Assembly: GCA_039545335.1 (NCBI GenBank)
Contig: BCIN01000008.1
Span: forward strand, 321,528 to 385,527
Length of the DNA: 64,000 nucleotides
Direction of reading: 5' to 3'
Origin: Kondoa subrosea
Taxonomy: Eukaryota
Part shown: piece after piece, positions 1 through 64,000 of the stretch
Layout of the letters: each line of letters starts with the position of its first letter
How positions within the stretch are numbered: position 1 is the stretch's first letter
The notes under the pieces: model-generated
What the model saw: the letters and a program-made list of their open reading frames with translations, nothing else
Told to the model about the DNA's origin: nothing
Databases searched by the model: none
Position numbers and translations under genes: made by a program

Positions 1-1005
1 TGTATGTAAAACCCCTTCTGTCCATTCGCTCCTTGTCATCACGCATTAATCCCTGTCATTTGCTTTCTGCTGACTTCTCCCATGCTCTGCCGACTGTCCT
101 TTGGTCTTCCCATGATTGCATGATTGAGATTCCGAGCAGCTTTGCATCTTTGCATCCATTTGATTTAGGTCAGCATTTGGTCACATATAGTATGAGCGAT
201 GCAAGATGCTTGCAGTCAGTAATCACATGAGATCTTCAGCTCTGTGTAGCACCGGACTATCTACAACGCATTCAACGTGTTCTCGCATGCTGACAAAAAG
301 ATATTGTCAACATTGGTCAAAAGCAAGTACGAAACGTCAACGCATGCATGAAGCACAGGTAGCGAAAAGATGCAGGCAGCAAAAACAAAAAGCAAGGGTG
401 CTTTGTCAACGCAAGTCGAAAGTGTAATGACGAGGTCAACGCGCAATCGCCTTAGGCAAGCCCAAGAACGAAAGCAAGCTCGAGAGATTGATTAATCGAT
501 GATACATTCGTTGAATGTAATCTAGCGATTAAGCTAAATAGAACAGATACTACACTTGATCTAAGCCAAAAGGCCAGACTGTTTTCGGGGTTGAAAATGA
601 GTAAACGACTTGAAAGGGTGCAGCAAGTCAACTAACGAGGATACAGGCCAACCTCTGAATGCGCATATGTACGCGCAGCCAGTATTTTGTAGGACGTGAG
701 AACGATTCGCGAGACAAACGAGAGACATTGTTATTTCTTTAATGGAAGAGTGCTCCTAGTGCCTCTAAGCAGTACAGATGACCATGAAGTAGCTGATAAT
801 GTTCCTTTAGATGATAGATAACGTCCAAGATCGCGACTGCAAGCAGAAAGCATGCTGGAAGTAATTCAGCAACAAGGCAAGATGACTATATTTTGCGACG
901 GCAAGAAGACAAAAGCGGTCGCACAAAGTCGTAGTATCAACACATGGGTAGACAGAAGGTCTTGCAGAGGTGCTGATTCGGCCATAGCAGGATGGCTAGG
1001 TATGA
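1..1005. repeat. Left arm of long inverted repeat (runs off the window start)
   Basis: 1-962 is the reverse complement of 3776-4737 (paired coordinates sum to 4738), with no mismatch found by eye; ORF-track peptides 206..427+/4311..4532- and 261..446-/4292..4477+ are identical. 964-1005 pairs with 3734-3775 after a 1-bp indel, with 3 mismatches. Confidence 0.97.
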
Positions 1006-3733
1006 TGTGGCCGAGTCTCTGGCTCGAATGCTGTCGAACCGGAATCGAGATAGAGCAACAACTCCAGAGTATCGATAGAAGCAGAAAGGGCGCTATCATA
1101 CGTAGGATAGCCAGCGAATGAGAACCCACAAGGGGCAAAAGCTGCGGGCAAGAGTAATTGCTTGAAATTTCGGCTCATTCAGTATGTATTGGCTGGATAT
1201 AAAGCAGTATCGCATGCTGTGTAGCTTCGGAAAGTTGAACAGCGAGCGGCCGAGGCTGACCTCATGGTTTCAGGAAGACATTCAACGCTTAATTTGCTAG
1301 CACCATGATCTCGAGTTGCTGTGGCTGATCTGTGCTTGCGTGAAGGTATCTCATTCAGTCTATCATATGCTCTGTCTTTCTCTTGTCGAAGATCATTCGA
1401 TCTCACTCTTCTAGAATCTTTGGCACAACGCGCTTCAATTGTCTATCCGTTGCTTTGAGCGGCAGTCTTTGTTGTCTTTGCACTAGGCCAATCCATGTCT
1501 AAATTAGAAGTATCGTCTTGCGCCCCAAAATATTCGCCTGTTCTCTGAATTTGGAGTCTGGACCAGCTTGCTCGAGCATCGATCAAGCCAATATGCTGCG
1601 GTCATTGATGGTGTGTCCGTAGAGGAGAGAATGAGCGCATGGAAAGGCCCTGCTTTTGTCCGGCATATTTCTTACCCTTTGTTGCAACTTGCATGTCTGG
1701 TCGATCGAAAATGGTTAGTTGCATTCTGCTCAATTGCAAGTCTGGCTTGACATGGCTCTCCTCTTCATCCGCTCTGGTGAGCTGCATACTATGAGGCGAC
1801 AAGTGGATTCTGCTCAATGTTTAGGAACAACAGCCAGCCTGTTTGCTGAAAAAAATGGCATACCTTTATCTGCACCTGCACTCAGTCAATCGAATTGCCT
1901 CAACAGCACTTTCAATGTCTTATCTTCTGCGGTGCTTCCGTTTTGGGCAGCTTTAGTGCTGTACTTGACTACTTTGCGTCATGACCATTGGGTCAAACCA
2001 TGCCATTTGACCTGACGACAAGTTAATACAGTTTTGCGCTCACGTAGAGACTCTGCTCATTCAAGACTTCATTGCATCTTCATGAACCTTGTTCTTGGTC
2101 TGACCAAGGGAGTCTTGTTCTTCGATACAATGGAAGGATTGCTGCCCCAGAGCAGATCATTTGCAGAACCCTCTGTCTGCCTGCTTTTGCATCAGTAGGG
2201 GCCAAGGGGAACTGCACACCACTCTCCTATGTTCGCCTTGCATACTCTCATCGCTTCTGGCCCCAGGCCTTCAGCTTTCCTGTCCATGCCTAGATTTGGA
2301 GCTGTTACATGGCGGGTGAGTGATTGCTTCCAGACAACCGCGAATGCCAACACCTGCTTGCGCAGCACCTTCTAAGGGTGAAATATCATTTCGACCTTGC
2401 TCAAATCATCAAACAGCCTAGTTTGTAGCGGATCTTAAGTGTTTTCAGTGCAGTTACGAGATCATACAATCGGAAAAGGCTCCTCCGAGCGATTTCCTCC
2501 TTTCGACGATCTGCTCGTTTTGAGCTCATTATGTCGCAAGAGAGTCGAAGCGATCGATATTTCATGTCCAGCCTCCGTCTGCAATTGACCAGCTGGCCAT
2601 GACTCGTGTCATTGGAAGTAATGAATCTCCGCTAAAGGCCCCTTCGAGCTTGACTCTATCTTCAACATTGAAAGTTGGCTGGTCAACGTGTATCAGTAAA
2701 GGAAATTCGAATCGAGCTCATGTTTGGTGTTCAAACGTTTTCTCTGTTATCTCCTGAACCCAGATCAGGCTCTTTTGCTTCGTCGAATATGCTGTTGAAC
2801 TGTCCTTTGACCAGTTGATTGCTCCTTGAAATTGCCAACTCGAATGATAGTCCAATGCCCGACGTCTGTTCATTGGCGTGAACTTGAACTTTTCTATGTT
2901 TTTGTCGCATTTGACTAGATCTTCCGATCGTCTCAGACATATGTCAAGACTCTCGTCTGGCAATGCTGTCATTCGTTCGGTATCTTCCTGCTCTTAACAA
3001 TGGCTGTGCGTCTTATATCATCTCTGGGCTATCTGTCACCTGGCCGTCTTATACCTGTCAGTTTTAGCATTACGCAATAGGTAGTTTCATCTACATACAC
3101 GTTTATTGTTGCTGAATGTATCTCAACTCTTTTGACAGAACCGGTTGATCGATCTGTATAATTCACTCGGCCCGGCACCAGTTCTTCTCCTTGTGATGTG
3201 ATCTCTCTCGTTCCAGTCCGATTATTTTCGTCTGAAAATGTATCTGCGTCTGATCTGCCTCAACATTTCTATGCTTCTCAAGTTCTGCCGGCTCAGTAAC
3301 ACTACCATCTTCCAATTACGTCTGAGATCTACTAGGCTTAGTATCATACGATTCTACCACTGTTTCTGATTTATCGTCTATTATGCACACGTTCTGCTGG
3401 CTAACAAGAAACCGCTTCCCTGCCGTACAACCAGTGGACAGCTCTAGTCTACATCTTGCTTGTAATTTCCCTCTGCCCTCTGCCATAGTGCAATGCTGTC
3501 TCGTCGGTGTTTCTCTTTACTTTACTTTCAGACAAACCGACCCAACCCATTTTATTGTTGAGAGTGGTAATCTACGTAGGCTTTACTCTACTAAAAAAAA
3601 ACGTCGCGCTGCATGGGGTAGCCTCTGAGCTGCGCCCAAGCGCCAGTACTTGCTTTGCTCTCGCGCAAAGTGCCCTCCAAAGGTGAGAGGAATTTGTAAG
3701 TTATAGAAAATAGAATTTTCTTCTCCTTCCTTC

Positions 3734-4737
3734 TCATACCCATCCATCCTGCTATGGCCGACTCAGCACCTCTGCAGACCTTCTGTCTACCCATGTGTTG
3801 ATACTACGACTTTGTGCGACCGCTTTTGTCTTCTTGCCGTCGCAAAATATAGTCATCTTGCCTTGTTGCTGAATTACTTCCAGCATGCTTTCTGCTTGCA
3901 GTCGCGATCTTGGACGTTATCTATCATCTAAAGGAACATTATCAGCTACTTCATGGTCATCTGTACTGCTTAGAGGCACTAGGAGCACTCTTCCATTAAA
4001 GAAATAACAATGTCTCTCGTTTGTCTCGCGAATCGTTCTCACGTCCTACAAAATACTGGCTGCGCGTACATATGCGCATTCAGAGGTTGGCCTGTATCCT
4101 CGTTAGTTGACTTGCTGCACCCTTTCAAGTCGTTTACTCATTTTCAACCCCGAAAACAGTCTGGCCTTTTGGCTTAGATCAAGTGTAGTATCTGTTCTAT
4201 TTAGCTTAATCGCTAGATTACATTCAACGAATGTATCATCGATTAATCAATCTCTCGAGCTTGCTTTCGTTCTTGGGCTTGCCTAAGGCGATTGCGCGTT
4301 GACCTCGTCATTACACTTTCGACTTGCGTTGACAAAGCACCCTTGCTTTTTGTTTTTGCTGCCTGCATCTTTTCGCTACCTGTGCTTCATGCATGCGTTG
4401 ACGTTTCGTACTTGCTTTTGACCAATGTTGACAATATCTTTTTGTCAGCATGCGAGAACACGTTGAATGCGTTGTAGATAGTCCGGTGCTACACAGAGCT
4501 GAAGATCTCATGTGATTACTGACTGCAAGCATCTTGCATCGCTCATACTATATGTGACCAAATGCTGACCTAAATCAAATGGATGCAAAGATGCAAAGCT
4601 GCTCGGAATCTCAATCATGCAATCATGGGAAGACCAAAGGACAGTCGGCAGAGCATGGGAGAAGTCAGCAGAAAGCAAATGACAGGGATTAATGCGTGAT
4701 GACAAGGAGCGAATGGACAGAAGGGGTTTTACATACA
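3734..4737. repeat. Right arm of long inverted repeat
   Basis: Reverse complement of 1-1005. The last pairable base is ~50 bp from the stop codon of the adjacent hydrolase gene. Confidence 0.97.
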
Positions 4738-4788
4738 TTGCAACAAGCATTAATCACAAACCAAGTTGGCTTTCTACATCGTCACATT

Positions 4789-6187
4789 TCATGCTGGAAA
4801 ACCTTGCTCCCACCTGCGGATTTCCTTCAGGCATTGCTCAGCAGCTTCCACAGGCAGGAAGTGGCTGTATGATCAAATCAGGTCTGCTGGTTTTCCATTT
4901 TCAACAGTGACTTACCCAGTCTGATCATCACCGACACAAACTTGAGACAGGTGCGCGTCGCTTGTAACCAACTTCTTCCAGATCTTCTCCACATCGAAAC
5001 GTCTCTGTAGATGAGCCGAATATAAAATTAACGTAGGGATAGAGAGCTTTCTTTTGCCTTCATCTACGCCGTCGAGCTTCTCATTATCTGATTGCAAAGT
5101 CAGTTGTTAGCATTGAAAGGGAGTTGATCACTCACCAAGATCAACCGTAGCTCCCGCTCTGTAATCCTCTGTTGAGCCTTTGATGTTATCTTTCGAATCC
5201 ACATAGGGCTGAATCCAGCTTTGCATAGCTTTCTCGTTCAGTTTGCCTTTGCAGCGCGTACCAGTCCAGCTATCGACTGTCAGAACAGGTTTAGTATGTT
5301 CTATTGAAGTATTGGTAAAACATACTAGTGTGTTTGATATAGTATGCAGGGTCGGCTGAGATCATATGGTAAGGCATATCGTTGGGTAGGGCTAGGAAAA
5401 CCCTGATTACTTTACGTTAGCTAGACTTCTTACGTTTGATTCCTTTAGCGTACCAATGATAGCTTCCGAATGTCTCAAGTAAAAGTTCAGCTTATGCAGT
5501 CCTTCAATCGGAGGAGACGCACTTCTTGATGCCTGTTGTTCTCCAGCTTCATATCTAATTCAGCACATGTGTCGTTAGTTCCGAAGATAAGAACAGGTGC
5601 ATTGCTCACTATCATACATGTACCAGATCGGTACGATGTCCATCAAGACTACTCCAGCTACTTCTTCTTCCTGTCTGTGTCATTGGCTATCGATTCAAGA
5701 AAGAATACACAAAAAGTATACGCACATAATCCATAGCCCATCGATATGACACTCTCGCACCACGATCATGCCCGATGAGCAATACTTTCTTGTCTGGGCA
5801 TAAGTGCTTGGCCAATTCGCGTATATCTTTTGCCATGGATCGCTTTGAATGTGCTGAGTGATCTTCAGTAGGTTCTTTTTCTGATTGACCATAGCCTGTT
5901 TTGACGAATGAACAAGAGCTCGTTCAGGGTTCTGAGCAGATAGAGTATGTACCTGGTAAATCGACAAGCAGAATCGCTCGCCCGTCCGATGATAATTCAG
6001 GTAGCATTTCATGCCATAGAGTCAGACGTTGAGGATAGCCGTGAAGTAAAATTGAAAGCGGGCCTGAATGATTGGACGCAGCAGCGCGAAAGAAATAGAA
6101 GAGAATAGCGCCAGAGGAGCACGTAAACCTCGATGCCTTGAAATCAGATGGAACCAGAGAAGAGTCAAAAGATGGAGTTGCATCCAT
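4789..6187 (-). CDS. Alpha/beta hydrolase, haloacetate (fluoroacetate) dehalogenase / epoxide hydrolase family, spliced
   Basis: Motifs LLHGYPQ, VDLPGYG, GHDRGAR (nucleophile), SYHWVFLA, TEDYRAGA and TGHFLPVEA across predicted exons. Confidence 0.85.
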
Positions 6188-6504
6188 AACTCTCGGAGCA
6201 GACTGGAGCACGAAGATGAAATAGTTCAGAACCGCGGACACTGAATAACTCTAGTAGTACGCGAGGCCAAATGTGAGCTCGAGTAGACTAATGTGGTTGA
6301 CAGTGAGCAACCGCCGGTGACCACCAAAGTTGCAGAGCAAGTGCATCCAGACTGCGCAAGAGCTATACCGTGCAAGTGACTGCTGTTGGACGACCTAATT
6401 CGCGAAACAAGAGCTCTCACCAAAAACGACAGTCACGCCTACTCAATCCTCTTAGATCGTCTTCATAGACTGCAGAGTGCTCTGGACAGTCTCAATCTAT
6501 AGCA

Positions 6505-7534
6505 ATGCGACGACCTTTGACGATATTTACGATCCTTTCCACTTTCTCGCTATGTCTGTTTCTAAACTTGTTGCAACTGCCGTCTACGCGAGCGCTGTAT
6601 TTCTACTTAGCTGCAGGAGAGACAAAGTGTTTCCTTGAAGAGCTGCCAAATCACACGAGTCAGTCTAGCCTTGTACAGAGCGGCGAGGTTTGGGCGTAGG
6701 CTGATTCTTTCGCTCAATGTTGAACAGTCGTAGTAGGCACGCTGTGTTCTCTCGAATAACTTGGATCACGTCTGATGAGTGCTGCATAGGCAATTACAAG
6801 GCTGAAGAATGGGCAGAAGATGAGAAAGCCTACATTATCAATGACAGGCTAGGCATTCAGATTACAGTAGAGGTATGCAATTCCTGGATATCAGCACTCT
6901 TAGTGCTCAGTAATCCGAAATTGCTTACAGGAAGTTGACTCAAAGGAGAAGATTGTTTCTACGCGAGGAGCAGCTCAAGGGAAGTTCACTTTCACTTCGC
7001 ATGATTCGGGAGATCATTCAATTTGCTTACGGTCGAAGTGAGTCTCTCTCTCTCTATTACCATCAAACATCTCGATCTAATTGGCTCATAGCTATACCGC
7101 TGGATGGTTCTCAACACCTCAAGTACGGATGCATCTCGACATAGCAGTAGGAGAAGCCAAAGTCGACGAACAAGGCGAACAAGATCACGTTCACGACTTA
7201 GCTGAGAAAGTCAAAGATTTGAACAAGCGTTTAGAAGATATTCGAAGAGAACAGCAATACCAAAGGGAAAGGGAATCGGAATTTAGAAGTTTGAGCGATT
7301 CAACCAATTCAAGAGCTGTTTGGTTCTCTTTGATTCAGATTGTGGTCTTGTTCAGTACGGCGATATGGCAATCGAGGCATTTAAAGGTTAGTTGTCCGAT
7401 CAAATGTCAACTTGTTAACTGACCGCTGATTGCCTCTACCAGATCTTCTTTGACAAGAAAAAGGTACATTTGGATAAGAGTCTGTCGTCATTTATGTTGA
7501 CTCATTCTGCTCTCCTCTTGTACAGTTGATATAG
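6505..7534 (+). CDS. p24/emp24/gp25L family cargo receptor (alpha/Erp-type)
   Basis: Signal peptide, ALYFYL..GETKCFLEELP GOLD domain, coiled coil IRREQQYQRERE, TM helix, C-terminal FFDKKKLI dilysine tail. Confidence 0.92.
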
Positions 7535-7570
7535 CGGCTGTGCTCTAAGATGCGATTAAGGTAACGCCTA

Positions 7571-7589
7571 TCTCTCTCTCTCTCTCTCT
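7571..7589. repeat. (TC)9 microsatellite inside a predicted 3'-UTR intron
   Basis: tctctctctctctctctct. Confidence 0.8.
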
Positions 7590-7893
7590 TCGGCCTGAGC
7601 TGATTGTTGCTCTAACCTTCTGGCTGTAGATCTTGCTCTTACATGGGTGATCGGCCGAGCTCATACAAGTGCGAGTACGGGATATGCATGAATGAGCTGT
7701 AATGCTCTCACAGAATCGTTGAGCAGTTCGGCTAAGATGCAGCGACGTGTACCAGCTATCTCATAAGGCAATAGCGCTAGTTGTAGCTTCCGAATGACTT
7801 TCCTCATTGACAATCTCACGCGACTCGCCTTTGACCTCAATCTACCTTGTCCCCTACAAATTTGATGTGCAACTGCTGTGCAGCTGCTCAAGC

Positions 7894-10800
7894 ATGAGTC
7901 TCGAAGCAAAGAACCCAAAAGGCCATCGACGAGTGAGCTGCCTGCACTGACCGCTTCCACTTATTTGCTAACCTATCTCGTCCTTTCTTTTCACTTTTGC
8001 GCGCTCTTCTTAGGTCAAATCGCTCGTAAAAGAACTTGAGAACCAGGGTGAACAAGGGCCAGCAGTATCAGCAGCTCCAGCAATAGGCAACGGCCTACCT
8101 TCGTCTGCCTCCTCAACTTCACTTCGAAGTGGTTCCGCAGGATCGCATTCTCGCTTTCCTTCCTATTCTCTGAGTCACAAGACTTCTGCCTCTTCTTTGA
8201 ATTCGTTGGCTTCAAGTGTCGCTTCGGATGCTTCAACTGCTGTAACCAATATCTCACCATCAGTCTCTAACCCAGACTTTACACCTACAATGACTAAGCC
8301 GACACCAAATGCAGGTCCTGCTTTCGACTTCAACAAGGGAGGTTACGCGCAATCACCCAATTGGGCAAACAGCGAAGACTTCTCACCTAAATCTTCTTTG
8401 GCTGGTCCATCTACTTCAAGCTATACATGGCAAGCTCCTACAATATCGCATACACTACAACCTTCAGTGCTCGATACTCCAGCAGATGAGAAAGATGATA
8501 TTTTCTTACCCTTATCTCCTGCTTCAAGTTCACCTTACAGCGTCAATTTCCCTCATTATAGAGATTCAGTCTCTTCTGATCAAAGCATAACTTCTCCTAC
8601 GTTATCTAATAGTCAACATTCAAGAAGACATTCTAGAATCCATTCGAGGAATTTATCAGTCTTCTTCCCTCGACCTGGTGAAGGTCCAGCACCTTTTGGA
8701 TCTTTACCTGAAATGCCAGAGAATGAATCGTTGGCTGAGATACCGACCGCTAGTGTGCAAGGCTGGGCTGGTGGGAGCAGGGGATCAATGGGATCTATGG
8801 CTGCTAGACAGATGAATGGAATGGCTTCAACTGATATGGACGCTAAAAAGGCAGCTATCAACAGACGGACTGGTCATCATCATCGACATTCTCTTTCGCA
8901 TAAGTGGGTGTCGTTCATGAGACAATCAGTCCGATTCTGATGATTTCATGCCTTGCACGTACAGCTTCTTCTCATTCATGGACCCAACAGCCAATTCAGA
9001 TGGCTATTCTTCAGGCAGTCTAACACCTATTTCACCAGACGCACCAAAATCCGTTCCAAGCGCTTTCAACTTCGGTTCTTCTCATCCAGGTTCTTCGGTC
9101 TCTCATCTACCCGGAATGTCCGTTCGAGCTCAATATGCTCATTTACCTACCCTCGTTCGACTATTCCTGGTTATCGCTTTCCATTTGCCTTTTACCACTC
9201 AACTAGCATTAATGGTTTCAGTACTAGAAATAGCTTTGGGCGCCGCATTATGGATCTATGGTCAATCTGGAGAAAGTTTAGCTGTCACCGGTCTAGGCTA
9301 TCTAGTGGTTTTCGATGGATTGGGAGCATTGAGTTCTGTCGTCATTGAAGGAAATGTAGAAGGGACAGACGTACTCTGGGATGTTATCAGTCCAGCCAAG
9401 ACGGGTAACAGACAAATTCGATATCCATATGGGTGAGTCGTACCTCTTGTCTTAGCGAAATCACAGCTTGACCAGTTTGTACGAGATCACAGCACTCATC
9501 GACTCACTACTATCTCTCAATTCGCTCAATGCATCTACCTACTCTTCAGTGCTGTCTACGTATGCAAAGAATCAATCGAACATGTTTTGCTCCTGCATTC
9601 ACCAAGTTCTGAAATGACTGCTGCTGCTGGTGCTGCTTCACATGGATCGGCTCACGGTAGTATGGATCATGGACAAAGTAGAGGAGCTGCTGTGATTGCT
9701 GAGAAAGTTGTTGGTGGATTGATCGATGAAGAATGGATAGATATTGGGTGAGTGCTCTCATAGAAGCTCAAATGGAAGGAGAGCTGAGTGATTAACAGGA
9801 TCATGATGCCTACTGGATTACTCCTTCTTTCTACAGCGCTGGCGTTGATCACTGCAATAGCTTTACGAAATCACTCAAGTTTGACTGAAGGTTCGTGAGG
9901 GAACTCGAAGTATCACAATTGGGCTGATTTAGAGTCTGCCACGAACAGCTGTTGGTCCTTCTACATATGCCTTGAGACCTCGACCACAGCAATCTCGGTC
10001 ATCGAAAAGAAGCATACTTTCGGCCATCGGATCAGTCTTCAGTAATCCTTTCTCTCTTCTGGTACTCATCTTCGCCTTTGCGCTTTCTATCTCAAGCTTA
10101 TCGATATCCGGGTGAGCGCAACATCTGACATCAGCTACATCATAGCTGACAAGGCGGTGAATTCGCAGAGTACAACTTGCTCCTCTCGATAAGATTTTGG
10201 CATTGCTGGAATCAGTAGCAATGTTCTATGTTGCTTATCCAGCTGCAGAAGCTACCGGGAAAGTTCTACTACAGACTGCCCCTCCTGCTCATGCTAAAAG
10301 TATGGAAGTGCTTCGAAGAGGTCTGCAAGATGTGAGTAGAGCATCAATACACTCGTGCGAGTATAAGACTGAATGCTGCCGGACTGCAGGTCGAGAACGA
10401 TCCTATGGTCATCTATGTGCCACAACCGCATGTTTGGCAGCTTACACCTCACCCTCGATCAGATCAACCGCACAACTTCTCTTCTTCTATCGGTCGACGA
10501 TCAGTCTCTACGCCGCAGTCCGAAACTTGCGCAATACTGGTGGCTACGGTTAAGGTCCACATCAGAGCAGACGCGGGCGATCAAGATATCATGCGGATGA
10601 CACAGTTTGTTCGAGAAAAGTGTGCACATGCTTTCAAGAGTGGCGATGAAGCTGTTGGCGAATTGACTGTCAGTATTGTTCGAGGAATGGCAGAAGAAGA
10701 TCATCAAGATCACCACGACTGTTCTTCTACGTCTCATGCTTCACACGATCACGGACATTCACATTCGCACGACGAAAAGAAGCCGAAAGCACATTCGCAC

Positions 10801-10914
10801 TCCCATGCTCACGAAGTAGAAGAAAGGCACTCTCATTCTCATACACCGGATGTCGTCGTTCAAGGGCATTCAGGTCACGGGCATTCGCATGAAGGGCATT
10901 CTCATAGTCATTGA
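7894..10914 (+). CDS. Cation diffusion facilitator (CDF) family, Zrg17-like zinc transporter subunit with His-rich C-terminal tail
   Basis: Long Ser-rich N-terminus, TM segments (LAVTGLGYLVVFDGLG; FSAVYVCKESIEHVLL), GKVLLQTAPP and HVWQL CDF C-terminal domain motifs, (HS/HG)n tail. Confidence 0.8.
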
Positions 10915-10960
10915 TTCATTTATCTCTTATTGCATGAGACTGTCATTCTTATTTGGGTTC

Positions 10961-10978
10961 ACGCGTAAAATGACGCGT
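10961..10978. promoter_or_regulatory. Twin MCB-like (ACGCGT) elements upstream of the GFA gene
   Basis: ACGCGT at 10961 and 10973, ~180 bp before the predicted ATG. Function is inferred from the fungal MBF consensus only. Confidence 0.3.
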
Positions 10979-11158
10979 TGCTGCATCGCGATATTTTTGC
11001 GATGAGAATTGTTCAGAAGTTTGTTGGACAGCACCTCGATTTTCTTTGATTGGTCACTTGTTTCGAACGCTACGCAGTAATGGCAGATCACAGCAAAGAT
11101 GAGCCTGAACTCAAAGGAGGCGAGCTCTTGCCTTGCAACTTGTTGACGAACTTTGCTC

Positions 11159-12524
11159 ATGGTTTGATAGATCCTGATAGGATGTAAGACTATTGCAATT
11201 CCTCGGCTGTCTTTACCTGATTCCTTCAGCTTAGCCCTCGACCAGAACCTGCTGGTGAGAAGAAGGTGCCAATCTCAGCAATCTTACTTTTGGCTTATTT
11301 GAGCTGAACGCAACTGTTCAGGAAGCGCCGTACACTGGATGGGATGGTCCTCTTCCTTCGAAAGATGGTGGAGATCAAGAAGAACACTTCATGCACAAGC
11401 CACCGTGAGCTGTCCTCCCAATTCCCGCTTCGAACGCGCTGACTTGAGGCGAAGATATGATTGGAATTCTGAACACTTCAAAGCTGTAGGTCTACGCAAA
11501 TTTGCGAGAAGAGAAGCGCTAAAGAGCACATCAATAGGATTATACAGCAAACTGCTTCTGCGGGAATCTAGCTTTCGAATTTGTTGGAGAGCCTCTATCC
11601 GCGAAGTTCTGTCATGTAAGTGTTCATTCTTCTGTCCATACTGCTTTTTCTAACTTTTTCAATTGTAGTGCAAAGATGTGAGCTTGTCTACTTTTGTGAT
11701 GGTGGCATGCTGAGAGACATCTTTAGTGTCAGAGGATTCAGTAAGCTTGCACACGGAAGCACGTGTTTGAAGCTCAACAGTATGGTAGCGGTGCACCTTT
11801 TCAGCAGTGAGTACTTGACTTGCTGAAGAACTTCCTTTATCTAATCGGCTTGTATTTTTAGTGCTGCGATCTTTCACAAAACTTCAGTTCGAATGACTAA
11901 GAATGAAGACAACGCTCTAGACTTCTATTGTATGCCCTTATTGCTTCGTCTTCTCTATCACAATCATTCAATGCTGATTTGTCTCCTCTCAGCTACCGCT
12001 ATTCACAAGTCTGAGCGTCAGTCCGCAGTCTCTGCAGTCAACAAACACGCTGAAATACTAGAATAGATCATGTTCCTGCCAAAGTCCATTGCCGCAACTG
12101 CACTTCACACATCTTTGTTAGTTTGACCATATTTCAGCGTTTCTTTCTAAATCAAGTGAGCAGGACGAAGGCAAGAATACGGTTTTGAGCTACCCATCTG
12201 CGTTCAAGTAATGTATAACTCAGCTATACTTGTCGCACCGTGCTAATTACGCCAATAGCTTCAAGGATGGCAAATTACCGAAATCTTTCCAAGGCACTTG
12301 CCATATTTTTTACTCTCAAAGAAGTATGGATATCAAGGACGGACAGCCTAAATGGGAAAAACACAAGGGCGGTGTCCTGATCGAGGAAACGAGCGGTGAA
12401 GGTCATTTGATGGTAAGTTTCTACTTAATCTTCTTGTATACGCTAAGTTCAATGCGGGTCTCATCTACAGGGAGGAATGGATGGTCAAGAATCAGTCAAG
12501 AAGAAGAGGAAGTCAGCCGATTAA
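11159..12524 (+). CDS. GFA / CENP-V (Mss4-like) zinc-binding protein, many micro-exons; start uncertain
   Basis: Spliced translation: HKPPY..YTANCFCG..KFCHCKDCQRIHGAPFQHAAIFHK..KVHCRNCTSHIFDEGKN..CHIFYSQR..DGQPKW. Confidence 0.85.
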
Positions 12525-12702
12525 AGCTCGACAGCTTGGATCAGCATTGCACAATGAAAGTATTTCAGCTTCTGGGATCGTCCGCGGCCGATCTGAGTAC
12601 TCAGAGGTACCCACAGCTTGCTGTAATGTCACCTTGAGGCATAGTACTTATTCATGACACATTCATGTTTGAAGTCGACAACTCTTGACACAATACCACG
12701 AG

Positions 12703-15472
12703 ATGGACATTGACGATCTAGATGCTTCGCCAGCATTCAAGATCAAGCGAAAGCCGAAAGCCAATCGTGCTTCGTCGTTGCGCAACGTAGACAGTCCTCA
12801 GTCGTCGAGGGCATCAACTCCAATCAATAATGCAGATTCGGTCGAGGATGAGGCAGAAACGGGCAATATAGTGTTCAAGAGACAGAGTAGCAAGAAAACG
12901 CCTGGTTCGAGAGCTGCTTCTAGTATTGCAAGCGAGAGCAAAACGAAATCTAGACTCAGCTTTGGTTTGCCAAATCCTGATGACCAGGTCAGCAGTTCCC
13001 TGTATCTGATATACCATAGACTGATTGCATTGATCAGAACACCAATGATGCAGCCAGCCCTAGACCTACAAGAGTCTACCTGCGCAACTCTGATGCAAAC
13101 TCATCCTTCGCAGACTCGCCTGCTCCGTATGTATTACACCTCAGAGCTAATATATACGCTAATCGTTTGTACAGTGAACGCTCTGTCTACTCAAAAGAAC
13201 ATCTTTCGGAACTCAAAGCTACAACACAAAGTACAGCAAGTCGGTTCGACGAACTCACCTTACAGAAATATGGCGATGCCGCTCTTCTAGAAGCAGAGAA
13301 ACCGGACGAACTGATACCTACGTCAAATGCTATAGCTGCAGCTAAAATGAAAAGGGAATTAGCTAGGAAAGTTGGTCACGTAGCAGATACGGAAGCGGAT
13401 GGTTTCATTTCCCTTGATGTTGGTTTCGCACAAAAGAGTGGAGAGAGTAGATTTGTCAGGGAAGAAGATGAGATTGGTGAAGGAGCAGATACAGTCATGC
13501 AAGATTTCACTGGCGAAAGTGAAATTGTGGCTTTAGGGTCTCAAGCGAGGAAGAAGAGCGCTAAAGACAAGAAATTGGGCGTGAGTGAATTGATTGATGA
13601 AGCTGAAGAAGACTTTGGCGAAAGAGACGACGAAGCTATGGAATGGGAGAATGCTCAAATACGAAGAGGAGGGAATAGGATAGTGCTTATGGACACGTCG
13701 AATCAAGATCGATCGTACAAACCTACACCTAGTCAGTGTCTCTTTTTCTCTGCCATGTTGTGGCTAGTGGTAAAGAGGTTTTCTGACAGTTCCTGCAACT
13801 TCGCCTTTGCCTACTTTGTCTTCTGTGCAATCTCGCCTTAAAGCTTCGCTCAAAACTCTCAAGGAAACGCAAGTAGCCAACGAGAAGATCTTAGAACAAG
13901 GCCAGAGAGAAGTAACTGATCTGAATACGCAAGAAGCAGAACTTCGATCGGAAGTCGAAAGAGTCAACACGAAGCTTGAATGGTTTGTGGCTTTTGCCAA
14001 TTGGATAGAAGATGTGGCTTCTTTCCTAGATGCAAAGGTCCGTCGCATTCTACTTGCCAAAACATTGAATTCTGACATCGCATCCGAATGACAGTTTCCT
14101 CTTCTAGAATCTATAGAAAAGGACAATCTTTCTATCCAACGCGAAAGATTGGCTATAATCACTAAACGACGCTACGAAGATGATGCAGACGATCTATCTC
14201 TCTTCACCGGTTCCCCCGTTTCTATCGATTTGATACAGAAACCGTCAGAGCAGGATCTAGATCCCGAACTTCAACAGCAACAGAACATAATTCGAGATGA
14301 TCCGCAATCAGCTATGCGATCCGCTAGACGGATGGACCGAAACATGCGAATGAATGCAGAACGACAAGCGAGACAAGTAGAAGATGGGTATTCCACAGAA
14401 GACGTTCTATCTCCTTTTGATGCTATGGATCTATCAACGGCTGTGACTACTCTACAAACGAATCTGAATAAATTGTTTGATGATGTTCAGGTTGATATTT
14501 GGCGCGAAGCGGAACTAGGCGTTGGACCAAGGTTCTTAGAATGGCTTGAGAAGTACAGAGAAGAATATGAGAAATCATATGCTGGCTTATCTATGATTGG
14601 TGTATGGGAGTTCTGGGCAAGAGTTGAATTGAGCATGTGGAACCCTTTTGCTGTAAGTCGTAGAGTCACTCGCCTGGGCTTAACAATCTAATTATAAAGA
14701 CAGGTACCTCAACTACCTGCTTCGCCGGCTGATCTTGAAGCGTTCAAATGGCATACTGCATTGTCAAATTACGCACATCAAGCTGGTCAAACTTCAGCGG
14801 AAGACAATGTCGTTGGAGCACTGGTAGCGGACGTAGTCGTTCCAAGACTTCAAGAGCTGGCTAAGACAGCTTACGATCCATTCTCGACTTCGGCTACCAC
14901 TAAAGCACTCAATTTGGTAGAGGAAGTTACATACTGCGTGGACCGGAACGGAAGGAAGTTTGAAGTGCGTAGAAACCTTAGCCATTACTTGTCGAAGCTG
15001 ATCGGAGCGCTCCATGTAGACACTCGTACAAGCTTTCCTTTCTCGAATACTTTCAGCCGTTCAATTGGCTCAACAACTTGTTCTTCCTCACCTTGAAGCG
15101 ATTGCGTCACCGCGAACAGCTCTTACTCCAGAATCAATCGCAGCAAGACAACGATTTGCTCTTCGTCAGCTGAAACTTATCTCTCAAGCTGTTCGCTGGC
15201 GGAAGTTTGCGAAGTCAATACCTATCCAGAACATCAATTCCGCTCCGGTAACTTTGGATGAATTGTTGGGCGAGAGACTGGTCGGACAAGTAACACTACC
15301 AATACTTGAAGCGGGCTGGCAGACTGGAGGCAAAGAACTAGCAGCGAGAGTAAGTTGCTTTCATTCCCATTCAGTGAATGAGATGCTCATCAGTTGCATC
15401 AAGACTCTGGCTAGTTTCCCGGCTGGGTTCTTCTGGCCTATTAGGATTCGCAATAGATTAGAAGCAATGTAG
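12703..15472 (+). CDS. NTR2: NTR2 / GCFC2-PAXBP1-like spliceosome disassembly factor (GCFC domain)
   Basis: SRLSF, YSKEHLSELKATTQST, MEWENAQIRRGG, FLEWLEKYREEYEKSYAGLSM..WEFWARVE, YDPFS. Confidence 0.8.
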
Positions 15473-16087
15473 ATATCTGGTCATGTTTTCCCGCTTCAAC
15501 GACTCTCTCGACCAATCTAGCTATTCGGGCCTGCCAGTACATCTCAGATATCGCCGCAAATAGCGAGCGAGGTAGAACTATGTAAGTACAGGCATTTCGG
15601 GCTAGGCTATGAAACACTTCAATTGGTCAAGACCAATTTCTCATGTTCGCTCGGAATGCCAGACAAAGGCTCGTAGGCCAGCTCTGCACATACCCTCATC
15701 AAAAGTATGTATCGTGTGGTGAAGCAATCGACCCTTTACTCGAGCTTTCTTACACTTGTTGCTACGAAGGAATAACTCTTCTCCGCCAGGAACTCCTGCT
15801 TGTCGCTCGTTCAGTAGTCTGCCGCTCTGGAATAGGAAGTGTAAGCCGACAAGTATCGCTGCCAGCAGAAGGCAATTGATGTGGAACGTCGGCCTATCCT
15901 GAAGAGGTGAAATGCTCTGTCACGCTTTTTGGTGATTATCTCGTATCGACCACTCTTGCACAAGATTGTGATCATCTCAATGTCTTCGTGGCGGTGCTCA
16001 GAGTCATCCTTCGGACGATTGACTGACTTGGTTCAATAATCTTGTCCCGCTACCTTGACTCAACAATCAATCTATCGGCTGTCTGTC

Positions 16088-17381
16088 ATGATATGGTCAA
16101 GTCTCCATTATGTAATTCTATCTTGGCTTCTCAGTCCAGTCAGCAGCGATTGCCCAAGTAACAGCATCGCCTTCGAGCATTCTTATACCAGTGGAGAACT
16201 CGCCAGCAAATGGAAGTTTGACAATACAGAGGTCGGAGCTGGTAAACAGACGGAAGATAAAGACAGCGCTTTGAACTTTAAGATGCCCGCGAAGTTATCG
16301 TCGTCTCAAATGTCGCCTCAAATGACATCTCCAGACACCTTCATTGTGGGTTCAGATAGCGATCCACTAGTCTATGCAGTCAAATTCGGTTTCTCTACCG
16401 ATGGAGATACCAAAGGATCTGGCCTCATGCGATGGATGAATATTGACAAAGACTCTGCCGATACCTTGTTTTCGGTGCTGGAGATCACTGGAAGCTTGTC
16501 TCCAGAATCTCCTCAAGGAGCCACCAACAACGGTATTGTATCAAGCTATAACCTAGCCGGAAATCTAGTATCATCCGATACAAATGTGAAGTTTGATTCA
16601 AGCTTGAAAGCTGTGGATTGGCAGTATGGTCATGTAGGCTACTTTGTACCCGGTCAAGGCCCCTCTGCTGAAGAACCAAGCATTCCTTATACTCTTTCCG
16701 CATCAATGGGCTCTTCCAGTTGCAAAATCTCTGGACACCGAGACTCTTCTGATGATGCTACTTTGCTAAGCTATGGTTTTTCCCCGAAGCAAAATGTTCC
16801 ACCTCTGTATCTAGTAATCGGTATCAGTCCGCCTGCAACGCTTTATTCCCTTTATATCAAAGGTTGCAAAGGTTCGAGATCTTGTTCTATCTCAGCAGCA
16901 ATCGATCTGATCTGAATCGCGAGTAGTGGCTACTCCTGATGAGATCAATGCTCAAAAGCAAGCTTCTGATCAAGCAAACGCCTCAGCTGCTGCTGTCAAA
17001 TCTCGGGCGGAAGCAGACGCAGCCAAAATCACCACATCTGGTGCTACAACCTCTTCTCCACAAACGCCAGCACCTATCACATCTTCGTCCAGTCCACAAG
17101 TATCTCCTTTGCCTGCTCCACAATCTTCTCAGCCATCACCTTTGTCGGGCCAAGATATTGTCCTGACATCTTCGATCGAAGTCACTAGGATCGGGACCGT
17201 CTCAAATGGCCCTAGCATTATGAATGAGAAGAAAGTGCTCACTGTCACTGCATCTACCACAGTGAAACCATCTCATGTAACTGGAGCAGTCTCTAACAGT
17301 AGCTCGAGTCGGACAAGGGGAAGATTTGTTTGGGTTGCTTTTATTCCGCTGATGTACCCTTTCTGTCATATTGTAATGTAA
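16088..17381 (+). CDS. Secreted / putative GPI-anchored protein of unknown function (beta-rich domain plus Ser/Thr/Pro stalk)
   Basis: Signal peptide MIWSSLHYVILSWLLSPVSS, ~240 aa globular region, one intron near 16872-16926, S/T/P-rich linker, hydrophobic C-terminus. Confidence 0.7.
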
Positions 17382-17493
17382 AACTAGAGCTTGTATGCGT
17401 CCTCCCGATGTTGTGTCTGTAATGTGGCGCTATCGGTTTGTTATCGCGTTTTCTGGGGTTGTCCGCTTTGAGCGACATCGCATTGAGCGCAAG

Positions 17494-18801
17494 ATGGCCA
17501 CTTTTGCTCGCCCTGTACCGCAGCAACGCCGTCGCGAGAGGGAACCGGAGGAGGATCAAGAGGATGCAGAGAGTTCAGCAGACGAGATCAGTTATGCACG
17601 AATCCGAGTGAAAGCGGCAACTCACACCACCAAAGATTGGGTTGTCTATTCGCCCTCAGCACGTAGCTCTTCATTGGGAAGCAACCGATCTTCTGCTCAA
17701 AGCCTTATAGCCAGCCCTGATATTGCACCTTCTTCCCGAATCTTACCTCCAGCTCATGATGGGCAAGGTTCGTTTACTGCGTCAAACTCACCAGAACAAC
17801 AACAAGTAGTACTTCTTTCTGAAGCAGAAGCAGAATGGTCTGTTGATGATCTAGGCGAAGAACTTTCATACCCCGAATCGCTTTCATCGTTATCTTCCCG
17901 TGATTTCTCACCTGCTCCTTCTTCCTCTCGAGCTCAATTGACCGCTTCTGCCTTACAAGCTGCTTCACAAGAAGCGCAAGAAGCACAAGAAGACGCCGAT
18001 GCAGCTATCTTAACTTCCGATGAACTGGATCCTGATGATCCTCAATTACAATCTGCTGGATTAGCTCCGAGATCAACAAGTAGTAGTAGTACTAAAGAAA
18101 GTCGATCAATCGCAAGTGGTGTGAAAAGAAGACATAGAAAAGCAGGATTAAGTGATAAAGGTAGTAAAAGAAGCAATACTTCTCCTTCTACTTCTCAGTT
18201 ATTGCTTTTGCAACCACTTCGAGCTGTTGCAACCGGAAATCAAAAGACTGTGATAAGAAGAGATGAGTCGCCTGTACCGTTATCAAAGAGTAGAGGACAA
18301 GGAGGAAGAGCAAGTAGATGGGATATAGCTAAAAGAGTCTTGAATTTGGATGAAGAGATTTTGGAAATGATTGCTGAATCAGCAGTTGGGCCAGTCAGAT
18401 CGTGAGCGGAATCTATATTGCATCAATCAGCTTTGTGCTGATGTGCCATGAGATTTGTTTGCTCACAGATCTCGATCAAACACTTTGCCAAGACATTTAG
18501 ATCTAGAACAAGGCGAAACTGCTCTACATACTTATATTCGTTCGACTGCACTAGAAGACGATGGGGATGAAACAGAAACAGAATCTCGACCTGCTTTAAG
18601 ACCTAGAAGAGTTTCACAACGGTTGTCAAGCAGACCAACTGGTATTGGGACAGAGAATGAAGTGCCTAGCATGCTCGAAGGGGTGAGCGTCGCCGTCGTA
18701 CCGTGATTCCGTCATCGCTCATAGGACCTGGCTTGCCACAGCTTCAAGATGCGATCTCGTACTGGCGACGAGTCGTGTATCGTATGATCAGCGGGGTCTG
18801 A
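17494..18801 (+). CDS. Hypothetical Ser-rich, largely disordered protein
   Basis: ~300-codon first exon plus two spliced exons ending ..YWRRVVYRMISGV*. Confidence 0.65.
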
Positions 18802-19036
18802 TCTGATTCAAGCGCATGTTACTGGTGTTGCTGTAGATTTGTTTGGACCTGTATTGTCTTTTTGTTCCACCCCCTGTCAGTTTCTATGTTGTTGTAGCAT
18901 AGCATTGTATTACAAGTAGAAGGAAAGGGTCAATGCAGAAATGCTAAAATCGGTGCATGCACTATTACAAAAAAAGCCGAAGGGAAAGAGGCAAAGTCTA
19001 AACGAAACGATACCATAGCAGCAATACGAATCAACG

Positions 19037-20198
19037 CTACTGATCCGTAATGATTCCTTCGTTCAGTTCTGCCAAAGGTGCTAATTCCTTCTTATCGATC
19101 AAGTTGAATTCATGTACGAAGAGCAAGAAATGTCGGTATGAGGTATTAATATGAGCTGTCAATTCAACACTTTCTCTTAGCATCTCATCGTGCTAAGGAA
19201 AAGGTAAGAACTGACCTTCAATACTCAAAGCGCATAATTGAGCGAAATGATGATTGTATAAATGAGCGTACACTCTGAACAAACGTCGAACGATGGATTT
19301 GATAGTCGAGTGGAAAGTTCTTGGAAAAGGTACACCAATCTTAGATGGGAAGATGGATTCGTCGTCCAACATGCCTTGAACCCAATTCATCAACGCGTCG
19401 ACGTATTCTTTATCCATTATTAGATAACGAGCAAACGAAAACGCACAACAAGATTACCTGGTGCTGAGAGTTTTGTGGGCTTCTTGTAATTGACTCCATC
19501 TTGCCAATGATATTCATATCTGTGCATTACGCGAAGCTTGGTATAAGCTGAGGCTACTACCAGATCCGTTCATCGCACCTTGGTCCAGCGCACATGACTG
19601 GGCATTCTTCCGGCGTACAGAATTCAGTTACAGTTCCGTATAGCTGTCACGAAATCCGGGTGTTAGCATGAAATGATGCTACAAACCCGATTAGCTGACC
19701 ATATTGATTTGGTTGAAGAAGTCCACAGCTGTAGATGAACAATTAAGCATCAGCACAAGCTGAAAGCCTTGACATTCATCACCTACTGTTCACTGCTAGC
19801 CATTCGTTCAAGTCTTCACCTTCAGGCAGAATCACAGCCATTCGTAAGTTGCCTGAACCGAGCGTAGCTTCCGCATATCTGTTTCGCAGCCCGTCAGTGC
19901 TGCCTTGTAGAGGTGAATTTAAGAGAAGTACTTCTTGAGTTGGTACTGTTTGTTGTCATGGGTTTCAAGTGACAACGTAGTCGATGGGAACAGCTGACCT
20001 GCTTTGTACCTTCTGCTACATTCTACAAGGCCATAACATGGATCAGCCAGTGATAGGAGCGCGTTTAAGGGGATTCGCTCAAACCTTCTTTGGTTTGAAG
20101 GTCGTTTTCTTGGAAGCCCTGTAACACAGGCATACAAGTCAGTCACAGATGACTCGGAACTGTAGATCCTGTGCTTACAAGCCTGTGAAGAATGACAT
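19037..20198 (-). CDS. MOB1: Mob1 kinase activator
   Basis: [82 protein letters not shown]. Confidence 0.95.
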
Positions 20199-20349
20199 AT
20201 TAGAAGATGCTTGTGTTTGGACAACAGAGTAAACAAATATTTCGAAGAGGTTGGTGTAAAGCGGCGACTGGGTGCTTGTTCTCTTCTGTCTGTGCCCTCT
20301 GTGTGCTGTGTTTGTCCAGTGTCAATCAGCTGTGTGGTCTATTAGCGCA

Positions 20350-22568
20350 ATGGCTTCTCTCCGCTCAAGCGTACATCGTCTAGCTCGTACTCGGTCCATA
20401 CATACAGCAGCATCTAAACCTGCTTCTCCACTACTTAGATCTTCTCTAGCTTTCATTCTCGCTTCAACAGCAATAGTAGGGTACACACTCTCTCGACCTG
20501 CATTACAACTAGATGCTAATCTACATCCGGCGTCAACTGCTTCTGTACCTGCTCCGGAAGTTGGGAAAGGACTCAAGTTGATCAAAGCTGAAGAAGTCAG
20601 GAAGCATAACAAAAGGGATGATTGCTGGGTCGTTCTGGAGAATGAAGTTTGGGAGTGAGTCGCTAGCAACGTGCTTCAACGATGAAGGAGCTGACGGATT
20701 ACTTAAGTGTGACGGACTTCTTGGACAAGCATGTTAGTCCATGCAAGGATCAGAGTTGAACATAAGACTGATTTATCGATAGCCTGGAGGGGCGAACGTA
20801 GTACTGCAAAAAGCAGGGAAAGATGCAACGTACGCATACTTCTCCCCATCTGTGTGCTGGCCAACGTGACTTGTAGGGCCATCTTCAAATCCCTACATCC
20901 ACCAAATACTTTGAAAGACAACCTCTCACCATCTCAGCATATCGGCACTTTAGATCCATCCTCCGCATCAGAACTTCAAGACAAATCCTCTGGTCCTTCT
21001 GAACTAGAACTAGTAGAAGAACGTCGTTCCTCTCTCGGTCCAATATTAAGTATGGTCAATCTTCACGATTTTGCAATCGCAGCCGAACATGTCCTTGGTT
21101 CACAAAGTCAAGCTTTTGCTTATTACGCTAGTGCGGCAGATGATGAAAGTGCTATGAAAAAGAATAGGAATGCTTTTAGTTATTTGAACCTTTTGCCTAG
21201 GGTATTGATTCCTGTTACTCAAGTGGATCTGAGAACAACATTTTTGGGTAAAGAAGTTCCATTACCTGTGTTCATAGGTTCGAGATTTTTGCTCTTTTAA
21301 TCAGGCTTTTGTTTTCTGATCTGTGGGCTATGGAATTCGAACAGCTCCAGCAGCTTTAGCGAAATTAGGACATCCAGAAGGAGAAAAGAACTTAACTAGA
21401 GGAGCAGCATCATATGGAGCAGTTCAATGTATCTCTTCCAACGCTTCTTGTTCTTTGGAAGAATTGTTTAAAGCACGAGATGAAGCTAAAGTGGAAGAAG
21501 GAAAGAAAGAAGCGAAACTTTGGTTCCAGTTGTATGTGAATCGAGATCGGGAAAAGAGCGAGGCTGTGGTGAGGAAAGCTGTTGAGTGAGCACAGCTGCT
21601 ATTCTGTTGGTAACAAGCGATACTGATAGGAATCCATAGAGGAGGATGTGAGGCCATCGTATTGACTGTTGATGCTCCTGTTGGCGGCAAGAGAGAAAGG
21701 GATCTAAGGGCTAAGGGTGACTATGCGGATGATAATCTAGGCAAAAGCGATTCTGTGAGTGGAGGTAAGTCAACCAAGACAGCTATTGTACAAGCTGATG
21801 CTCAGAATAGCACAATTCTCATATCTTGATGGTATGTACTGAGTCTTCATATAATGAGACGCGCTGACTTGCAATCTAGCCGACCTCGCATGGAAAGACA
21901 TTGAGTGGATCAAGTCTATAGCGCCTCAAACACCGCTCCTGATCAAAGGCATAAGTCAGTGTGCTTTTCCTTGATGACCCAGCAACTAAAGCTGAAGCGA
22001 CGCAGGTACACCCGAGGATGTCGAACTCGCTTACGAACATGGATGTACAGGAGTAATCCTCAGTAATCATGGCGGTCGACAGCTTGACGCGTAAGCTTGC
22101 TATCTCATTGAATACTGTATGCTGAGACAACAACAGAGCACCGGCACCGCTAGCGGTATTAATTCGACTGAGACAACAAGCACAATTCGCCAAGCGACAA
22201 TCAGAGGGCTTTGAAATATATATCGACGGAGGTGTGAGAAGAGGAACGGATGTAGTGAAAGCACTTTGCTGCGGAGCAACTGGTGTTGCTCTAGGTAGAC
22301 CTTTCTTGTATGCTCAGGTAAGTCTGCTGTTTGTTCGCTGAAGGAGGCTTATACTCTGATCAGTCATGTTATGGAGAACAAGGAGTAAAGAGAGTATTTG
22401 ACAGTGAGTTCGATCGTACCTTTCTGCTGGTCCATTACTCACTTTGCTACAGTAATGAACGAAGAAATAGCGACAACGATGCGATTGCTGGGCGTTAATA
22501 ACGTAAAACAGCTAGGACCGCAGCATGTTGAGCTAGTGGATGGTTTGCTAGGTAAGTCAATAGTGTAA
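20350..22568 (+). CDS. CYB2: Flavocytochrome b2 family FMN-dependent alpha-hydroxy acid dehydrogenase (L-lactate/L-mandelate), mitochondrial
   Basis: Targeting peptide, cytochrome b5 domain ([14 protein letters not shown]), [45 protein letters not shown]. Confidence 0.9.
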
Positions 22569-22618
22569 AATGAACTGAATATGCGAATTGTACAAGGGTG
22601 ATGTAAAATAAGAACTGT

Positions 22619-24121
22619 CTATACAACTTCCAGCTGTTGCGAGTCCTTCGTCTTCTTATACTTTAGGATCCAAGGATGCCTCAGTACATCTGCTATCGGT
22701 AAGCGGTCTTCAGGATCATGTCGCAGTAGCTGCGCAGAAATCAAGTCAGCCTACTCTCTGACCATATGAGATTTGATTTGACGCACACTCTTGATCAAAT
22801 CCTTCGCTTCAGCCGAAACAGTCTCAGGGATCTTCAAATCGACCTTTGCTATCCTCTTGTACGTCGCTTGCGCCCCACTGAGCTCTTCAAAAGGTGGAGC
22901 GCCGACCAAGAACTCATACGTCAATACTCCGAGCGCCCAAAGATCGACTTCTCTTGTATGATGCTTGCCTTCGACCATTTCTGGAGGTAGGTAATCAAGA
23001 GTTCCGCAAAGTGTTGAACGACTATCAATCTTTTCAGCTCGACCTAAATCAGAAGAAAAATAGCTCACCGATCCGACGGAGCATGCACTGACCAACCGAA
23101 GTCGCCTATTTTGAGATCGCCATTCAAGCCAAGCAGAATGTTCTCAGGTTTGATATCTCGATGAATGACATGTTTCTTATGCAGATATTGCAGAGCATCG
23201 GCCATTTGAGCAATGTACTGTCGGTGGAGTTCGCATCCTATCAGCGATATACTGAATAGGCGACAAATCTCACCGACCCTTGACGACCTCTTCTCGCTGA
23301 ACTTTCCATGTTTCGACAATTGCTTGTACAGTTCTCCCTTTCCAGCAAACTCAAGCATCAAGAAGATCCGCTTCTCATCATGAAAATAACCATGCAGTCT
23401 AAGGATATGAGGATGCCGAAGATTGGATTGGATTTCGATTTCCCTTCGCGTTTGTTTCTCTACTTTATCCTTGACGAGTTCTGATTTGTAGAGACACTTC
23501 AAAGCGAGAATGTATTGAAATTCAGTATGTTTTGTTCGGACCATGTAGACTCTGCCGAATTTGCCTTTGCCTAGAGCACGACCTAGTTCGAAATCTGAAA
23601 ATTTCCAAGGTTTCGTTGGGCGGGTCAGTCTTCGCATACAATGAGCTCAATTACGACAAGAGCAGTGAAGTGACATACTTTGAAGAGCTAGAATCCAATG
23701 CCAATTCCGTCGCTGCTTCGCCTCCAATCACATCACCTCGGGCAGCTGCCTCATCCCTTTCCAAGCCTCCGTCATACCGACCGAAATCTAATGAAGGAGC
23801 AGCAACAGGCTGAGAAGAAGATGCAACAGAAGATTGGGAAGATGGAACGGAGCGAATAGAGGAAGTGGAAGGTACAGCATTCGAGGCAGGCCGTGTTGGC
23901 TTGAAAGTAGCAGTTTGCGATTGCGAAGTCGTTTGGATCTTAGTCAGAGGAGCTCTACTTTCTGTCTCATTAGTCTTTGCAGCTCGAAACTGTGACATAC
24001 AAAGTCAGACACAATCCTTGTGTTTACTTTTTGCTATGATCTCGCTCACTTTGGACTGGAGCTTGCTGCTGCCTTCAGGATCCAAGCTCAAGGCTGAAAG
24101 TCGCGTGTCTAGCGTACTCAT
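22619..24121 (-). CDS. IPL1: Aurora kinase (Ipl1/Ark1)
   Basis: [60 protein letters not shown]. Confidence 0.95.
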
Positions 24122-24357
24122 CAGGCGCGAAAGTCGTTGTGCTGGATCAACCAAGGACTTCAGAATTGAAGCCAAGCGAGCGGAAGACGTTTAAGTGACG
24201 TTCAGCTAGAATTGGTCACACTGAACAAGGCCACAATTGAGAGAGACGCGAGTGCAAGTCATAACACAGTGTTATAGATACAATGAAACTCTAAAATGGA
24301 ACGGATACAAGGGAATTGGAAGTAATCATAAGGCTGTGCGATACACCCTAGCTCAGA

Positions 24358-25396
24358 CTAGCTTGAGGTGGCCGAAGTATTTGGCTTGTGGGTGAAAAGA
24401 TTCCTGATCTGCTGAGAGTGAGCGGGCGTCAAGTTGCTACCTTGTACGCGCGTGCCCAGAGCCGTCGCGACTGCGGCTTTATGATACTGATGATGAATAG
24501 CTTGCCTGTTGGTGCTGGAAAGCTCTTCCAGCCTTCTAAGCACCTTATCGAAGTCCACTTTAAAACCTGGCAGGCGGTTGAGATTCTCTGGCTTCAAGTC
24601 GAGTTTGGGCAAGTCGAGCACTTCTTTCCGGATATTTTCAAGCATCTTGGAAATGGGAGGACAAAGCAAGACCATCTGCTTGGACAGGAAAATGTTGTGG
24701 ACAGCATTCAAAGAGGACTCCAACAATGGGATGAATGATTTGAAGTGTCCGGCGAAATCATCGGATGGTTTGATGTTGAGGTGAATTTGGATAGACAAGC
24801 TAGCAGAAAGTAAGGCAAGCTGAATGAGACGAATGATGCTGTGTAACTGAAAAGATGTTAGCAATGATACGGCGGACCACTAAACAAAAGCATCATAACT
24901 GACTCGACCGCATATATAGTGACAAATGCGCCAATGAGAAGAATTGGTGCTATCATGGTTGGGCCAAGCTTGAGCAGGTGCATACTTGCAATCGGAAGGA
25001 TCGCGGATTGTTGAGACAACTCCGGAAATGTCAGCGCATTGGGACTTGATCTGCTCTTGTATCTTCGTATAGTTGCCTTCCAAGGCTATAGACCTGATGT
25101 TCGAAGGAGCAGACCCAAGTCCGATCTTGAGGTATTCGTAGTTGTGCTGATCGCCAACATGTTTAGTATATTCCTGTATCTTTACAGGGGCAGCTTGCGA
25201 TCACAGCATATTCCATAAGGTAGACTGTACTTCCCAGCGCGATCTCAAAAGTTCGCAATCCGTGTAGCGAGTTGATGACATGGTCAAGCGTGTAAGATTT
25301 CGGCAGCTTATGAGCATTGCTGTCGTAACGTAACGCCTTGGCGGCTTCAAGGAATGATTCCTTGAGTGCATTGGATTGCTCTGGGATCGGATTCAT
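24358..25396 (-). CDS. Hypothetical helical protein (no family recognised)
   Basis: Three consecutive minus-strand ORF segments joined by GT-AG introns; upstream TATA-like tataag. Confidence 0.6.
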
Positions 25397-26563
25397 GATA
25401 TCGTTAAAGAAAAGAAGACGCTGGCTTGGAAGATGATAGGTAAGAAGAAGAAGAGAGCGAAAGTATTTCTCGGCTTCTTATAGCTATGAGCGTCTTCATA
25501 TGGTAACCGGTGCGAACTTGGTTTCTCGCTCTTATAAAAGGGTTCAGGGTTCGCGCATGGTTGTTGTCGGGAGAAAAAATTCCACGCTATTATATCAATA
25601 TTGCCATGCGGAGTCGAGAAGGACAAGTAGTAGTGACGAGATGCTATGAGCTTGCGTCTAATCTGGGTCATAATCGATACCAAGCTCGAGGTTATCCCGC
25701 ATCGCATATTTGAGCCGAAGGCAGAAGTGGAACTCGTTGATTCGTAATGAGACTTTGGTGTCTGGTAGCAGATAAAAGGTGCTTATACATTGTCGTTCGG
25801 TACAGCGCAATTGGACTGGAATTAAATAGAATGATGATTCTGAGCAATGGCGTTCGAGAGCCTCGTGGAGCAAGTCACGTAGACATGAGAGCACAGGCCT
25901 GGCTAGCCAAGTATCGGTATCTCGCCAATATCAGAGAAAGCCGAATGCCCTAGCAAGGAAAATTGTCAACACCCTTAGTAGCTAAGCTCACTGATATACA
26001 AGGGATGCAAGCGGTCGCAGGCACTGTACAAAGGAGCGTCGTCCTGTCTGCCATATAGCGAAATTCCGATTTCTCTGATGGATTTTGGCAGCATTCATCT
26101 TGGCACATGACTTCTTGATGTAACGCAATAAGCCAGCGTCAGTCCAACACAGATTCTAGAGAGAAGGGTATACGCCATGACATTGCGATTCGTCGAACCA
26201 AACAAGAATGAAGCCTTGATGAGTGATGTCGTATCTATCGCCTCAGGATTCATTCCAGAGCAACCACAAGCCGGAAGAAACAAGCCTAAGATACGGGATC
26301 ATTGTAGCAGTGGTCATCTGAGAGCATTGCGTGCGAAGCGGTTGAAGAGAAGAGCGAAGCTCTTCCAACTAAAAGGCTGTTTTGCGGGCTCACTCTGTTC
26401 CAATTATGGCAGCCGAATTATCGTAGTGCTCGGCCTATGCGGGATTCTTCCTATGTTGTGTCTGCTGTGCTCTCTGAACGTATCTTCTGAATTTTGTCTC
26501 TGCCTCTTTGTCTTTTGCATCTCGTACTGATCTTGGTCTTTCCTTTGGAGCATCACTACAACA

Positions 26564-27439
26564 ATGAATGCAGCTAAGGAAGGCTCAGAAGACAAGACAG
26601 AATACGTATGTGGTTCTCCGATGATACAGCCTTCCACTTGACTTTCGAAGCAGAACAGAATGATCAATGGCGAGCTGTACGACTTTAACGATCTATACAT
26701 TTCTCGTGCCTTTGCCGAAAGTCAACGCAAATTGAAAGCCATTCATGCGGAAGAAGATGAAGGCAAACGAATGAATCTGCTCAAAGGCTTCTTTGATGTC
26801 AAGCCTGACGCGGATTTCTATTGTGCTTTGCCTTTGAATGCTCAATTCGTGAGTTTTTAGGCCATCTCTCTGTCACTGTGTCATCAATACTTCATCAGGG
26901 CTTTAACATCAAGATGGGAACTGGCGGAGGAATAGGCCAGAACTGCAAGTTTCTGGATGCCTGTCCAAGTTAGTCATTCGACTCTTAGCTATTCAAGAGT
27001 CTGAGAAGGGCAATAGTCACCATTGGAGACAGGGTCTTGATCGCGCCAGGTCCGCCTAACATTCAGCTCTCATGCTAAATTGACGTTCAACTACACACAG
27101 GTGTACAATTCTATACTGGTAAGTCAATTTCCGAACAGGCGGCTCCCGCTGATGTGAAACAGCTTCCCATCCTATCTCACCTGAAGAAAGAAATGGAATG
27201 TATGGCAAAGAGTACTCGAAACCGATTGAAGTTGGAGACGATTGCTGGATCGGAGGTTGCGTGATTCTGCTTCCTGGAATCAAGATTGGTAAAGGCTCAG
27301 TAATCGGTGCAGGTTCAGTGGTAGTAAGTCGCTCACTGATGGTACGTATTGTCTGATCAAAGGTTTGCAGACGCATGATGTACCGGAACGCGTTGTAGTA
27401 GCTGGTAATCCTGCACGCATCATTAGACGTATAGAATAG
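26564..27439 (+). CDS. Maltose/galactoside O-acetyltransferase (trimeric LpxA-like hexapeptide repeat)
   Basis: [81 protein letters not shown]. Confidence 0.92.
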
Positions 27440-27756
27440 CTATGCAACACCAAACTTGAGCCGTATTGGAGGCGATCAATTTGTGACATCCGGCAGCTTG
27501 TTGATTTGTAGCAGCCAGAGCATCGGCGCAATATACCTGCTAGAAGCGCCTTCGAACTATACCTGAGACTATATATCACTGTCCTGTCTTTTGGAGTGCC
27601 TCCGTGGATTGAAGCCTGAAACTTGCATTTAAAGTCGACCAGTTCTCACTCGTATTCAGCTGCTGGCCCATCGCTTCCTCTTGTCTGGCCCACATATTTC
27701 TGTGAAATACGTATGCTGTACCGAATGGCTTTGGTACCCGTCGCAGTGAAGGCTTG

Positions 27757-30386
27757 ATGCGTCCTGATCGAATGCTTGGCCAAACAATGTCAAGGTCTCA
27801 ATTGGATGAATTCATCGCCGACAAACGGCGCTCTTCCAAAATCGACGCTCTTGAACGGAAACTTAGTCAGTCTGTAGCATGACTTTGGCTCGGAAGTTTA
27901 TACTTCTTCGCCAATCGAAGCATATTCGTACAAAACGCAAGGGGTCAGCTGCTATAGCAAAAAGGATTACAATCAAGCGCTGGATCTCTACCACAAGGCA
28001 TTCTGTACGCTTCTAGATCTGCCACAAGCGATACCTTCCGGCTTTGAGCAAGTCTGGGAAAGATACTCCAACTTGGACTGGAGGGTTTTGGTAGACCTAA
28101 TGGCGATCTGCAACAATATTGCGTTGATCCATGAGAAGCGGAAGGAGATTGAATCGGCTCTGCAATGGCTGTACGAGGTTGCTGTTATGCACGAAGGCAA
28201 CGCATACAAAAGTGCGACCGAAACTTCACATGGCTGGGCGGAGGCACAAATAGGAGTCAGTTGTCGGACACAATCAAGCTCATACGACAGCTTATGAAAT
28301 TAACAGGTAGTTGAAATACCGATATCGCGGTGTAAGAACCATCTTAGAAAATCTAAGATGTTTTTGGAGCTTGGCAGTACGGCTATTCTTGCCAGGCTAT
28401 GTACAACATCGTTTGACTATATTCCAGATACTGCACAAGCATCGAAAGAGCTCAGAGTCGCCTTGGGCTGCACTCATACTAGTCCAGATCTGCAGAATTT
28501 TCCAGAGATTCAAAAGCTTACATCGGCAGGACAAGCTTCACTCAGATCTATAGGAGCTATCAAGCATCCTGATATTGGTCAAGCAGATACAAGCTTGCAT
28601 GAGAATATCGTTCCGACGTACCATGTTCGCGGAAGCTGGACCAGAATAAGACCGACAGATACACCCGAAGCTCGATTTGGTGCTTCAGCTTTCGTATACA
28701 AATCAAGGCTTTACTATCAAGGTGGTGAGACCACTAGTAAGGACATGCAGACCGTTAGACTCACCGTAGGTTCGATGTCCGGCTTTCTACCCATGTAGCA
28801 GAAGCTGAATCGTCATTCTTAGAGTTTTTATTACCTTGATTTGCATAACAAAGAATCGTGGGTCAAATTGCCAGATACGCCTTATCACCTTCTATCTTTA
28901 CCTCACTCTTTATCTGGCGGTTCGTATCAGCTTGGCGTACATAAAGGCAAAGCATACCTGTTCATTGGAGCTTTGGATCTGCTACAATTCGATCTCGAAC
29001 AAGAAAGATGGTCAGTTGTTCAATCCACTTCAGCATTCACTTGGCCATATAAGTCCTGCCTACGAAAAGCGTCGACTGCTGTACACAAAGGCATCATGTA
29101 CGTCTGCAACGGAGCAACGGACGAGTATCATATCGGCAATACTCTGCTCTTGGCTTTGAATTTGGAAACAATGAAGTGGACACATTTGGCTGGTACACCT
29201 CAACCTTTGGCAAAGATGGGGAAACAGCCGCCGATGCGAGTAGAAGGGAAGTGCTGGATAGATCCGGTGGAAGAAGCTCTGTATCTTCTTTTCTGCGCTG
29301 TTCGTCGACAGTCTTGCATTTATTTTGAGAGTCTCATGCTATCGACACAGGCAAATCGAATATCTGACAACAACTTCCCAGTATGAGATTATCTCGAATC
29401 CTCCGAGCCAATACTGATAGGCTTGGTGATTTAGTCGCCTGTTGATAGCTTGTGTAACGGGACATTCGAAAAGGCTCCTGGCAGCAAGTTTCTCTCTGGA
29501 ACAATCAGCCTGCGAATCGGACTGAATTTGCTTTATGGTTCGCTATTGTGCTTCTACCACGCCTCAGATAACGGATAGTGCTACAGTACCAACACGAAAC
29601 TTGGCCTTACCGTCATTGGCTCTGGCTATAATTGTGCTTTAGTGTCGGGTGTCGCAGGCATGCCAGGTCGTTACTCTTACTCTTATTTGGGTGATTTCTT
29701 CACTCGTGATCAAGGGACTGGTTGCTGGAGACAAATCATTTCTAGAGGATTCCCTGTGTATAGAGGTGATATTCCGTCTGAATGGCTCTGGAAAGAAGCT
29801 AATAGCAGGAGTACAGCTGATGCTTCTTTGGTCTGCGATCCTAATACTGGTAATATGTACTTCCTGGGCGGATATACCAATGCAGAGTGAGTACAAGCTG
29901 CAGCCTCCAATTCCCTGTCTTATGAGCTTTTGAAAGATACATGCACGCAGTTCAAAGTGTGCTCTGCAGGTGTAAGTGACCTTATCTTTCGCCTACAGTA
30001 ACAAGACCATGGATGCCTACAACAAAGTCTACGGCGATATCTGGCAATTATATCTTGATGTCCCCGGTGGTGGCTTGTCCGTTCTCTGTTACTTTCTCTT
30101 CCGTCTACCTCGCTGATATCTTTCATAGCGAAAACGTCAATCTAGAAGAAGAAGCTCGGCTGAGCAAATTTGGTCTCAGTTTCAGATGCTTCAATTGCGC
30201 GTCTTTGAGCGAGAAGCACAAGCAATGTGCCGGAACGTGCGGAGGCAAGATCTTCTTCTGCTCTCGCGATTGTCAGACAGAGAGCTGGAAAGAGCATCAA
30301 AAGCTTCAGTATGTCCTTTCCATCCAGTTCACTTCTGAACTGAACCTCTGTGTTTTCTCAGCGGATGTAAGAAGAAGAAAAGGTAG
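27757..30386 (+). CDS. Helical/TPR-like + Kelch repeats + C-terminal MYND zinc finger protein; start uncertain
   Basis: PEARFGASAFVYKSRLYYQGG and MYFLGGY kelch motifs; CFNC..CAGTC..FCSRDCQTESWKEH..HGC MYND finger. Confidence 0.8.
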
Positions 30387-30516
30387 CATAGCTCTTCTAT
30401 AGCATTACTAGTGCCCCTTTACCCGTTCTTGTGACCCAATTCCGACAACCCAAAAGTGGCGAGTCCGACACATATAAAAGCCAGTCTCTTTATAGTCATT
30501 GCTATTCTGCAAAGGA

Positions 30517-31558
30517 ATGAGCTACGAGCCCGCGTATACTCCGCTGGCAGCAATGCGAGCATCACCAGCGTTCCGCCCGCCTTTTACTTCCTCCTTCAAT
30601 GTCAAAACGCACGACAAGTCCATGTCATATCCCTCGGTACAGCAAGATGACGCAGCTCAGTACGAAAGCATCAATCGAGCTCGTGAAGCAGAAGCTGTCA
30701 ATACAATCAGACAGGAAATACAGATCATCTCTATATTGAGCGAAGATGCTATCACGCCTGAAGTCTTCAAGTCGTATCTGCCCTCTTTGACCGAGGCTCT
30801 TTACGGGGAAGTTATGTCCGAAAGACAAGCTTCCAATCTGTGTAGCTATCCTTGCTGTGGGAATCCTATTGTAGCCAGACCAGCAGATCAACCGCTCTTT
30901 CGACTTGGCGCTGGGAAGCTTCTGGACGTAAGGGAACGCAATACCTTCTGCAGTAAGAGTGAGTGCTTTACTTGTCGTGCTATCGTACAAGCTGATCGTA
31001 TATTATACAGCTTGTCACTCGAGATCGAAATGGGTAGAAAGAGTTTGTCTGGGTCCAGCCCAAGATCCACGTCTACTTGAAGAGGTAGAAGCTCAAGACG
31101 CTTTATCTACTTCTTCTCCTGCTTCTTCTTCGCCTATTGTTGTTGCACCAGCTACATCGCAACCAATAGCCAGCACTTCCACTTTACCTCTTATTGCCAA
31201 TCTATCCATAGTAGAGAACTCCACAGACCCAACAGCTCAACCGCCTTCTGCTACTCAAATGGATTTCGAAGCTCCCTCACAAAATGTTCCACCTTCAAAT
31301 GCAAGTCGATTTATCCTCAGCAGGAAAATGAAGACTAAACAACCTACTTCTCCCTCTTCTCTATCAAGCCCTGTTAAGCAAGAACCACAAGCACAGGAAG
31401 TGGAGCCAGGGGAAAAGATTCCGGTCGCTTACCCCGTAGAAGTAGAAATGGGTTCAGGTGAAGTGGAAGAAGATTACGAGAGTGAAGAGATGAGGGACAT
31501 AATGATGATGGCTCTTGGATTAAGAGCGGAATTGAGAGCTAGTGGAGAATTGGAGTGA
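30517..31558 (+). CDS. RTR1: RTR1/RPAP2-domain RNA polymerase II CTD phosphatase-like protein
   Basis: LYGEVMSERQASNLCSYPCCGN..FCSK..CH zinc-binding domain. Confidence 0.8.
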
Positions 31559-32162
31559 CCTTGAGAAGTGAAGCGAAACCCTTTCGGAGAAGGTCAGTTT
31601 CTGCCTTTGATTCGTGATGGAAGATGAAGCTGATGAAAGTGTGCTTTATAGAACATCTTCTTCTGCTTCGCCTCGGCAAGCAACAGCAAAATCTTGCTGC
31701 TGATCTCTTTAGTAGCAAATTTGCTTCGGAAGACGAGTACCTTGGCGCAAGAGGATCGTTGAAGTATGCTTCACATTCTTAACACCTTAAATCTCGCTCT
31801 GACATTGATTAGGCATCAATCTTGCTCACTGCAGCCCGAATAGAGCTGACCTGTGGGCTGCCAATCAAGCTGATCCTGATCGTCGTAATTCTGTTTCTCA
31901 TAGCTCGTTGTGTACAGTACTTTTGCATGTATATCAGCATTGTAACAATCTAACAATCTCGCTGTGTTTCCTGCCATCAATACCCTTCGGAATTTCCTGT
32001 CGTCATTGATTGACCTCTGACAATCACTCTTGCGAGCACTTGCCAGAGCTCTACATTAACGGTGAGCACCCTTCTAGACCTAACACACGCGCCTTTGTCT
32101 GATCAGCCGCGTTTCTGCCTCACTGCAGCCTTATCTCGGTTTTGCAATCTCACGATACAGCA

Positions 32163-33559
32163 ATGTCGTCTCCTCCCGTTTCTTACGCTGAAATAGTCCA
32201 GAAGACTACTTCTGACGAAGCTCACGCTCAGACTGACGGGTGCGCTCTCTCATTCATTCACACAAGTCTTGGACATTGATAAGGCTGTGCCCGAATCCAG
32301 TCTTCAAGAAGGAGTCTCTGAGAACGTCAACATGCCTTTACATGGTAACCCTGATGCTGTGACACCTACTAGCAGCAACAAATCTGGAGACAAAGCTTCT
32401 TCTGGCTCGGAGAAGAAAGATTCCTTGACCCGAATGTGCGTGCGGCGGACTCTGCTATCAGCTTTGCGCTGATATGGCATGACTTGCTGATGCACAGTCA
32501 GAGTATCCCAGTCGTTCAGGAGACTTTGGACCGAGTTTTGGCAATCATCAAGTCCAACTCGCTTTTGGCAGCACTTTACGCTCGCGGAGAACAAATGACT
32601 CAACTCCTCTACAACCAAACTCGTTCTCTCGTTAACCCTGTTCTATCTACTGCCGACATCTATGCCTCTAAAGGTCTTGATGCTTTCGAAGCTCGTTACC
32701 CTAATGCTTTCAAGGCCAACACTGAAGATATGATCAAGACTGCTCATTTACCGGTTGATTTCGCTGTTGATTCTTTCAGAACTCGTTTGGAAGGTGCGTT
32801 ACAAGATTGGCCTGAGACTTTTGGGTCTTATTCAGGAAACCTCTTGAACGTGCAGGCGCTCAAGCTTCTCTCGTCGCTGTTCAAGATCGTCTTACCGTGA
32901 GTGATTCTTTCCATGAGCTCAAAAGAGCTTTCAGGAGCGTAATTGTCACAGGGCGCTGTTTCTTCTGTTGCTGAGAAAGTCCCTCGAACTCAAGAAGATG
33001 CTCAGAAAGCCGCTCAGGTCAGTCATGATGCTGTCGACCAATAAGATTGATTCTCATTGAAAGGTCTTGTGAACTGACAGGACTACTACTCTGAACTGGT
33101 CAAGTTGCGTGATCAGACCAAATCTCAGATTGCCGAAGCACCAGAAAACGTCAAAACTGTGTTTGTTTTCCTCTCACTTCGATATCAGGTAGATCCTGAT
33201 TCGATTATCGCTGCGAATGGACAGCTATGAACCTTTGTTGGCTTCCCTTCAAAACGGTATCGATGATGTGAACAAGATCTTGATGGATAAAGAAACCCCG
33301 TGCGTACCTGTCTCAATCATCATGCCTTGACATGTTTTGACAGATCAAATGGGCTGCACAGAGTCACTGAACGAGCTACCAAAGTCGCTACTTATTCTCG
33401 CGAGAACTTGCCTAAAGTCGTTGGTGATACTTTGAACCATCTCAGAGGGTCAGCATAGTGTTATTGGGTTAATCTGCTTGACGCTGATTCTCAGTGACCG
33501 ACTCTGACAGAATGGTCATTAGCAAGAAGGAGGAAGTTCAGAAGAAGGCTTCGGAGTAA
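32163..33559 (+). CDS. Perilipin-like (CAP20/Mpl1/LDP1-type) lipid droplet protein
   Basis: SIPVVQETL..PVLSTADIYASKGLDAFEARYP PAT-like motif followed by amphipathic helices. Confidence 0.75.
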
Positions 33560-33861
33560 AGCTTTTTCGCGCGAAGGTATGTCTAGTTCGACAATAGTTC
33601 TCTCGTTTGCTGATTTATGTAGAATAGCCTGAATAGGGGATGGGGTCGAGATGGACCAGAGGAAGAGGAAAGGGGTATCGTATCGCAGGACACTACTTAG
33701 AGGATTGTTTTTTCTTCATGCTTATTTCACATAGAGGGCTTTCATCAATGATTGCAAATGTACAAAGGATTGGGAACAGCGTCTGTGCTAGAAACTAAAG
33801 TAATGGCGTATTTATTGGAAATACCAAAAATCGCACAAGTTGCATTTGTTAGACCAGAACG

Positions 33862-36462
33862 ATGACACCGAGTGTGAAATCCAGTAAAGAGCATTCGTCA
33901 GCTTCCAAGCTCACGCGTATAGCTATTGTGAGCCCTTAGCTATTGCCATTGCTCACGAGCTCAAGTTTTCTTTTCATTAGATCAATGCAGATGTACGTCT
34001 TCGACACCAATTGATACAAGCACTGCGACTGACAATCAGCCACAACGCAGCGATGTAAGCCGAAGAAATGCAAGCAAGAATGCAAGAAATCATGCCCAGT
34101 TTGTCGAATGGGCAAATTGTGTATAGAAGTAGGACCGACGTGAGTGGTTGCTTGGTTTGCCTGTATGAGCGTAAGCTGATGAGGCTGATCTTGCGCTCAC
34201 AGTGATAAGGTTTGCTGTACATTAGACCGCTCTTCACAGTGTCTGATATTTTGTCACAAGATTGCTTTCATTTCTGAAGAACTTTGTATTGGTTGCGGTA
34301 TCTGCCCTAAAAAGTATGAGGTCCTACTTCTCACCATTGTGGTTGACTGATCCTTCCATTCGCAGATGCCCTTTCGAAGCTATAACAATTATCAATTTAC
34401 CAACAAAGTCCGTCCGCTTGATTCTTTAAGAACTTCTCGTTCTTATTGTTTCTGCGGTGGACAGTCTGGAAAAAGAAGTCACGCATCGTTTCTCAGCAAA
34501 CAGTTTCAAACTACATAGATTACCTGTACCGAGAACTGGTCAAGTTTTAGGATTAGTAGGAGCAAACGGAACTGGAAAATCTACTGCTTTGAAGATCTTA
34601 GCTGGAAAACTCAAGCCTAATCTAGGTCGATATGATGTCAGCAGCTTTCGTTGTTCAGTCTAATAGCAAGACTAACATATCCGGGCTTTGCTGACAGGAC
34701 CCACCGGATTGGCAAGATATTCTCAAACATTTCAGAGGCAGCGAATTGCAAAATTACTTTACTAAGATTCTCGAAGACAACTTGAAAGCAATCATCAAAC
34801 CTCAATATGTAGATCATATTCCGAGAGCGATCAAAGGTGGTCAAACAGTCAAAGAAATGTTGGAATCCAAACATGAGATGAATAATATGGATCAAGTGAT
34901 TGCGATGCTTGATTTGGAAGAAGTTTTGGGAAGAGAACCGAAACAATTGTCAGGTGGTGAATTGCAACGATTCGCTATTGCTATGACATGTGTTCAGAAA
35001 GCCGATGTGTGAGTCCTCCGATTTGCTGTCAGGGTGAGTTCTGATAGTTCATTCGGTCGCACTTACAGCTACATGTTCGACGAACCTTCTTCTTACCTGG
35101 ATGTCAAACAACGTCTTAATGCAGCTCGAGTCATCAGAAGCTTGCTTGGACCAGATACCTATGTTATTGTCGTCGAGCACGATTTGTCTGTTTTGGATTA
35201 CCTTTCCGATTTCATTTGCTGCTTGTACGGTAAACCTGCAGTGTATGGTGTGGTCACCTTACCATATGGTGTACGAGAAGGTAGGCTTATCTATCTAATA
35301 CATATGTGACTTTGCGACGCCAATGTTATATCGGTAGGCATCAATATCTTCTTGGACGGAAACATCCCAACAGAAAATTTGCGTTTCCGAGAAGAATCGC
35401 TCAATTTCAAGATTGCGGAAACGGCGGAAGAGTTCTTGATTGAGAAATCGAGATCTGTAGATTATCCAGCCATGACTAAGACTTTGGGCAATTTTCAGTT
35501 GGATGTCGATCCTGGTAAATTCTCAGATTCGGAAATTGTTGTTTTGGTAGGAGAGAACGGTACTGGTGAGTATAGCCGTTCACCAAGATCGTTCTGGAAT
35601 CTCGGTGTTAAAGGCTGTGCCAATAGGCAAATCCACTTTCGTTCAAATGTTGGCTGGTAAACTTACGCCTGACAACGGTATTCAACCACCAGGAATGACT
35701 GTGTCTCTCAAACCTCAAACTATCGCACCGAAATTTCAAGGAACAGTCCGAATGCTTTTACTCAAACAAATTAAAGCTTCTTTCCTTCATCCGCAATTCC
35801 AAACAGATGTAGTCAAACCTATGCAGATCGAATCTATTATCGATAACGAAGTTCAGCAGCTGTCTGGTGGTGAATTGCAAAGAGTTGCCATCGTGCTTTG
35901 TTTGGGCAAACCTGCTGATGTATATCTGATCGTGCGTGGGCATATCTTCCGATGTATTTGGCACTCATTGTCAAGGTTGCTCAAATCACAGGATGAACCT
36001 TCCGCTTATCTTGATTCAGAACAACGTATCATTGCAAGCAGGGTCATCAAGCGTTTCATCTTGCATTCGAAGAAGGTGAGCAGACTGCGCGATTCGCAGA
36101 GTGTTTTGTTAAGTTATAGCGATCTGCCACAGACCGCCTTCATCGTCGAGCACGATTTCATCATGGCTACATATCTATCGGACAGAGTCATCGTCTACGA
36201 AGGTCAACCTTCCGTTCACGCCAGAGCTTTGACTCCTTCTTCACTTCTTTTGGGCTTCAACGCTTTCTTGAAATCGCTTGAGATCACTTTCAGAAGAGAT
36301 CCGACCAACTTCAGACCTAGAATCAATAAGTTTGATTCGCAAAAGGATAAAGGTATGTCTTTGGGGACTCAGTTTAAGCACTATTGCTTGTGACTTATAT
36401 CTATACGTAACTTTTCAGAACAGAAAGCTGGAGGAAATTATTTCTTTGTGGACGACGCTTAG
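33862..36462 (+). CDS. RLI1: ABCE1/RLI1 Fe-S ABC ATPase (ribosome recycling)
   Basis: [32 protein letters not shown], two Walker A motifs ([18 protein letters not shown]), LSGGELQR twice, [15 protein letters not shown]. Confidence 0.97.
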
Positions 36463-36834
36463 ACAGACAAGTTTTGCGTCTCCAGACTTTGGCAGTTCAA
36501 TTACTTGGCTTGGTCTGCAACTTTTTCAAGCTAGGCCTCGCTGGTATGATACTCCAAGCTTGTACAATAGAGATGTAGAGTATGGAAGAGGGCAAGAGCG
36601 CGAGCATTGTGCAGCTGATGTGGGCATACATTACCGCAAGCTGCAATAGAAATTGCCAACCTCGCAATCGACTCTCATCTGGATAGACATGATCTGTTAC
36701 GCGATTTTGCTACATTGAGATCCATATCTCTTCCAGCGAGGCTGATAACGATGGCCAGCCAATCTGATTTCCTAGGATTGCATGGTTCAAATCCAAAAGT
36801 GTTGTTCTCCCCTACCAAACATGTTCTTCTGTCA

Positions 36835-37931
36835 TTACTTCACAGTAACGGGTCGATCTAGCAACTTCCTTAGATGATCTCTCCCGTTAAAATCTTGCTT
36901 TGGACCTGAACCTATCCATTCATCGAAGCATATAGCCAACATTCCATCATGCCTCGCACTGCTCAGGTCAGGTTGACCATCTACGTAAGCAATCAGAACG
37001 GCTCTGATGTCGTGCTGCCGAAGAAAAGATTTACAATTGCCTTGTGTCTCTGGCATTTTCTCGCTTTCTTTGTATTTTGGCAAAGTGCAACCGTATCTCG
37101 ATACACCTTCTCGAGTGAAGCCTAGACGAAGTGCACATTGGGCTGAAGCTTCGTTTCTCGCTATTCGCAACTTGAGCATAAGCGATCAAACTGATAAGCG
37201 CAAGAATATCGCAAACCATTGTGCCTATCCATCGTGCATCAGTTTTCGTATGAGACTCGGTAGAATGAGAGCTTGCATCTAAATACACCTTCTGAGACCT
37301 AAACATCCGTCATTCTTGCTACCCATTGCATATTCCATTAATAATCCACAAGCATGAGTAGTAACATGAGTGCGGTGAAACTCTGATCCATTTGATTAGT
37401 GCTCTTTCTATCTGTTCTTGCTAGCATAGGCTTACTTTTCAGTATAATCACACAGCCAATTTCCACCGCTAAGTTGGCAGGCTGCGCGTGCAATAATCGA
37501 ATAAGGCCAGCAATCCTTTTTGAATCAGTAGAGATATCGTATATGATGAACAAGCAGGAAGCAGAATCTTGTCGGCACACTTCAACCAAAGTCAAGAATT
37601 CTTCTAGCGATTTGAAAGGTCCGAAAGGGAGATAACGGAAGAGAACGTCATTTTCTGGCTGAGAAACAGCGGCGAAGAGATCTTCTCCGTGTACAGAAGG
37701 CTGTCTTTATCGGTTGGAAGCTGCGAAACACACTAGGTGTGAAGAAGAGCATACGATGAGAGGTTCAAGAAGAACACTGTCTGGTACAGTCACATCGCTT
37801 TGAAGAGCTGATCGACGAAGCTCTTTAACGGGAAAAGCGAAATTGAGATCATAGTCCTCTGCAGGGGTTTGCAAGTGGTAGGCTTTGACTTCAAGAGGGG
37901 GAGGCGTTTGGTAAAGGTTCAAGTACTTCAT
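36835..37931 (-). CDS. GNAT (RimJ/RimL-type) N-acetyltransferase
   Basis: NLAVEIGCVIIL, FHRTHVTTHACGLLM, RNEASAQCALRLGFTREGVSR, MLAICFDEW. Confidence 0.8.
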
Positions 37932-38330
37932 AGCAGATCAAGCGAATGGTAAGAGAGAACAGAGCAGAGCAGCAGAGCACATGCCCCGACAGGCAAGTTG
38001 AGTCACTGAGTTATTTCGAGCTTGTTGACTCAGAGCGGCCAGTCTCGCGTTTCGGGAGCGTGTAAAGACCTATCTTGCAGCCATCGATGTCGTTCTATGT
38101 TATTCAGCGTTATCAAAGAACCTGGCTTCGCCTAATTGGAACTCATGGAATCTCATTGCCTTCTGATGTCTCTCTGCTGCAGGTCTCAAATCGTCTACTA
38201 TGCATCTAGAGCCGTTCCTGTCTGTCATGAGCTCGATCTGAGCTGTTCATGGATTTCTGCCGATGTTTCCCTTTGTTGCTCTGTTATAGGGTGTACAATC
38301 TAGCTGTTCCTCTCTGCTCAACTTGTTACA

Positions 38331-40210
38331 ATGATCTACTCAATCTCATTACTGTCTTTACTTTGCTTGGGTCAAGCTGTTCATGCTCACGTCAGTTCAT
38401 CTCGACTCCGCGGAACTGGCCATCTGACCCTTCTTTGTTCTTGTTGTAAGATGGTCATGACTTCCCCTCCACCATTTGGGAACCCAACTACTGTCAGTCT
38501 GATCTGGGTTGTACTGTATTCGAGCTAATTGGAGCCTATTCATAGTCTCCATTGAGTCAAGACGGCTGTGAGGCTAATTTCGATGTCCGCTGCATTGACG
38601 GTTGACTTTCTTCGAACAGCCAATTATCCTTGCCAGAGCATGACTGGTGCTGGCGGAGGAGGTGGTCAATCTGTTGCTGCAGGTTCGGATCTGAAAATGA
38701 CAGTGAGTAATAATAGCTTAGATGCATCGCCTCGTGCTAGCTAATAGATCGCGAGCAGCTGTCGGGAACTGTTTGTCATGGTGAGCTCGTTTGTTTTGGC
38801 TATTCATGTAGCAACACCGATAATGTGGCGTAGGCGGAGGAAGCTGCCAGTAAGTTGTTCAGCATTCTCAAAACGATTCGAATGTCGCTGAACCGTACTA
38901 GGTGGTCTTTGTCCTATGATGGTGGGAAAACTTTCTCGGTGATTCAATCACAAATAGGCGGCTGTCCTATTATCGGTCAGGTGAGTCGATTCCTTGTTTT
39001 CGCATGAAACATTTGACGCATTTGATTGTGATAGGATACCAATGGAGGGCAAGGAAATTGTAAGTTGCTTCCCGAAAGTCTCGCTTGACAGCTGTACTAA
39101 ATCTGCCTTACAGGCCAACTTGATTTCACCGTGCCGATTCCGTACGTCTCTGGTCAGGATCGAAAAGCTTTAGCCAGGTAGCTGAACTGTTTGACGAGAT
39201 TAGAAAATCAGCACCATCTGGAAACGCCATATTCGCCTGGTCTTGGTTCAATAAAGTCAGTTGAAATTATCTGACATCGAGTCACTAGCTGATGACTTAC
39301 TCAGGTTGGCAATCGAGAGATGTACAGTCAGTCAGATACAGCTTGACTTAATTACAGCGAAATGAGACTAAGCCAAACTTAGTGAATTGTGCAAACATTG
39401 CTATCACTGGTAATGATCTATATTCACAGTCTTGCGGACGTACTTAATTCGGATCACAGGTGGTGGTGATGGCTTCTCAGCACCCAAGATGTACAAAGCC
39501 AACGTCTTTGTGCGCGTTACTGAATTGGTCTATGATCTGGGCTAACCTTTTATAAAGGGCTCGGGCGACTGTAACACTGTTGAAGGAGATGAGTAAGTGT
39601 GCTGCGACCGCTCTGAACGAATACTTATGATCTCGTCTATAGATTTGTATACCCCTCGCCTGGAAACGTCGTGTCAGCTTCTCTTTCTAGTTCAAGTGAC
39701 CAACAGCTCATGCTCGAGCAGCACATATGGAGGCAAATGGGCATCAGGCCAACCAGGTCCAACGCAGATCAAACCTCAATGCAATGGGTTCAAAGATGGT
39801 CAAGTCACAGTCGACAAGAGCGGGAAAGTCGTCGAGGGCGCTGATGGACCACCATTATCTGGAAAGACTGGCATCGCATCTGCGGGAGCTGGCGCGTCAT
39901 CGACGCCTGGTTCGCTTTCAGATGCTGATTCAGGCAGCGGAGTAGCATCAACGACGGATGCTGGGAGTTATAAAGCTAAATCAACTGGCACTTCTCAACA
40001 TGATGATGAAAGTCAATCCAGTTCGGGTAACGATGTCGATTCAGGTTCAGATGCAAGCACACAGCTCGGAACAAAGATTACTAAATCGGGTCAAACGGTT
40101 GCTTGCAGGCCAAAGAAGAAGGGCACAGGATGGTCAGCTGCATCCTATCGCGTCTTCAATGCATCTCTGATTGCGGTCTTAGGCTATACAAGCAAAACAG
40201 AAGAAACTAG
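38331..40210 (+). CDS. AA11-family lytic polysaccharide monooxygenase (~15 introns) with Ser/Gly-rich tail
   Basis: Spliced: signal peptide AVHA|HMVMTSPPP..SPL..NYPC..HGGGSCQWSLSYD..GGCP..FAWSWFNKVGNREMYMNCA. His-brace and axial Tyr present. Confidence 0.88.
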
Positions 40211-40527
40211 CGCCGGGCTTTCTATGTTGCATTTTCGTTGTATATGTTTGTTTCCTTTTCGTAGGAGATTACGTCTTCCTCGCTACATTGCGCTTCCCTA
40301 TCCATGCATTGTGGACGGAGGGAACAGTGAGATAGATTGGTACTAAGTTCCTTCAGGTGTCCAGTCGAGTGTATTTGCAATCGAGCAAAGAAAACATCTG
40401 AGTTTTGAAAATAGAATCAACGATCGAGTCTTGAATCACTCATATAATGGCTTGAGGCAGGAAGATCCCGTTCTTGAACTTGAGCTGTCAGTCAGTCGAA
40501 AACAAAGCCATCCAGTCGAGGCAACAG

Positions 40528-42450
40528 ATGTCTCAGCAACAGGGAGACCAAGCTATTAGGCAACTCGCTTCCAATTTGTTCAAGGTACCACCCCAAGCTC
40601 GCGTGGTATCTGTCGTCCCTTTGAGTAGCCTAGCTTCGTCCGTTGTATCAGAACAAGAAATTTCAACACTTGCTCACTCACAGAACAGCGCAATGAAAGC
40701 CGAAATCAGAGGAGGCACCTTGCGGTCATTGGATCCTCGTCAAATTGCGTTGATACTGCTCCTCATGCCCTTCATTTGGTCACCGTATCTATCTTCCCCT
40801 CAGACATTACATACAAGTACAGGAAGACTGCTACACCTATTCCGAATGGATTGAAAGATTGCGTGGGCGGTTGAAGATCATATGCCATGATCGAAAATTG
40901 TGTTTACGCGAAGGTGCAGCTGTAGTTATGCTGCTTCGACGAATTCGACACTTGCTTCTTGTCGCGCACGACGACAAACATCCGGACAGACGTGAATTGA
41001 AATATGTTGACTGGGAAGAACCTCATGAATTGGCATTGGAATTACACAAGATCGCCCGTTTCCTCACATTTGATCCGCTGAGTATCTCGTGCATCCTACA
41101 AGCGTCAAAAGGAGAATTGCAAACTTTCCTCCTTGATGAGGAATGGCCAATTTCGAGAATGCGTCGGGAGTATGCTCAAGTAGAAGAACAGCATCGAGTT
41201 GCTCCTGTGGGTTTTGATTCTCTCTGTGCTGTCCGCAACGTCTCACCAATTGAGCTTGAAGACAATTGAATCTCTACACTATTTGACCGAGGACGAAATA
41301 ACAAGCCAAGGCAATACCAGTTTAGAAGCCTACATCCTCGCTTTCTTCTCTTGCAACGTGCTCGTCAGTATAGCTATGAATTTACAAAAGAGTGAAAGAA
41401 GTTTCCCTGCGCGGCTTGTTGAACGAGCAGTGTGTCCTTCTTCTTCCTTTCCTCTGATCCTATGTATCGAAGCTTAGGTGGTGATGCTACAACTTCAGCA
41501 ATAGGCCAGATATATAGTCATCCTGCAAAAATGAAAGAATACTTAGAAGCTGGAGTTTAGCATCAGCTTTTGGTGACTTTGTGAGCTTTCATTCGGCACA
41601 TCTTCATTCAATATAGCTTCATGCATCTTATATTGACAGGCCGAAGGTCACGCTGGCCAAGCGATTGGCAATACAGTAAAGGAATTGTCAAGCTTTGGTT
41701 TCATCAAGAAGTACTCTGCGCAAGATCTACATTATCTTTTCAACGAAATGTATAAGAAATGGGAAACGGATACTGGTGAAGTTATAGAGGTGAGTCATTC
41801 TCCCTCTTTAGCGTACTATATGAAGACGACTGACAAGCCTTTATGTGTGGAAGAAACACCTCAACCTGTTTGCTAGAGTCTTCCTCAACATTTACTCACA
41901 TCACGGTCTAACACCTTTCGCTTCTCAAGTCGCTTATATCCGTAACAATACCTTCTTTCCCTACCTTCAAAGCAAACTTGTCAAATCTGAAAGGGGAGGG
42001 AAAGAGAAGAGCGTTTACTCTACTTCTACTGCAGCTTGGGAGTCCCTTCTACAAGCACAGTCCAATTTAGCAGCAAGCAGGAAAGCACGACTAGTTTTCC
42101 CTACTCTTGCTCCTAGAGATCAATTGGAATGCCTAGAGTTTTACGTTTGCTGCTGTAGAAAAGAATGTCCTACTGTTGGACCTTGGCTGCGGAAATGTGA
42201 AGATTGGCTGAAACCAAATTCTGTTGGACCAACGAAAGAAGACAAGAAGGAAATGGCCAAACTAGTGGAGAGTATGAAGACTTGTCCTTGTCAAAGCAAG
42301 CTGTTCTGTTCTAGTACTTGTCAAGCGAAGAAATGGGATGAGCACAAAGAGCAGTGAAGGAGCTCAGCAAACAGCGGAAAGGGAAGGCTGAGCAACTCAA
42401 TGATCAGAAGTGACTGGGGAGACGAACAGAGACACGCGAGATTACATTGA
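40528..42450 (+). CDS. Hypothetical protein with C-terminal (split) MYND-type zinc finger
   Basis: Chain of spliced exons ending CCCRKEC...CPCQSKLFCSSTCQAKKWDEHK. Confidence 0.65.
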
Positions 42451-42771
42451 GCTTGTGAGCTAGCGAATTTGCTGCCAGTGTCATCTGCATTTGTTGATCA
42501 TTGATTAGCTAAGCGATTGATCTGCCACATTGCAATGAAAGCGTGTTGCTTGCGATGTGTAAGGCTCTGAGTGCTACGGATGGGCTTAACTGACCGAGAA
42601 ACGCGTCAAATGCGGGGTTCCTCAGCTGTTCTCTGCTGGTGACACGTTTGGCGATGATCGGAATTTGAGATTTCGATCTTTTTTCGCCCTTCTTTCTTCC
42701 GGGCCCTATCTCTCACCTTGCTTTCACATCCATCTTTTGCGCAGCTCTTAATCTGCTCTTAACATCAAACA

Positions 42772-44009
42772 ATGTCTTCTGGTCAGTCCTGTTCAGTCCC
42801 TTGTTCAGTCTGTCGAGATTTCGTGAGCTTATCTAATTTCGAGTTTCAGCTTTCGCTTTCGTCACTCTCATTACCTCAGACAATTATTTGGCCGGAGCTC
42901 TCACTCTCTACACGTCTCTACTCGAGCTCGAAGCACAGAAACCAAGTCAAAATGAATTTGACACCGTAGTAATGGTCACGCCAGAAACCGTCAGTCAAGA
43001 AACGATCAAATCGCTCCAAACAGTCTGCAGCGTTGTTATTGGTGTAGACGAGATCACTTCACAATCAACTAAAGAATTGGCTTTGCTTGGAAGAGCAGAT
43101 TTATCAGCAACGTTAACGAAACTGCACGCTTTTCGATTGACCCAGTACAAGAAGATCGTTTTCCTCGATGCGGATATGTTGGTGTTGAGACCTTTGTCGC
43201 ATTTGTTCGATGAAAAGGCACCATTCTCTGCTGCGCCCGATCTTGTTCGTTCGATGCTACGGACTCGATAATGAATCATTTGCTGATGACAGTCTGGAGG
43301 CAGGGCTGGCCTGATTGCTTCAACTCCGGCTTCTTTGTCTTTACTCCTTCGATCGAAACGTTTGATGGATTGACACATATGTCGAACGAGAGAGGCACAT
43401 GGGAGTGAGTTTGCTTTACTACTCGTTGTACCTGGTCGCTAACAGATCCGACAGTGGTGGCGATCAAGGGTTGCTGAACGAGTCAGTACTTCTCACTTGA
43501 TCAAAATCCTTCGCCTGATAACCATCGATGATTTAGCTACTTCGAAAATTGGAACAAACTGTCCTTCTGCTACAATTGTGTACCTACCGCTTTCCGATTG
43601 TCAGGACCTCCCTATCTTCGCTTCTCGAGGTGTTGCCTGACCCTGCGATTCTTTGTACAGATACGAACCTGCTGTCGCTCGCTACGGTCACAACATTTCC
43701 GTCATCCACTTTAATGGGAAAGTGAAACCCTGGAATCTCATGAATGGCTACACGCGGGGATCGAAGGAAGAAAAAGCAATCGATATCTATGGCGGTCTTT
43801 TACCTAAATGGGTCATGGCATACGAATCTTATCAAGACGCTACAATCAACGTAGAAGGACGGTACGAGAAGATGGAATGGGAAGGAAAAGAAGCCTTCTT
43901 GGTTGAACAAAGAAAGCTATTGCATTTGAAGTTGGAAAAAGGATCCCATGACTCTGCTTTGGATCTGAGCAACTCTGGATCGAGTTCGCCTGTGATCTCT
44001 CAGTCTTAG
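42772..44009 (+). CDS. Glycogenin-like glycosyltransferase family 8, short form
   Basis: AFVTLITSDNYLAGAL, LLGRADL..TLTKLH, FLDAD, APDLGWPDCFNSG, WDGGDQGLLN, HFNGKVKPW. Confidence 0.9.
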
Positions 44010-44085
44010 GTGCCATTAGATGGTACTGGTTGATGTGTGAGCTCCGGGTCATCGTCTTTGTTCACACAAACTGACATCGGTTCGT

Positions 44086-44302
44086 TTTCAAGTTCACGAT
44101 TACTAGAGGGGATTGCACACGCACGAGCATTGATTGTCGTATAGATGATATGTATACACGGGAGCATATGTCTTCACTTTATATTCGCCTCTGGGCTTTC
44201 GATCACTTTTTTTGTCGACGCGCGCTGTGAGAGGTGCGTTGAAGTGTTCTTACGTTATGAATCCATTGACCTTCAAAACGGCAATGGAATACTGAAGAGG
44301 CT
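44086..44302 (+). pseudogene. Decayed partial duplicate of the promoter and first intron of the PARP-domain gene
   Basis: 44116-44159 matches 48434-48477 (43/44); ~44175-44228 resembles 48488-48541; 44230-44302 resembles 48777-48849. Exon 1 with its ATG is deleted and the acceptor AG has become GG. Confidence 0.85.
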
Positions 44303-46502
44303 CATACTGTGTAGTGAGAATCTAGCGCTGCCTATAAAGCTTCCAAGTACCTACTGTCTCCTCAGCCTCTTCTCTCGGTCTAAAGGTCCGCGCTCATTGC
44401 TCCCTACTAGGAGAGCGAGCGGCCGTCTCTTAGTCTAGACGGAAGACTCTAGCTACTGTATACAGTTTGTATGTATAAGGGCCACCCCGAACCATCTCGC
44501 AGCTCGTTACTACGCAGCCTGAAATTATTCCCGACTTCCTGGCAAGTCTGTCTGTCTCTCTGTCAGACGAAAGTCTTCACTGCCGTCGTACACTCGGAGA
44601 CAGTATAGTATCACAAAATGACAGGTACATAATCAATTTCAGTGCTGGTTAGGCAAGACAAAGGCGATCGAAGGTAGTTGCCAAAGCCGCGACGCATCGA
44701 GCACACTGGTACCTTGAGCAGACACGAGAACCTTGATCAGACACGAGAGCCACAAACAAAGCCTGAATTGCCAAAACTCGAGAGCAAAGCAAAAACCCCC
44801 AGCTGCGCTGAACCAGTCTGTTTTAAGGACCTCGAATCATAGAACGCTCGCTGAGAAGAGCTACTATATGCCTAGGTATATTCACTGAACCGAGCGTGGT
44901 CAGCGTGAACAGCGGTATGCTTGAAAGAAGAGCTCTCCAGTCACGTAAGAGTCATAGCTAGTATGCTTATGCGGAGATTGGGATGATATAGTGCTTGTAA
45001 GGCTGAGTTGTGAACGAGAAAGCAGTCTTCTGCAGGCCGCAGTTTATGGCTACAGCATCAACCTGCAAGGAGAAAGAGCCCGATGTTGCCTTGAGTGCAA
45101 TTCTGGCCCAAGCAGGAGAGTTGATAAACATAGAGAAAATCGCTGTCCGCCGAATGGCATCTGATTCGCGGGCAGTAAAGGCATGGAAGCCGCAAAATTC
45201 AGACTTTGACAATTTTTAGGCAGGGCTGGTGAAGGCGTTCTGCAAGCAGAGAAGCCTTACCAGTCATAAGCCAGGGTATTTACTGCAGTACTAATCATAT
45301 AGAGAGGCATAAATCACAACATGAAGCACAGCAGATCGCATTTTTCGGGCAGCAGACTCAAACGGGACTGAGCTAGATGAGGTAGAAGTCATCTAGATCA
45401 GTGCGGCTTGGTCTCTCCGTGAAATCAATACTGCTTTTCGCTTTTGAATCCATATATAGACTGAGGCATTGTATAGAAAGGATCAAACCTGACTAGTAGC
45501 ATCTACAGGCAAGCGAGCGCGAGGAAGTTGCAATGGAGAGACAAGGCCGAAGATACCTTCTCTCTCGATCGCTCAATCAGGCGTGCGCCTTTGACCGATA
45601 GAGCAAACAAGCAGAGAAATTGCGATTTGTGAGAACTGAGCCAAAGAACGCAGACCACAAATGCGGAAACCGAGTGCAATGGCTATTTCTGTAGATAGTA
45701 GATCGCCTTCTGCACCTTGCGATCTTTTCCTTGAGCCACACCGGTCCGCAAGATGACGTGTTCAGAGTATGTCTTCGCGAAAATTTGTCGATGCTTGCTT
45801 CTCTCTCATCGTCCACCACGCCATTGCCATCACTAGTACTGTACGTCTGACGAAAACGCCAGAAAGAAAAACAAGCTGATAACAAGAACAGATACAGCGA
45901 GAGCGAGGCGAGAGGCTCTTCAAATTGCTTCGGTAAATACCAAGTAGGAATGATGCCCTGTGAGTGGAGCTGTACAGGTCCTGAATTGTTAGCTCACGTC
46001 TTTCCCAGGCAATCGGTCGTGTATGTCGTACGACTCGCGGTTGAGCATTGCTGACTTCTGCCTCTCTCGCCTTCCAGACATGCGCAACCCTAGCACAACA
46101 GGGACAATTAAAGCAGTATACACATGGAATTCTTTGATGTGAGTAATGCTTCACATAACGCTTTGTATCTGTCAACTCACTTCAAGTTTGCCTTCCAAAG
46201 TATCTTCGACTTGGCTCATCAGAACGGATGCATTTATCAACTCATTTAGCATAACATTCAGCTTCGGCTGAAGTCTAAAGTTGACCAACGCTGGCATGTT
46301 CAGACCAAACTTAATCGGGCGGCTCGCTTTGTTAAGGACATGTATTCATGGTTGACCTCTTCTCACTTCCACGGGAGTATGGCTGGGCTCGCATCGCGCC
46401 TTGAGGCAGTTTAAATGGGTTGTAAATAGCTCCGAACTGTGTTTACCTCAGATCGCACAAACAATGACGCCAGATAGATTTCTTTTCTTCAACCACCAGA
46501 CA

Positions 46503-46983
46503 ATGTCCAGCGCACAGCAATACAAAGGCACAAACGCCGACAACAATACCTCCATGTGTGTGATCCTCCAAAGTCCTATTTGCTGTTCTAAAGCGCGTTG
46601 AAGGGGCGGAGCTGCCAACCCTACTCAAGGCAAGGGTGCACAAGACGGTGCTGCTCAAGAGGTTGCAGGCAACTTGGTCAGTCCCAATCTGCGCATCTCT
46701 TTCTTTCTTTCGAGTGCTGATAGATTTCCAGTCTAACGACTTCAATCTTGCGAACGTACAAGCCAACACCAAGGGAGAAGATCACACTATCGCTAACTCA
46801 GTAACTCAACCTGGAGACAGCGCTGATCATCGACCATTGTCAACGGCTGGATCAGGAGGGTTAGGAAACACAAAGCACGCGGAGCTACAATCTCATGAAG
46901 TAGATCCTGTGCCAGCGCGTGATGCAGATGGATCAGCTATACAAGGAAGCGGAAAGCACACGGACCCAACAAGCACAAATTAG
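46503..46983 (+). CDS. Small Gly-rich hydrophilic (hydrophilin-like) protein
   Basis: Two GT-AG introns give a continuous MSSAQQYKGTNADNNTSMGGAANPTQGKG...TDPTSTN*. Confidence 0.65.
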
Positions 46984-47006
46984 ATTGCACAACAAAGAAT
47001 GCGAAT

Positions 47007-48241
47007 TTAACGGTTTTGACATGAAACCCCTATCAGTGTGCAATCATCTAATTTCCCACCTGCCCACAATATATCAGTATTGCCCGAATGAATCTCAGTT
47101 GGCACACCTGCGCAGTCAGTATAACCGTGCTGTTTTGCTTCAGTTGAGAATGGAGTGATTTTATCAGGCTGAAGCAAAGCCACGACTTCAGAATGTTGTG
47201 AGACGACCTGGAAAAGGCTTACCGATTTGCCTACTTGACGTGCGAACATCACCAGCGTCTTCACTATAAGTTCCAGCGTGTTTGAATTTACTTGTGTTGC
47301 TTCGTTCTTCATCAGACGCTGAACTATCCGTTCCATCTCTTGCGGAAAGACGTTGTCACTGATTCCGTCTGTCATGAGCAACACGAGATCATTATTCCTA
47401 ATGAGCAAAGCATAAGAGCCATATCGCGGCAAGCTGAACGACATCAACAGACTGCAGCGTAAAATCAAAGGCAGCTGCCTGTTGCGGGAGATCAGCAGTT
47501 TCGTTCCAAGGCGTCTTCTGCAATTGTAAAGGGCAATTGAAGTCTAAGCTCACTCATCAGACAAGGAGAGCCGATCGGAACGACAGGAGAAAACTAGCAG
47601 TGGGTTTGAGCAGGCTGGAAATGAACAATACGGCCAGCGCGCAAGATTGCAAAGGTTGAATCGCCAAGATTAGCAGACCGAAGAACGCCTTGAGACGACA
47701 GAGTAAGAAAGCAAGCGGTAGTTGAGCCTGCGACAATTGCCGGATCTTTACTGATGGTCAAAGACGTGGATATCTTGCGCAAAGACCAAGGAATAGAACA
47801 AACTAACAGCACAGCATCGTATGCTCTTCGTAGAATAGCTGCTGGCTCGAGTAGTTGCTTTCCAGCTTCATAACACTTCCGAGCCTGTTGAGCCCCGTGA
47901 TAAGATAACCCTTGAGCTATGACGGCAGGGTTGACGCCTTGTTCCGACCATCCGCCAACTCCATCGCAAACGCCTATGGCAATGTTCTCGCCCAGGTTTT
48001 CAGCAAAGAAGAAGTCCTCCCCAGCGTCCACTTTCCAATTCGAGGCTGCTTTCAAAGTTGCATCTCTCCAGAGCGCTATAGCTGAATCAGGTTGAAAATC
48101 TTGGTTTGGGGATCTAGCTTTTGTGGCTTTTGCATGAACCGCCGTAGCGATATTATATTGGAGTCCAGCTGTGCCGTACGTACGTTTCTGGAAAGCACAT
48201 CGCCAAGCTGGAGCACGAATAATCCGAAGTACAATGGTCAT
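47007..48241 (-). CDS. PTC7: PTC7-type PP2C protein phosphatase, mitochondrial
   Basis: DAGEDFFF, GVCDGVGGW, GSTTAC, ANLGDS, FNCPLQL, TDGISDNVF, GGKLDD. Confidence 0.9.
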
Positions 48242-48597
48242 TGATAGTGGGTGAGAGCAATCTCAAGAGTGTCACCAACAAAGCTGAGTGTTCTCCAGCT
48301 GGCCACTAGGGAGTCAAGATCAAGCGCATGTAGGGCACATCGTCTACAAACGATGAGGAATACATTCACTTGAGCCCTTAGTCTTCATTGCATGCATTAT
48401 TTTCAGTTTACGACCGATAGAGAGGATTGCATACACACGCACGAGCATTGATTGTTGTATAGATGATATGTATACACTGCACCATTGCACTTGATATTTG
48501 CCTCTGGGCTTTCGATCACTTTTTGCGTCGACGCGCGGCTGCGCTCTTCTCTCTGAAACAATCATCCTTGGTCTAACTCGAATGCTCGCAACTCATT

Positions 48598-50221
48598 ATG
48601 AAGCGCAAGAAGAGCGAAGAGACAGGGAGCGAGACACAAAGTGAAGTCGAATACGTTTCTCCAAACAAGTCTGGGAAGAGGCGTGCCCTGCTTTCTACCA
48701 GTGCTGGTGACAAGGAAGTCAAGAAGCCACATCTGGACGATGAAGAGGACGATGCTACTATTGCTCGTAGACTACAAGAGGTGCGCTGAACTGTTCTTAT
48801 GTTATGAACACATTGACCTTCAAAACAGCAATGGGATGCAGAAGAGGCTGAGGCTCGAGCAGTAGCTGAAGAAAGAGATGCTACGTATGCTAGGAAGATG
48901 CTCGAGGCTGAAGAAGCAGAGGAGAGGAAAGCTCGAGCCAAACGAATGCGGCAGAAGAACTTACCTCAAGGTGTTCTGACCTTCTGTCTTATGTAGATAC
49001 TTCACTGATATGTATCATCAAGGCATCATCTATCAGTTCACCATGGATGCAAACGGGAAGACAATCAAAGGCGACGATGACCAGGTCGGCCTACTTCTAT
49101 TAAAGTAAGTATGGCCTTTTGCTTAGATTGATTTGCACCGACAGGACAACTTGCATCATTTGGAACTCGTCAAAAGCTACTTTGCAGCCGGCTCAGCTCG
49201 TGGGAACCTCAAGATCAAGCGAATCACAGTCTTCTTGAATCACAGTATAGAGGTAAGCCCTTCCCTCATGGCCGCTTTCATCCCAAAGGAATCTCATTCT
49301 TTCATCTAGGTAGACTTTGAGCGCGCCAAGCAGGCAGTGGCAGCTCAAGGACATCCTACGGAGGAGAAAGTGTAAGTACTGCGGTCTGATCTGGCGAATG
49401 CAAATCGCTGAACAGACAATGTAGGATGTTTCACGGAACCAAAGATGAGAATTTGCAGTCTATCATCGACAAGGGCTTCAAAGTTGGCGGCGTGTCAACG
49501 AAAGTCAGTCTTCCGATCAAGCTCGTTGCGTATTTTGGACTAATCACAAGTCATGATAGGTCAAGAACGGAGCCGCATTTGGTCTAGGTACAGCCTCGAG
49601 CCTTCTAATACTAGTACAATGGCTCAGGTTTAAGATAGGCGTTTACCTTGCAAAAGATCCCTCTCTTTCGGCAATGTACGCGATGGGAGGGAACAGGATG
49701 ATTGCTGTCACAGTAGTACCAGGTCGAATTTCTGCTGCAGGTCGGTCGTCTTGTTCAATACCATGTATGCTCATGCTGAATGACGCGTTATCGAAGCAAT
49801 CCCCGGAAAGCCTAAACCTGCTGGTCAGAACGAATACGACTCAGTAGCTGGCATGCTTGGTCCAACAGAGATTCTGGTAAGTTGCTCGACTCAGTACTTC
49901 ATCCAATGTCATACTCATGATCATGACTCTCGCTCTAGGTCGCACGCGACGCAGCTCTTTGTCTTCCAAAATACATTATCGAATTCGAAAGCAACCCTGC
50001 TGGCCACGGCTACGACGGAATGAATTTCATGCCAATACTTGGTCAAGGATCTAGTTCAAACGCTCAGCCTCAAGCTCTTCCTGCTATGCAACCTGACTCG
50101 TTTGCTCCGTTGGCATCTACTTCTTCATTTATACCTTTTAGCGGTCAAGGCAGTAGTAAGGTTCGTGTTGAATACCATTTGACTTCGAATCTAACCGAAT
50201 CGCGCAGAACTTGGTTCATGA
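48598..50221 (+). CDS. PARP-catalytic-domain ADP-ribosyltransferase with MIU-like motifs and C-terminal SHP box (10 predicted introns)
   Basis: Spliced: MFHGTKDENLQSIIDKGF..NGAAFGLGVYLAKDPSLSAMY..YDSV..TEILVARDAALCLPKYIIEF; N-terminal DDATIARRLQE and RDATYARKML; C-terminal FIPFSGQGSKLGS*. Confidence 0.85.
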
Positions 50222-50364
50222 AACACCACACAGCATTTCTACCCTTGTATATATACTCTGCATCATGATCCAAAAATGCATATATGATATCCTGTCTACC
50301 CCAGCAGAGCGGATTACTGCCATCGTCGCTTGTATCCGTCCGCCCTCTTGTTGCCCCTTTCCGC

Positions 50365-52669
50365 TTACAGCAAGAAATCATCAAATTGACTGCTGCTGTT
50401 GTTGGTCGCAGGTGCGCTACTAAACAAATTCGCTTCTGCTTTCTGCTTAGCCAGATCAGCCATTGACTTGTTTCCTGCTGCATTTGAAGCAGAAGTAGTC
50501 GAGGTAGTAGTTGAGGAAAGCGCAGGCATGCTCCATAAATCTCCAAATGCATCGGCTGGTTTCTTATTGTTGGCTGTCGAACTTGGAGCGATAGGCGTGA
50601 AAGTGGAAGAAGCAGTAGCAGTGGAAGATGGTCGGACTGGTTGAGTCATGGGTGCTAGTGAAGGGGTAGCGGTATTGCCAAAGAGAGAAGTAGAAGGAGC
50701 AGGAGCTGAAGGTGGTCTTGAATTTGCTTGGACTGGTGCGGAACCCATCATATCGAAGAAATTAGGTTTTGCGGAGGTTGCTGGAGCAGCAGAAATAGGT
50801 GCAGAACTGAATGAAGGCATTGAAGGCGCTGCTGAGAAAGAGGGAGCGGCAGTGAAAGAAGCTAGACCTGATGAAGCATTTGATGCTGGAGGAGGTGCAA
50901 CGAAATCACCAAAGTCGTCATCATCTGTTTCAAGCTTAGCAAACATCCTCAAATGAATATTGGACATGCTCACCATCCAATGCTGGAACAGAAGCAGCGG
51001 CCGGCTTGACCACCGGCGCACTGAAAGCTGGAGTTGTAATAGCAGGTTCTTCATCATCGAAATCAAACAGATTCATTTCCTTGACAGGTTGCTTAGGTGG
51101 AGGAGTAGGAACAGAAGGAGATTTAGCAGTTGAGCGAGAAGAGGCAGACGTAGTTGTCCTGTTGGAACTACTTGCTGTTGGCCTTTCTTCCCACTCTCCT
51201 GCATCGTATTCATCTACATCTGGATCTTGACGTCTGCTGGATGATTCCCTGTACGATGGACCAGAGGAAGATCCTTCATCGTTATTGCCTGGATAACCTG
51301 TATACACACAGCCCGATTGGTCGAGATTTCGAAACCTTAAGTTGATTACACCTACCTAGTGAGTCACTTCCAAATCCACCATATTTGCTACCAGTACCAG
51401 TCCGGAAAGAAACTTCTTCGTTACTAATTCCACCGTACTTGTTCTTATTCGCTCGAGCCCGTTTGCGTTCTTGTCTGATCCTGTCAGAATCGGCCAGCAA
51501 TTCCGATAATTCTTTTGCTCTGTTGCGGACTGTAGGGACATCCAGTTTTACTTAGATATGATCTATCTATGAAAGCAAAGTTGACCTACCGTTAAGACCT
51601 TGATCTTTACCCTTTTCATCTACGTAATGGAAATTGCGCAAGATCTTAATCATGGAAACATGCGTTCGAGCATCATCAATGACTCGTTCTGAGCCATGCT
51701 TGACTAAGTATTCGAGAAGTTGAAGAGCCTGTCAAAATATTTCGAATAATAAACAACAGGCTGCTGAAGTTTCGAAAAGCATCTGACCTTGTAGATTTGT
51801 CTCCATTCGCTTGCTTCCTTTTCAGTGAATCGTTTATCTACGTTAAACATAAGTACAGCGAGCAGAGAAGTCAAACGATGTCCCCACAGATAGTAGGCAT
51901 GATTTCGTTGAAGAGTTGGCTGTGAGAAAAGGCAGATGGACCATTAGCTGACGCTGAGGAATCATCTACTAGCTCTCACAAATTATGTGTTCTAGGAACA
52001 GCAGCCTTAGTGAAGGTGCAGGTAATCAAGACAGTACTAACCCTTGAGCGATTTCTTGCATCAACGTTGAACTAGCACCCCTGTGCATTAAGATGTTTCT
52101 CTTTCAGTGAATCGATCTTTTGGATTGATGGCTTGACGCACCATGCATCATCATTTGTCGCCTCTCGAACTTTCGATTCCTATTTGACGAATCTGAGGGT
52201 AAGAAATCTGGCAGAAGTAGTCTAACTTACCATCGGCGTATACTGCAGCAGTTGCATTAATTAATGAAGGATCACTGGACGGCATGGATGAACTCACGTT
52301 CATGATCACATTTTTGGCCTGAGCGCGCTTGCCTCAGCTCTCATCAGGACGGATAGTGAAGCACGCACCTGATTGTAGTAGCTCTTGATGTCATAGACAG
52401 ATACTATAACTGAGAATCAGCCTAGTTCAGAGGCCAACGAAAGAGCGCGCTGACCTTCCGATAACTGAATGCAATAACACGTTTTAGGACAGAGCTCTCT
52501 CGCACTGACAGGATCTCACCTGTTTGCCTGTGCGCGCAGTCCGAGCCAGTAAGCTACCAACGAGCAGCTGAACATCGGCTTCGACGCACCCAACGACTCG
52601 AGTAACTAGAGTTCCGCATGATCAGCCTCACACTTCGCGCTTCTCTATTGCGAGAAGACTCACATCCAT
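50365..52669 (-). CDS. ENT3: Epsin-related ENTH protein (Ent3/epsinR type)
   Basis: SVYDIKSYYNQAKN..ESKVREATNDDAWGASS..EWRQIYKALQLLEYLVKHGSE; DFGDF gamma-ear and LFDFD clathrin-type motifs. Confidence 0.9.
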
Positions 52670-53240
52670 CTTGACTGCTCAGACCTAACCTTGATGAGTC
52701 GGAAGAGACTTGGTTCGACGACAACAAGCGCACAATTGCTTTCGAGCTGTTTTGGACCTGCACGGCCAATAATGCTGCTGTAAAGCCATTCCTCGAAGCT
52801 CTCTGTCGCTGCTATGTGTTGTCGAGACTTAGTTATGTCTATCTGTCCAATCCTTCTGCCTGTCATGCATACATGCTTTCCTGTTATCTCCTGAGCTCCT
52901 CCTGAAATACTATAGCTCATACTGTAGGGCCGAGAATAATGGATCTGCGGACGTATCAATGGTAGATTCTTATTGCTGGCTGTCTCTGTGCTATATCCCC
53001 ACCGAACCTCTCTTGTTCACGCTGAGATCTTGTGGGATACATCCTCCTGATACGGCTTCCCTTGCGTCGCTCAGCTGAATCTTCCTTATGTCCGAAATTC
53101 AGTGTATTGCCTAGAACAAACTTCGCCCAAACAACGATCTCCGCACGAAGAAGATCCGCTGTATAGCTTGCATCTGATTGAGCGCGATAGCTCTTCTTTT
53201 TCAAAGAGCTAATCCATCTTCTTAAACCTGTAATTTCAAT

Positions 53241-55123
53241 ATGCCCCTTATCAATGAAGATGAACGCCAACCTCTTTTAGAATCCGCTATTACAAAGAAA
53301 CAACCAGATGTTCCTGTTCCGTGGCTACAATTGTTCTTTGCTTGCGCTTTCCGTGCTTCGTGAGTCTTTTCTTGCTTCAGCTTGCGACAAAGGGGTGAAA
53401 TCTGACTAGCCTGTCTTTTACATAGACAACCCATACAATATGCTGTACGTCCTTGAACACAGATCCTTCGATAGGCAGCTGATTTGAAAGAGCAGGTCAT
53501 CTTTCCTTACATTTGTCAATACATTGAAGACATCGGTCTTGCTGAAGGAGCAGAAGTTGGACCCTTAGCTTCATACATTGAAATATCAGCCAGCGTTGGG
53601 TATGTCTCTGTTGCAAATAGGTCATGGAGATCCTAATTCTTGAGCACAGTTGCTATACAGGCATGCCTTTCTGGACTTGGGCTTCGGATCGGTATGGACG
53701 CAAACCTGTTGTGCTCGTCGCTATGGTTGCTGCTGCTGCTGCAACATCTCTCTTTGGTTTCTCGACCAAACTTTGGCACATGATGGCTTGCCGATTCTTG
53801 CTAGGACTTCTGGTGTGTGATCTATCAAATACAATCTCATTGTTTTTTTGCTGATTCTTAAAGTAAAGAACGGACAAATGGCTATCTCAAGAGTTATCGT
53901 GATCGAAAGTAGCCATCATACCAACTTGGCTTACATGATGCCCTATTTCACAGTCGGTTATCAAATGTGAGAGCAGGATCCTAACATTGAATTTTTTTGG
54001 GATCCTCATATGTATGCACAGCGGAGAGACCATTGGACCAGCTGTGGGAGGATTTATGAGTCGACCTGGAGATCACTGGGCTATTGCAAGGGCTATTCCC
54101 CTACTAGCGTAAGTGATTTGCCCAGAGATATCTCAACTCTTGACTTACACAACTACGTAACGCCAGCCGTTTCCCCTATATGCTTCCAACCCTTGTTGCT
54201 GCCGCTTTTCCTTTGGCTCTTGTTCCATTTGCGATCTGGAAGCTAGAAGAAACGCATCCTCGTTACCGAAGAAATTCGGATAGGCTAAAGATTGAAGACT
54301 TAGATGAGCATCAAGATCGGAGCGAGGATGAAGCCGAAGAGATCACTCTCGCCGAACCTGTGCCTTACTTTCTGAATCGTCATATAGTCTTCTTCCTCCT
54401 TGTTTGGATGCTTATGCAAGTGATTGCGGGATCTAGCATGAACTTATTCATGCTCGTCTTCTACGCTCCTGCAGAACATGGCGGTCTAAACCTCTTACCT
54501 GTTCAAACTGCGACTATATTAATGGTCAGAACGCTTTTGATGCCTGCGCTCGAGCTTCCGTTTTACGGTCAATTGAACAAAAGATTCGGTGCTGATCGGA
54601 TATTGCACTTCTTCATTTGGATTCCTGTCACCTGGCCAATCATTCTGCCTATATTAGTACACATCAAGACCTATCAAGGCATAAGTGCCACTTATTGGTC
54701 GGTGTTGGGAGTTTTCGTACTTCTTTGGGTCGGTAAGTTCTCCTCTTTCCGAGTGGTTCACAATGTCCGTTGATGGCCCTATTCATAGTTTGGACTTTTG
54801 CTTCTACTTCTGGTTCTCTCATGATAGCCGATCTACCTCAACGACCTGAACACTTGGGCAGAATAGCAGCGATCAGTGAAATTGCTGCTTGTCTGTAAGG
54901 TTGTCTGCCGATAGTCATTGTCATGTATAGCTGACGCACGAACAGAGGCGCATCGATCGGTCTGGTTCTTGGCGGCAATCTGTTCAGATGGAGTAAACGA
55001 CACCCTGAACTTCTGCATGGCAATATGGTTTGGCTCGTCCTGGGCTTCATCTACTTTTCGATCGCCCTCATTTGTCAGAAGTGGAAGACCCGACAACCTG
55101 CTTGGCGAGATACTGCCAGCTGA
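53241..55123 (+). CDS. Major facilitator superfamily transporter (ZIFL/YCR023C-like)
   Basis: VIFPYI, WASDRYGRKPVVL motif A, IGPAVGG, FPYMLPTLVAA, multiple TM helices. Confidence 0.88.
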
Positions 55124-55855
55124 ATGCAATTCCTTCGTGCGACACACGTCTATCAAATATGTTGGGCTACGCAATCTCGTCACCTCTAGAGTTGTTATTA
55201 GCCTTTCCTTTCGACTTATATGCATGATCTGACGTTGATATGATTGTCCGTCACCGGCACTGTCGTCTGTCCTCTCTTCATTCTTTTCTTTTCTTCGTTG
55301 CTCATTCTGTAAGCCTTTCAGAATCCCATCGATGACAATCCTGAAGCTCTGTACCTTGTGTCTGACACTTATGATGCGAATCATAGGTTTTGCATGTGGG
55401 CAGGCGCGTTCTATCTTTGATTGGAGTGCCGCTGGCTTATATCAATTTGGGCGTGAGAAGCAGGCTTATGAAGACAGGCAGCTCTCTTGATACTATAGTG
55501 TTTCGAGCGGATGTGGCGGTTCATCAATCACACATCGCGCGGAGAAAGTGATTACGACAAGGGTACTGTGATCATGTTAGAACAGCCTGACAGTCTTCCT
55601 TTATCGTGTAAGAGTGGCCATAGAATCGGCACAATTTGAATTTCAAATGGCTTTCTCCTTATCACAGCCATCTAAGCTTGCCTGTTCACGACCATTTGCA
55701 CCACTACAGGCTATATCTCTAGCTGTGGACCACTACTACCCTTCGATATAGTCGAAACAAGCGCGTTTACCCCTTCAACGCATCCCGACAGATTGTCACC
55801 CGCTTTTTGCAAATCTAGCCCCAACCTCAGTGCTTGAACGACTCAGAGCCCAGAA

Positions 55856-57244
55856 ATGTTTGCAGGCGATATCTCCAGAAACAATTCAACAGCACGGTGA
55901 GCCCATACCGCGCTAAGGCCTGAACGCACCGTTTTGATACTCGTTTCTACAGCATTTCTCTTTCTGACCCAGGCTACGTTCCTGCAGCCCCATCGCATTC
56001 AGCTCGGAAGCCTTCTATGTCGAGCGTGCAAGAAGACGAGACACCACCTGCTGTGTATCTGACAGCGTACGGCGATCTCAAGGTCCGCTTTTACCTTTGC
56101 TCTCCTATGTCACAGTACTCATGAACTTCGAGTGCAGCCCAATAGAGAATCATTCGTATCTATCAATGAAGCTGAACATGGTTGGTCTTCTTCAGCTAAT
56201 GGTGTCAAATCCCCACAAAACAGAAGGACAATTCAAAGACCCTCGCAAGAACCTCGATTGAACAATGCATCTATCAAACCTGGATCTTACAGACCACCAT
56301 TTGCACCAAGACTTGGCTCTTTGGAAGGAGAGACTGCTACCGGAGTTGTACCTACTTTAGCTTCGTCTCCACCTGAAGAATCGAAATTGACTCGAGGCAG
56401 AAGTTTGAGAGAAACGATTACGGGTGTTATTAGTGGAAGAGGGAAATCAGCTCAAAGACAACCAAGAGAAACGATTGTGATTGAAGAAGGAAATGAGGAC
56501 AAAGTTTTCGATGGCAAGCACGATGTGGAAGAACCTGCTAGACAACTCCCTAGACCTGGATCTTCACCTAACAAAGAAGGCTTGATGAGTGGGATTGTAA
56601 GAAGAATGAGTAGGAAGAATACTACGCCTACTAGAAGAGTTCGGAGAAGCTCGTTTGATAATCCTGCTTATGGTCGAATCCCAAGTCAGCCTCTTTGTCT
56701 CTTATGATTTATTTTGTGCTGATGCGCTTTGACAGCTCGCGAAGAATTGGATAATATCCCTCTTTATGCCGCACCGCCCGCAGCTCAAGTGAAGAATGGT
56801 ATGCCATTTCTCACTCTTCTATCAAAGCCGATCACTAACGAATGTGTTCAGCACCCATGTTGAGCAGTTACGCACCTCGTCCACCTCTTCTCACTCGAGC
56901 GAACACCACCGACAATGTTCTCACTTTGCAAAGATCCATCACTGTCAGAGAAGCTCGTCTAGCTTACGCGAAATCCCTCAAAGACAAACGTCGTCAACCT
57001 GCCGCTTCTGCTGCTTCTTCCGTTGGATCTTCAACTGGTGAAAAGTTAATGAGGCAATCGAGGGAAACTTTGAGTCCGGACGGAGAAGGTGGATTGGCTA
57101 TGAAGACTAAAGTCAGAAGATCGAAACAGAATACTGAAGGTTGGGCTCCTGCTTCTCAAGTGCTTGGTGAGTCGAAATTCTACGACTGAGAAGTTGGATG
57201 CTGATTCTCTGCTTGTTTGGGTAGCGGATGAGAAGAAAGTCTAA
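55856..57244 (+). CDS. Hypothetical basic, Ser/Arg-rich disordered protein
   Basis: Several exons joined by canonical introns, including a 191-codon segment. Confidence 0.6.
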
Positions 57245-57547
57245 ATGTTTTGTGGATTGGATTGAAGACACGCGCGCGAATGGATTGATGAGCTACCGTT
57301 TGGCAGTACTTCTGTATGTTTTTGAATACTCTTTGTACAATAATACTTCTCGCACAGAATAAGCTGGTCTTGTCTCATTTATTATATGTTTTCTTCCTGT
57401 AATACAAGCGCCTTTTTTTCGCATGAACGTTTTGAGCTCTTCTGTTCTAAACTCCTTTCTATTACCGTTCCAAGAGTTTCACGTAAATAGCCATGTCATA
57501 AACAATACTTTAGCTTCCTTTCCTGTAACCATCTCTTGAAGCAGTCA

Positions 57548-60500
57548 ATGACTGAAGCTCACCTATCTTTACCTAACGGCGCTAGTGTACCAGACCGCGC
57601 TACACCTTCGCCAGGCGCGGGAGGAGCTGGGACACCTTACAGGTTTGTCGCCCAAACATAGAAGGTCGAAGGCTTCCCGTGCATTGTCTCACGCTCAAGT
57701 ATTTAGAGGACAAGTCAAGGATAATCTAGGTTAGCTGCATTCCTACCCTGTGCATAGAGTCTCACTCAATTCTGGCTGCGGTTTTAAGGTTATAAAGTCA
57801 TTCAGTTTGCTGGAAAGGAAGCACAGAAAGCTAGAGTAGAGGATGCGATCAGTGCGTTGGGCATGCGCTCTTTCAACTTGGGACGCTGATCGGGTGCTCG
57901 TGTGCGTACAGATGAATTGGCTTTCATACCGAAGGAATTGGTACATGGGGAAGTCACGTATGTCATGAATTCACATTTCGCGTGACCGCAGCTAACTAGA
58001 CTTGAGATTAGATGGTTCTACGGTTCGCGATGCTAGGCGTATGCTGAGTGGTAGCTGAAAGTCCTAGCTGACTTGAACAGACAATCTTGGTATCGATGAC
58101 AGTCAGTCGTGTCGCTGGACTATTCAGTGTGAAGCTGATTGCCATGGATCCTTTACTGTCAGCCTATTTCAAGGCTGAGAGCGTAGATACTAGTAAGCTT
58201 CGGTCATGCGCATGAAACATAGCTGATGTTATGATCAAGTCGCGTCGCACATCATTTCGCTTTGTACGTTCAGGCATCAATGAGCTGAATTACAGCTAAA
58301 GACAGCCCTTCGTTCAGACGGCAGCAAAATCCTCTCTTATACTGAACAGGATCAGCAACTCAACATTCGTTTGGAGAAAGTGTCGGAAGATCGAGCAGTC
58401 TATATTGTTTGTTTGATATCTGTCTCACTTATACTCAGCTCATGACTATCTTTCGACCAATAGCACACTTCAGAGCCGGGTGTGACCAACACTAATGGCA
58501 AGCAGTATGTCAACTCTCTACCATTAGTACGAGCATTTGTCGACGGTCGTGTACAGATACGAAGACATTATCAGCACTCGATATCTCAATGACTCTAACG
58601 CGAAGAAAGCTTACCGATTAGAAACTTATCGCTCAACAGGCAAAGTGTCGTCTACTCTCGCGCAACGTCAGTGCTGACTCGCACAGCCTTGCAATTGGTC
58701 TCATAATTTTGACAGAACTCCGATGCTACTTCATTTCTCGCTGCGATTTCGTAGATCCATCACCTAAAGCAGGAGAATCCGATATCCGCAAAGTGTCAGA
58801 TAAATCTTTCCTGGAAAAGGTATCTGAAAACACTTTGGCCATCTATCAGGAAGTTATGAGTCATGCTCTCGAACGATCTGGTCCTGTTGTCGAGTGCTTT
58901 GAAGTAGAAGGATCCAGGGAACGCAGATTAGGTAAATGCTTCGGTCGCGCAAGTAGACCTGCTCTTACCATGAGGTTTAGTCATCGGATTCAAGCAAGGT
59001 TCGACGCAACATTTCTTCAGCGCTATGTCGAAGCTCTACCATTGGTATGGTGTCTACTCGACTCGAAAATACGTCGAGCAATTCTCCAATGGTATTACAT
59101 TGATGTCTTTCTACTTGCAGTGAGTGCAGAATGGTCATTTCAACACTACTGTTGTAATGTGATAAGTTCTCAATCACAGTCCTCTTCGTGGTCCTCCTAT
59201 CGAATCTTCAATCTTCCAAATCGCTCGCGAAGCTTCCTTGATCTACTGTTTACCAGCCAATCAATACTTCAACCCTGAAAGTGGTCTCGCGGCGCAGGAA
59301 GCCAGTTACGCTTACTGCGCTTACATCTTTTGCCAACATTTCCTCAATCGCCTGGGCGCACCTTACATGAACTTGAAACACATCCTCAACGAGAACGATA
59401 CTTCACATGCAACCGTTCTTTCGGATATCAGAACCAAGCTGAGACAAGAGACTTTCACTCGTCAAAGTATTGAAGAGGTCATTCATGCTTGTGCGCTCGG
59501 CTACGCAGACACAAAACACTCGCTTATGATTTGATGACATGATGCACAGATCCTGAACTCGTGCGATTACTCTACATTCAATTCGCTTTGGTGCATTATG
59601 TTTCAGGAGCGGATCAGCTAGTGTAAGTCTCGTGTTGACTGTGCTCATTTGATGGCTTATATTGGCTCGCGCTATACAGACCGACTCTGTCCTATCAACG
59701 TCTCGAAACACATTCAGCTTTGAACGATGATCAACTTTACGCCAAGATTAAAAAGACTGTTACAGATAAGCAGCACTTCCAAGTTCTCGAATCTTTCTTC
59801 ATCTTTAACAAGGTTTCTTGGTCTCATTTGTCCTCCGTATTGGCTGTGTCTAATCTCCTTCCTATCTAGGCTGTGTTGAAGACCAATTTCTATCAACCAA
59901 CAAAGGTTGCTCTCTCTTTCCGTCTTGACCCTTCTTTCCTGCCAGCTGTCGAGTACCCTAAACAACCCTATGGTGTCTTCCTTGTCGTCGGTAGCGAGTT
60001 CAGAGGCTTCCACGTTCGCTTTAAAGGTGAGCTATTACTCAGAAACGGGTTCTCCATATTGATGCACGGTTGCAGATGTCGCCCGTGGTGGAATTAGAAT
60101 CATTCGCTCCAGGAACAGAGAAACTTTCTCTATCAATCAGAGAAATCTGTTGGCGTTGTTTTCTTCACGTTGAAGGCAAAAGTACTAAGAATGACTGTAG
60201 GTTCGATGAAAATTATGGTCTGGCTTCGACCCAAGCAAGCAAGAACAAAGATATCCGTAGGCTTGATCGGTGGTTGTCAGCTTTGGCTAATTCATTTACC
60301 TGTCTGTGCTACAGCTGAAGGTGGATCGAAAGGAACCATTCTTCCAGAGTGAGTCCGACTCATACAATGACACTTAGTCCGACTGATCAGCGACTATAGT
60401 TTGAATGCATCACCTCGTGTTTGTTTCGAGAAATACGTTGACTCTATTCTCGATCTCCTCATTCCTGGTAAAACGCCTGGCATCAAAGAGGAAATTGTTG

Positions 60501-62458
60501 ACCTGTACAAAAAGGAGGAGATCGTCAGTTCCAAGGACAACAGTAACGCCGCTTGGAGCTGACAAAATATCAACAGCTTTTCTTTGGTCCGGATGAGGGG
60601 ACGGCAGACATGGTCAGTGGCCTTGTACCGCGTTGATGACAGAGCTAACCTGTGATTTAGATGGATTGGGCTGCTTGTGAGACCACTCACATTACTTCGT
60701 CGGCTGTCTGACAGAGTGCTATACTTACAGTGCATGCACGGTCTCGTGAGTCGCTCAATCTAAAGCCTTGCTATCACGTTCATTTCTACGACCAGGCGGA
60801 GCTCCCTGGTGGAAGTCATTCACTACCGGCAAATCACCGCTACTAGGCGGTAAGTGGCATAATATCCAAATTTCAGCATGATCTTGACTTTGGCATCAGG
60901 TATCGCTCATGATACCTATGGTATGACTTCGCTATCCGTCAGGCAATATGTGATCGGAATCTACCGTATGCTTGGTCTAAAGGAGTCGGAAATCACAAAA
61001 GTACAGACTGGAGGTCCAGATGGAGATGTGAGCTCTTTCTTTCGCTCGCGCTCATTCATGCTATTCATACTGAAGCCTTTTGACGATACAGCTCGGTTCT
61101 AGTGAGCCTCTGTTATTTCTGTCCCTTACACTACAGCTGACCCTTGTACAGATGAAATCCTGCTCAGCAAAGACAAGACGATTGCCATTATTGATGGATC
61201 TGGTGTCATTCATGATCCTCTAGGTCTTGATCGCACCGAACTTGTCAGACTTGCAAGAGAACGCAAGATGATTATCGAGTTCGACAAAAGCAAACTTTCC
61301 GCTGAAGGCTACAAGTTGCTTGTCACAGACCAAGAAGTGACACTACCAGGTGTGTGGTCTAACCTTCTCCTCATGAGGACTAGACTAAGTGCTCTGCAGG
61401 CGGAGAAGTTGTTGCAGATGGAGAAGATTTCCGCAATCGTGCGCATCTCCGCTACAAAGCTGATATCTTCGTGCCGTGCGGAGGTCGACCGGAATCAATC
61501 AACATCAGCAATGTCCATAACCTCTGGTCTGCCGATGATGGCAAACCAAACTTCAAATACATTGTGGAAGGCGCCAATCTGTTCATTGCTTCCTCAGGTG
61601 AGTCACTACCTTGACATGTTCTTCTGTTCTGATCTTGTCATCAGCACGTATTGCGCTGGAGAAACAAGGCGTTATACTGTTCAAAGATGCTTCTGCTAAC
61701 AAAGGTGGAGTTACATCATCAAGTTTGGAAGTGCTATCGTTCGTAACATGGCTTCACCGTGATATCTATCTCATCCTCGTAACCACAGCGGCCTGGCATT
61801 CAATGATGCAGAATTCCTTGACCACATGACTACTCAAGGCGACGAGGGTGTCAGCGATGTCAGTGCTGTACACTCTGCATTTGTACTCTGCTGAATATCT
61901 TTGCAGTTCTATGCCGATTACGTTCAAGAAATTCAACGCACCATTTCCATGAATGCTAAGTTGGAGTTCGAGTGTATTTGGAAAGAAGCTATTGCATCCG
62001 GCAAACCGAGATCAACGTTGACGTGAGTTATGTAGCGTGCTGAAAGTCGTCGCTAAGGCTGCGAGGCAGTGATGAAGTTGGGCAAACTCTGATCCAGCTC
62101 CAAGACCAGCTTGAAGAATCAGAACTTTGGGATAACAAGGACGTCCGCGAAGCTGTGCTATCGCTAGCTATTCCAAAGCCACTGTTGAAAGAGCTCGGTC
62201 TACCGAGTGAGTTCTCTCAGTATTGATGCAACTGTTATTCATGTTCTCCTTAGAACTGCTCGAGCGCCTACCGCCAGTCTACGCTCGATCACTCTTCGCA
62301 TCGTACATTTCATCGCACTTTATCTACAAGTACAGCATTCGTGCTTCACCTGTTGACTTCTATGCATGTGAGTTTGCTGTCACTCTGTGTTCGACTCTTT
62401 ATTGAGTAAAATACCAGACATGGCGCAACTACAGAAGTCAGCTGCAAAGATTCAATAG
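57548..62458 (+). CDS. GDH2: NAD-specific glutamate dehydrogenase (large fungal type), very many introns
   Basis: KTNFYQPTKVALSFRL, FRGFHVRFKDVARGGIR, KNKDIPEGGSKG-like segment, PWWKSFTTGK, KVQTGGPDGD, PCGGRP, VEGANLF, KDASANKGGVTSSS. Confidence 0.95.
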
Positions 62459-62796
62459 CAAGATTCAAGAGAGCCTCAGTAGGTTGCGTTGCACCTGTGA
62501 GCGGAGAGGGGATTGTTTAGGCTGCTTCGACACCTGCAAAAGAGAGTTAAGGGAAGGTTGCTAAGCACCTAAAGCATATGGACAATTGCATGGCTCAGGG
62601 AAGCCGAACCATACAGCATGTCGAGAGATATGCGTGTGACAACATATGTCGAAGTGACAGTCCGAACCTCATTTGAGACCTACGCGTGACATCTTCAACT
62701 GCCCGAATGAGTCCACAAGACTTACACAAAGACAAGAAATCAACACTAATTGATGATCAACTCGAAACATCGATAACATTGTCTATACGCGCCCGG

Positions 62797-64000
62797 ATGC
62801 TGTCGGTAAAGCGTCAACGGCTCTTTGCAAACACTGTGAATGTACTTCTGAGCAATGCGCGACTCTTCTCCTGCTCTTCTCGCCTGGGCAAATCTCGCGT
62901 TGCGATTTTGGGATCTGGTGCGAAAGAGCTTCCTTCTGGCCTAGCAGTAGCTGATTGAAATATTCAGGATGGGCTGGATAGTAGATCTCTTTCATTCATT
63001 GTCGAGCTATCCTGGAGCTCATGCGGCCTTTCAGCAAAGTATTATCTAAAAGTTTGTTCCAGTTTGAGTCTTGCGGACACTGTTTTTGATCTGTAGTATA
63101 GTTAATAAGAGCCATTATGATGTGGTCATGATTTCTCCTTCGCCAAACTTTGTATTCAGTAAGTCTGTAATGCTTACCTAATCACGTAGCCTGAGTCGCC
63201 TTCGCTCAAGCTCCGCTGTATGCTCTTTCTCGAGCTGCTGAATTCGGCTGACCTTCGATAGTCTGGCTTCAACTGCTACCGGAACCCTCGAGTACAGATG
63301 CTCTCTGTGTGTCCTCTCAATTTGGCGCGTCCTGGTAGCTTCTGACATTTACCACTTACAAGAGAGCCGGTGGTATGGTCTTCTCTTCGAATTGGCAGCG
63401 ACAAGTCTCTGAGCGATCTGTCAGCGCCGCTATGCCAGAACCAGCAAATACTTTCAAGCTTGGGTCAGTGACGAGACTCTTCAATAGCTTTGTTCGCTCG
63501 CATCAATGTTTGACTTATCATATAGGCAGATGACATTGATTTTGCGCGAGGCACCATCAAATGCACTACCGTAACCTTGAAAGAACGGGCTAGCGGGAAA
63601 GCTCCTGAAAAGCGATCCGAATTCGAAGTCCCTTTCGACAAGCTCGTCATCGCTGTCGGAGCTTACAGTCAGACTTTTGGAGTTGAAGGAGTTAAGGAGC
63701 ACGCGTTCTTTCTTAAAAGCATTGAAGATGCGAGAGCGATAAGAGAACGAATCTTTACGCTACTAGAGCAAGCTTCTCAGCCGGTCAGTTCTTTCCGAGC
63801 ATTTGTTCGACTGGATGTAGCTCATCCGTAATTTTAGACAGTCTCTGAAGGTGACTTGTTACTTCTCTAGGCTGTCCTGAAGCTGAATCTTTCTAGTGGA
63901 CCGAGCCAAATTGTTACACTGGACTATCGTAGGAGGTGGTCCGACAGGAGTATGTTGGCCCCTCATGTGCAAAGTACGCCGCTGATGTGTGATAAAGATA
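62797..64000 (+). CDS. Type II (alternative) NADH dehydrogenase, NDE/NDI family; 3' end outside window
   Basis: RVAILGSGWAGY, FTPLLASTATGTLEYR, FDKLVIAVGA..TFGVEGVKEHAFFLK, IVGGGPTG. Confidence 0.92.

Follow-up and report, generated by a model that had tools for sequence, protein, structure and literature searches.

Inverted duplication of the U2 snRNA transcription unit in Kondoa subrosea, probably kept identical by gene conversion

The left end of the stretch of the Kondoa subrosea genome analysed here (the window, 64,000 nucleotides of contig BCIN01000008.1, hereafter C8, positions 321,528 to 385,527) contains an inverted repeat with a U2 snRNA gene in each arm. Judging from the sequence, this block is probably a segmental duplication of the U2 transcription unit in inverted orientation whose copies are kept identical by gene conversion; the genome has many local inverted duplications, of which this is one. 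An earlier note had described the block as gene-free and had proposed three identities for it (centromere, invertible switch or long-TIR element), but each arm holds a complete U2 snRNA gene and the arm extends into the last exon of a host hydrolase gene, contents that do not suit any of the three. A centromere, a transposon and a regulated switch are all unlikely identities for the block. The annotation is thereby corrected: the sole U2 genes found sit in a block that is empty to protein-gene finders.

Structure of the U2 inverted repeat

The two U2 genes are identical and divergent, with 2.7 kb of spacer between the duplicated units, and each scores 115.8 bits against a cut-off of 46 over the entire Rfam covariance model (1-192 of 192), the helices of which are largely preserved in both copies. 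A search of the genome for U2 returned these two matches only. Each arm consists of approximately 420 bp upstream of the gene, the gene itself, and approximately 530 bp downstream including the hydrolase exon; apart from this block, arm and spacer are single-copy in the genome. No tRNA genes were found by ARAGORN in three loci. The features are listed in Table 1.

Table 1. Features of the U2 block and the adjoining gene, in window coordinates unless marked C8
Feature	Position	Strand	Remarks
Left arm, visible exact portion	1..962		Self-comparison; 133 further exact bases at C8:320230-320362
U2 snRNA gene, left copy, full length	398..585	-	Rfam RF00004; transcribed outward (leftward)
Left inner fringe	963..1005		Versus right fringe: 3 mismatches, 1 indel
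Spacer, single-copy	1006..3733		GC 44-49%; no protein or RNA family; both ends upstream of a U2 copy
Right inner fringe	3734..3775		Pairs with left fringe
Right arm	3776..4870		1,095 bp identical to left arm
U2 snRNA gene, right copy, full length	4153..4340	+	Rfam RF00004; transcribed outward (rightward)
Alpha/beta-hydrolase gene	4789..6187	-	Abhydrolase_1 on two exons; exon model by eye
Hydrolase gene, last exon (HFLPVE...)	4789..4864	-	Read from sequence

As the earlier note had stated, the first 962 bases of the window are the exact reverse complement of positions 3776-4737. This is far in excess of chance, and with the inner fringe the mirror match covers 1-1005 and 3734-4737. The left boundary, which the same note had placed beyond the window edge, was located on the far side of a run of 1,165 Ns (C8:320363-321527) that directly adjoins base 1; the 704 kb sampled contain no other large run of Ns. 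To the left of this run, 137 bases mirror 4738-4874 (133 exact, then one mismatch and three matches) and, the N run aside, they join base 1 with zero bases missing and zero overlapping. Because 133 exact bases continue beyond the Ns, the exact repeat is 1,095 bp long and the N run lies within the left arm. A Helitron in the N run was considered, as the break falls at an A-T step and is not accompanied by a duplication, but rejected, since the exact abutment is unlike what Helitron ends leave.

The outer edge of the repeat (4870-4874) falls inside the last intron of the hydrolase gene (51 nt, 4865-4915), and the outermost part of the left arm holds an orphan copy of the last hydrolase exon. Since the arm breaks off within an intron of a host gene and includes an exon of that gene, it is copied host DNA; at the outer end of the repeat, the right arm is the parent copy. 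The two Abhydrolase_1 matches of this gene have E values of 1.7e-5 and 1.9e-4 and narrowly miss the Pfam cut-off. The last exon taken alone has no Pfam match; its HFLPVE sequence likely holds the catalytic histidine.

Inverted duplicates elsewhere in the genome

In the 704 kb sampled, all nine duplicate loci more than 5 kb apart were inverted (binomial p 0.004), whereas seven of the eight less than 5 kb apart in the same survey were direct. To the question of whether such an inverted repeat occurs once per chromosome or many times, the answer is mixed: inverted pairs are common, with five in the 304 kb examined of the 1,121 kb of C8, but the U2 pair is the only one there, and in the 704 kb sampled, that is both longer than 1 kb and more than 99% identical. 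The longest exact inverted cores seen are those of the U2 repeat and of a U1 repeat on contig C1. In other repeats, single Ns stand at corresponding places of the two copies, which implies that near-identical copies can be merged and that exact identity may be overstated.

The layout of the U1 repeat is like that of the U2 repeat. It contains a divergent pair of U1 genes (C1:1708176-1708355 and 1714006-1714185), encloses a leucyl-tRNA synthetase (LeuRS) gene and is free of gaps, with an exact core of 960 bp; the outermost 325 bp carry 24 substitutions, and there are indels on the inward side. Its edges are thus decayed on both sides of an exact core, whereas the outer edge of the U2 repeat is sharp. 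Two dispersed U1 copies on contig C4 match the C1 copies over no more than about 320-360 bp, at 90-93% identity, indicating that long identical flanks go with the mirror arrangement and do not result from selection on the gene.

Origin and upkeep of the U2 repeat

A unit of approximately 1.1 kb containing the U2 gene has been duplicated in inverted orientation at a distance of 2.7 kb, which yields the two divergent identical genes. The copy probably arose as a side effect of a small inversion or of break repair, like many other inverted pairs in the genome. The pair would then persist because the DNA between inverted copies cannot be looped out, while ectopic gene conversion between two such near copies may keep about 1 kb identical as the edge decays. 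That conversion is ongoing is suggested by the 42-bp fringe and by the U1 repeat. The likely function of the arrangement, if any, is a putative doubling of U2 dosage. From time to time a crossover between the arms would invert the spacer; even then an identical U2 unit would adjoin each of its ends and the hydrolase gene would remain intact, so that inversion should be neutral. Passive, unregulated inversion of the spacer is plausible.

The closest precedent for conversion-maintained repeats is the flip/flop region of Saccharomyces chromosome XIV, in which homogenised 4-kb inverted repeats flank a 24-kb segment with 15 genes (Salzberg et al. 2022, PMC9731477). As described there, the inverted arms are nearly identical, contain duplicated genes and enclose a unique segment; conversion is proposed to homogenise them, and inversion is passive without a known phenotype, as is proposed here for the U2 block, where near-identical arms (1,095 exact bases) surround a single-copy spacer. 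The Saccharomyces arms can carry an insertion in one copy, and the left U2 arm is split by the N run. The U2 block differs in that its arms measure 1.1 kb instead of 4 kb, its 2.7-kb spacer is without a recognised gene, the gene in its arms is that of U2 snRNA, and it is known from one assembly.

As to how the copy arose, inverted duplications made by staggered breaks at inversion breakpoints are reported to be shorter than 1.9 kb, about 88% identical on average and mostly decayed (Ranz et al. 2007, PMC1885836). The U2 repeat is of this kind in that unique, non-repetitive DNA of the host, with a portion of a protein gene, has been copied in inverted orientation over less than 1.9 kb with no transposon. 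Unlike the duplications described in that paper, it has identical arms, and its U2 gene was copied intact.

The earlier proposal of an older repeat still being homogenised is the part of that note that has the best support, in the form of the exact core and decayed edges of the gap-free U1 repeat; the sharp outer edge of the U2 repeat fits a recent origin too. Multicopy U2 and U1 snRNA families are subject to concerted evolution, the human RNU2 tandem array being an example. As in RNU2, copies of an abundant snRNA gene would be kept alike together with their flanks, but in K. subrosea there are two copies in a spaced mirror arrangement instead of a tandem array. A bolder proposal is that the most abundant snRNA genes of this lineage (U1 and U2) are amplified as mirror pairs that are under selection, are maintained by conversion and have continually flipping spacers; we regard this as possible but doubtful. 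The U2 block illustrates a known process in a clean form, and with the U2 and U1 mirror pairs together it is easy to test whether ectopic conversion depends on strong transcription and short spacers, and whether such pairs flip. No mirror-paired U2 or U1 genes in fungi were found in the open-access literature, which is weak evidence of their absence.

Alternative explanations

A very recent one-off inverted duplication, by staggered-break inversion or template switch, would leave arms that are identical because they are young, with the 42-bp fringe attributable to junction mutagenesis or to a chance homeologous patch. The sharp outer edge, exact to within four bases of the end of homology and with no decayed extension, fits a recent duplication equally well. 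Farther out, homology is weak or absent (a long gappy alignment scoring 134 versus a maximum of 108 in 20 shuffles), and the size of the repeat agrees with inversion-associated duplications of up to about 1.9 kb (PMC1885836). However, the divergence of the fringe (4 of 43 positions) resembles that of older pairs in the genome, and the U1 repeat clearly shows an exact core in an old repeat, so a recent origin alone appears unlikely.

Another concern is that sequence of the right arm was used during assembly to fill some or all of the left arm, or that two haplotypes were merged. The interruption of the left arm by Ns at the window edge, the matching single Ns that indicate merging of other repeats, and the presence of the stretch only in short-read contigs from two DNA runs of one sample (no RNA run being listed), which may be the source of the assembly, all point in this direction. 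Against it, four distinct junctions were assembled and the inner fringes differ at four sites, no single N occurs among the 1,095 exact bases, the U1 repeat exists without a gap, and a one-copy model requires junctions that are absent from the assembly. An artefact is judged very unlikely.

The centromere repeats (imr) of fission yeast carry tRNA genes, and a compact inverted-repeat centromere might be imagined here in which the spacer is the CENP-A core and U2 genes lie inside the arms in a similar manner. In favour of this reading, the arms are nearly identical, are chromosome-specific and enclose a unique core, known sequence of about 6.7 kb is without a recognised whole protein gene, and the pair is exceptional in length and identity within the 704 kb sampled. 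If true, it would be a case of a centromere bounded by snRNA genes in a yeast whose STE3-type receptors and short introns suggest that it is basidiomycete-like. The centromeres of Komagataella phaffii are described as non-transcribed regions of 6-9 kb, one per chromosome, with 2-kb arms and a middle of approximately 1 kb (Coughlan et al. 2016, PMC5010909), and the U2 block resembles that description in its arms, its unique middle and its unexceptional base composition. In contrast to those centromeres, arms and core are not gene-free, as the arms contain two U2 genes, the only ones found, and a host exon; the like layout on C1 surrounds the LeuRS gene, five inverted pairs lie in the 304 kb of C8 examined, GC content shows no shift, and the Cryptococcus centromeres described in PMC5866544 are large and rich in retrotransposons. 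A centromere is highly improbable, and just as remote is the specific version in which highly transcribed U2 units act as boundaries in place of the imr tRNA genes.

A non-autonomous long-TIR element (Mutator or foldback), suggested by long arms that flank a non-coding interior, is hardly credible and largely refuted: the arm is a host exon plus a U2 gene, the target-site duplication that was sought is absent at both the 133-base and the 137-base boundary, there are no further copies of arm or spacer in the genome, and a genome search for the MULE transposase (PF10551) gave no match. Dada transposons, which insert inside small-RNA genes with target duplications (PMC3706591), were also rejected; the U2 genes here are uninterrupted.

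Equally hard to credit is a regulated, mating-type-like flip-flop switch. Identical arms of more than 1 kb could support inversion, and a 42-codon ORF in the spacer (2401-2529, minus strand) ends in a CaaX-like motif, but this ORF is without repeat structure and is one of 18 listed ATG starts to have a cysteine four residues from the end. Matches to STE3-type receptors were found on C1 and C4 only, and no homeodomain, receptor or recombinase family, nor any other MAT family, was found in 175 ORFs across 84 kb (scanned with length cut-offs of 60-105 aa, at which short exons are missed). A flip would bring no gene into a new context.

The spacer

The 2,728-bp spacer is, as the earlier note had it, without a recognisable gene: it has no Pfam match and no Rfam match, and none of the 32 ORFs of at least 60 aa in window positions 1-5,100 matched Pfam at cut-off. 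A gene or pseudogene was rejected on this basis together with the stop counts (33-46 per frame, the level of shuffled sequence) and the hexamer score (at most 14 versus 20-30 in good exons, although the hydrolase exons score low too). Two of the six frames, both on the minus strand, were read through their stops and had no paralogue in the genome, and one of the two had no match among 1.84 billion proteins. The minus strand contains one canonical-looking intron of 44 nt and protein-like stretches, so that the spacer may be a relic of a lineage-specific gene. The best metagenome relatives of a neighbouring exon are 50-66% identical, and among 80 loci (kept of 118) none was a syntenic relative and none had a match to arm or spacer beside that exon.

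Mirrored U2 snRNA genes at the left end of the window

The block at the left end of the window, described in the earlier note as gene-free, holds two U2 snRNA genes as mirror images: each arm of its inverted repeat contains a full-length U2 gene (table), and the two are divergent. The repeat itself was correctly described: 1-962 and 3776-4737 are perfect reverse complements, and when the inner fringes are counted in, 1-1005 and 3734-4737 match with three mismatches and one indel. The arm supplies each U2 gene with about 420 bp of upstream and 530 bp of downstream flank. These two genes were the only U2 matches genome-wide (47 of 397 first-look candidates were scored). Arms and spacer are otherwise single-copy, the sole further match being a weak one (71% over 118 bp) at C2:2504102-2504221. 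This covers the 3′ half of U2 with adjoining flank, has no Rfam match and is possibly a decayed U2 fragment.

Features of the U2 repeat and the adjoining gene (window positions)
Feature	Position	Strand	Basis
U2 snRNA gene, left arm	398-585	minus	Rfam, full length, 115.8 bits (cut-off 46)
U2 snRNA gene, right arm	4153-4340	plus	Rfam, full length, 115.8 bits (cut-off 46)
alpha/beta-hydrolase gene	4789-6187	minus	Pfam matches on two exons, slightly below cut-off; exon model by eye
hydrolase last exon	4789-4864	minus	inside outer end of right arm

Extension to the left located the other end of the repeat. In the assembly (fungal, 18.9 Mb, 27 contigs; the window is C8:321528-385527), base 1 is immediately preceded by 1,165 N (C8:320363-321527), beyond which lies the mirror image of 4738-4874, exact over 133 bases and extending to 137 if one mismatch is allowed; it abuts base 1 exactly, with no bases missing and none overlapping. 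Therefore, the exact repeat is 1,095 bp long and the N run lies inside the left arm, where it could represent a hidden insertion without target duplication or an over-estimated gap. The outer edge of the repeat is a few bases into the last intron of the hydrolase gene, so that the copy of the last exon in the left arm is an orphan, and the outer end of the right arm represents the parent. No target-site duplication was found.

The spacer has no recognisable gene, as originally claimed: searches for protein families, RNA families (Rfam) and tRNA were all empty, stop codons per frame are about as frequent as in shuffled sequence, and GC content is ordinary. Two of its frames, when read through stops, have no paralogue, and one of these two had no match among 1.84 billion proteins. 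With a few protein-like stretches and a canonical-looking intron on its minus strand, the spacer is possibly a decayed lineage-specific gene. A basic ORF of 42 codons within it (2401-2529, minus strand) ends in a CaaX-like motif, probably by chance; nothing besides the motif supports it as a pheromone gene.

The U1 twin and other snRNA genes

Searches for other snRNAs gave four matches for U1 and one each for U4, U5 and U6; the U1 scores were below the Rfam cut-off with full-length alignments. Two U1 copies on contig C1 (C1:1707177-1715186) are divergent and lie within an inverted repeat that is about 1.4 kb long and free of gaps. Its core is exact over 960 bp, its outer 325 bp have 24 substitutions, and its inner edge has indels. 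The 5.2-kb spacer of this U1 twin contains the gene of cytosolic leucyl-tRNA synthetase (LeuRS), a housekeeping gene that could be flipped passively. The other two U1 copies, dispersed on C4, match the C1 copies over no more than about 320-360 bp, at 90-93%; long flank identity thus tracks mirror geometry, the pattern expected from local gene conversion. Shorter than these two is a third inverted repeat (C1:327642-328165 and 331490-332003), with a 311-bp core and half a tRNA-Thr gene. Its arms each have a single N, at mirrored positions, and U5 lies about 350 bp beyond its edge.

At the Sm site, U2, U4 and U5 all read AAUCU.., as against AAUUU.. in the Rfam consensus, and U1 reads AAUAU..; the change common to three snRNAs could reflect a co-evolved Sm ring. 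U4 has an expansion of about 60 nt in the 5′ stem-loop relative to the Rfam model; either an intron or a lengthened stem could account for it.

Inverted duplicates across the sample

The sample compared with itself was 704 kb: 304 kb of C8 that includes the window, plus one 200-kb block each from C2 and C3, both picked blind. Matches of at least 100 bp at E ≤ 1e-10 were grouped into loci by eye. Duplicate loci separated by more than 5 kb are inverted in all nine cases; of the eight closer together, seven are direct and the other is the U2 repeat (binomial p 0.004; Fisher p 0.0004). The inverted pairs are 9-86 kb apart and occur about once per 80 kb, with no matches between different contigs in the sample; inverted local duplication is therefore routine in this genome. 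The longest exact run in the best segment of each of the nine pairs is 30-468 bp, compared with 962 plus 133 bp for U2 and 960 bp for U1. No other pair seen is as homogeneous as the two snRNA pairs, whose spacers are also the shortest, and the effects of distance and gene content are therefore confounded.

One inverted pair, the protein-kinase genes at 22627-24139 and C8:307935-309441 (90% over 1.5 kb, 35 kb apart), lies around the U2 repeat. To the left of the U2 repeat, an intron-rich gene adjoining a subtilase gene contains a tandem 540-bp duplication (L004:4837-5904, 88.5%); its product is probably secreted.

Origin, maintenance and alternatives

The U2 repeat may have originated incidentally, when a small inversion occurred or a break was repaired, as modelled in PMC1885836, and could persist because inverted copies would not delete the intervening DNA. 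Ectopic conversion would uphold arm identity and rare crossovers would flip the spacer (conversion and crossover-flip model, PMC9731477). Such a flip would be silent, because it would leave the hydrolase gene intact and an identical U2 unit opposite either end of the spacer. Doubled U2 dosage is a plausible benefit. In operation the repeat would resemble the Saccharomyces flip/flop repeat on a small scale.

A recent one-off event fits as well. The earlier note proposed an older repeat kept homogeneous; the exact core and decayed edges of the U1 twin favor this, but the outer edge of the U2 repeat is sharp, unlike that of the twin, making the recent event an equally good fit. A metagenome search turned up no close relative, none of 80 loci matching the arm or spacer. 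Arm identity could also be partly a product of assembly: the sample has no large N run apart from that in the left arm, and other repeats have single Ns at corresponding places in both copies, which shows that the assembly merged near-identical copies, but the U1 and U2 cores have no single Ns.

There is a small chance that the block is a centromere, as first suggested, given about 6.7 kb of known sequence with no recognised whole protein gene and the only pair above 1 kb and 99% identity in the sample. However, its arms carry the only U2 genes found, whereas Komagataella phaffii centromeres, one per chromosome, are non-transcribed over 6-9 kb (PMC5010909), and the like layout on C1 encloses LeuRS. 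A long-TIR element was rejected for lack of target duplication, copy number and a MULE transposase match.

A mating-type switch has the wrong gene content: no mating-type genes were found among 175 ORFs over 84 kb, and STE3 matches are on C1 and C4. The four STE3-type pheromone-receptor loci are C1:2428923, C1:2745580, C4:50728-51777 and C4:1439329-1440384.

Clustered snRNA genes occur in animals. Nothing relevant on mirror-paired U1 or U2 genes in fungi was found in the open-access literature searched.

Follow-up and report, generated by a model that had tools for sequence, protein, structure and literature searches.

We describe here a gene of Kondoa subrosea that is predicted to encode a small PARP-family protein in which a bare catalytic core lies between a ubiquitin-reader-like helix and a putative Cdc48-docking tail, a combination that we have not seen described and whose functions are read from the sequence. 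The gene lies in a 64,000-nucleotide stretch of contig BCIN01000008.1 (the window), and as judged from its predicted splicing it is an intact fungal gene of the PARP family with 11 exons. The protein is a PARP-family member with a bare catalytic core at about aa 110-299, a putative enzyme that would carry out either mono- or poly-ADP-ribosylation. The tail carries a credible Cdc48-docking motif, through which the protein may bind Cdc48, and the case for reading of ubiquitin by the helix is weaker, with ubiquitin binding a possible property of one of its two motifs.

The gene and its predicted introns

The gene occupies positions 48598-50221 of the forward strand, where removal of 10 GT..AG introns of 48-62 nt joins 11 exons into an open 358-aa frame, with splicing predicted from one genomic sequence. 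The start ATG is at 48598-48600 and, once the transcript is spliced, the stop TGA is at 50219-50221. The features are as follows.

48598..48780, + strand: exon 1, aa 1-61; start codon, basic clusters K2-K5 and K27-R29, MIU-like core 1
48751-48777, + strand: MIU-like core 1 (D52-Q60), within exon 1
48781..48828, + strand: intron 1, 48 nt, GTGCGC..CAG
48829..48970, + strand: exon 2, aa 62-108; long charged helix
48868-48915, + strand: MIU-like motif 2 (aa 75-90), within exon 2
48971-49022, + strand: intron 2, predicted
49023..49084, + strand: exon 3, aa 109-129; catalytic region begins
49085-49144, + strand: intron 3, donor GTCGGC at 49085, with a decoy GTAAGT inside at 49105
49145..49252, + strand: exon 4, aa 130-165; N-terminal helix and strand of the PARP core
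49310..49371, + strand: exon 5, aa 166-186; ends in a split codon
49425..49503, + strand: exon 6, aa 186-212; FHGT, His189 at 49432-49434, Gly190
49560..49587, + strand: exon 7, aa 213-222; ends in the G-x-G preceding the Tyr motif
49588-49638, + strand: intron 7, 51 nt, in frame and stop-free
49639..49740, + strand: exon 8, aa 222-256; GVYLA, Tyr224 at 49644-49646, Ser232, Tyr235
49797..49876, + strand: exon 9, aa 256-282; YDSV, Glu280 at 49868-49870, Ile281 at 49871-49873
49939..50155, + strand: exon 10, aa 283-355; last core strands to about aa 299 (49989), then a Ser/Gln/Pro-rich linker
from 50128, + strand: start of the SHP box in exon 10, its first nine residues plus one base
50156..50207, + strand: intron 10, 52 nt, GTAAGG donor, CTAAC branch 12 nt before CAG
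50208..50221, + strand: exon 11, completes Lys355, then Leu356, Gly357, Ser358 and TGA

All of the sequence elements named in the initial annotation are present in this model, including the basic strings MKRKK and KSGKRR, both acidic motifs (aa 49-67, across intron 1, and aa 75-90), FHGT (H189), GVYLA (Y224), TEILV (E280/I281), and the C-terminal FIPFSGQGSKLGS followed directly by the stop codon. Several of the introns are constrained by the reading frame or by the protein that results. Intron 1 must be removed because it contains an in-frame TGA at 48787-48789, and for intron 3 the donor has to be GTCGGC at 49085, since an intron running from the perfect GTAAGT at 49105 to the CAG acceptor at 49144 breaks the frame. 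An in-frame alternative for intron 3 (49105/49176) alters 7-11 residues before the core and leaves the match to a PARP profile (see below) at 32.5 bits, versus 32.8 bits for the model given here. Retention of intron 7 lowers the same score to 18.5 bits, a loss of 14 bits. The donor hexamers of the 10 introns are of eight different kinds.

The catalytic core

To characterize the core we used a PARP profile built from 16 bacterial ORFs, two of which were checked with Pfam and both found to have a WGR, PARP_reg, and PARP organization. The spliced protein scores 29.7 bits against the full-length profile and 32.8 bits against its catalytic part only; against the latter, none of 1000 shuffled sequences exceeds 10.2 bits, and 2164 unspliced ORF pieces reach at most 11.5 bits, the top piece being the ORF of exon 6 itself. 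The profile alignment begins at aa 138 or 139, in exon 4, and a profile-profile comparison with hhalign (probability 96.15%, E 2.8e-9) covers 155 columns spanning exons 4-10. Within these alignments His189, Gly190, Tyr224, Ser232, and Tyr235 fall on the NAD-site columns (the conserved HG, GIYFA, and SKSAQY), with exon 8 aligned to the G-x-G-I-Y-F-A and S-x-S-A-x-Y profile columns.

The comparison with PF00644 that had been proposed, taken together with the profile above, places the protein in the PARP catalytic domain superfamily. Pfam was given single exons, and among seven such pieces exon 6 alone matches PF00644 PARP (16.4 bits, E 0.0065, profile positions 52-71), which falls below the gathering score of 26.7 bits; it is the profile of bacterial ORFs that scores the spliced protein as a whole, at the 32.8 bits noted above. 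Searches of PDB sequences with single-exon pieces returned no PARP. An atlas feature search with exons 7-8 places PARP clusters first at 0.88, a value that serves as a lead only. As a separate observation, glocal alignment to the full-length bacterial profile with hmmalign leaves the C-terminal strands unplaced.

WGR, BRCT, and PARP_reg domains were sought and none was found; exons 1, 2, and 4 have no Pfam match, and aa 1-108 are predicted to be unstructured apart from a single helix, whereas the bacterial control ORFs do show WGR and PARP_reg in Pfam. The proposal of a PARP-fold catalytic domain free of WGR, BRCT, and regulatory domains is thus borne out by the profile score, the hhalign match, and the lack of any Pfam match in the N-terminal part.

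The third position of the catalytic triad, which had been assigned to a Glu, is less certain. Both hhalign and HMMER choose E280, and this is the best-scoring placement, but it needs a one-residue gap after the strand and has a low posterior, with the HMMER segment contributing 1.6 bits; a gapless register to the last strand instead puts Ile281 at this position. The Glu assignment therefore stands as the better-scoring of two placements, with low confidence.

The C-terminal tail and the N-terminal helix

The tail beyond the core is 59 residues long, and exon 10, which encodes most of it, has no Pfam match. Splicing of intron 10 creates FIPFSGQGSKL, an 11-residue candidate SHP box (F346-L356) encoded by 50128-50155 and 50208-50212. 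The pattern F..F.G.G..L has no other match among the 127,996 residues of the six-frame translation of the window, and a fraction of 1.4e-4 of shuffled tails carry it. The sequence shares F1, F4, G6, G8, and L11 with the UFD1 box FRAFSGSGNRL, and thus has the same F-x-x-F-x-G-x-G-x-x-L arrangement as this box (BS1), with both contact Phe residues, both invariant Gly residues, and the final Leu; the contact Asn233 of UFD1 is replaced by Ser. In UFD1, as described in PMC5042407, the Phe and Leu positions are points of contact with p97, both Gly residues are under strict conservation, and the isolated SHP peptide binds p97 N weakly, with a Kd of 221 uM. A degenerate SHP-like copy, F312-S322 (50026-50058, exon 10), is present 34 residues upstream of the box.

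A scan of metagenomes with exon 10 gave 287 pattern matches and two loci. One of these (L002) is a chance match to AMQPDSFAP and was rejected as an ortholog. The other (L001) was rejected likewise, being a homologue of UFD1 (E 0.002 against chains of human UFD1) that ends in GFIPFSGQGRRLGSKP. This segment, GFIPFSGQGRRLGSKP, can be aligned with the SHP box of human UFD1 and also with the spliced C-terminus across the intron 10 junction, and when the spliced model is compared with this locus by tblastn, aa 310-358 align to the C-terminus of the UFD1 homologue. Among seven alternative 3' ends that we compared, F..F.G.G..L arises only from the pairing of donor 50156 with acceptor 50207, and the box is lost either by retention of intron 10 or by use of the donor GTTCGT at 50161. 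We conclude that the C-terminal SHP box that had been attributed to the 52-nt last intron is near-identical to the box of the UFD1 homologue and is conditional on the intron 10 donor at 50156. By eye, no VIM, VBM, or PIP-box patterns were seen in the protein.

Other searches for relatives with single exons (queries of 26-43 aa) found no orthologs. Exon 10 searched among longer proteins gave 31 candidates, none scoring; exons 7-8 gave 152 candidates, none at E<=0.1; exon 6 plus flanks gave two candidates, none at E<=10; and an atlas search with exon 10 gave no usable match. An exhaustive search of representatives with exons 7-8 gave one match, a 425-aa repeat protein, which is spurious and has no similarity to the spliced model. 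Because queries of 26-43 aa cannot reach significance in these libraries, such empty searches say little about the family elsewhere.

The N-terminal region is predicted to be simple in structure. In an AlphaFold model of the exon 1 piece alone, aa 1-51 lack secondary structure (pLDDT 64-77) and aa 52-60 form a helix, and a model of the 47-aa exon 2 piece is one helix over its residues 2-44 (aa 63-105) with a mean pLDDT of 91; together, aa 52-105 are predicted to form one long helix with two DATxAR repeats. Over all six frames of the window, DAT.AR is matched twice, each time inside this gene, and the strict pattern D..[LIV]A..LQ has a sole match, which is motif 1 (D52-Q60). Two relaxed MIU-like matches occur in a fraction of 5e-5 of shuffled helices. 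In MIU motifs the central Ala is essential (A179/A450 in RNF168) and Leu-Gln is conserved (L240/Q241 in ZUFSP). Motif 1 has I-A-R-R-L-Q, containing the MIU core A-x-x-L-Q, whereas motif 2 has Y-A-R-K-M-L, with Met-Leu in place of Leu-Gln. Searches of PDB sequences with exons 1 and 2 gave no MIU protein (no hits for exon 1 and two unrelated ones for exon 2). The initial annotation had read both motifs as MIUs and gave DxxxAxxLxxEE as the MIU consensus. That literal consensus has no match, and neither motif fits it; what survives of the claim is that both motifs lie on a predicted helix, form a non-random repeat, and in the case of motif 1 agree with the MIU core, and motif 2 falls short in lacking Leu-Gln.

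Proposed role, alternative readings, and known systems

We tentatively favor the reading that this is a small PARP ADP-ribosyltransferase (ART) of 358 aa, with a disordered basic N-terminus, a charged helix at aa 52-105, a bare core, and an SHP tail that docks on Cdc48, and with motif 1 perhaps holding ubiquitin. The tail would be flexible and Ser/Gln/Pro-rich, terminating in the SHP box, which would bind the N domain of Cdc48 at its Nc lobe and so dock the enzyme there, in the manner of the UFD1, p47, SPRTN, and Derlin-1 boxes. The first helix motif may hold ubiquitin, and the ART core could then act at the unfoldase on ubiquitylated clients, on ubiquitin itself, or on partners of Cdc48. Such a logic would parallel that of the enzyme-type Cdc48 cofactors SPRTN/Wss1, with an ART replacing the protease. 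A nuclear location, suggested by the basic clusters, is an inferred feature.

Other explanations of the same sequence differ mostly in how they treat the two ends of the protein. If the 3' end were mis-modelled, with intron 10 retained or another donor used, the real protein would be without the SHP box. The splice is predicted from sequence, the donors of this gene vary widely (eight hexamers among 10 introns), and the donor GTTCGT at 50161 fits GTNNGT; however, use of that donor would append 72 Cys/Ile-rich residues and carry the frame into the convergent downstream ORF, while a retained intron would add 38 residues of no recognisable kind. In contrast, the intron at 50156-50207 has GTAAG, as do three other donors of the gene, together with a perfect CTAAC and a typical length of 52 nt, and only with this splice does the similarity to the box of the UFD1 homologue continue through Lys/Arg-Leu-Gly-Ser. 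We consider an error of this kind quite improbable. With the splice as predicted, the protein could still be a stand-alone PARP-domain mono-ADP-ribosyltransferase whose flanking motifs are look-alikes, the tail and helix serving as linkers only and having no role with Cdc48 or ubiquitin. Short linear motifs arise readily in disordered, low-complexity tails, and the window is one among very many that have been read, so that a pattern at 1e-4 is expected somewhere; moreover, the single-exon ortholog searches gave no conservation data, and the affinity of SHP for p97 in isolation is weak. Against this stand a match at all 11 SHP positions and the following Gly-Ser, near-identical to the UFD1-homologue box, the lack of this pattern in the rest of the window, a degenerate copy upstream (as if the tail arose by motif duplication), and the non-random repeat of two DATxAR units, and we find this explanation somewhat unlikely.

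It is quite possible, however, that the SHP box is real and that the helix is not a ubiquitin reader, being instead a spacer (a single charged alpha-helix or a coiled coil), a regulatory helix packed on the ART core in the way of the helical domains of other PARPs, or a partial MIM1-like motif. The helix is unbroken, has a very high content of Glu, Ala, Arg, and Lys, and directly precedes the catalytic core, and a 54-residue segment of this composition could be a mere charged spacer; presumably it also resembles in part a MIT-interacting (MIM1-like) motif. The absence of the Leu-Gln core from motif 2, the unmet literal consensus, and the lack of any MIU protein in the PDB searches with exons 1 and 2 all point in the same direction, whereas the Asp, hydrophobic residue, Ala, and Leu-Gln of motif 1 are spaced as in an MIU and flanked by acidic residues, and the stretch of the repeat unit that the two copies share coincides exactly with the MIU-like positions. 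A further explanation concerns the core, which could belong to a catalytically inactive PARP-like pseudo-enzyme that binds NAD or ADP-ribose only. The identity of the third triad residue is uncertain, and Ile281 at that position would mean that the polymerising Glu is missing; the core is also very divergent, with single-exon pieces matching no PARP in the PDB. However, the nicotinamide pocket retains its full set of His, Gly, Tyr, Ser, and Tyr, and H-Y-I/L enzymes are active mono-ARTs. We consider loss of catalysis highly improbable.

For the favored reading, an ART that docks on Cdc48 through its tail, close parallels are found among the SHP-box cofactors. SHP boxes also occur in p47/Shp1, SPRTN/DVC1, Derlin-1, ASPL, and RanBP2, with that of Derlin-1 being C-terminal, as in the fungal protein, and SPRTN/DVC1 using its box to recruit p97; none of the SHP-box proteins named in the passages of PMC5042407 on this motif is an ART, in contrast to the fungal protein. 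Known SHP-box cofactors usually add a second Cdc48 contact, whereas no second binding module (UBX, UBD, or VIM) is evident in the fungal protein. SPRTN/Wss1 shares the design of a catalytic domain, an SHP box, and a ubiquitin- or SUMO-binding element, which is a likeness of design and not homology; SPRTN/Wss1 is a metalloprotease, while the fungal protein is a PARP-fold ART in which no PIP box, UBZ, or SIM is recognised.

Human PARP10 (clade 3A), like the fungal protein, has a PARP core without a WGR or regulatory domain that follows helical ubiquitin-binding motifs, although these are UIMs, accompanied by an RRM and a Gly-rich region; the fungal protein has the MIU (inverted) register and neither region, and is much smaller. 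To our knowledge, PARP10 has no SHP box. The UIMs of PARP10 bind mono- and polyubiquitin, and clade 3 PARPs are reported missing from fungi, in the sections of PMC2964712 that treat these proteins. Among known connections between PARPs and p97, PARP1 is described, in the portion of PMC8760077 dealing with it, as a client extracted from chromatin by p97. A full-text literature search turned up no PARP described as having an SHP box, in agreement with the suggestion that the architecture is undescribed. We know of no ART with its own Cdc48-docking motif.

Fungal PARP surveys and a review recognize two types only, the PARP1-like and a PARP6-like PARP-Ubc fusion, and the newest survey, which used reciprocal best BLAST with a length-ratio filter, would for that reason miss a small divergent enzyme. 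The boldest proposal, that the protein represents a third, undescribed fungal PARP type and the first ART to act as a direct SHP-box Cdc48/p97 cofactor, working on ubiquitin chains and ADP-ribosylating ubiquitin or ubiquitylated clients at the unfoldase, is in our view unlikely as a whole; if true, ADP-ribosylation would be coupled to extraction or degradation that depends on the segregase. Should the SHP box and helix work as read, the protein would offer a simple, genetically tractable handle on cross-talk among ADP-ribosylation, ubiquitin, and Cdc48, and would be a second, independent fungal case tying a PARP core to the ubiquitin system. The other is fungal PARP-Ubc (fPARP2, clade 6A), which is also a fungal PARP enzyme wired to the ubiquitin system and has a compact catalytic domain, but is about 1150 aa long with RWD/FPE and a C-terminal UBCc E2, whereas the protein described here has a 59-residue tail with a short motif and no UBCc. 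With the fungal and bacterial PARP1-type enzymes (WGR-PARP_reg-PARP) it shares a homologous core (32.8 bits, hhalign 96%), and differs in being without WGR, BRCT, and PARP_reg. Around its His and Tyr motifs, the protein presumably resembles clade 6 more than clade 1.

Gene model and PARP catalytic core

A single gene on the forward strand at 48598-50221 is readable only after splicing. The 11-exon model was assembled from listed GT..AG options, with splicing inferred from sequence, and amounts to 1077 nt, in which 358 codons precede the only stop; the ten introns range from 48 to 62 nt. The strings quoted in the initial annotation are all present where it placed them, among them the GTAAGG, CTAAC, and CAG elements of the final intron (50156-50207, 52 nt).

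Exons of the spliced model and the convergent downstream ORF
48598-48780, +, exon 1
48829-48970, +, exon 2
49023-49084, +, exon 3
49145-49252, +, exon 4
49310-49371, +, exon 5
49425-49503, +, exon 6
49560-49587, +, exon 7
49639-49740, +, exon 8
49797-49876, +, exon 9
49939-50155, +, exon 10
50208-50221, +, exon 11
50368-51072, -, convergent downstream ORF, Ser/Ala/Pro-rich, no Pfam match

Pfam searches with exon pieces matched one of seven, with exon 6 hitting PF00644 (PARP; 16.4 bits, E 0.0065), under the 26.7-bit cut-off. A second comparison used bacterial PARPs, for which a prokaryote genome collection was scanned with a short PARP signature peptide; 16 of the 40 resulting loci were kept, each with an ORF in which HG[ST] precedes the signature by at most 40 residues and E-aromatic-aliphatic-aliphatic follows it. 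Against the 16-ORF profile the spliced model reaches 29.7 bits (aa 139-237 aligned), and against a catalytic-domain-only profile 32.8 bits. With the latter profile, the highest score among 1000 shuffles of the model is 10.2 bits; among the window's 2164 unspliced ORF pieces it is 11.5 bits, reached by the exon 6 ORF itself. The hhalign alignment of the model with the bacterial PARPs covers 155 columns, beginning in exon 4 and ending in exon 10, at 96.15% probability, E 2.8e-9, and 28% identity; the conserved NAD-pocket columns are filled by His189, Gly190, Tyr224, Ser232, and Tyr235. Intron 7 (49588-49638, 51 nt) keeps the frame and contains no stop, which leaves the unspliced reading open, but its retention inserts 17 residues between Gly-x-Gly and the catalytic Tyr and lowers the profile score by 14 bits, from 32.8 to 18.5. 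Because of these profile, hhalign, and intron 7 retention scores, we regard the PARP core as real, assign the predicted protein to the PARP catalytic superfamily, and take the splice junctions within the core to be supported by homology; the catalytic domain proposed at the outset is thus upheld. An atlas feature search with exons 7-8 also ranked PARP clusters at the top (0.88), which we treat as a lead only.

The third triad residue is less clear. The Glu originally proposed corresponds to Glu280, which both hhalign and HMMER choose, but only by opening a gap of one residue behind the strand, and HMMER gives its segment just 1.6 bits; without a gap, the register to the last strand puts Ile281 in this position. 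Given the two candidate registers, the enzyme may carry out either poly- or mono-ADP-ribosylation. The proposed absence of WGR, BRCT, and regulatory domains agrees with Pfam, which finds none on the exon pieces, and the protein has no room for them.

At intron 3, the perfect donor GTAAGT at 49105 (inside 49085-49144) is a decoy whose pairing with the CAG acceptor yields a 40-nt intron and a frameshift. The frame-keeping donor is GTCGGC at 49085. Joining 49105 to an AAG acceptor at 49176 is also in frame and alters 7 to 11 residues N-terminal to the catalytic core, and the two variants are indistinguishable by PARP profile score (32.5 bits for this one and 32.8 for the model).

Other database queries were single exon pieces, the longest real ones being 26 to 72 aa. 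Word-indexed protein searches gave no match, PDB sequence searches returned no PARP, and the sole match of an exhaustive representative search, a repeat protein, is spurious; with queries this short, the empty searches do not speak against the family occurring elsewhere.

All 16 bacterial loci are labelled Armatimonadota or its families (Capsulimonadaceae, Chthonomonadaceae, and others) and encode proteins of 411 to 519 aa with an intact H-Y-E triad and a WGR-PARP_reg-PARP architecture, which Pfam found in both of the two ORFs examined from this set. They make up a cluster of PARP1-like bacterial enzymes that spans the phylum.

The last intron and a probable SHP box

After splicing, the protein closes with FIPFSGQGSKL-Gly-Ser-stop, the box being F346-L356. 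In a crystal-structure paper (PMC5042407), the UFD1 SHP box is the 11 residues FRAFSGSGNRL. Its Gly230 and Gly232 are strictly conserved, and contacts to the Nc lobe of p97 N are made by Phe225, Phe228, Asn233, and Leu235; Derlin-1 is listed in the same paper with a C-terminal SHP box. Of these UFD1 residues, the tail retains the two Phe, the two Gly, and the Leu; where UFD1 has Asn, it has Ser. Composition-preserving tail shuffles (200,000) reproduce the 11-residue pattern at a frequency of 1.4e-4, and neither F..F.G.G..L, F.G.G..L[GD], nor F.G.G..L has a match in the six-frame window translation (127,996 residues). The metagenome locus L001, from an exon 10 scan, has a 223-aa ORF that aligns over 159 residues with human UFD1 chains (E 0.002, 21 bits) and ends in GFIPFSGQGRRLGSKP, which HMMER places on the UFD1 SHP box; the spliced model aligns with this end via Lys/Arg-Leu-Gly-Ser, spanning the splice junction.

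Among seven 3' ends computed, the SHP box arises in just one, that of donor 50156 with acceptor 50207. With donor 50153 the distance from Gly to Leu is too short, use of donors 50161 and 50167 extends the protein by 72 to 74 Cys/Ile-rich residues that reach into the convergent downstream ORF, and donor 50165, intron 10 retention, and acceptor 50233 yield unrelated C-termini. The SHP box proposed to form across the last intron is therefore borne out in the model, although the argument is partly circular, in that the motif is both the hypothesis and the ground for choosing the splice. We consider that intron 10 and the SHP box are quite probably real.

A degenerate SHP-like copy, FMPILGQGSSS (F312-S322; 50026-50058), lies 34 residues upstream of the box. 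Because both use identical GGTCAAGG codons for Gly-Gln-Gly, the sequence suggests that the tail was shaped by internal duplication.

The L001 ORF (1696-2367, +) is a short UFD1 homologue whose stop falls five residues past the SHP box, and it thus lacks the C-terminal NPL4-binding part. Neighboring ORFs are tightly packed and intron-free, and so the contig may derive from a giant virus or a compact eukaryote.

The predicted N-terminal helix

Single-sequence AlphaFold gives aa 1-51 no secondary structure, aa 52-60 as helical, and aa 63-105 as a single helix (pLDDT 91). The region at aa 52-105 is thus predicted to be one helix of about 54 residues, split in the DNA by intron 1 alone. Ala56 and Ala82 mark the centres of its two DAT-x-A-R-[RK]-[LM] units; DAT.AR occurs twice in the six-frame window translation, both times in this gene, and two relaxed MIU-like matches appear in 5e-5 of shuffles of aa 45-108.

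We judged the MIUs by the published essential Ala and conserved Leu-Gln. The RNF168 A179G/A450G double mutant has markedly lower ubiquitin binding, making the central Ala essential, and canonical MIUs show high conservation of a Leu-Gln pair next in line (e.g., ZUFSP L240/Q241). Of the two MIUs claimed initially, motif 1 (D52-Q60) fits these sequence criteria, with I-A-R-R-L-Q and acidic flanks, whereas motif 2 (aa 75-90), with Y-A-R-K-M-L, does not; the literal DxxxAxxLxxEE is matched by neither. A charged single helix, a regulatory helix, and a putative partial MIM1-like motif are live alternatives to a ubiquitin-binding role.

Relationship to known PARPs and genomic setting

Architecture tests place the protein with neither PARP1-type nor PARP-Ubc enzymes. 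Our impression is that the sequence near His189 and Tyr224 looks clade 6-like. Citarelli et al. (PMC2964712) describe no fungal PARPs outside clades 1 and 6, and they put PARP10, with its UIMs, in clade 3A. Likewise, a 2026 preprint on 534 fungal species reports PARP1-type enzymes and PARP-Ubc only, as does a 2026 review; the preprint used reciprocal-best-BLAST with a length-ratio filter of 0.45, and would therefore miss a divergent 358-aa enzyme. In full-text literature searches, 'SHP box' was never paired with 'ADP-ribosyltransferase', and for 'SHP box' with 'PARP' the titles and abstract openings name no PARP bearing the motif; the p97-PARP connection known so far is extraction of trapped PARP1 by p97. 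In predicted design the protein resembles the enzyme-type Cdc48 cofactors, which combine a catalytic domain, an SHP box, and a ubiquitin-binding element, the last putative here. PARP10 similarly has ubiquitin-binding helices ahead of a bare ART core, although here the helix is MIU-like and binding is putative. This candidate PARP with an SHP box and an MIU-like helix is read from one genomic sequence.

The window (45.8% G+C) contains ordinary eukaryotic genes split into short exons. Of its ORF pieces, 126 reach 90 aa or more; 17 of the 78 scanned match Pfam families (emp24, NTR2, protein kinase, Rtr1, ABC transporter, zf-MYND, GT8, MFS, NAD-glutamate dehydrogenase, and others), and no AAA ATPase, UBX, or ubiquitin domain is among the 78. 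The stops of the PARP gene and the convergent ORF are only ~145 nt apart (50221-50368), and their 3' UTRs therefore probably overlap. Two separate zf-MYND ORF pieces (29980-30399 and 41824-42354, +) lie in this one 64-kb window; MYND expansions are typical of mushroom-forming basidiomycetes, in keeping with the dense short introns.
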